Below are positions 1 to 64,000 of a DNA stretch of 64,000 nt, one piece after another. The notes beneath the pieces are model-generated. The model did not search any database. It was not told the DNA's origin and saw only the letters and a list, made by a program, of their open reading frames with translations. The DNA lies in the NCBI RefSeq assembly GCF_009914755.1, contig NC_060933.1. One strand, 5' to 3'. Within the stretch, counting starts at the first letter, position 1. Each line of letters opens with the position of its first letter. This DNA comes from the human T2T-CHM13v2.0 reference genome, Homo sapiens. A program made the position numbers and the translations under genes.

Positions 1-254
1 GGAGGCTTCACAATCATGGTGGAAGGTGGAGGAGGAGCAAAGGCACATCTTACATGGTGGCAGGCAAGAGAGCTTGTGCAGGGGAACTCCCATTTATAAA
101 ACCATCAGATTTCGTGAGACTTACTATCCCAAGAACAGCACAGGAAAGACCCTCATGATTCAGTTACCTTCATCTGGCCCCGCCCTTGTACAATTCAAGG
201 TGAGATTTGAGAGTGGAGATATGAGTGATGTATGGTTTGAGCCAAACCATATCA
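1..254 (-). mobile_element. MaLR LTR (THE1C/THE1D-like), partial
   Basis: Ends in agccaaaccatatca, the reverse complement of the THE1/MST LTR start TGATATGGTTTGGCT. Contains the typical 'gagagcttgtgcaggggaactcccatttataaaaccatcagat' block. Cut by the window edge. Confidence 0.8.
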
Positions 255-1756
255 CATATCATACAATGCACTTAAACTGTATAATTGAATAGTTTTTTAG
301 TATATTCATGGATTTGTGCAATTATCACTACAAATCAGTATTAGAACATTTTTATCACTCCAAAAAGAAACATCGTATTCTTTAGAAGTCATTTCACATT
401 TTCCCCAATACTTCCAGCTATAGGCCATTTTATTTATCCATTCATCAGTTGATGGACATTTTGATTGTGTCACTTTTTGGCTAATATGGATAATGAGCTG
501 TGAACATTCATGTAAAAATTTTTGTGTGGACATGTGATTCATTTCTCTTGAGTATATCATCTGTGAATGGAATTTTTAGGCCATATGTTAATTCTGTTTA
601 TCCTTTTGAGGAACTGATGCATTGTTTTCCAAAGTGGCTTTATCTTTTTATATTCCCACCAGCAATGTGTGAGATTTCCAATTTCACCACACCATTACTA
701 GCGCATATTATTGTCTTTTTTATTATAGCCACCCTAGTGGGTGTGAAGTGGCATCTCACTGTGGTTTTGATGTACATCTGAGTATCTTTTTTGTGCTTGT
801 TAGGTATTTGTATATCTTCTTTGGGAAAATATCTAGTCAGATCATTTGCCCATTTTCAATTTATATTTTGTTTTAGTGTTGAGTTGTAAAATTCTTTTCA
901 TATTTTGGATACTAGAATCTTACCAGACTTAATGATTTGCAGATATTTTCTTCCATTCTGTAAGTTTTTTTTTTCACTGATAGTGCCCTTAGAAGCACAA
1001 ACTGGTAAAATTTTGTTGAAGGCCGGGCACAGTGGCTCACACCTATAATCCCAGCACTTTGGGAAGCTGAGGTGGGCAGATCACCTGAGGTCAGGAGTTT
1101 GAGACCAGACTAGCCAACATGGTGAAACCCCATCTCTACTAAAAATATAAAAATTAGTTGTGCGCGCCTGTAATCCCAGCTACTCAGGAGGCTGAGGCAG
1201 TAGAATCACTTGAACCAGGGAGGCAGAGGCTGCAGTGAGATGAGATTGTGCCACTGCACTCAAGCCTGGGCAACAGAGAAAGACTCTGTCTCAAAAAACA
1301 AAAAACAAAAAACACACATTTTTTTTATGAGTCCAATTTACCTATTTTCTCTTTTATTATGTATTCTTTGTGTGTCATAGCTAAGAAACCGTTGCCAAAT
1401 CTAAGGTCATGAAGATTTACCTCTATATTTTCTTCAAGAGTTTTATAGTTTTAGCTCTTGTATTTAGTTTTTATGATCTGTTTTGAGTTAAATTTTGTGT
1501 ATGGTATGACGAACAGTCCAAGTTTTCTCATGTGGATATATAGTTGTCTGAGCACTATTTATTGTAAAAACCGTTCTTTTCCTTTGTGAATTGCCTTTAC
1601 AATCTTGTCAAAAATCAGTTGACTGTAAATTTGAGGGTTTATTTCTAGATTCTCAATTTTATTCCATCCATATGTGTGCCTGTCCTTATGCTATTACCAT
1701 TACGTCTTAATTGTTGTAGCATTGTAGTTAGTTTTGAAATCAAGACGTGTGACTCT
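255..1756 (-). mobile_element. Old L1M (L1MA/MB-type) 3' portion; host of an Alu and of the L1P at 1757
   Basis: T-rich antisense L1 3'UTR/ORF2-end sequence. ORF 306..560(-) shows the degenerate 'KCPSTDEWINKM' L1 ORF2 C-terminal motif. Confidence 0.7.
1021..1312 (+). mobile_element. AluS (Sx/Sz-like)
   Basis: GGCCGGGCACAGTGGCTCAC start, dimeric structure with central A-linker, A-rich tail. Confidence 0.92.
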
Positions 1757-4700
1757 GGTAGGATCCAAGATGGCTGATTAGAAGCAGCTGTGGTCCATGG
1801 CACTCATGGAGAGAAGTGAAAAGGGGCAAGTGAATTCAGCACCTTCAACTGAAATAGCCAAGTTCTTGCATTGGGACTGTCTAGGCAGACAGCTTAACCC
1901 ATGGAGAAGGAAGAAAAGCAGTGGGGTGGGGGACCATGGCCCACCTGGGAGCAGCATGGGGCCAAAGGAACCCCCATTGCCAGCCAAGGGAAGCAGTGAG
2001 TGATTATGCAACCTTGCCCAGGGAACCACGCTTTTCTCATGGACCTTTGCGACCCGTAGATCAGGAAATCCCATCGTGAGCCCATGCCACCAGGGTCTTG
2101 GGTCCAATACACACAGCTGTGTGGAGTTTTGGCAGAGCAGCTGCTCAGTCATACACAGAGACCCAGGAGTTTATATACTCTGGCCCTGGAGTCCTTAGCA
2201 AGTGAGGAAATCCATCCGTACATATTCCTAGGAAGAGGGCTGAATCCAGGGAACCAAGCAGCATTGTGCTGCAGGCCCCACTTCCATGGCATCTCATAAT
2301 TTAAGACCCACTGGCTTGGGTTCCAGCCTGCCAACAGCAATAGGCTGGAATATGTCTGAGACAGGTCTTGAGTTCCTGGGGGGAGGGGCGGCTGGCATCT
2401 ATGCAGTTTGGTAGACTCAGCCGTTCCAGCCTGCCAGCTTTGGAGAATACAAACAGTCCAGATGAGGAAGGGTCCCCCACAATGCAGCACAGCTGCCTTG
2501 GCAGATCATGGCCAGACTGCTTCTTTAAGCAGGACCCTGATTCATTCCTCCTCACTGGGCAGGACCTTCCTGTGGGGCCTTTAGCCACTTCAGAAGGGTT
2601 CTATTGGGACGTAGCTCTCAGGGGGAGGAGTGGCCGCCATTTTTGTGGTTTGGTAGACTCAGCTGCTGTAGTCTGCTGGCTTTGGAGAATACAAATGTTA
2701 CAGATGAGAAAGAGTTTCCCCACAATGCAGCACAGCTGCTTTGCTAGATCATTACCAGACTGTTTTTTTAAGCCGGGCCATGATCCATTCCTCTTCACTG
2801 GAGAGGACCTCCCTACGGGGACTTCATCCATTCCAGCCAGGGTTCTCCATCTCTCCCTGGGATGGAGCTCCCAGAGGGAGGGGCAGTCACCATCTCTGTG
2901 ACTCAGTTGACTCATCCATTCTAGGCTGCCGGCTTTGGAATGCCCAAATGGTTCAGACAAGGAAGGTCTCCCCCAGTGCAGCACACCTCTACCAAAAAGC
3001 AGCCAGACTGCTTTTTTAAGCGGGTCCCTGATCCTGTTCCTCCTGACTGGGTGAGACCTCCCAACAGGGATCTGTAACCACCTCCTACAGGTGTGTTCGG
3101 TCTGGCAGCAGGTCAGAACCCACCTGGGGCAGAGCTTCCAGAGGAAGGAGCTGGCTGCCATCTTTGCTGTTTCATAGCCATCACTGATGATACCTCCAGG
3201 TTTGGGAAAAACCAAGGTAACAAGGGTCTGGAGTGGACCCTCAGCAAACCGCAGCAACCCTGTGGTAGACTGGCCTGACTGTTAAAAACAAACAGAAAAC
3301 AACAACAACATAAACAAAAAAGGCCCCACAAAAACCCCATTCAGAAGTCAGCAACTTCAAAGATCAAAGGTAGATAAGCCCACAAAGATGAGAAAGAATG
3401 CAAAAATGGTGAAAACTCAAAAAGCCAGAGTGCCTCTTCTCCCCAAAATGATTGCAACATCTCTGCAGCAAGGGCATGGAACTAGGCTGAGGCTGAGATG
3501 CCTGACTTGACAAAAGTAGGCTTCAGAAGGTGAGTAATAATGAGCTTCACTGAGCTAAAGGGGCATGTTCTAACCCAATGGAAAGAAGCTAAGAATCATG
3601 ATAAAACGATAAAGGAGCTGATAGCTAGAATAGCCAGTTTAGAGAGGAACATAATTGACCTGATGGAACTGGAAAACACAACATGAGAACTTCACAATGC
3701 AATCACGAGTATCAACAGCAGAATACATGAAGCAGAGGAAAGCAGCTCAGAGCTTGAAGACTATCTTTCTGAAATAAGACAGGCAGACAAAAATAGAGAA
3801 AAAATAATGAAAAAGAATGAACAAAATCTCTGAGAAATAGGGGATTATGTAAAGAGACAGAACCTATGATTGGAGTACTTGAAAGAGACGAGGAGAATGG
3901 AACCAAGTTGGAAAACATACTTCAGGATATCATCCAGGAGAACTTCCCCCACCTAACAAGACAAGCCAACATTCAAGTTCAGGAAATCCAGGGAACCCAG
4001 TTAGATACTCCATGAGAAGTTCAACCCCAAGACACATAATCATCAGATTCTCCAAGGTCGAAATGAAAGAAAAAATGTTAAGGGCAGCCAGAGAGAAAAA
4101 CCAGGTCACCATCAAAGGGAAACCCAGCAGACTAACAGTGGACCTCTCAGTGGAAACCCTACGAGCCAGAAGAGATTGGGGGCCAATATTCAATATTCTT
4201 AAAGAAAAGAATTTCCAACCCAGAATTTCATATCCAGCCAAACTAAGCTTCATAATTGAAGGAGAAATAAGATCCTTTTCAGACAAGCAAATGCCGAGGG
4301 AATTCATGACCACCAGGCCTGCTTTGCAAGAGCTCCTGAAGGAAGCACTAAATATGGAAAGGAAAAACCATTACCAGCCATTACAAAAACACACTGAAGC
4401 ACAGACCAGTGACACTATGAAGCAACCATATAAACAAGTCTGCAAAATAACCAGCTAGCATCATGATGATAGGATCAAATTTACATAACAACAATACTAA
4501 CCTTAAATATAAATGGGCTAGAGGCCCCAATTTAAAGACACAGAATGGCAGGCTGGATAAAGAGCCAAGACCCATCAGTATTCTGTCTTCAAGAAACCCA
4601 TATTCCATGCAAAGACACACATAGGCTCAAAATAAAGGGATGGAGGAAAATTTACCAAGCAAATGGAAAACAGAGAAAAGCAGGGTTGCAATCCTAGTTT

Positions 4701-6165
4701 CAGACAAAACAGACTTTAAAACTAATGAAGGTAAAAAAAGACAAAGAAGTGCATTGCATAATGGTAAAGGATTCTAAATATATATGAACCCAATACAGGA
4801 GCACCCAGATTCATAAAGCAAGTCCTTAGAGATCTACAAAGGGACCTAGACTTCCACACAATAATAGTGGGAGACTTTAACACCCTACTGACAATATTAG
4901 ATCATTGAGACAGAAAATTAACAGAGATATTCAGGACCTGACCTCAGCTCTGGATCAAGCAGAGCTGATAGATATCTACGGAACTCTCCACTCAAAAGCA
5001 ACAGAATGTACATTCTTCTCATTGCCACACAGCACTTAATATAAAACTGACCACATAATTGGAAGTAAAACACTCCTCAGCAAATGTAAAAGAACTGAAA
5101 TAATAACAGTCTCTCAGACCACAGATCAAATTAGAACTCAAGACTAATAAATGCACTCAAAACCAGACAACTTCATGGAAATTGAACAACCTGCTCCTGA
5201 ACGACTCTTGGGTAATTAATGAAATTAAGGCAGAAATCAAGAAGTTGTTTGAAACTAATGAGAACAAAGAGACAGCATACCAGAAACTCTGGGATGCAGC
5301 TAAGGCAGTGTTAAGAGGGAAATTTATAGCACTAAATGCCCACATAAAAACCTAGAAAGATCTCAAGTTAACAACCTATCACCTCAACTGAAAGAACTAG
5401 AGAACCAAGAGGAAACCCCAAAGCTAGCAGAGGACAAGAAATAATCAAGATCAGAGTTGGACTGAAGGAGATGGAGACACAAAAAGCCCTTCAAAAAAAT
5501 CAACAAATCCATGAGCTGGTTTTTGGAAAACGTTTATAAATAGACTACTAGCTAGACTAATAAAGAAAAACAGAGAAGAATCAAATAAACACAATCAGAA
5601 ATGATAACACTGACCCCACAGAAATACAAACAACCATCTATATAGAGAATACTGTACTATATACTATAAGCAGAGAATACTAGAAACACCTCTATGCAAA
5701 TAAACTAGAAAATCTAGAAGAAATGGATAAGTTCCTGGACACATACACCCTTGCAAGACTGAACCAGGAAGAAGTTGAATCTCCAGATAGACCAGTAATT
5801 AGTTCTTAAATTGAGGCAGTAATACATAGCCTACCAACCAAAAAAAGCCCAGGACCAGATGGATTCACAGCTGAATTATACCAGAGGTACAAAGAATTGC
5901 TGGTACCATTCTACTGAATCTAGTCCAAAATATTGAAAAGGAGAGACTCCTCCCTAACACACACTAGGGCCTGTCGGGGAGGTGGAGGGAGGGAGAGCAT
6001 CAGAAAAATAGCTAATGGATGCTGGGCTTAATACCTGTGTGATGGGATGATCTGTGCAGCAGTCCATCATGACACACATTTACCTGTGTAACAAACCTGC
6101 ACATCCTGTACATGTACCCCGATGTTAAATAAAAGTTGAAGAATGAAGAAAAATAGATAATAAAA
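1757..6165 (+). mobile_element. Older primate L1P (L1PA8-13-like), 5'-complete with a large internal ORF2 deletion
   Basis: Starts GGATCCAAGATGGC. 5'UTR has internal repeats. ORF1 remnant (4012..4458 'RSSTPRHIIIRFSKVEMKEK') and ORF2 endonuclease remnant, then a jump to the 3'UTR at about 5958. AATAAA and A-tail. TSD aagacgtgtgactct (1742-1756) / aagaagtgtgactcc (6166-6180). Confidence 0.88.
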
Positions 6166-6180
6166 AAGAAGTGTGACTCC

Positions 6181-7150
<970 letters not shown>

Positions 7151-7577
7151 GGTGGGAGCTGTATTATTTTTGAGTTTCTAACTTTAATCTTTAAAGAAAA
7201 TGAATGTGTATTATGGGTTTGGTAAGAATAAATAGCACTGGTATCTTACATTTTCTTGAGTTACAGCATCAATTTTTGTTCATAGTCTAATTTGTGGAAT
7301 AAAAATGATAATTTTTCTTACAATTGTTGCTGGATGTAAAGTTCTGTATTTTAACACCCAAACTTAAACACCATACTGCAATGTAATAATAATAAAGATA
7401 TTTAAAAATAGGAAAACGTACAATGTTGAACATCTCTTATAATATTTCTCAACATTTTCCTAATTATAAAGTATATCCACCAGTTTCTAAATAGAATATT
7501 CATTTTTAACTAATTCATTTGCCTAAATCCCATTTAGATTTTACTGATACTGATAATATATTTGATAATCATAATGA

Positions 7578-8245
7578 TTTTTTTATCTTTTAAATTTTAT
7601 TTCAATAGTTTTTGGGGGACAGGTGTTTTTTTGGTTACATGGATAAGTTCTTTAGTGCTAATTTCTGAGTTTGGTACACCTGTCACCTGAGCGGTGTATA
7701 CTGTACCCAATGTGTAGTCTTTTGTCCTTCATCTCTCTCCCACCCTTCCCCCCAAGTCCTCAAAGTTCATTGTATCATTCTTATGCCCTTGCATCCTCAC
7801 AGCTTAGCTCCCACTTATAGAGAACATATGATATTTGGCTTTTCATTTCTGAGTTACTTCACTTAGAATAATGGTCTTCAACTCCATCCAGGTTGCTGCA
7901 AATGCCATTATTTTATTATTTTGTTCCTTTTTATGGCTGATTAGTATTCCATGGTGTATACATACCACATTTTCTTTATCTACTTGTTGGTTGATGGGCA
8001 TTTAGGCTGGTTCCATATTTTTGCAATTGCTAATTGTGCTATAAACATGAGTTTGCAAGTGTCTTTTTCATATAATGACTTCTTTTACTTTGTGGAGATA
8101 CCCAGTTGTGGGATTACTGGATCAAATGGTAGTTCTACTTTTAGTTCTTTGAAGAATCTCCATACTGTTTTCCATAGTGATTGTACTAGTTTATATTCCC
8201 ACCAGCAGTGTAAAAGTGTTCCCTTTTCAACACATCTACACCAAT
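7578..8245 (-). mobile_element. L1PB-type 3' end, 5'-truncated
   Basis: Poly-T followed by 'ggttacatggataagttctttagtg...' (L1PB 3'UTR, antisense) and the antisense ORF2 end. Confidence 0.75.
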
Positions 8246-8289
8246 ATTTTAAAAATATTTAAAAATAAAAATTATTTGAAAAAACACTG

Positions 8290-8550
8290 AGAAGTGTGGG
8301 TTATCTATTGGCTGCTCAGTAAAAGGAGTAATTGTGAAATAGAGCTGTTGTGAAATAAAGCATAAGGAACGGTAAAGAATGACTAAAACTGAAAAGAGGC
8401 TGTTGGGTTTCGAAATTAAGAGATACTTGGTGACCTTAGTAAAAGCAATTTCAGTGGACTGGTAAGGGATAGAAAAATGATTGTAATCAATTGAGGTGAA
8501 TAAAAAAGTGAAGATGAAGAGTATAAACTATTTTAAAGGGATTTGGAGGG
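8290..8550 (-). mobile_element. L2 fragment
   Basis: Purine-rich degenerate 'ttggtgaccttagtaaaagcaatttcagtggactgg' motif typical of antisense L2. Confidence 0.5.
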
Positions 8551-8890
8551 AGTATAAACAGGAATAAAACTTGGGAGAGCAGTTTGGCAATATCTGACAA
8601 GGTTGAAGATCCACGTATCTTGTGACTTGTTAACTCTATTTTTAGGTATAACCAACAGCAGTGTTTCCCAAGGTATGGTACGGGGCACAACTTTATCAGA
8701 ACCACTTTAAAAAAATTCTTTAGCAGATGCTATTCAAATCGGCGGCAGGGCCAGTGGTTGTGCTGAGACTCGCCACTGCCCAGGCCGCTGGGCCTGAGTG
8801 TTGCCTTCGCTGCCATGGACGCCAGTGGGCACTGACAGACCTATGGAGAGTTGGGGTGTGCCTCCCAGGCCTTATCTGGCCACCAAACTG

Positions 8891-9051
8891 GAATGCCCTT
8901 CAGGCGGGCATGTATTATTCGTCCTACTTTACCAGTGTGGACACTGAGGCTCACAGACGTTAAATCCTTCTAAAGACACATCTACAGCAAGTGGCAGAGC
9001 TAGAATTCAGATCTTCCTGGTATGGCGATCTTACATGGATTCTGCTACTTA
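8891..9051 (-). mobile_element. MIR-derived 161-nt segment at the DEPDC1 exon 1/2 junction of the retrocopy
   Basis: 'attattcgtcctactttaccagtgtggacactgaggctcacagacgttaa...aagtggcagagctagaattc' resembles the antisense MIR core. Sits exactly between the codons for ...TKL and WNE... Confidence 0.75.
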
Positions 9052-12000
9052 TGGAATGAAATTACCACATCTTTTCGAGCAGGAATGCCTCTAAGAAAAC
9101 ACAGACAACACTTTAAAAAATATGGCAGTTGTTTCACAGCAGGAGAAGCAGTGGATTGGCTTTATGACCTATTAAGAAATAATAACAGTTTTGGTCCTAA
9201 AGTTACAAGACAACAGACTATCCAACTGTTGAGGAAATTTCTTAAGAATCATGTAATTGAAGATATCAAAGGCAGGTGGGGATCAGAAAATGTTGATGGT
9301 ACTAACCAGCTCTTCAGATTTCCTGCAACTTAGCCATTTAAAACTCTGCCACGAAGACATCCAGAATTGAGAAAAAACAACATAGAGAACTTTTCCAAAG
9401 ATAAAGATAGTATTTTTAAATGATGAAACTTATCTCATAGAACTCCTAAAAAGCATGGATTACATTTATCTCAGGAAAATTCCGAGAAAATAAAGCATGA
9501 AATAATCAATGAAGATCAAGAAAATGCAGTTGATAATAGAAAACTAAGCCAGGAAGATGTTGAAGAAATTTGGAGATATGTTATTCTGATCTACCTGCAA
9601 ACCATTTTAGGTGTGCCATCCCTAGAAGAAGTCATAAATCCAAAACAAGTAATTCCCCAATATATAATGTACAACATGGCCAATACAAGTAAACATGGAG
9701 TAGTTACACTACAAAACAAATCAGATGACCTCCCTCACTGGGTATTATCTGCCATGAAGTGCCTAGCAAATTGGCCAAGAAGTGATGATACGAATAATCC
9801 AACTTATGTTGGATTTGAACAAGATATATTCAGCACAATCACAGATTATTTTCTAGATCTCCTTGAACCTCTCCTTACTTTTGAATATTATGAATTATTT
9901 GTGAACATTTTGGTTGTTTGTGGCTATGTCATAGTTTCAGATAGATCCAGTGGGATACATAGAATCCAAGATGATCCACAGTCTTAAAAATTCCTTCACA
10001 ATTTGAATTCCTTCAAATCAATGGAGTGCCTTCTTCTCAGTCTGCTTCATAGAGAAAAAAGAAGAATAAGATTCTACTGAGAGACTACGGATAAGCAATC
10101 CAGGATTTCAAGAAAGATGTGCTAAGAAAATGCAGCTAGTTAATTTAAGAAACAGAGGAGTGAGTGCTAATGACATAATGGGAGGAAGCTGTCATAATTT
10201 AATAGGGTTAAGTGGTATGCATGATCTGTCCTCTAATAGCAAACCAAGTTGCTGTTCTTTGGAAGGAATTGTAGATGTGTCAGGGAATTCAAGTAAAGAG
10301 GCATCCAGTGTAAAGAGGCATCAATCTTTTCCAAACATAGAAGGACAAAATACTAAACTGTTTTTAGAGTCTAAGCCCAAACAGGAATTCCTGTTGAATC
10401 TTCATTCAGAGGAAAATATTCAAAAGCCATTCCGTGCTGGTTTTAAGAGAACCACTACTTTGACTGCTCAAGACCAAGAGGAGTTGTGTAATGGGAAATG
10501 CAAGTCAAAACAGCTTTGTAGGTCTCAGAGTTTGCTTTTAAGAAGTAGTACAAGAAGGAATAGTTGTATCAACACACCAGTGGCTGAAATGATCATGAAA
10601 CCAAATGTTGGACAAAGCAGCACAAGTGTGCAAACAGCTATGCAAAGTGAACTCGGAGAGTCTAGTGCTGCAATCAATAAAAGACTCTGCAAAAGTTCAA
10701 TAGAATTTTCAGAAAATTCTTTACTTCCAGCTTCTTCTGTGTTGACTGGTACACGAAGTTTGCTGCAACCTCATTTAGAGAGGGTTGCCATCGATGCACT
10801 ACAATTGTGTCGTTTGTTACTTCCGCCACCAAATTGTAGAAAGCTTCAACTTTTAATGCGTATGATTTCCCAAATGAGTCAAAATGTTGATATGTCCAAA
10901 CTTCATGATGCAATGGGCATGAAATCACCGATGATACATACCTTTTCTCGATGTGTGCTATGCTGTGCTGAAAAAGTGGATCTTGATAAGCTTCTGGCTG
11001 GAAGATTAGTTTCTTTCTTACTGGATCATCATCAGGAAATTCTTCAAGTACCAACTTATTTACAGACTGCAGTGGAAAAACATCTTGAATACTTAAAAAA
11101 GGGACATATTGAAAATCCTGGAGATGGACTATTTGTTCCTTTGCCAACTTATTCATACTGTAAGCAGATTAGTGCTCAGGACTTTGAAAAGCAAAAAGTT
11201 TCTACCTCTCAAGCTGCAGTTACAGAACTTATAGAAAATGTTATTAAAAACAAGAGTTTACCTCTAAAGGAGAAAAGAAAAAAACTAAAACAGTTTCAGA
11301 AGGAATACCCCTTGATATATCAGAAAAGATTTCCAACCACGGAGATTGAAGCAGCACTTTTTGGTGACAAACCTACAATCAAGCAACCAATGCTGATTTT
11401 AAGAAAACCAAAGTTTTGTAGTCTAAGATACTAACTGAATTAAAAATTATGTAATACTTGTGGAACTTTGATAAATGAAGCCATATCTGAGAATGTAGCT
11501 AATCAAAAGGAAGTCTGTTATTAATAAGGTATTTCTAAATAAGCACATTATGTAAGGAAGTACCAAAATAGTTGTTTATCAATGTGAGACTCCTAGGAGA
11601 CTAACTAGATCTCAACTGAGAACACGTAACAATAGGTGATACCAAATACTTTTTGTTTTTAACACAGCTATCCAGTAAGGCTATCATGATATGTGCTAAA
11701 ATTTTATTTGCTTGAATTTTCAAAATTGAGCTATGTTCATCAAGATTAAACTATAATTCTGTTTTTAAAAGAAAATTTATCTGCATATGTGCAAGTTCTG
11801 AGATATTAGCTAATGAATTAGTTGTTTGGGGTTACTTCTTTGTTTCTAAGTATAAGAATGTGAAGAATATTTGAAAACTCAGTGAGATAATTCTCAGCTG
11901 CCAAATGTTGCACTCTTTTGTATATTCTTTTTCCACTTTTGATCTATTTATATATATGTATGTGTTTTTAAAATATGTGTATATTTTATCAGATTTGGTT

Positions 12001-12351
12001 TTGCCTTAAATATTATCCCCAACTGCTTCAGTCATTCATTTGTTTAATATATATATGTTTTGAATTCTAATTTGCATAATCTATTAGAAGATGGGGACGT
12101 AAAAGAAGTATAAGGCAATCATATATTCATTTAAAAGATACTTATTTAGCAACTGCTATGTGCCTTTCATTGTTCCAGATATGCGGAGACAGTGATAAAT
12201 AAAACATATAATCTCTTCTGTAAGGTATTTATTTTTAATCAAGGGAGATACACCTATCAGATGCTTAAAATAACAACATTACCTACTGCAATCAGGGCAT
12301 ATAGAATCATTCAGCCTAAGACTGACTTCTATGATGATGGAACAGGTCTCT

Positions 12352-12530
12352 AAGCTAGTGGTTTTCAAATTGGTGCACATTAGACTCACCCGAGGAGTTT
12401 TAAAACAGCCTATATGCCCAGGGCCTAACTTATACTAATTAAATCTGAATTTTAGGGATGTTGTCTAGGGATTAGTATTTCTTTTAATCTAGGTGATTCC
12501 AGTATTCAGCCAACTGTGAGAATCAATGTC
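12352..12530. mobile_element. MER5-like hAT DNA transposon fossil carried in the DEPDC1 3'UTR
   Basis: 'tagtggttttcaaa ... tgagaatcaatg' termini with internal 'attaaatctgaattttaggg...aggtgattcc'. Confidence 0.55.
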
Positions 12531-12926
12531 CTAAATGCTTTTTATAAACATTTTTATAAGTGTCAAGATAGTGGCACATTGACTTTATTTTTTCATTAGA
12601 AGAAAATGCTTGCCGAGTATAAATGCCTCTCATCTTAAAACAAGGTTCTTCAGGTTTCTGCTTGATCGACTTGGTACAAACTTGAAGCAAGTCGCCTTCT
12701 ATTTTTTACTCCAAGGTTGTTTAATATCTATTCCTTAAGTGTAAAGAAATATATAATGCCTGGGTTGCAATAAAATCTTAATGTTTAATGACTATTCTCA
12801 TTTCTCAATATAATTTCATAATATTTCTCTATAAAGTGATAGTGTTCCATTTAACATTACTGATTTTTATTAAAAATCTGGACAGAAAATTATAAATATG
12901 ACTTTATCCTAGAAACTGGCTATAAA

Positions 12927-15773
<2,847 letters not shown>

Positions 15774-16325
15774 AGAAACTGGCTATAAAATTATTGGACC
15801 AAATTGAATTCTTTCTAAGGCATTTGTATGCTGAAACTTTTTTTGTTTATAGATTTGTAAAATGTGGATTATTTTGCAAATTGAGATTAAAATTATTTGG
15901 GGTTTAGTTACAATTTAAAAAATGCTTTAGCAAAGTAGCATTTAATATTTATTGACGAAATCATTAGAAATGAGCTCCTTTAAAAATTTTTAAAAGTCAA
16001 CTTTTTAGAAGTATAATTTATGCATATTAAACTATATTCATGGATAATAAAGTACATTCAGTCTAGGAGTACATTTTGATGAGTTTTGACAAATTTGTAT
16101 ACCTGTGTAACTACTACCACAGTCAATGTATGAAACATTTCTATCACTTTGGAGCATTTCCTTGTACCTTACTCTAGTAAATCCCAGCCACTACCCATAG
16201 CCCCAGTATACCATTTATCCACTTTATATCACTACAGATTAGTGTTTTCTGTAGTTTCATATGGAGTCATATAGTATGTACTCATTTTGTTTTTGAGATT
16301 TATCCATGTAATTACATATTCCTGA

Positions 16326-16777
<452 letters not shown>

Positions 16778-17410
16778 AGACATGTATTTTCGTTTCACTT
16801 AATAACTAGGAGGAGAATTGCTAGGTCATCTGAAAAGCATATGTTTAACTTTTTAAGAAACTGCCACACTATTTTTCAAAATGGTTGTATCATTTTACAT
16901 TCCCACTAGCAATGTATGAGAGTTCTGATTGTCCTAGATCCTTGTTAATTATTTGGTATTATCAGTCATTTTAATTTTAGCGTTTTGTAGGTATGAAGTG
17001 ATATCGCATTATAGTTTTCTTTTGCATTTCTGTGATGGCTAGAGATTTGAGCGTCTTTTCGTGTGTTTACTGGCCACTCACATGTGATCTTTTGAATAGT
17101 GTCTGTTTAAATATTTTGTCCATTAAAAATTGTATTATTATTGAGTTGTAACAGTTCTCTGTATATTCAGGATGTCAATCCTTGGTGAGATATATGTATT
17201 GCAAATAATTTTCTCCCAGTTTATGCTCTTCCTTTTTCTTTGTTTAGTGTTGTCTTTAGAAGAGCTGAAGTTTTAAATTTTGATGAAGTTTACTTTACTA
17301 GATTTTCCTTTCATGGCCCTTCTTTTTGTGTCCTATTAAGAAACTATTTTATTCCTCAAGGTTTTGAAGAGTTTTCACCTGTTTCTTCTAAAAGTTTTAT
17401 AATTTTTGCT

Positions 17411-17757
17411 TTTTTTTCTGTTTTTTTTTATTATTATACTTTAAGTTCTGGGATACATGTGCACAATATACAGGTTTGTTACATATGTATACATGTGCCA
17501 TGTTGGTGTGCTGCACCCATTAACTAGTCATTTACATTAGGTATATCTCTTAGTGCTATCCCTCCCCCCTCCCCCCACCCCACGACAGGCCCCGGTGTGT
17601 GGTGTTCCCCACCCTGTGTCCAATTGTTCTCATTGTTCAATTCCCACCTATGAGTGAGAACATGCGGTGTTTAGTTTTCTGTCCTTGCGATCGTTTGCTC
17701 AGAATGATGGTTTCCAGCTTCATCTATGTCCCTACAAAGGACATGAACTCATCCTTT
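17411..17757 (-). mobile_element. Short L1PA (PA4/5-like) 3' fragment
   Basis: Poly-T plus 'attatactttaagttctgggatacatgtgc...aaaggacatgaactcatcc'. Degenerate T-rich TSD tttttgcttt/tttttacttt. Confidence 0.85.
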
Positions 17758-19992
17758 TTACTTTTAGAGTCTGTGAACCATTTCAAATTAAGTTTTATGA
17801 GTCCTACAAGGTAAGGGTCAGGTTTTTTTTTTTTCCTCCATATGAGTAGGAAGTTGTTACAACACTGTTTGTTGAAAAGACAGTTCTTTCCCTCATTGAA
17901 TGATCTTGCCACCTTTGTTGAAAATCAGTTGGCTTGACCTATGTGGGTCTATTTCTAGACTATATTCTGTTCTATTGATTTATATGTCTATTTCTAGCCA
18001 ATACTAAACTGTCTTAATTACCATAACTTTATAGTAAGTCTTAAAATCAAGTAGTACAGTTTCTCCAACTTTATTTTCTCAATATTTCTTAGGATAGTCT
18101 ACATCTTTTATATTTCTAAATAAGTTTTATGATAAAGTTGTCACTTCCTATGGAAAAAACGCCTTCTGGAATTGTTTTTGAGATTGCATCTATAGATTAA
18201 TTTGGGAAGAAATCAGATCTTAAAAAGATTTAGTCTGTTGATCTCTGAACATGGTATGTTTCTCCAGTTATTTAGGCCTTTAAATTTTTGGAGTACTATT
18301 TTGTGGTCTTCATTGTTTTATATGTATCTTGTTAAATTTAAATTTATCCTGAAGTAGTTCATATTTTTGGATGCCTTTAGAAATAGTAGTTTTTCAAATT
18401 TCAATTTGGAATTTTACATTGCTTCTATGTACATTGCTTGTAAGAATAATCTTACACATTGTTCTTGTATCCTGTGACCTTGCTAAATTGCCTGTTGGTT
18501 CTGGTAGCTTTTGTGTAGATTCTTTAGCATTGTCTATATACATGGTTTTGTCTATGATAAAGATAGTTTTACTTTTTCCTTTTCAACCCGGATGCTGTTT
18601 TTTTCCTTGCCTTATTATATTGGCTAGAATGTCCTGTACAATGTTGAAGAGAAATGGTGAGAGTAGACATCTTTGTTTTGTTTGTGACCTTAGTGGGAAA
18701 ACATTCAGCCTTTTAACTTAAATAAGATATTAGCTATTAAGCATCTTATAGATATCCTTTATGAGGTTAAGGAAGTTCTCTTTTATTTCTAGTTTGCTGA
18801 AAGTGTTTATCATGAATGGGTGTGGGATTTTGTCAAATGCTTTCTTCTGTATCATTTAAAATAATCATAGGGGTTTTCTCTTATATTCTGTTAATATAGT
18901 GGATTACATTGATTGATTATTAAAATGTTACATAAATCTTTCATTCCTGTGATAAACCCCATTTAGTCATGATGCGGTATCCTTTTTGCATATTACTGAA
19001 TCCATTTTTTAAAATATTTTCAAGGATTTTTTTCCAGTGTGCTAATGGATATTGGTTTGTAGTTTTCTCTGTAATTTTTTTCTCCTTTTTGTATTAACAT
19101 AAAATTGGGCTCATTAAATAAATGGAAAATAATTTCTCTAATCTCTGAGTTTATGTAGGTTTGATATTATTTATTGGTAAATGTTTGATAGATTCACTAA
19201 TGAAGTCATTTGGGCCTAGAATTTTCTTTAAAGGAAGGTTTTTGATAACAATTTCTTACATAGATATAGGGCTATGCAGATTTTCTATTTTACTTGTGTC
19301 TGTTTTACTAAGTTGTATTTATTACGGAATTTGCCATTTCACTTAAGTTTTTTATTGTTGGCATGAAATTGTTGATAATAGTTTTTTGTTATCCCTTTAA
19401 TGTCTGTAGAATTTGTGGTAATGTCTCCACTTTCATTCCTGATATTGGTGATCTGTGTTTTCTTTTTCTGTCTTTTAAAATCACTCTACCTAGAGGTTTG
19501 TCAGTTTCATGGATTTGTTTCAAAGACCCAGCTTTTGGTTTCATTGGTTTTTCTGTTTTAGATTTCATTAATTTCAGGTCTTTTTTATATCCTTCCTTCT
19601 GTTTACTTTGGGGTTTACTTGGTTCTTCCTTTACTATAAAGAAAATATTGATAAATTTGACTCCATAAATTGTTTTTTAAAGTTGCATGGCAAAAGCCAC
19701 TGTGGACAAAGTCAAAATATAGCTATCAAATAGCTGTGATAAAATACTTACAACATATATCAGAGGGCTGGTATGCCTGATATATAACAACCTCTTAAAA
19801 ATTAAGGGATAAAGGACCAAAACCTGATGGAAAAGTTAAAGGAAAGTTATCAACAGACAATTCACACAGAAAAGATCAGGAAATGTTCCTCAAACATATT
19901 AAAAAATGTGGAACTCATACTTGAGAAACATTAATTAAAATAACACTGAGATACCATTTCTCATTCATCAAAACTGGCACAAAATTTTAAAT

Positions 19993-20240
19993 TTGTATTT
20001 TATTTTAGTTTTGAGACAGGGTCTCGCTCTGTCACTCAGGCTGGAGTGCAGTGGCATGATCACGGCTCACTGCAGCCTTGACTTCCCAGGCTCAAGTGAT
20101 CTTCCCACCTCAGCCTCCTGAGTAGTTGGGACTACAGGTGTGTGCCACCATGCCTGGCTAATTTTTGTATTTTTTGTACAATTTTGGTTTCACTATGTTG
20201 CCCAGGCTGGTCTCAAACTTGGACTCAAGCAACCTTCCCG
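19993..20240 (-). mobile_element. AluJ, 5'-truncated, inside a sense L1M fragment (about 19640-20310)
   Basis: 'gagacagggtctcgctctgtc...gatcacggctcactgcagccttgacttcccaggctcaagtgatc' AluJ diagnostics. Confidence 0.85.
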
Positions 20241-23200
20241 CAAACGAAAAATTTAAAAGTCTGGCTACACATTCTGTTGATGAGGCTGTGGAGAATCAGG
20301 CACTCCTGCAAATGTTCTTTTTCAGTGTTTTCTGGATTTCTTCTGTGTTTGTGTTTTTTCAATATATTTTTAGCTATTCTTGTATATTGATATGAACTTT
20401 AATAGTTTGTCTAGCTCTGTAAAAAACCATGTTGATATTTTTATTGCAATTGTGTTTATTGTTTATTGCAATTTATAAGCTAATTTAGGGAGGCAGTTAT
20501 AGGAAGAAAAGCATGGAATGAGACAGGAGTGAGGACAGAGCCATAAAGTTCTCTAATATTTAGAGAAGGGAAATCTAGAATGGGAAATGGAAAAGGGGTG
20601 GTTGATGAGAGTTTTAAGGAGGAGGAGATAGTTTTAAAGAGCGTAGATGTGCTGAATACTGATGAGAAGTGTCTTCAGGTAATGTATTGTTTAATACATG
20701 AATGAGGGACACTGTTCTTAGGCCCTTTTGGGGATCCAAATAATCATATATACATTGAATAAGGTGTAATGTATACATTTTATTCATTGATGTATTGAAT
20801 AAGATGTATTATTGAACACATGAATGAGGGACACTGTTCTTAGGTGCTTTTGGGGATATGAATGATTATATAAACATTGAATAAGACCCAAATCCTATTC
20901 TTAAGACATTATTGTCTAAAAAGGAGCAGGAGATATGCTAACTTGACTTTTAAACTTTATGAGGAGAGGTACTAAGTTTGCAGTATTCATCACTGCATCC
21001 TTAGCATTGAGTCTAGTGTATATAGTTGATTTTTAATATATATTTGTTGACTGACTAATAAATGATCAAAATGCTCTTTCACAGGTTTATTTAATTATTC
21101 CACACTTAAAGATATACATTGAATAAGGTATAATGTATACATTTTATTCATTGATGCATTGAATATTATTCCACACTTAAAGATATATACCAGAAATGAA
21201 CAGTTCATTCACCTAGGTTTTTTTTTACATTTGTAAAAATGTAAACCCTATGATTTTAATTTATTTGAATCATTCATGTTAATAATTAGCGAAGTCTGAG
21301 GGAATAACATAATCTATGGAGAAAGCATAGAGTGATCAGAAAACCTACTTGAATATGCCATGTGCCGTTAGGGATTCATTTTAGGGCCAGGTGACTTTCA
21401 TTGGAAGATACTGATAAGGGCCTATTGGAATAGACACGAGTTACACTGAAAAGGATTATTTGAATTTGGGCAGGTGGAGACAGGAAGAAGTATGTTCTGG
21501 ATGAAGAGAGAGATTAATTGTGCAAATTTTTCTTTTATAGATATATTTCAGTATGCTTTGAATTATTGCTATGAAGTAGATGTTATATTTATTCATTCAG
21601 TGTATTCTCAGTGCTAGGCACTATAGAGAATATCAAAGTAGGTATAAGTGCCATATTGTGTGTCACATTTTACTGGACATTTTGAAATGGTGTAACTTGA
21701 GATATAAAGAATGTGGCAGAGCTTTAAACAAATTTCTTTACCTGAATTAATTTATATTTTGGGATATGTTAAAAATGCCAAAATATTTTTAGGGCTTCTA
21801 TTTTCTTTTGTTTCATCTCCTTTTTAAGTAAGAGACTATGAAGCCAAATACTATTTAATTTAGGTAATATACTTTTTCTTTTAATAGTTTGCTAAATAAG
21901 GAGACAGTTTTATATTTTATTTGTAAAAGAATAAGGATTTATTCTATTTGTCACAAGTACATTTGTCACCTTGTTAAATCAAGGTCTGATAAGAGGCTGA
22001 ATTCACAAAATTTTGTCCTTGAACTTCATGTGTCTATCTCAGCTGTAATTTCTGATGCCAGCAATACTTCTCAACTGAGTGATGAGTCTTTTGGGAGTGG
22101 AGATTCTATTAAAACACTTGAGTTTGAAAAATACTTATTATAGTTCATGTTCTCAGAAAATATTTTAAACCCTGACACTCTTCTCTTTTGGATTTTGTAA
22201 AAAAGACGTTGCTGTTTTCCTGACAGTAGACCATTGTTTTTGATTGGAATTCTATTATCTTTTATTTGCAGTTCCTTAAGTCAAGCTATGACCAAGGTAA
22301 TTATGCTAGTGTATCTCATTGTAACTATTTATTCTAAGGAATAATTTAATATAAAAAAGTCCTTAGATCTTATCCAATAATGGCATAAACTTGGAGGTTA
22401 ATGTTATATTTGGACTCCTCGTTTTACATTCTCTCCAGGTGTGTACACTCATTTATGCATTTACCTTTCGCTTGTATGATAAATGACTTCCAGATCTATA
22501 TCTATTATTTAAATGTTCCTGGGAAATCTCTATTACTGCCCTTTCTCTTCTTTACTGTTTGGTAATTACTGATTTACTTGCCTGTCTCTGGCTAGTCTGT
22601 AAGCTCCTTGAGGGCAGGGATTACATTCAACATCTTCTGGAAGACAGTTAATGCACAAGCAGAATATTTTAATCATATTGTTAGTTTTAGACTTAGTGCT
22701 GTATTGTACTTCAGTTTGCCCTTCTACAGTGTAACCCTTTTGGGGTCTTACTTTAAGCCTGAAGTACATCCCTGGGCAGTTTCACCTTGTCTGACCTTGA
22801 ATTCCAACTTATCTTCCCAGTACCAGGCAGCTGGCTGCTAAAGTATCTGCTCAGCTCTTTGGCCTCTCAGCTATTGCTGTCTGCTAGGCTTTTGGATTCT
22901 CATCCTTCTTATGTATGCAGAGTTTAGGGATTGGTAAATTCCCCCAGGGCAAATTGCACGAGGATTTTAGGGCTCACTTCCATGCGACATCCTCCTCTTT
23001 GGGCTGTATTGACCTCAGGTCCTTACAGCTTTGGCCTTCTCACATTCCAACCTATGGCTCCTTATCCCCCCTGGACTTCTGCTTTCTATTCCCCTGTGCT
23101 GTGAATTTAGGTACATATCTTCACAAGAAAAAGCAAGGGTAAATGTGGAACTCACTTTATTCAGCTTTTTTTCTCTTGAATAGTAGCCCCATCAGGTTCT

Positions 23201-24039
23201 GCCTATTTCAGTTGTTTCCCAGTGTCTTTTAGCAGTTACTTTATGTACTTCTGTCTTTTGTTGATTTTGGTGAGAGACTGAGTCCTGATATAAGCTATTT
23301 AATCATGACTGGCCTGAAGTCCATGGGCATGTATTTAAAAAAATTTTTTTTTTAAAAATTGAGTTCAAATTCACATAAAATTAGCTGTTTTAAAATACAC
23401 ATTTCAGTGACGTTTAGTACTCTCACAATGTTGTGTGTGGATGTGTTTTTAATTTATATAAATGATAGTACACTATGGCTCTTGTTTTGTGTCTCATTTT
23501 CACCTAACAGTATGTTCTAAGAATTTTTCACTTTTTCTTTTCTATTCTAAATATTGCATAGCATGCATTTAACTTATCTATTCCTTTTGTGATGAATATA
23601 TACTTTTCTTCCACCTCCCCACACTGTATTGCAACTAGTAAGAATTTATTCTTGATACCATTTTCCCCAAGCAGGTAGGTTATGTAGGGGTCTTCTTTGA
23701 AAATTTGATCCCCAGAATTTCTAGTTTAAGTCATTATCTGTGTTCTGGAGGAACTGACTCTTGGGGAAATTCCTGGATTCTTTGGAGCTGTTCTAGACTT
23801 GAAAGTTCTCCTCCCAGATTTATTTTGGCATTAGCCTAATTTCTTGAGTATATCTAAACATCTGTGAACACTGTGCATTTTGCCACATAAAGGAATAGGA
23901 GCACTCTCTACCCCTTGAGGTCTTGGTTCCTTTATATAAAAATATATGTGGAAAAAATTGGGGGACATTCTACAATCTGTTGAGGGTAGCATTCTGCAAG
24001 TCACTAAAAGTCTGTGACTTTAGATGATGATAGTCAGTG

Positions 24040-24250
24040 TATTTAGTAATCGAACTCAGAATCTGGATATTGCAAACTTCTTTACCACTTATTAGCTTTG
24101 TGATTTTGGGCAAGTTATTTAACCTCTCAGAGCCTTGGTTCCACATCTCAATGATGAGGGTAATAATAGAATAGTTGTTGGGTTAAAGTTAAAGAGAACG
24201 ACAATGTAAAGCACTTATCTTCGTTCTGACACATGTTAAATGCATAGTGA
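24040..24250 (+). mobile_element. MIR
   Basis: 'tagctttgtgattttgggcaagttatttaacctctcagagccttggttcc...gtaataatag' MIR core. Confidence 0.7.
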
Positions 24251-24524
24251 TGTTGATATTTTATCTTACTTCCTTTGAATACTAAATGCATTTTTGTGAA
24301 AGTGGTTATTCTACTCATTTGGCACCCCAAAATATGGTACCTTGTATTATTTTTAATGAGTTGTGTTATTTTCCATTAAGTAGAATCTCATGGAGAACAG
24401 AGATTTTACCAGAATCTAGCTTAGATTGCTTCCCCTGCAGATTACATTAATAATGCATTTTGATTTTTTTTCCTTTTGTTTCTCTCTCTTGAGAAACAGA
24501 AATCATTTGTATTTAAATTCAAAA

Positions 24525-24543
24525 TTAAACTTTTTTCCCCCAG
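24525..24543 (+). promoter_or_regulatory. TMEM38B: 3' splice acceptor of the TMEM38B terminal exon
   Basis: Polypyrimidine tract cttttttccccCAG immediately before ATA ACC ATG ATG. Confidence 0.85.
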
Positions 24544-24759
24544 ATAACCATGATGACTACACAGACTTCTACTATGACATTTGCTCCTTTTGAGGATACA
24601 TTGAGTTGGATGCTATTTGGCTGGCAGCAGCCGTTTTCATCATGTGAGAAGAAAAGTGAAGCAAAGTCACCTTCCAATGGCGTTGGGTCATTGGCCTCAA
24701 AGCCGGTAGATGTTGCCTCAGATAATGTTAAAAAGAAACATACTAAGAAGAATGAATAA
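24544..24759 (+). CDS. TMEM38B: Terminal coding exon of TMEM38B (trimeric intracellular cation channel B, TRIC-B)
   Basis: Phase-0 exon translating ITMMTTQTSTMTFAPFEDTLSWMLFGWQQPFSSCEKKSEAKSPSNGVGSLASKPVDVASDNVKKKHTKKNE*, recognised as the human TRIC-B C-terminus. Ends in a KKxx ER-retrieval motif. Upstream exons lie outside the window. Confidence 0.93.
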   Translation: MTMMTTQTSTMTFAPFEDTLSWMLFGWQQPFSSCEKKSEAKSPSNGVGSLASKPVDVASDNVKKKHTKKNE

Positions 24760-27300
24760 ATTTACGTGATGAGCTCTACAAGGCCAAAAATTTTTTTTCT
24801 TATCTACCTGTTATATTGTGCTAATTTTTCTATGTATGTGATGTGAAATGAAGACTATATATATGGAATGGAGGTGACAGAAAGAAAGAAATTCTTTGTT
24901 TGAGGGAGACTTCCCCTTTCTGGATTGTATTTGTAGAGTGTTACGAGTGTATCATGTGATTATGCTTTACCGGTATAAGAGATTCTGTTGTGATTATTTG
25001 AATAGTTTTATATTAATAAAAGAAGACAAAATTTTTTAAATGTTAGAAAAAGCAGATCTGTCATTGCAAAGTAACAAAAATTTTAAGCTTTTAAAAATGT
25101 AGATTTTTCATATTTTTAAAATTTGAATCTATTTGAGCTTTAGTTCAGCAGAATTAAATTTTTACTTGACATTATCATTAAAATTGCTAGGTATGGAGAA
25201 CAATTCCTATTTTATTTTGAACACTGAGAAGAGTAAACTTTTCCTAAAACACTTTATATTATAAATGAAAATAAATTGCTAGTTTATATTTTAGATATAA
25301 ACATCATATTTTTTATTAATACCTACATCAAATGGAAAATATCTGAAATTTTTTTTCCATAGCAGGTATTTTCTACTAGAAGTAGTTTTACTACTTTTCA
25401 TTTAGAACAGAGTATGAGTCTTAATCTGAAGTCTTTTTCATGCCCTTGTTTTAAAAAAACTACTTTTTTTGGCCTCAAAAAAATCAAGGGTGTAATTTTT
25501 AATAAATTGTTAATCCTATGTTTTGTAATTTTCATTTTAGGAGCTTGACTTATTTTTTTCTCTCTCATAAAAACACATTTGTTTTAATTGTAGGAGAAAT
25601 TTTCTCAGCATTTTGCATGTTCTTTCTAATCTTTGTTGGTCTGAATATATTGGTAGTAATTACTGTAATTATTCAACAAAAAGCATATCCGTTCAAAAAT
25701 TTTTCCACTATGTCTTTTTTCTAGTGGCTACTGTTTTAGTTTTCTAGTTGAATATCTCTGACAAGCTTTCGTATGGTTTTGTTATATTTTCATCTACATG
25801 TAATGTGTTATTAATTTTATTAAATGAAAACTAATCACCTTCATGTGGAAATGCTCTGAGAATTGTCCTTAGGCATTTGGTAGTAACCAGCTAACCAAGA
25901 AGAAACAGAGAAACCAGAACTTCATATGGCAGTCCATTTAGATGAAGAATGATGATATAAAATCTGGTTCCTTCTTAGCAAAATAAAAAACAAACAAGAA
26001 AAGATACTAAATGATGTTAATTTTCTTACTTTATGATTTAGAAGTCCAGTTATAATATTAAAACTCTGTGACATAGTTTCTTTTACCAAAACCATGAACC
26101 TACTCCCCGTATCAGGTATTTTCGATGGTTTAGAAGTACTCAAGTCACATCACATTCAAGTTAGAAGTTTTTTTTTTGTTGTTGTTATTTTAAATTTTTA
26201 ACAAATATAAACACCAGCAGATACTATTACTTGCTTAAAAAATTGGGAGGGGGCACTTTTCATAGTCTTGGAATGCTAAGAAGTTTTATTTTTAATATTG
26301 TGACAGAAAGCTTTAAGTATTTAAGAGCTCTGTATTATATTTGATACTCTTACAGTTAAAAACTTTTCAAAATTAATACATTGTTAATTATTGACCAGTT
26401 TTGAAGTTTGGGTTTAACTGTAGTTGAAATGGAAGGACTCTTGTTTTACACTTGTATTAAAGATAAATTTATTAAAATAAGTTATTTAGCACCAATGGAG
26501 TATTACATTATTTTTATGTTTTATATTTTTCTTGAGGTAGAGTTTCAGAACTCATCTAGTATTTTGACTAATATAGTATATATTCAGTGATTACTGTTCA
26601 AATGGGACATTGGTAGAAACTTTATTAATCTATGCAAGTATCCTATAACCCTCAATTCAAGGCTCTTTTGTAAAAAATGTACTGGAGAACATGGCTTAGG
26701 CCTGAAACCCATCCTGAATCTATTCAGGTCACCTGTAGAGTCTTGACTTGGATTTGCAAAGCAGATTGTTAGACTCCTTACCCAATGTGAAGTGTGAATA
26801 AGGCCTATAGGCCTGCCTCACACAGCTAATCAGAGGTGGCACTGAGAAAGTCAAGTCCTAATAGGTCTCCTTAAAAAAAAAAAGGAGACAAAAAGCTGGC
26901 AAGAACATGAGCCAGCTTCCCTCAGTGCTGTCACTCTCAAGTAAAACATGGCCAAATGAATATCAAACTGGTTTATCAGATTAGTCACTCTTCCTTACTG
27001 AGGGAGTATCAAGTAAGGGCTGGAGAGAGACCAGATATGTGGAGTTGTTGGCTTTCAGTGGAAATGGTAGCCTCCCTGTGGGTAGAGACCAAAAGGTAGA
27101 GAGATGACAGAAGGGAGACTCTGATTAGTGTATTTTTTTTTTGTCTATTCCTTAAAGCCCAGACACCTTTCCATTAAAATCTACTTCAAATCACAAGTTG
27201 ATTACAATTGAGTGGAACATCCCATGTTGTAAATGGAATAATGTGTTCAGAATGCTCTTTCTTTCCCCCAATAAAGCCCTTTATAGTGTTTGCCCCAGGT
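24760..27300 (+). other. TMEM38B: TMEM38B 3'UTR (AU-rich, several candidate poly(A) signals)
   Basis: Repeat-poor AT-rich stretch after the stop. AATAAA at about 25015, 25270, 25501, 25982 and 27270-27275. The distal end is inferred from the last signal before the L2/L1 repeats. Confidence 0.6.
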
Positions 27301-27319
27301 GTAATTCACATCCTTGGTA

Positions 27320-27645
27320 ATATTCATTCAGTTGTTTATTCAACAAATATTGAGTACCAGTTATGGGTCAATCATTGTCCTAGGCTCTGAAGATAACAGA
27401 AAACAAGAAAAATGCTTTCTCCCTTGGAGTTTATATTCCAGTGGCGGAGAGACAGATAATAAACAAATATACTCTTGTGGTGGCAATAAAAGTTACGAGT
27501 AAATATTAAGTAGGACATAAGGATAGAAAGTGAGGGGAGTGGGATTGTTTGTTACAATAGGACTGCCAGGCCTTTCTGTTAAGATTGCATTTTAGCAGAG
27601 ACCTGAAGGACATGAGGGAGCACACCATGTAGACTTGTGGGTAAA
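27320..27645 (-). mobile_element. L2 3' end
   Basis: 'attcattcagttgtttattcaacaaatattgagtacc...gtcctaggctctgaagataacag' antisense L2 tail. Confidence 0.7.
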
Positions 27646-27710
27646 TGTAAGGTTCATACTGATCCTTCATATACTTGATTTAAAGCATATATTCCCCCCA
27701 AATAATTGAA

Positions 27711-33757
<6,047 letters not shown>

Positions 33758-34369
33758 AATTTTACTCTGTAGTTTGTAACAGACATACTTCTTAAACAAT
33801 TTATTTTTTTACAGTTTTTTCTGTTGAGGTAAGGTTTGCATAAATAAAATGCACAAATAGTAAGTGTGCATACCATGAGTTTTGAAAAATGCATACAACT
33901 TTATAACCTAAACTTCTACTTAGATATGTTACTAGCACTTCTGGAAGATCCTTTCCAGTTAACTCCCCTACAACTGAACTTAATATAACTGAGTCATGCA
34001 ATATGTTCTCTTTTGTGTAGATTTCTTTACAACTCAGCATAATGCCTTTGAAATCATCCGTCTTGTTGCATTTATCAGTAGTTCATTCCTTTATAATTGC
34101 TTAGTAGTTTTACTCTATGGATATACCACAATTTTTATCCATTGATGTACATCAGTTCTGTTTCTTGTTTGGAGTTATCTGAATAGGTTACTCTGAACAT
34201 TTTTGTATAAGTCGTTGGTGAACATTTTGGTGAATGATTTATATTCCTTTGGGCACATACCCAGTAATGGGATTGCTGGATTGAATGGTAGTTATAAGTT
34301 CTTTGAGAAATCTCCAAACTGCTTTCCACAATGGCTGTAGTAATATACATTCCTACCAGCAGTATGTAA

Positions 34370-34851
<482 letters not shown>

Positions 34852-34885
34852 TGAGTTCTTTGCCACCACCCTGCACCCCCCCCCC

Positions 34886-35229
<344 letters not shown>

Positions 35230-35304
35230 TAATGCCACTGTGTTCCAAACGGAAATCTTAAGTTTTTCTGTAAGCAATGGTGAATCTCCTCATTAATGCC
35301 ATCA

Positions 35305-35402
35305 ATATATACATACATACATAACATACATACATGCATGCATATATATGTTTCAACTTCTATCTGTATGTCATCTAACTATATATATAGATATATAGAT
35401 AT
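35305..35402. repeat. (TACA)n/(TA)n simple repeat
   Basis: atatatacatacatacataacatacatacatgcatg...atatatatagatatatagat. Confidence 0.7.
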
Positions 35403-35750
35403 TTTCATTTTAGGTTCAGGAGGTACATGTACATGTTTGATACATTTGTATATTGCATGATGCTGGGGTTTGGGGTATGATTGATCCCATCACCCAGGGT
35501 AGTTTTTTAGCATTTGCCCACTTCCAATTCTCCCCTAATAGTCCCCAGTGTCTATTGTTCCCATCTTTGTGTCCATGTGTACCAAATGCTTAGCTCCCAC
35601 TTATCAGTGAGTATATATATTTGGTTTTCTGTTCCTGTGTTAATTCACTTAGCATAATGACCTCAAGCTGCATCCATGTTACTGCAAAGGACATGATTTC
35701 ATTCTTTTTTACTGCTTTTTAGTATTCCATGGTGTATATGTACATTTTCT
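35403..35750 (-). mobile_element. Older L1PA (PA13-16-like) 3' end; host of L1-C
   Basis: 'ggttcaggaggtacatgt...tatattgcatgatgctggggtttgggg' 3'UTR type. Confidence 0.7.
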
Positions 35751-41892
<6,142 letters not shown>

Positions 41893-43532
41893 TTTATTGT
41901 TTTTTGCTTGTCAATTTGTTTAAGTTCCTTGTAGATTCTGAATGTTAGACCTTTGTCAGATGCATAGTTTGCAGATATTTTCTCCCATTCTGTAGGTTGT
42001 CTGTTTACTCTCTTGATAGTTTCTTTTGTTTCCCAAGGCAGATGTCCAGAATGGTGTTTCCTAGGTTATCTTCCAGAGTTTTTAGTTTTCAGTTTTACGT
42101 TTACTTCTTTAGTCCATCTTGAGTTGATTTTTGTATATGGTAAAAGGAAGGGGTCCAGTTTTAATCTTTAGGATATGGCTAACCAGTTATCCTGACACCA
42201 TGTATTAAATAGGGAGTCCTTTCCCCGTTGTTTGTTTTTGTCAACTTTGTCTAAGATTAGATGGATGTAGGTGTGCAGCTTTATTTCTGGGTTCTCCAAT
42301 GTGTTCCATTCGTCTGTGTGTCTGTTTTTGTACTAGTATCATGCTGTTTTGGTTACTATAGCTTTGTAGTATAGTTTGAAATTAGATAGCGTGATGCCTC
42401 CAGCTTTGTTGTTTTTGCTTAGGATTGCTTTGGCTATTTGGGCTCTATTTTGGTTCCATATGAATTTTAGAATACTTTTTTCTAATGCTGTGAAAAATGT
42501 TGTTGGTAGTTTGATAGGAATAGCATTGAATCTGCAAATTGCTCTGGGCAGCATGGCTATTTTACCAATATTGATTCTTCCTATCCATGATCATGGAATG
42601 TTTTTCCATTTGTGTTGTCTCTGATTTCTTTCAGCAGTGTTTTGTAATTCTCACTGTAGACATCTTTCACCTTCCTGATTAGCTGTATTCCTAGGTATTT
42701 TATTATTTATTATTGTTATTTTGTGGCTATTGCAAATGGGACTGAATTCTTGATTTGGCTCTCACTTGGACATTATTGGCATCTAGAAATGCCACTAATT
42801 TTTGTATGTGATTTTGGTGCCTGAAACTTTTCTGTAGTTGTTTATCAGATCTAGGAGGCTTTCAGCAGAGACTCTGAGGTTTTCTAGGTATAAAATCATA
42901 TCATCTGCAAAGAGAGACAGTTTGACTTCTTCTTTCCCTATTCAAATGTCTTTTATTTCTTTCTTTTGCCTGATTGCTCTGTCTAGGACTTCCAGTACTA
43001 TGTTGAATTGGAATGGTGAGAGCAAGCATCCTTGTCTTGTTTGGTTCTTCAGGGGAATGCTTCCAGCTTTTGTCTGTTTAGTGTGATGTTGGCTGTGGGT
43101 TTGTCATAGATGGCTTTTGTTATTTTGAGGTATGTTTTTTCGATGCCTAGTTTGTTGAGGATTTTTGGCATGAAGGTATATTGAATTTTATTGAAAGTGT
43201 TTTCTGTGTCTGTTTAGATGATCATGTGTTTTTTAAGTTCTGTTTATGTGACGAGTCACATTTATTGATTTGTTTATATTGAACCAACCTTGCATCTGTG
43301 GAATAAAGCCTACTTGATCATGGTGGATTAGCTTTTTGATGTGGTGCTGGATTCCTTTTGCTAGTATTTTGTTGAGGATTTTTGTATCTGTGTTCATCAT
43401 GGATATTGATGTAAAGTTTTCTTTTTTTGTGTGTTTTTGGTGGGTTTTGGTATCAGAATGATGCTTGCCTCATAGAATGAGTAAGGGAGGAGTCCCTCAT
43501 TCTCAGTTTTTTGGAATAGTTTCAGAAGGAAT
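41893..43532 (-). mobile_element. Older L1PA ORF2 continuation, cut off by the satellite
   Basis: ORF 42339..42554(-) '[28 protein letters not shown]'. Ends abruptly at 'ggaatagtttcagaaggaatac'. Confidence 0.8.
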
Positions 43533-46500
43533 ACTACTTGTGGTATTCACAGTAATATCATTGTCTCCCCCATTGGATATTAGGAACAATTTCACAAGGG
43601 GGGTGTACACCTCTTGTGATATTGGGAGTAATATCATCCGTTTTCCCCATTGATATTAGGAAAAATATCACAGAAAAGGTGTACACCCCATGTGGTACTG
43701 GAAGTAGTATAATCCTCTCCTTTCCTAAATATTAGAAACTATATCACAGAATAAGTGTACACCTTCTCGGAAATTGGGAGTAACATCATCCTCTCCACTG
43801 CTCGATGTTAGGAACAATATTGCAGAGTGGGGGTGTACACCCCCTGCGATTTTGGGAGTAATATTATCTTCTCCGCCCCGACCCCAGATATTAGGAACAA
43901 TATCACAGGAAGGTGTACACCCCCTTCGCTATTGGGAGTAATATCATCCTCTTTCTCCTTGGATATTAGGAACAGTATTACAAGATGGTGTGTACATCCC
44001 CTGCGATATCGGAAATAATATCATTCTTTCTCCCTCTTTATTTTAGGAACAATATCACAGGGGTTGTGTACACCCCCTGCGTTATTGGAATTAATGTCAT
44101 CCTCTTACTGGATACTAAAAACAATATCACAGGAGGGGCGTACGCCCCCTGAGATATTGGGAGTAATATCATTTCTTCCCCCCTGGATATTAGAAATAAT
44201 ATCTTCGGGGGTGCACTCCCCCAGTGATATTGGGAGTAATATCATCCTCTCCCCCCTGGATATTAGAAATAATATCACAGAAGGGATGTCCACCCCCTGC
44301 AATATTGGGTATAGTATCACCCTCTCCAAACCTGGATAGTAGGAACAATGTCACAAGGGAGGTGTACACCCCCTGCTATGTTGGGGGTAATATCATCCTC
44401 TGCACCCCTGGACAGTAGGAACAATATCTCAGGTGGTGGTTACACCTCTTGCGATATTGGGAGTAATATCATTCTGTCCCCACCTGGATATTAGGAACAA
44501 TATCACGGGGGGGTGTAAACCCTCTTCAATATAGGGATTAATATCATCCTCTCCCCTGTGGGATATTAGGAGCAGTATCACAGGGGGTTGTACACCTCCT
44601 GCGATATTGACAGTAATATCATAGTCTCTCTCTATAAATATTAGAAACAATATCACAAGGGGGTGTACGCCTCCTGCGATATAAGGAGGAATATCATCCT
44701 CTCCCTCCAGGGATATTAGGAACAATATCACAAAAGTGTGTACACCCAATGCAATATTGGAGTAGTATCATCCCCTCCCTCAAATATTAGGAGCAATATC
44801 ACAAAGGGAGTGTACATCCCCTGCGATATTGGGAGTAATGTCATGCTCTTCCCTCTGTATTTTAGGAACAATACCACAGGGGGTTTGTACCCCATCTTCA
44901 ATATTGGAAGTAATATCTACCTGTCCCCACGTGGATATTAGAAACAATATCCCAGGGGGTCTGTACACCCCCATCAATATTGGGAGTAATGTCATCCTCT
45001 CTCCCCTGGATACTAAAAACAATATCACGGGGGGGGGGTGTACACCCCCTGCGATTTTGAGAGTAATAGCCCCAAATATCGCAGGGGTTGTACAGCCCCC
45101 CTTTGATATTGTTCCTAATATCCAGGGGGGGAGAGGATATTACTCCCAGTGTTGCAAGAGGTGTACATTTCCCTGTGATATTGTTCGTAATATCCAGGGG
45201 TATATTAAACCCAATATGGAAAGGGTTGTACACACCCCTGTGATATTTTTCCTAATATTCAGCGGGGGGAGGGGGGAAGAGACTGATATTACACCCTTCC
45301 TGTGATATTGTTCCTAATATCTATGGGGGGAGAAAGTAATATGACACCTAATATCGCAGAAAGTGTACACCCCTTCTGTGATATTGTTTCTAATATCCAG
45401 GCGGGAGAGAGGATAATATTACTTCCAAAATCGCAGGGAGAGTACAATTCCCCTGTGATATTGTTCCTAATATCTAGGGATGGAAAGGATAATGTTACCC
45501 TCAATATCACATGTGGCTTTTAATAACCAGGGCTGGGAGAGAGGGGTGATATTACTTTCCATACGGATGGGGTGGACACCCCCTGGCATATGGCTTTTAA
45601 TACCCAGGGGGTGAGAGGGGGCTGATGTTACTCCCCATATGGTGAGGGGTGGACACCCCCCTGGCATATGGCTCTTAATACCCATGGAGAGAGACAGGGG
45701 TGATATTACTCCCCATATGGCAGGGAGTGGACAGCCCCCTGGCATATGGCTCGTAATACTCAGGGTGGGGAGGGGGGGTGATATTACTCCCCATATGGCG
45801 GGGGGTGGACGTTCCCCTGCGATATTGGGAATAATATCACCCCCCTCTCCACCGCTGGATATTACAAACTATATGGCAGGTGGGGTGTACACACCCTGCA
45901 GCTTTGGGACTAATATTATCCTCCTCTCTGTTTTTGAATATTAAGTGTAATATTACAGGTGGGATGTACACCCCCAGCGTTATTGGGGGTAATATCATTT
46001 TCTCCCCCCTTGGATATTAGCAACAATATCACAGAGGTGGTTTACAACTGCTGCAATATTGAAATTAATATCATCCTGTCCTTACCTAAATATTAGGAAC
46101 AATATCTTTGGGGTGGTGTACACCCCTTGCAATATTGAAAGTAATAACATCCACTCCGCCTTCCCGTGATTATTAATTACAAGTCACAGGGATGTGTACA
46201 ACCCCTCGGATATTGTAAGTAATATCATCCTCTCCTCCCCTGTATGTTAGGAAGAATATTACAGGGGTGTGTGTACATCCTCTGCGACATTGGGAGTAAT
46301 ATCATCTTCTCCGCCCTGAATATTAAAAACAATTTCACAGGGGATTGTACACTCCCCGCGATATTTAAAGTAATATCATATTCTTCTTCCCTGGGTATTA
46401 AGAACAATATTACGGGGGGGTGTACACCCCCTGCGATATTGGATGTAATATCACCCTCTCTTTCCCTGGATATTAGGAACAATATCAGGCCGGGGGTGTA

Positions 46501-49500
46501 CAACCACTGCGATATTGGGAGTAATATAATCTTCTTTCGCCCCTGGATATTAGGAACAATATCACAATGGTGGTGTGCACAGCCTCCGCTCTTGGAAGTA
46601 ATATCAACCTCTGCCCCCCGTGAATATCAAAAACAATATCACAGGAGGAGTGTGCAGCCGCAGCACTATTGGGAGTAATATCATCCTCTTTCCCACTGGA
46701 TATTAAAAACAATATTTCAGGAGGTGTGTACAACCCCTGCGATATTGGGAGTAATAACACCTTCTTACCCATTGGATATTGAGAACAATATCACAAAGGA
46801 GGTGTACAAACTTTGCGATATTGTGTGTAATATTAACCTCTCCCAACCTGGATATTAGGAACAATATCATGGGGGGTGGTGTACACCCTTTGTGGTATTC
46901 ACAGTAATATCATCGTTTCCCCCATTGGCTATTAGGAACAATATCACAAGGTGGGTGTACACCTCCTGTGATATTGGAAGTAATATCATCCTTTCCCCCC
47001 GTGGATATTAGGAACAATATCGCAGAAAAGGTGTACACCCACTGTGATATTGGAAGTAATGTCATCCTCTCCTTTCCTAAATATTAGAAGCTATATCACA
47101 GAAGAAGTGTATATCTTCTTGGAAATTGGGAGTCATCCTCTCCACTGCTCAATATTAGAAACAATATCACAGGGGGGTGTACAGCCCCCCTGCGATATTG
47201 GGAGTAACATCATCTTCTCCCCCCCGGATATTAGGAACAATATCGCAGGAAGGTGTACATCCTTTTCGCTATTGGGTTGGGAGTAATATCATCCTCTCCC
47301 TCCCTGGATATTAGGAACAATGTCCCGAGGGGGTGTACAACCCCTGCGATATTAAGAGTAATATCATCCTCTTTCACCCTGGAATTTGGAACAATATCAC
47401 AGGGGGAGTGTACACTCCCTGCGATATTGAGCGTAATGTAACTCCCAATTTGAATATTAGAAAAAATATCAGGAAGGAGTTACACCCTGTGTGATATTGG
47501 GAGTAATATCATCTTCTCCCCGCACCGGACTGTAGGAACAATACCGCAGGGTGGGTGTGTACACTCCATTCAAAATTGGGAGTAATATATTACTCCACCT
47601 TCTGGATATTAAGAGCAATATCACATGGGGGTGTACACATCCTGCAATACTGGGAGTGATATCATTCTTTTTCCCACCCTGGATATTAGAAACAATATCA
47701 TGGGATGGTGTATTCCCTCTTGTGATATTGACAGTTATATGATTTCTCCATCCTTGGATATTTGGAACAATACCACGAGAGGGGTGTACAAACTCTGCGA
47801 TATTGGGAGGAATAGCATCCCAACCTGGATATTAAAAACAGTATCACAGGGGGGCTGTACACTCCCTGTGATATTGGGAGTTATATCATCCTCTCCCTAT
47901 TTGGATATTAGGAAAAATATCACAGTGCGGGTGTACAACCCCTTCAATATTGGGTGTAATATTATCCCCTCTCCCCCTGGATATTAGAAACAATATCACA
48001 GGTATGTGTACACCCATTGCGACATTGAAAGTAATATCATTCTCTCCCCCCATGGATATTAAGAAGAACATCAGACGGGGTATGTACACCTTCTGCGATA
48101 TTGAGAGTAATATCACCCTCTCCCTTTTGGATATTAAAAAGAATATCACAGGGGGTGTGTACTCCTCCTTCGATATTGGTGGTAATATCATCCTCTCCCC
48201 TACTTGATATTAGAAACAATATCACAGAAGGGGTGTACACCTTTTGTGATACTGGGAGTAATATCATCATCTCCTCTTCTAAATATTAGGAACTGTATCA
48301 AAGGAGTAATGTACACACCCTACGATATAAAGAGTAATATCATTCTTTCTCCACCTGGATATTAGGAACAATATCACAATATTAGAAGTAATATCATCCT
48401 CTAACCCCTGGATATTAGGAACAATATCGGGGGTGGACATATCCTGTGATATTGGGTGTAATATTATCCTTTATGCCTCTGGATATTAAGAACAGTATCA
48501 CAGGAAATGTGTACACCTTCTGCGCCATTGGGAGTAATATCATTTTCTCCCCCCATGGATATAAGAAACAATATAATGGGGGGGAGTGTACACCCCCTGC
48601 GATATTCGAAGTAATATTATCGTCTTTCATTGTGAATATTAGGAACAATATCCCAAAGACGGGGTGTAACCCCCCTGCGATATTGGGTGTAATATCATTC
48701 TTTCCTTCCCTGTATATTAGGAACAATATCAGAGGAAGCCTGTACCCCCCCCCCCCTGCGATATTGGAATTAATACCATCTCCCTTACTGGATATTAAAA
48801 GCAATATCGCAGAGGGAATGTAGGGGGTGTACACCCCCTGTGATATTGTGAATAATATTATATACTTTCAACCTCGATATTAGGATCTATATCACAGAGG
48901 AGGTGTAGACTCTCTGCGATATTGGGAGTAATATTATCCTCTCCCCCTTTGGATATTAAAAACAATATCTCAGGGGGGTGCACACCCTCTGCAATATTGG
49001 AAGTAATGTCATCCTCTGCCCCCCTGTATAATAGAAAAAATATCACAGATGGGGTGTACACATTCTGCGACATTGGGGGTAGTATCACTTTCTCTGAACC
49101 TGGATATTAGGAACAATATCACAAGGTGGGTGTACACCCCCTGCGGTATTGGTAGTAATATCATCCTTTTTCTCCCTGGACAGGACAATCTATATGACAG
49201 AGGGGCGTACACTCCCTCTGATATTGGGGGTGATAACATCCTCTCACCCCTGAATATTAGGAACACTATCACATTTGGCGTGTACATCCCCTGCCATACT
49301 GGAAGTAACATCATTCTCTCTTCCCATGGTTATTAGGAACAATATCTCAGGCGGTGTGTACACCTCCTGCGATATTGGGAATAATATCATCCTGTCCCCA
49401 CCTGGATATATTAGAAACAATATCACGGGGGGGTATACACCCTCTTCAATATTGGGAGGAATTTCATCCTTTTCCCCCGGGGATATTATAAACAATATCA

Positions 49501-52500
49501 CAGGGGGGTGTACATCCTTTGCGATATTGACAGTCATATTATCGTCTCCCCCCTTGAATATTAGGAACAATATCACAAGAGGGGTGTATGCCCCCTACGA
49601 TATTGGAAGCAATATCATCCTCTCCCCCCTGGGATATTAGGAAAAATATCACAGAGGGGTGTACACCCCCTGAGATATTGGTAGTAGTATCCTCTCACCC
49701 TAAATATTAGAAACAATATCACAAAGGGGGTGTACACCTCCTGGGATATTGGGAGTAATGTCAACTTCTACCACCTAGATATTAGGAACAATTTCACAGG
49801 AAGTGTGCACACCACCTGGAATATTGGAAGTAATATCAACCTTTCCTTACCTGGATATTAGGAAAAATATCAGGGGGTTTACACCCCCTGCGATATTGGG
49901 AATAACATCATCTTGTCTACTACTTGATATTAGGAACAATATCGAAGGTGGTGTACACACCCTGCGATATTGGGAGAAATATTACCTTCTCCCCCTGGGA
50001 TATTATAAACAATATCATGGGGGTGGTGTACACCCTCTGAGATGTTGGGAGTAATATCATCTTCCCTTTCCCTGGATATTAGGAACAATATCACAGAGGT
50101 GGTGTACATTTTCTGCTAAATTTGGAGTAATATCATCCTCTTTTAACCTGGATATTAAAAACAATAGCACAGGGGAGGTGTACACCCCCTGCGATATTGG
50201 GAGTAATAACATCCTCTCCCCACCTGGATATTAGGAACAATATCACAATATCACAATATTACAGTTGGGATGTATTATTCCCAACATTTTGCAATGTTGG
50301 GAATAATATCCTCTTCTTTCCCCCTGGATATGAGGAAGATTATCACAGGGCTGATAAACACCCCCTGCCACATTTGGAGTAATATCAACACCCCCGGATA
50401 TTAGGAACAATATCACATTGGTGTGTACACCCCTTGCCATATTGAAAGTAATATCATCCTTTCCCCCACTGGATATTAAGAGGAATATCACAGGGGTGTG
50501 TACAACCTCTGCAATATTGGAAGTAATATCATCCTCTCTACCCTGGATATTAAATATCACAGGAAGTGTGTACCCCCCCTGCAATATTGGGGCTAATGTT
50601 ATCCTCTGCCCCCCTGGATATTAGACACAATGTCACAGGGGTGGTGTACATCCCATGTGATATTGGGAATAGTATCATCCTCTCCCCCTGGAATGCTAGA
50701 TAGAATATCACAGAGTGGTATATACCCCCTGTGATATTGGTAGTAGTATCATCCTCTCACCCTTAAATATTAGGTACAAAATTACAAAGTGGGTGTACAC
50801 TCCCTGCGATATTGGAAGCAATGTCATGCTCTACCCCCTAAATATTAGGAACAATACCACAGGGGGTGTGTACACCACCTGCAATATTGGAAGTAATGTC
50901 AACCTCGTTCCACCTGGATATTACAAACAATATCACACGGGTGGTGTACACCCACTTTGATATTGAGAGTAATATCATCCTCTCCCCCCTAAATATTAGG
51001 AACAGTATCACAAAGGGTGTGTACACCCCCTGTGATATTGGGAGTAATGTCATCCTCTCCTCCCTGTATATTAGGAAAAATACCTCACGAGGGTGTACAC
51101 CCCCTGCGATATTGGGAGTAATATTATCTTCCCCCCGGATATTTGGACCAATATCACAAAAGGGTGTACCCACCCTGTGATATTGGGGGTAATATTATCT
51201 TCTTCTCCCCCGGATATTACAAACTATATCAAAAGGGGAGTGTACACCCTCTGTGATATTGGGAGTAAGATCATTCTTTTTCATTCTGGATATTAGGAAC
51301 AATATTACACGGGGGGTGTACACCCACTGTGATATTGGGAGTAATATTTTCTTCTTCCTCCCTGGATATTAAAAATAATATCACAAGGGTGGTGTACATC
51401 TTCTGCGACATTTGGAGTAATATCATCCTCTCCCAACTTGGATATTAAAAACGTTATCACAAGGGAGGTGTACATCCCCTGCCATATTGGTAGTAATAAC
51501 ATCCCCTTCCACCCTGATATTAGGAACAATATCACAGGGGCGTGTACACCCCTTGCAATATTAAGAGTAATAACATCTTCTCTCCACCTGGGTATATGGA
51601 AGAATATCACAGGGTGGGTGTACACCTACTGCGATATTAGGAGTAATATAATGCTCTCACCCTCTAAATAGTAGGAACAATATTACATTGATGTGCACAT
51701 TCTTTGTGATATTGAAAGTAATATCATCCTTTCCGCCCCCTGGATATTACGAAGAAGATCACAGGTTGGTGTACACCTTCTGCGATATTGGGAGTAATAT
51801 CCTCTCCTCCCTGGATATTAAAAACAGTATCACGGGATGTGTGAAACCTTCCTGCGATATTAAGAGTAATATCCTCCTCTCACCCGCTGGATATTAGGGA
51901 TGAAATCACAGGGACGTAATATCATCTTCTTCCCCTCTGGATATTTCTAGGAATAATATCACAGGAGGGTTGTACACCTCCTGCGATATTGGAGTAATAT
52001 CATTCTGTCCCCCCTGAATAGCGGGAACAATATCACAGGAAGAGTGTACATTCCCTGCAATATTGACAATAATATCATCCTCTTCCCCCTTGGATTAGGA
52101 ACAACATCATAAGGGGGGTGTACACCCTCTTCGATATTGGGAGGAATATCATCCTTTCCTTCCCTGGATATTAGGACAATATAACAGGGTTAAGGTACAC
52201 CCCCTGCAATATTGGGAGTAATGTCATTCATTCCTTATAAATATTAGGAACAATATCCCAAAGAGTTTGTACACCCCCTGCGATACTGGGAGTCATCTCA
52301 TACTCTCCCCTCTGGATATTATGAAAAATGCCACAAGGGGTGTGAACATCCCCTGCAATATTGGGAGTAATATCAACCTCTTCCCTTCTGGATATTAGGA
52401 CCAGTATCAGAGTGTGTACACACACTGCGATATTGGGAGTAATATCATCCTATTTCCACCTGGATATTAAATACTATATCACAAGGGAAGTGTACACTTC

Positions 52501-52622
52501 CTTCAATATTGGGTGTAATATTATCCTCTCCCACCTTGGATATTGGGAACAATATCATACCGAGTTGTACACCCTCTGCAATATTGGAAGTAATATCATC
52601 TTCTCCCCCGCCTGCATATTAG

Positions 52623-53124
<502 letters not shown>

Positions 53125-56100
53125 GGTAATATCATTTTTACCCTCCAAAATATTAAAAACAATATCACCTGGGGGGTGTACATCCTCTGCGATATTGAAA
53201 GTAATATCATCTTCTCCCCATTTGAATATTAGGAACAATATACCAGGGGTTTGTACACTCCCTGCGATATTGGAAGTAATATCATCCTCTCCCCCCTTGA
53301 ATATTAGGAACAATATCTCGGGGGGGGTGTACACACTCTGAGATATTGGGAGTAATATTATCTTCTCCCTCCCTGCATATTAGGAACAATATCACAGGGT
53401 TTGGGTACACCTTATGCGATTTTGGGAGTAATATCATCCTCTCTCACCCTGGATATTAGGAACAATATCACAGGGGAGGTGTACACCCCATGCATTATTG
53501 AGAATAGTATAATCCTCTCCCCCCCCCGGATATTAGAAACAATATTACAGGTGGGTGTACACCCCTGCAATATTGGGAGTAATATCGTCTTCTCTCTCTC
53601 CCCCTGGATACGAGGAAGAATATCACAGGGTGGGTGTACACCCCCTGTGATATTTGGAGTGATATCATCCTCTCCCCTCCTGGATATTAGGAACAATATA
53701 TCGCATTGATGAATACACCGCCTGCAATATTGAAAGTAATATCATTCTTCCCCCCATGGATATTAGTAATAATAGCACAGGGGTGTGTACACCGTCTGTA
53801 ATACTGGGAGTAATATCATCCTCTCCTCCCTGGATTTTAAAAACAATAGCACAGGAAATGTGTACCCCTCTGCAATATTGGGAGTAATATCATCCTCTCC
53901 CCTCACGCATATTAGGGACAATATCACAGGGTGTGTACACCTCCTGCGAAATTGGGAGTAATATCATCCTTCTCCCCTCTGGATATTAGGAACAATATCA
54001 CAGGGGGAATGTACACCTCCTGCAATATTGGAATAATATCATGCTCTCCCCACCTGAATATTAGAAACAGAATCACAGAAGGATTCTGTACACCCCTTGC
54101 GATATTGAGAGTAATATCGTCCTCCCTTCCTCAGAATATTAGAAACAATATCACGGGGGGGGTGTATAGCCCCTGCAATATTGGGAATTATATCATCCTC
54201 TGCCCCTCTAAATAGCAGGAACAATATCAAAGCGGGAGTGTACACCCTCTGCGATATTGATAGTAATATCATCGCCTCCCCACTTTGATATTAGGAACAA
54301 TATCACAAAAGGGGTGTACACCCCCTGTGATATTGGGAGTAATATTATCCTCTCTCCTCCTAAATATTAGAAACTATATCACAGGGGTGGTGTACACCCC
54401 TTGCAATACTGGAAGTAGTATCATTCTCTCCCTCCTAAATATTAGTAACAATATCCCAAAGAGGGTGTACACACCCTGTGATATTGGGAGTAATATCATC
54501 TTCTCCCCACATGGATATTAGGAACAATATCACAGGGATGTGTGCACCCCCTGAGATATTAAAAGTAATATCATCCTCTTCCCCCGTCGATATTAGGAAC
54601 AGTATTACAAGGTGGTGTGTACATCTCCTGAGATATTGGGAGTGATATCCTTTCTTCCCCTGTATATTAGGAACAGTATCACAGGGGGCGTGTACACCTT
54701 CTGTGTTATTGGAATTAATATCATCCTCTCTCTTACTGGATATTAAAAACAATATCACAAGAGGGGCGTACACCCCCTGAGATGTTGAGTGTAATATCGT
54801 ATTCTTTCGGCCTCGATATTAGGAACAATAGCACAAAAAACTGTCCACTCCCTGCGATACTGGGAGTAATGTCATCTCTTTCCCCCCTGGATATTAGAAA
54901 TAATATCTTCAGGGATGCTCACCCCTTGCGATATTGGGAGTAACATTATCCTCTCCTACCTGGATATTAGAAAAAATGTCGCAGAAGTGGTGTCCACCCT
55001 CTGCAATATTGGGTGTAGTATCATCCTCTCCAAACCTGGATAGTAGGAACAATGTCACAAGGGAGGTGTACACCCTCTGCAATATTGGGAGTAATAGCAT
55101 TCTCTTCCTCCCGGACAGTAGGGACTATATCACAGGGGGTTTTGTGATATTTGGGAGTAGGATCATCCTCTCCCCTGGATATTAGCAACACTATCATATT
55201 TAAGGTGTACACCACCTGCCATATTGGAAGTAACATCATCCTCTTTTCCCGTAGTTATTAGGAACACTATCTCAGGCGGTGTGTACACCTCCTGCGATAT
55301 TGGGAGTAATATCATCCTGTCCCCAACTGGATATTAGGAACAATATCACGGGGAAGTGTACACCCTCTTCAAAATAGGGAGTAATATTATTTTCTCTACC
55401 CCGGAATATTAGGAAGAGTATCACAGGGCGTTATACACCCCCTGCGATATTGACAGTAATATCATAGTCTCCCCCTTTAAATGTTAGGAACAATATTACA
55501 AGGGGGTGTATGCCCCCTGTGATATAAGGAGGAATATCATCCTCTACCTCCTGGGATATTTGGAACAATATCACAAAAGGGTGTACACCCAATGTGATAT
55601 TAGTAGTAGTATCATCCTCTCACCCCTAAATATTAGGAGTAATATCCCAAAGGGAATGCACAATCCCTGTAATATTGGGAGTAATGTCATCCTCTACCCC
55701 TTGGATATTAGGAGCAATATCACAGGGGTTGTGTACCCCACCTTCAATATTGGAAGTAATGTCAACCTCTCCCCACCTGGATATTAGGAACAATATCACG
55801 GGGTCAGTACACCCCCATTGATATTGGAAGTAATATCATCCTCTAGCCCCTAAATATTAAGAACAATATCACAATATCACAAAGAGGATCTACAGCCCCT
55901 GTGATATTGAGAGTAATATCATCCTCTCCCCCTTGAGTATTAAAAAAAATCACAGGGATGTGTATAACCTCTGCGATATTGAAAGTAGTATCATCGTCTC
56001 CTCCCCTGGATATTAGGTAGAATATCACAGGTGGTGTGTACACCTGCTGGGATACTGGGAATAATATCATCCTCTCTCCCCTGGATATTAAAAACAATAT

Positions 56101-59100
56101 CACGGGGGGGTGTACACTCCCTGTGATACTGGGAGTAATATCATCCTCTCCCCCCTAAATATTAGGAACAATATAACGGGGGGGGGTGTACACTTCCTCG
56201 GCATTGGGAGTAATATCATCTTCTCCCCCTCTGGATATTAGGAACAATATCACAGAGAGGGTGTACAATTCCAGCTATGTTAAGAGTAATATCTTTTTCT
56301 CCCCCACTGAATATTAGAAACAATATTATAGGAGAGCTGTACACCAACTGTGATATTGGGAATGATATCATTCTCTACCCCCTGAATATTAGGAACAATA
56401 TCACTGGGGGTTGTACACCACTTGTGATATTGGAGGTAATATAATTCGCTCTTCCCCAGGATATTAGGAACAATATCATAAAGGGAGTACACTCCCTGCT
56501 CTATTGAGAGAAATATTATTTTCTCCCCATCTGGATATTAGGAACAATATCACATATCATCCCCTTCCAACCTGGATATTAGAACAAATATTACCCCCTA
56601 CGAGATGGGAGTAATATCATCCTCTACTTCCTGGATATTAAAAAGAATATCACAAAGGGAGTGTACACCCCTGCGATATTGGGAGTAATATCATACTCTC
56701 CCCTCCTGGGTATTAGGAACCATATCGAAAAAGGGGGTGAACACTCCCTGCTATATTGGGAATAGCAGCATCCTCTCCATGCCTGGATATTAAAAACAAT
56801 ATCATGGGGGTGAGGTTTACACTCCCTTCGATATTTGTATTAATATTATCCTCTCTTCCACTGAATATTGGGAGCAATATCACAGGGTAGGTGTAAACCC
56901 CCTGTGATAGTTACAGTAATATCGTCATTTCCCACATTGAAAAATACTAATATCACAAGTGAGGTTTACACTCCCTGCGATATAGTGAGTAATATTATCC
57001 TCTCAATTTTTAATATTAGGAACAATACACAGGGGGGATGTACACTGTGATATTGGGAATAATATCATCTTCTTCCTCACTTGTTACTAGGAAAAATATC
57101 ACAGGGGTGTGTATGCCTCCTGAGGTATTGGGAGTAATATCTTATACACCCCCACCCCCAGCGATTTTGGCAGTAATATTGTCATCTTCCGCCCTGGATA
57201 TTAGGAACAATATCACAAAGAGGGCATACACATCCTGCGATATTGGGAGTAATATTATCCTCTGCCCCCCTCGATATTAGGAACAATATCACAGGGAGGG
57301 TGTACATGGCCCGTAATATTGGGAATATTATCCTCTCACCCATAGGATACTAGGAACATTATTATAGGGATCTGTAAACCCCTTGTGATACTGGGAGTAA
57401 TGTCATCCTCTCCGCCCCTGGATATTAGGAACAATATCACAGAGGGGGTGTACACCTCCTGCGCTATTGGGGATAATATTGTCGTCTCCAGCCGTGGATA
57501 TTAGGAACAATATTACAAAATAGGTATACAACCCTGTGATAGTGGAATTAATATCCTTTGTTCTCCCCCTGGATATTATAAACAAAATCACGAGGGGGGA
57601 GGTGTACACCCCCTGCGATATTGGAAGTAATGTCATCCTCTTTCCTCCTGTATATCTTGAAACGTATCACAGAAGAACTGTACAGTTTCTCTGATATTGA
57701 GAATAATATTCTCCTCTCCTCCACTCGATATTAGAAACAATAACGCAGGTGGGGTGTACCCCCTCTGTCATACTGGGAATAATATCATTGTCTCCCCCCC
57801 CATGGATATTAGGAACAATATCACAGGAAGGTGTACACTTCCTGTGCTATTGGGAGTAATATCATCCTCTCACCCTCTCTATATTAGGAACAATATCTTA
57901 GGGAGTGTGTACAATCCCTGTGATATTGGGAGTAATATCCTCTCCCCCGCTAAATATTAGGAACAATATTACGGGGCAGTGTACACCCCCAGCGATATTG
58001 AACGTAATATAACCCTCTTCCAACCTGGTTATTACAAACAATATCACAGGGGCGATGTGCATTCCCTGTAATACTGGGAGTAATATCAACTTCTCCCCCC
58101 ATCCCGGGGCAGTTGGAACAATATTACAGAGGGGGTTTACACCTTCTGTGATATTGGGAGTAATAGCATTCTCTCCCTTCTGATTATTAGAAACAATATT
58201 ACATGAAGGGTTTACACCTCCTACAATAGTAAGAGTAATATCCCCTTCCTCCACCCTCGCATATTAGTAAAAATATCAGCGGGCTGTATACCCCCCGTGA
58301 AATGGACAGTAATATCATCTTCTCCCTCCTTGGATATTAGAAGAAATATCACACGGGAGGCATACACCCCCTTCGATATTGGGAGTACTCTCATCCTCTC
58401 CCCACCTGGATATTACTAACAATATCACAGGGGGATGTACACCTCCTAAGATATTGGGTGTAATATCCTCTTCCCACCTGGATATTGGCAACAATATCAT
58501 AGGGGGTGTGTACATTCCCTGCGATATTGAGAGTAATATCATCCTCTCCCCCCTAAATATTAAAAACAATATCACAGAAATGGTGTACACCCCCTGCAAT
58601 ATTGGTAGTAATATCAGCATCTCTCCCCCTTGGATATTGGAAACAATATCACAGAAGGGGTGTACACTCCCTGGGATTTTAGGAGTTATATCATCTTTTC
58701 CTCCATTGATATTAGAACTATAAAAAGGAGTGGTGTACACACTCTGCAATATTAAGAGTAATATTCTCTCCCCACCTTGATATTAGGAACAATATCACAG
58801 GGGGAGTGTACATCTCCTGTGCTATTGGGGGTAATATCTCTATTACCCATAATACTGGAGGTGTACATCTCCCCTGTGATACTAGGAACAATATTACAAG
58901 GAGGATATACACCCCCTGCAATATTGGAAGTAACATCCTCCTCTCTCCCCCTGGATATTAGGAACAATATCACAGGGGGTGTGAACAACCCTGTGATATT
59001 GTTCGTAATATTCAGGGGAAAAGATATTATTTTTGATAATGTAAATACCCTGTGTGTACAACATCGGTGATATTGTTTGTAATATCCAGGGGTAGAGAAG

Positions 59101-60929
59101 ATAATATTACTTCCCATGTTGGTGTACACCCCTTTGTGGTATTGTTCCTAATATTCAGGCGGGAAAGGATGATATTACACTTCATATCACAGGGGGTGTA
59201 CACCCCCCTGTGATATTGTTCATAATATCCAACGGGGCAGGAAATGATATTACTCCTCAGTATTGCAGAGGGTGTAGACTTCCCTGTGATATTTTTCTTA
59301 ATATCCAGGAGGGGAGAGGATAATATTACTCCTCATATCGCAGGGGGTGTACACCCTTCTGTGATATTGTTCGTAATAACCGGGGAAGGAGAAGATAATA
59401 TTACTCCCCATAATTGCAGGAGGTGTACACCCCCTGGTGATACTGTTCGTAATATCCAGGGGGGAGAAGATTATATTACTCTCCATATCACAGGAGGCTT
59501 ACACACTCCAGTGATACTGTTTGTAATATCCAGGGGGGAGAGTAAAATATTACTTCCCATATCGCAGGGTGTGTACACGCTCCAGTGACATTGTTTGTAA
59601 TATCCAGGGGGGAAAAGAATAACATTACTCCCCATATTGCAGGGGGTGCACACCACCCTTTGATATTGTTTGTAATATCCAGGGAGAAAGAGGATAATAT
59701 TACTCCCCATATTGCAGGGGGTGTACCCCCCCCGTGATATTGTTCATAATATCCAGGTGTGGTGAGGTGGATATAACTCCCCATATTGAAGGGGGTGTTC
59801 ACCCCACTGTGATATTGTTCATAATGTCCAGAAGGGGAGAGGATAATATTACTCCCTTATCGCAGGTGGTGTACATCCCCCTGTGATATTATTCAAAATA
59901 GACAGAAGGAGAGAGGGTGATATTACTTCCCTGTGATATTGCTCATAATATCCAGAAGGGAAGGGATGATATTACTCCCCATATCACAGTCGGTGTACAC
60001 CCCCCTGTGATATTGTTCATAATATCTAGGGGGGAGAGAATAACATTACTCCCAATATCACAGGGGGTGTACATTTTCCTGTGATATTGTTCATAATATC
60101 CAGGAAGGGAGAGAATGATATTACTCGCAATATCATAGGGGGTGTACACCCAACTATGACATTGTTTGTAATGTCCAGTGGAGAAAGAATAATATTACTT
60201 CCAATATCACAGACGGTGTACACTCCCATGAGATATTCTTCATAATACCCAGATGGGGAGAGGATGATATTCCTGTGAATATCGCAGGAAGTGAACACCC
60301 CACTGTGGTATTGTTTGTTATATCTGGGGGGAAGAGGATGGTATTACTTTTAATATTGCAGATGGTGTACCACCCTTTGTGATATTTTTGATAATATACA
60401 GTGTAGGAAGGATGATATTACTCCCAATATCTCAAAGGGTGTTCCCCTTCTGTGATATTTTTTGTAATATCCAGGAGGGTAGAGAATGATATTACTCCCA
60501 ATATCGCAGGGGGTGTACACCTTCTGTGACATTGTTCCTAATAGCCAGCAGGAAAGAGGAAGTTATTGCTCCCAATATCACAGGGGGTATACACCCCCTT
60601 GTGATATTGTTCCTTATATCCTGGGAGGGAGATGATGATACTAGTGGCAATATCGCAGGGGGTGTACCCCCCCCATGATATTATTCTGAATATCCAAAGG
60701 GGGAGAATATGATATTGCTCCCAATATCACAGGGGGTGTACATCCTCCTGCTATATTGTTTCTTATATTTGGGGGAAAAGGATGATATTTCTGCCAATAT
60801 TGTGGGGGCTGTACACACCTCCTGGGATATTGTTCCTAATATTCCGGAGGGGAGAGCATAATATTACTCTCAATGTCGCAAGGGGTGTACACCTCCCCTG
60901 TGATATTGTTCTTAATATCCATGATGGGA

Positions 60930-61418
60930 TGCTGAGACCAGCCCAGTCAGAGAGACCCTAACCTAGCAGCACTAGAGGAATTAAAGACACACACACAGAA
61001 ATATAGAGTGTGGAGTGGGAAGTCAGGGGTCTCACAGCCTTCAGAACTGAAAGCCCCGAACAGAGATTTACCCACATATTTATCGACAGCAAGCCAGTCA
61101 TAAAATTTACTCAAAATATTCCTCATGTGAAATAAAGGGATGGGTCAAAATAAAGGGATGGGCTCTGGCTAGTTATCTGCAGCATGAACATGTCCTTAAG
61201 GCACAGATCGCTCATGCTATTGTTTGTGGTTTAAGAACACCTTAAGCAGTTTTCCACCCTGGGTGGGCCAGGTGTTCCTTGCCCTCATTCTGGTAAACTG
61301 ACAACCTTCCAGTGTGGGCATCAAGGCCGTCACGAGCATGTCACAGTACTGCAGAGATTTTGTTTATGGCCAGTTTTGGGGCCAGTTTATGGCCAGATTT
61401 GGGGGCCTGTTCCCAACA
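60930..61418 (-). mobile_element. Solo LTR, MER9-like (HERV-K HML-3)
   Basis: TG...CA termini. Minus strand starts TGTTGGGAACAGGCCCCCAAATCTGGCCATAAACTGGCCCCAAAACTGGCC. 6-bp TSD ATGGGA at 60924-60929 and 61419-61424. Confidence 0.88.
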
Positions 61419-64000
61419 ATGGGAGAAGATGATATTATTCCCAATATTGCAAGAAGTGTACAGCCTCCTGTGATATAGTTCCTAATATCTAGGTGGGGAG
61501 AGGGTAATATTACTCCCAATATCGCAGGAGTTGTAAAACCCCTTAGATATTTTCCCTACAATCCATGGGGGAGAAAATGATATTACTCCCAATACTGAAG
61601 AAGGTGTACACACACTCTATGACGTTGTTCCCAGTATCCACGTTGGGAGATGATGATATTATGCCCCATATCGCAGGAGATCTACACCCACTCTGGGATA
61701 TTGTTCCTAATAGAGAGGGGGGAGAGGATGATATTACTCCCAATATCACAAGAGCTGTACACCCCTTCTATGATATTGTTCCTAATATCCTAGGGAAGAG
61801 AGCATGATATTACACCCAATATCGCAGGGGGTGTACACCCACCCAGTGATATTGTTGTTAATGTCCAGGAAGGGAAAGGATGTTATTACTTCTGATATCG
61901 AAGAGGTGGTACTGACTCCCTGGTATATTGTTCCTAATATCCAGGGGAAGAGAGGATAACATTTTGCCCATTTTGCCCAATATTGCAAGGGATGTACACC
62001 CCCACTGTGATATTGTTCCTAATATCCAAAGGTAAAGAGGATGATATTACTCCCAACAGGGGGTGTACACCCATCTTGTGATACTGTTCTTAATATTTAG
62101 GGGGGAAGACAATGATAGTACTGTCCCTATCGCAGGGGTGGAAAATACCCCTTTGATATTGTTTTTAATATTTAGTGGGGGAGAGGATGATATTAATTCC
62201 AATATCACAGAAGACACACCCCCTGTGATATAGTTCCTAATATCCAGGGGAAGAGAAATATGACTCATAATAAGGCGAGGGGTGTACAGCCTCTCCATAA
62301 TATTGTTCCTAATATCCAGGGGGGATTAGAATGATATTACTCCCAATATCATAGAGGGCGTACAGCCCCCTGTGATATTGTTCCAAATATTTAGGTTGGG
62401 GAGAGGATGATATTACTCTCAATATCTCAGAGGGTGTACACCCTTCCTGGGATATTGTTTCTAATATCAAGTGGGGGAGAGGATGATATTGCTCCCAATA
62501 TTGCAGGGGGTATACACCCCCTGTTATTTTCTTCCTAATATCAAGGTTGGGAGAGAATTATATTACTGCCAATATCGCAGGAGTTGTACACTGCACCTGT
62601 GGTATTACTCCTAGTATCCAGGGAAAGAGAGAATGATATTACTCCCAATAGTGGAGGAGGTGTACACACCTCTGTGAAATTGTTCCTAATATCCAGTGGG
62701 TGAGACGATGATATTACTGGCAGGGGGTGTGCACCCCTTCTGTGATGTTGTATTTAATATCCAGGAGGGAGAGGATTACATTACTCCCAATATCACAGTG
62801 GGTGTACACCAACTCTGTGGTATTGTTCTTAATATCCAGGGAGGGAGAGGATGATATTGCTGTCAATATAGCCAGGGGTGGACACCCCTTCTTCGATATT
62901 GTTCCTAATATCCAGGGAGGAGAGCATGGTATTAATCCCAATATCGCTAGTGTATACACCCCTTTTTGATATTGTTCCTAATATCCCGGAGGAGAGTCTA
63001 TGATATTACTGGCCATATCACAGGGTGTGTTCATCACCACTGTTATATTGCTTCTTAGTTCAAACAATGAGGAAATCGATATTCCTCCCAAAATGGAATG
63101 GGCTGTACACCCCCCATGAGATATTGTTCCTAATATATCCCCTGGCTATTTTCGCAGGGGAATGAGGCACCTCCCGCGATACCGGGAGTAATAGCACTCC
63201 CCTCTCCCCCTTGGCTATTATGATCCACATCGCAGGGGGGTGAGGCACCCCCCGCAATATGGGGAGTAATAGCACCCCCTCTCCTGCCCTGGCTTTTACG
63301 ATCCACTTTGCAGGGGGTGAGGCACCCCCTGCGATATGGGGAGTAATAGCACCCCCCTCTTCCACCCTGGCTTTTATGATCCACAGTGGACTCATAGCCT
63401 GTTAATGATATTTTGAGTAATATCATCTCCCCCTCTGGAAATCATGAACTATTTCACAGACGGGTGTACACCCTCAGTGTAAAGAGGGTGTACACCCATC
63501 TGTATTGGGAGTAATATCATCCTCTTCTTCCCTGAATATTAAGAACAGTATCACAGGAGTGTTTCTACTCCCTGCAATATTGGGTGTCATATCCTCCTCT
63601 CTCACGTTGAAATGAGAAGCAGTATCACTGGGGGCATGTACACCTTCTGTGATATTTAAAGTAATATCATCCTCTTCCCTCCAGGATCATGGGAACAATA
63701 TCCCTGGGGGGTGTACACTTTCTGTGATATATGTAGTAATATCATCCCCTCCGCCTTGGAATATTATTAAGGACCTCTCACACGGGGGTGTACAACCCTG
63801 CAGTATTGGGAATATGATTATCCTCTCACCCCCCTGCTTATTTGGAAAAATATCAGAGTGAGTGTACACTTCCTGCGATACGGGGATTAATATCCTCTTC
63901 TCCCTTTCTGGATATTAGAAACAATATCGCACGGGGGTTTACACTTTCTTCGCTATCTGGAGTAATGTCATCTTCTCCTTTTTAATATTATTATTATACT

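What the first reader, a model, noticed from the sequence alone, without database searches (positions are those of the whole stretch)
8891..9051. Fossilised MIR-derived 'poison' exon of DEPDC1 captured in the retrocopy
Seen: after exactly 16 codons (ATG 8843 to ...AAA CTG 8890) there is a 161-nt insert with no TSD or poly-A, and the DEPDC1 frame resumes precisely at TGG AAT GAA (9052). The insert is antisense-MIR-like, not a multiple of 3, and has an in-frame TGA at 8945-8947. Established: MIRs stopped transposing long before primate retrocopies formed, and antisense SINEs are frequently exonised. Inference: the retrotransposed mRNA was an alternatively spliced DEPDC1 isoform with a cassette exon from intron 1. 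The pseudogene would have been dead on arrival and records a germline NMD-type isoform.
Basis: partly seen in the sequence, partly recalled or inferred. Interest (0 to 1): 0.7.

Follow-up and report, generated by a model that had tools for sequence, protein, structure and literature searches.

The report
Retrocopy preserves an extra DEPDC1 exon
A dead, reverse-transcribed copy of the human DEPDC1 gene on chromosome 9 still carries a 161-base extra exon that was spliced in from an ancient repeat in DEPDC1's first intron, a tidy but ordinary example of a pseudogene recording an old minor splice form.

Summary
Window 8891-9051 matches one other place in the genome, full length at 93%: chr1:68373396-68373556 (-), inside DEPDC1 intron 1, between exon 1 and exon 2. 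There it is flanked by a pyrimidine tract + AG and by GTAAGT.

The retrocopy is a full-length spliced DEPDC1 mRNA: 12 exons plus this cassette, all joined at AG/GT sites. It has a target-site duplication and ends 27 nt after ATTAAA. The cassette is as diverged as the other exons. A second, younger retrocopy on chr15 has the plain exon 1/2 junction, so the exon was alternative.

Two points qualify the reading. The stop lies only 39 codons after the AUG, a zone where NMD is often weak. An in-cassette AUG reopens the DEPDC1 frame for 805 codons. "Poison exon" is therefore plausible but unproven.

The chr9 copy shows no trace of coding constraint and is now full of stops. The MIR label and its antisense orientation rest on recall; only "dispersed repeat family" was tested. 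This is a new member of a known kind, of modest interest.

The parts
8712..8725 (+). 5' copy of the retrocopy's target-site duplication (AAAATTCTTTAGCA; the A-run starts at 8709)
   Evidence: 13 of 14 bases repeated at 15919-15932. It lies next to the first base of parental homology, with only G 8726 between. The preceding CTTT|AAAA fits an L1 endonuclease site (recalled consensus).
8727..8890 (+). DEPDC1 exon 1 part of the retrocopy, with the canonical ATG at 8843. It starts 33 nt upstream of RefSeq's pseudogene start (8760).
   Evidence: aligns to chr1:68374501-68374338 (-), 148 of 164 identical. In the parent this exon ends ...AAGCTG|gtaaga, and a CCAAT motif lies just upstream of the homology start.
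8891..9051 (+). The finding: a 161-nt cassette exon from DEPDC1 intron 1, repeat-derived (MIR-like, antisense by recall)
   Evidence: chr1:68373556-68373396 (-), 150 of 160 aligned bases identical plus two 1-nt indels. In the parent it is flanked by ttttcctcttAG| and |GTAAGTta.
8945..8947 (+). In-frame TGA of the retrocopy (codon 35 from ATG 8843)
   Evidence: The parent's own in-frame stop is TAA at cassette nt 70-72.
9022..9024 (+). ATG inside the cassette, in frame with exon 2 (context ctggtATGg); identical in retrocopy and parent
   Evidence: in the parental spliced sequence it opens an 805-codon ORF (10 new residues, then WNEV...); in the retrocopy this ORF now stops at codon 104.
9052..12926 (+). 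DEPDC1 exons 2-12 (first part of the last exon), joined without introns
   Evidence: 11 blocks collinear with chr1 exons, each parental exon bounded by AG and GT. DEP domain (PF00610, E 5e-16) in the exon 2-3 part.
12927..15773 (-). Later repeat insertion into the retrocopy's 3' UTR, L1-like with a poly-T at its left end. It is flanked by a 16-nt duplication AGAAACTGGCTATAAA (12911-12926 and 15774-15789).
   Evidence: and the hub's mask at 12917-15779. The L1 name is recalled from the sequence next to the poly-T and was not tested.
15790..15918 (+). Last part of the DEPDC1 3' UTR in the retrocopy. ATTAAA lies at 15886-15891 and parental homology ends at 15918.
   Evidence: 91% identical to chr1:68352838-68352699 (-). 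No homology beyond 15918.
15919..15932 (+). 3' copy of the target-site duplication (AAAATGCTTTAGCA). No separate poly-A tail can be told from its A-run.

Best explanation
DEPDC1P2 is an L1-type processed pseudogene. It was made from a full-length, fully spliced DEPDC1 mRNA that also carried a 161-nt alternative cassette exon between exons 1 and 2. That exon is an exonised piece of an old dispersed repeat in DEPDC1 intron 1 (MIR, antisense, by recall). The repeat still has a pyrimidine tract + AG and a GTAAGT donor in today's parental gene.

The exon shifts the frame and stops the canonical ORF after 39 codons. The copy therefore never encoded canonical DEPDC1 and has drifted neutrally, for roughly 20-40 million years by inference.

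The captured isoform was most likely a minor, unproductive splice form of a gene that I recall as testis-expressed. Its stop is start-proximal, so NMD was probably inefficient, which may have helped the isoform reach the retrotransposition machinery.

Shown: the map, the splice sites, the frame and the neutral pattern. Inferred: low inclusion, NMD status and age.
For:: the 161 nt have one other genomic match, chr1:68373396-68373556 (-), full length, 93%.

that place lies between exon 1 (ends at 68374338) and exon 2 (starts at 68372081) on the same strand. Its flanks are ttttcctcttAG| and |GTAAGT.

all 12 exons plus the cassette are collinear, every parental exon is bounded by AG/GT, and 4083 of 4307 aligned bases are identical (94.8%). 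The cassette scores 150 of 160 (K2P 0.066 against 0.054 overall), so it is the same age as the rest.

a target-site duplication matches at 13 of 14 bases, and homology ends 27 nt after ATTAAA.

the chr15 retrocopy has exon 1 joined directly to exon 2.

in 2057 three-way columns there are 86 chr9-only, 53 chr15-only and 19 parent-only changes, so the chr9 copy is the older one.

the parental exon 1 + cassette gives a 39-codon ORF. Its TAA lies 89 nt before the next junction and 2339 nt before the last.

chr9-only CDS changes by codon position are 26/27/27 (p 0.99), with 25 synonymous and 55 non-synonymous.

the retrocopy ORF is now broken many times.
Against: No RNA evidence could be consulted, so present-day use of the exon and its inclusion level are unknown. 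No annotation of the chr1 locus was available.

The retrocopy has no recognisable poly-A beyond 4-6 A's shared with the duplication.

The ancestral state of the 1-nt difference at about 8936 cannot be polarised with one genome.

The NMD part is weakened by the start-proximal position of the stop and by the in-frame AUG at 9022.

The MIR name rests on recall.
Confidence: 0.93

Rival explanations
1. The cassette isoform is not a poison form but a translatable variant. After the short 39-codon ORF, ribosomes reinitiate at the in-cassette AUG and make an 805-residue DEPDC1. Ten new N-terminal residues replace the first 16, and the DEP domain stays intact.
For:: an AUG at cassette nt 132 has G at -3 and G at +4, is in frame with exon 2, and opens an 805-codon ORF. 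It lies 59 nt after the TAA. (passages of PMC12477815): start-proximal stops are less likely to trigger NMD, partly through reinitiation, and the paper classes stops within about 200 nt as NMD-evading; the DEP domain starts at residue 11 of exon 2, so it would be kept.
Against: Another AUG directly follows the stop (TAAATG) and opens an out-of-frame 43-codon ORF that runs past the in-frame AUG. There is no conservation, ribosome-profiling or protein evidence. The retrocopy shows no coding constraint at all. That argues only about the copy, not about the parental isoform.
Confidence: 0.1
2. The 161 nt entered the chr9 copy at the DNA level after retroposition, by gene conversion, filler DNA at a break, or a repeat insertion, and not as part of the mRNA.
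For: The heptamer TGGAATG at 8889-8895 and 9052-9058 could be mistaken for a short duplication.
Against: The segment's ends coincide to the base with an AG and a GT in the parental intron, and with the exon 1/2 junction in the copy. Its divergence equals that of the other exons. The heptamer is not a duplication, because the parental junction already reads CTG|TGGAATG. There is no poly-A. The family is ancient, so a fresh insertion would not be 93% identical to one particular intronic copy.
Confidence: 0.01
3. The exon was constitutive, the main isoform, when the retrocopy formed, and was later demoted.
For: The older of the two retrocopies carries the exon and the younger lacks it.
Against: The exon breaks the canonical frame after 16 codons, so a constitutive state would have abolished the canonical protein. 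It is repeat-derived intronic sequence. One copy of each kind gives no frequency information.
Confidence: 0.02

Closest known systems
Processed pseudogenes as archives of splice isoforms (Shemesh et al. [quoted passage not shown] 2016, PMC4772013, which lists retrocopies as archives of 'transcript isoforms')
   Same: A retrocopy carries an exon absent from the reference mRNA. The parental gene shows that exon as an AG/GT-bounded intronic segment.
   Different: This is a single locus, not a survey. Whether this case is in that paper's list could not be checked, because the paper is not held.
MIR exonisation (Krull et al. 2007; Lin et al. 2009; seen only as references and one sentence in Sela et al. 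2010, PMC2879366)
   Same: An old SINE-type repeat in an intron supplies both splice sites of an alternatively used cassette exon. The first intron is the location that PMC2879366 describes as a buffer zone for new exons.
   Different: The MIR assignment here is recalled and was not run against a repeat library. The retrocopy gives a minimum age for the exonisation, which expression data alone do not. Neither paper could be read.
Poison (NMD-coupled) cassette exons
   Same: A frame-shifting cassette with an in-frame stop more than 55 nt upstream of downstream exon junctions.
   Different: The stop is only 117 nt from the AUG, in the start-proximal zone classed as NMD-evading. No NMD-inhibition data and no conservation data are available.
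Inverted-repeat control of repeat-derived exons (the sense/antisense Alu pair described in PMC2879366)
   Same: In the parental intron an oppositely oriented copy of the same repeat lies about 22 nt upstream. It is predicted to pair with the pyrimidine tract, the 3' splice site and the first ~65 nt of the cassette.
   Different: The arms are only about 74% complementary. The effect on splicing is a prediction and editing was not examined.

Membership tests
L1-mediated processed pseudogene (retrocopy) | Exons of the parent joined exactly at splice junctions, with no introns | tested here: met
   13 collinear blocks, and every parental exon is bounded by AG and GT.
L1-mediated processed pseudogene (retrocopy) | Target-site duplication flanking the copy | tested here: met
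   8712-8725 against 15919-15932, 13 of 14 bases.
L1-mediated processed pseudogene (retrocopy) | 3' end at a polyadenylation site, followed by poly-A | tested here: inconclusive
   homology ends 27 nt after ATTAAA, but only 4-6 A's follow and they overlap the duplication.
Alternative cassette exon of DEPDC1 | Lies in an intron of the parent on the gene's strand, bounded by AG and GT | tested here: met
   intron 1, ttttcctcttAG| ... |GTAAGT; 12 of 18 pyrimidines at -20..-3, and 6 of 9 donor consensus positions. The 11 other 3' splice sites (exons 2-12) have 11-16 pyrimidines, and the 11 other real donors (exons 1-11) match 6-8 positions.
Alternative cassette exon of DEPDC1 | Skipped in other transcripts of the same gene | tested here: met
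   the chr15 retrocopy has exon 1|exon 2 directly. The hub's RefSeq table splits the pseudogene around 8891-9051, so the reference mRNA lacks the segment.
Alternative cassette exon of DEPDC1 | Junction reads or cDNAs in present-day RNA | not testable with these tools
   No RNA-seq, EST or chr1 annotation is on hand. Literature searches found no mention.
Poison exon / NMD-coupled splicing | In-frame stop more than 50-55 nt upstream of a downstream exon junction | tested here: met
   the TAA lies 89 nt before the cassette/exon 2 junction and 2339 nt before the last junction.
Poison exon / NMD-coupled splicing | Stop not in an NMD-evading position (last exon, last 55 nt, start-proximal) | tested here: not met
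   the stop follows 39 codons (117 nt after the AUG); stops within about 200 nt are classed as NMD-evading.
Poison exon / NMD-coupled splicing | Isoform rises when UPF1/SMG1 is inhibited | not testable with these tools
   Needs an experiment or expression data.
MIR SINE | Similarity to the MIR consensus (tRNA-related head, core, LINE-related tail; structure as described in PMC5832001) | not testable with these tools
By recall the cassette matches the head-to-core part in reverse complement. Rfam gave nothing.
MIR SINE | Member of a dispersed, diverged repeat family | tested here: met
   a profile of three chr1 copies gave 5 hits at E <= 0.01 in 99 kb. They are the 3 seeds, the retrocopy's cassette and one new copy at window 24080-24168 (-), E 9e-15; an 11-mer from the cassette occurs 3 times in the window against 0.56 expected, and 2 of 100 shuffles reach 3, which is weak.

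The most novel reading that the evidence does not exclude
The cassette is a regulated, translation-competent alternative 5' exon rather than splicing noise. A start-proximal stop lets the mRNA evade NMD, and reinitiation at the in-cassette AUG gives an 805-residue DEPDC1 with a new 10-residue N-terminus. Inclusion is gated by a hairpin between two inverted copies of the repeat, which buries the cassette's 3' splice site. The retrocopy shows that this arrangement was already in use in the germline some 20-40 million years ago.
Probability: 0.08. Interest if true: 0.5.

Novelty: new member of a known kind. Interest (0 to 1): 0.3.

Why it matters
The retrocopy gives a dated, sequence-level record. 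This repeat-derived exon of DEPDC1 was already spliced into full-length mRNA in germline or early-embryo cells when the chr9 copy formed.

Both splice sites are still intact in the human gene, so the exon is a concrete candidate to look for in testis and tumour RNA. By recall, DEPDC1 is a proliferation and cancer-testis gene.

The case also shows that RefSeq's two-'exon' drawing of DEPDC1P2 is an alignment gap caused by this cassette, and that the pseudogene is longer at both ends than annotated.

Beyond that, it is one more example of two well-described phenomena.

Tried and rejected
1. Conserved 3' half of the cassette. The last 66 nt of the cassette plus the first bases of exon 2 form a 77-nt run identical between copy and parent. 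This is one of 7 runs of 75 nt or more among 215 runs in the whole alignment, so it is not unusual.

2. Pseudo-duplication TGGAATG at both ends of the insert. Rejected.

3. One search folded the wrong stretch, the cassette plus downstream intron. It shows no excess structure (z 0.21). The relevant stretch was folded.

5. Rfam scan of the parental region: 0 matches at E <= 1.

7. Papers by Shemesh 2006, Krull 2007 and Lin 2009 are not held. Whether they list this DEPDC1 exon is unknown.

8. Literature searches for DEPDC1P2 (2 papers, seen only as search listings of title and abstract start, which concern a cancer expression list and runs of homozygosity), DEPDC1 + NMD + exon (10 papers), DEPDC1 + cryptic exon (2 papers) and DEPDC1 + poison exon (3 copies of one work). 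None describes an exon in intron 1. The one splicing event read (PMC11178535, passages) is a DEPDC1 cassette-exon skipping event; the passages give no exon number, and from the paper's 'long isoform' primers I take it to be the known long/short isoform exon. The DEPDC1 hit in PMC13254395 is DEPDC1B. The other hits were seen only as search listings. These searches cover open-access text only, not supplements.

Full report
**Observation**

- ATG is at 8843, and 16 codons run to CTG at 8888-8890.
- 161 nt follow at 8891-9051. They do not belong to the DEPDC1 reading frame.
- The frame resumes at TGG AAT GAA (9052).
- Translation from the ATG gives 34 residues and then TGA at 8945-8947.
- The hub's RefSeq table draws DEPDC1P2 as two 'exons' split exactly around this stretch, so the reference mRNA lacks it.

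**Where the 161 nt come from**

A search of the window's own 3.1-Gb assembly found one other match: chr1:68373396-68373556, minus strand, covering all 161 nt at 93% identity, E 7e-59. The flanking parts of the retrocopy map to the same strand of the same locus.
- Window 8760-8890 maps to chr1:68374468-68374338.
- Window 9052-9317 maps to chr1:68372081-68371816.

The segment therefore sits inside DEPDC1 intron 1, in the gene's orientation. Local alignment shows three things.
- Exon 1 ends ...AAGCTG|gtaaga.
- Exon 2 starts ...ttacag|TGGAATGAA.
- The 161-nt segment is bounded by ...cattttcctcttAG| and |GTAAGTtat.

By simple counts the cassette's sites fall within the range of the other DEPDC1 exons' sites. 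It has 12 of 18 pyrimidines at -20..-3, against 11-16 for the 3' splice sites of exons 2-12. It matches 6 of 9 donor consensus positions, against 6-8 for the donors of exons 1-11.

**The whole retrocopy**

BLAST of window 8000-20000 against 35 kb of the chr1 locus gives 13 collinear blocks, namely 12 exons plus the cassette. Every parental block is bounded by AG and GT.
- Homology starts at 8727, which is 33 nt upstream of RefSeq's start and just downstream of a CCAAT motif in the parent.
- It runs to about 12926.
- It is interrupted by a 2.85-kb repeat insertion with its own 16-nt duplication.
- It resumes and ends at 15918, 27 nt after an ATTAAA.
- The copy is flanked by AAAATTCTTTAGCA (8712-8725) and AAAATGCTTTAGCA (15919-15932), which match at 13 of 14 bases.
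- No poly-A can be told apart from the A-run of that duplication.

Overall, 4083 of 4307 aligned bases are identical (94.8%, K2P 0.054). The cassette has 150 of 160 identical plus two 1-nt indels (K2P 0.066), which matches the other exons. The cassette therefore arrived with the rest of the mRNA.

**A second retrocopy as a control**

The exon 2 query also hit chr15:29561876-29562315. That copy has exon 1 joined directly to exon 2 (...AAGCTG|TGGAATGAAG) and no cassette.

In 2057 ungapped three-way columns, 1896 are identical. There are 86 chr9-only, 53 chr15-only and 19 parent-only changes, and 3 columns differ in all three. The chr9 copy is thus the older one, with 4.2% change on its own branch. 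At a recalled neutral rate of about 1-2 x 10^-9 per site per year, that is roughly 20-40 million years. This is an inference, not a measurement. The exon was alternative, not constitutive.

**Coding consequences**

In the parental spliced sequence the canonical ORF is 811 codons. With the cassette, the ORF from the same AUG is 39 codons. It ends at a TAA at cassette nt 70-72, 89 nt before the next junction and 2339 nt before the last. The retrocopy's own TGA comes into frame through a 1-nt difference at about 8936. Which state is ancestral cannot be told from one genome, but a stop falls inside the cassette either way.

Two points qualify the 'poison exon' label.
- The stop is start-proximal. 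Passages of PMC12477815 say such stops are less likely to trigger NMD, partly through reinitiation, and that paper classes stops within about 200 nt as NMD-evading.
- An AUG at cassette nt 132 (window 9022, G at -3 and +4) is in frame with exon 2 and opens an 805-codon ORF. This ORF keeps the DEP domain, which starts at residue 11 of exon 2.

Against translation of that ORF, another AUG directly after the stop opens an overlapping, out-of-frame 43-codon ORF.

**State of the copy**

The chr9-specific CDS changes fall 26/27/27 on codon positions 1/2/3 (p 0.99), with 25 synonymous and 55 non-synonymous. From the in-cassette AUG, the retrocopy now stops at codon 104 and many times after that. Nothing suggests it was ever under coding constraint.

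**Repeat origin**

No repeat library is held. What could be tested is as follows.
- A single-sequence nhmmer search found that the intron just upstream of the cassette is an inverted, diverged copy of the cassette's 5' part (E 4e-16). It also found a weak third copy about 230 nt downstream (E 1.9).
- A profile of these three copies gave 5 hits at E <= 0.01 in 99 kb: the 3 seeds, the retrocopy's cassette and one new copy at window 24080-24168 (-), E 9e-15.

So the cassette belongs to a dispersed, old repeat family. That the family is MIR, and that the cassette is its reverse complement running from the tRNA-related head into the core, agrees with my recall of the consensus. It was not tested.

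**Predicted hairpin**

The inverted pair is predicted to fold into a long hairpin of -89.4 kcal/mol. Shuffles average -65.2 +/- 4.9, giving z = -4.96, and 0 of 200 shuffles fold as well. The central arms are 54 nt long, 74% complementary and separated by 22 nt.

The hairpin pairs the pyrimidine tract, the AG and the first ~65 nt of the exon. The cassette's 3' splice-site region has a mean paired probability of 0.75.
- In a 260-nt context the other 11 sites score 0.37-0.67.
- In a 500-nt context they score 0.35-0.85, and exon 12 is higher than the cassette.

That this hairpin keeps inclusion low is an inference.

**Comparison with what is known**

Retrocopies as archives of transcript isoforms are established. 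Carelli et al. 2016 cite Shemesh et al. 2006 for this (passages). MIR exonisation is also established, though here it was seen only as references and one sentence in Sela et al. 2010.

Four searches of the open-access library found no description of this DEPDC1 exon or of the structure of DEPDC1P2. Supplements, the three key papers and the chr1 gene models could not be seen.

**Verdict**

This is a clean new example of a known kind, of modest interest.

Noticed in passing
L009:1925-2117 (chr1 DEPDC1 intron 1, just upstream of and into the cassette): An inverted pair of the same repeat family forms a predicted long hairpin (-89.4 kcal/mol, z -4.96). It buries the cassette's pyrimidine tract, its 3' splice site and the first ~65 nt of the exon.
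   Followed up: partly
window 8727-8759 and 12485-12926, 15790-15918: The retrocopy is longer than RefSeq's DEPDC1P2 (8760-12484). It starts 33 nt further upstream, and its 3' UTR continues to 15918 across a repeat insertion.
   Followed up: yes
window 12927-15773: A 2.85-kb repeat insertion into the retrocopy's 3' UTR has a poly-T at its left end and a 16-nt target duplication (12911-12926 / 15774-15789). It looks like an antisense L1 3' part by recall. Its pieces match chr1 intronic repeats in mixed orientations, so it may be internally rearranged.
   Followed up: partly
L006 (chr15:29560376-29563815), gene-sense positions about 1310-3440: A second, younger DEPDC1 retrocopy has the canonical exon 1/2 junction. 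Its 5' end reaches about 20 nt further upstream than the chr9 copy and includes the parental CCAAT motif, so it used a different start site or arrived another way.
   Followed up: partly
window 24080-24168 (-): Another copy of the same old repeat family as the cassette (profile E 9e-15) lies in the last TMEM38B intron, about 400 nt before the last exon.
   Followed up: no
window 8727-15918: The retrocopy lies in the last intron of TMEM38B on the same strand as the host gene (hub table). Whether it is carried in TMEM38B pre-mRNA or affects its splicing was not examined.
   Followed up: no
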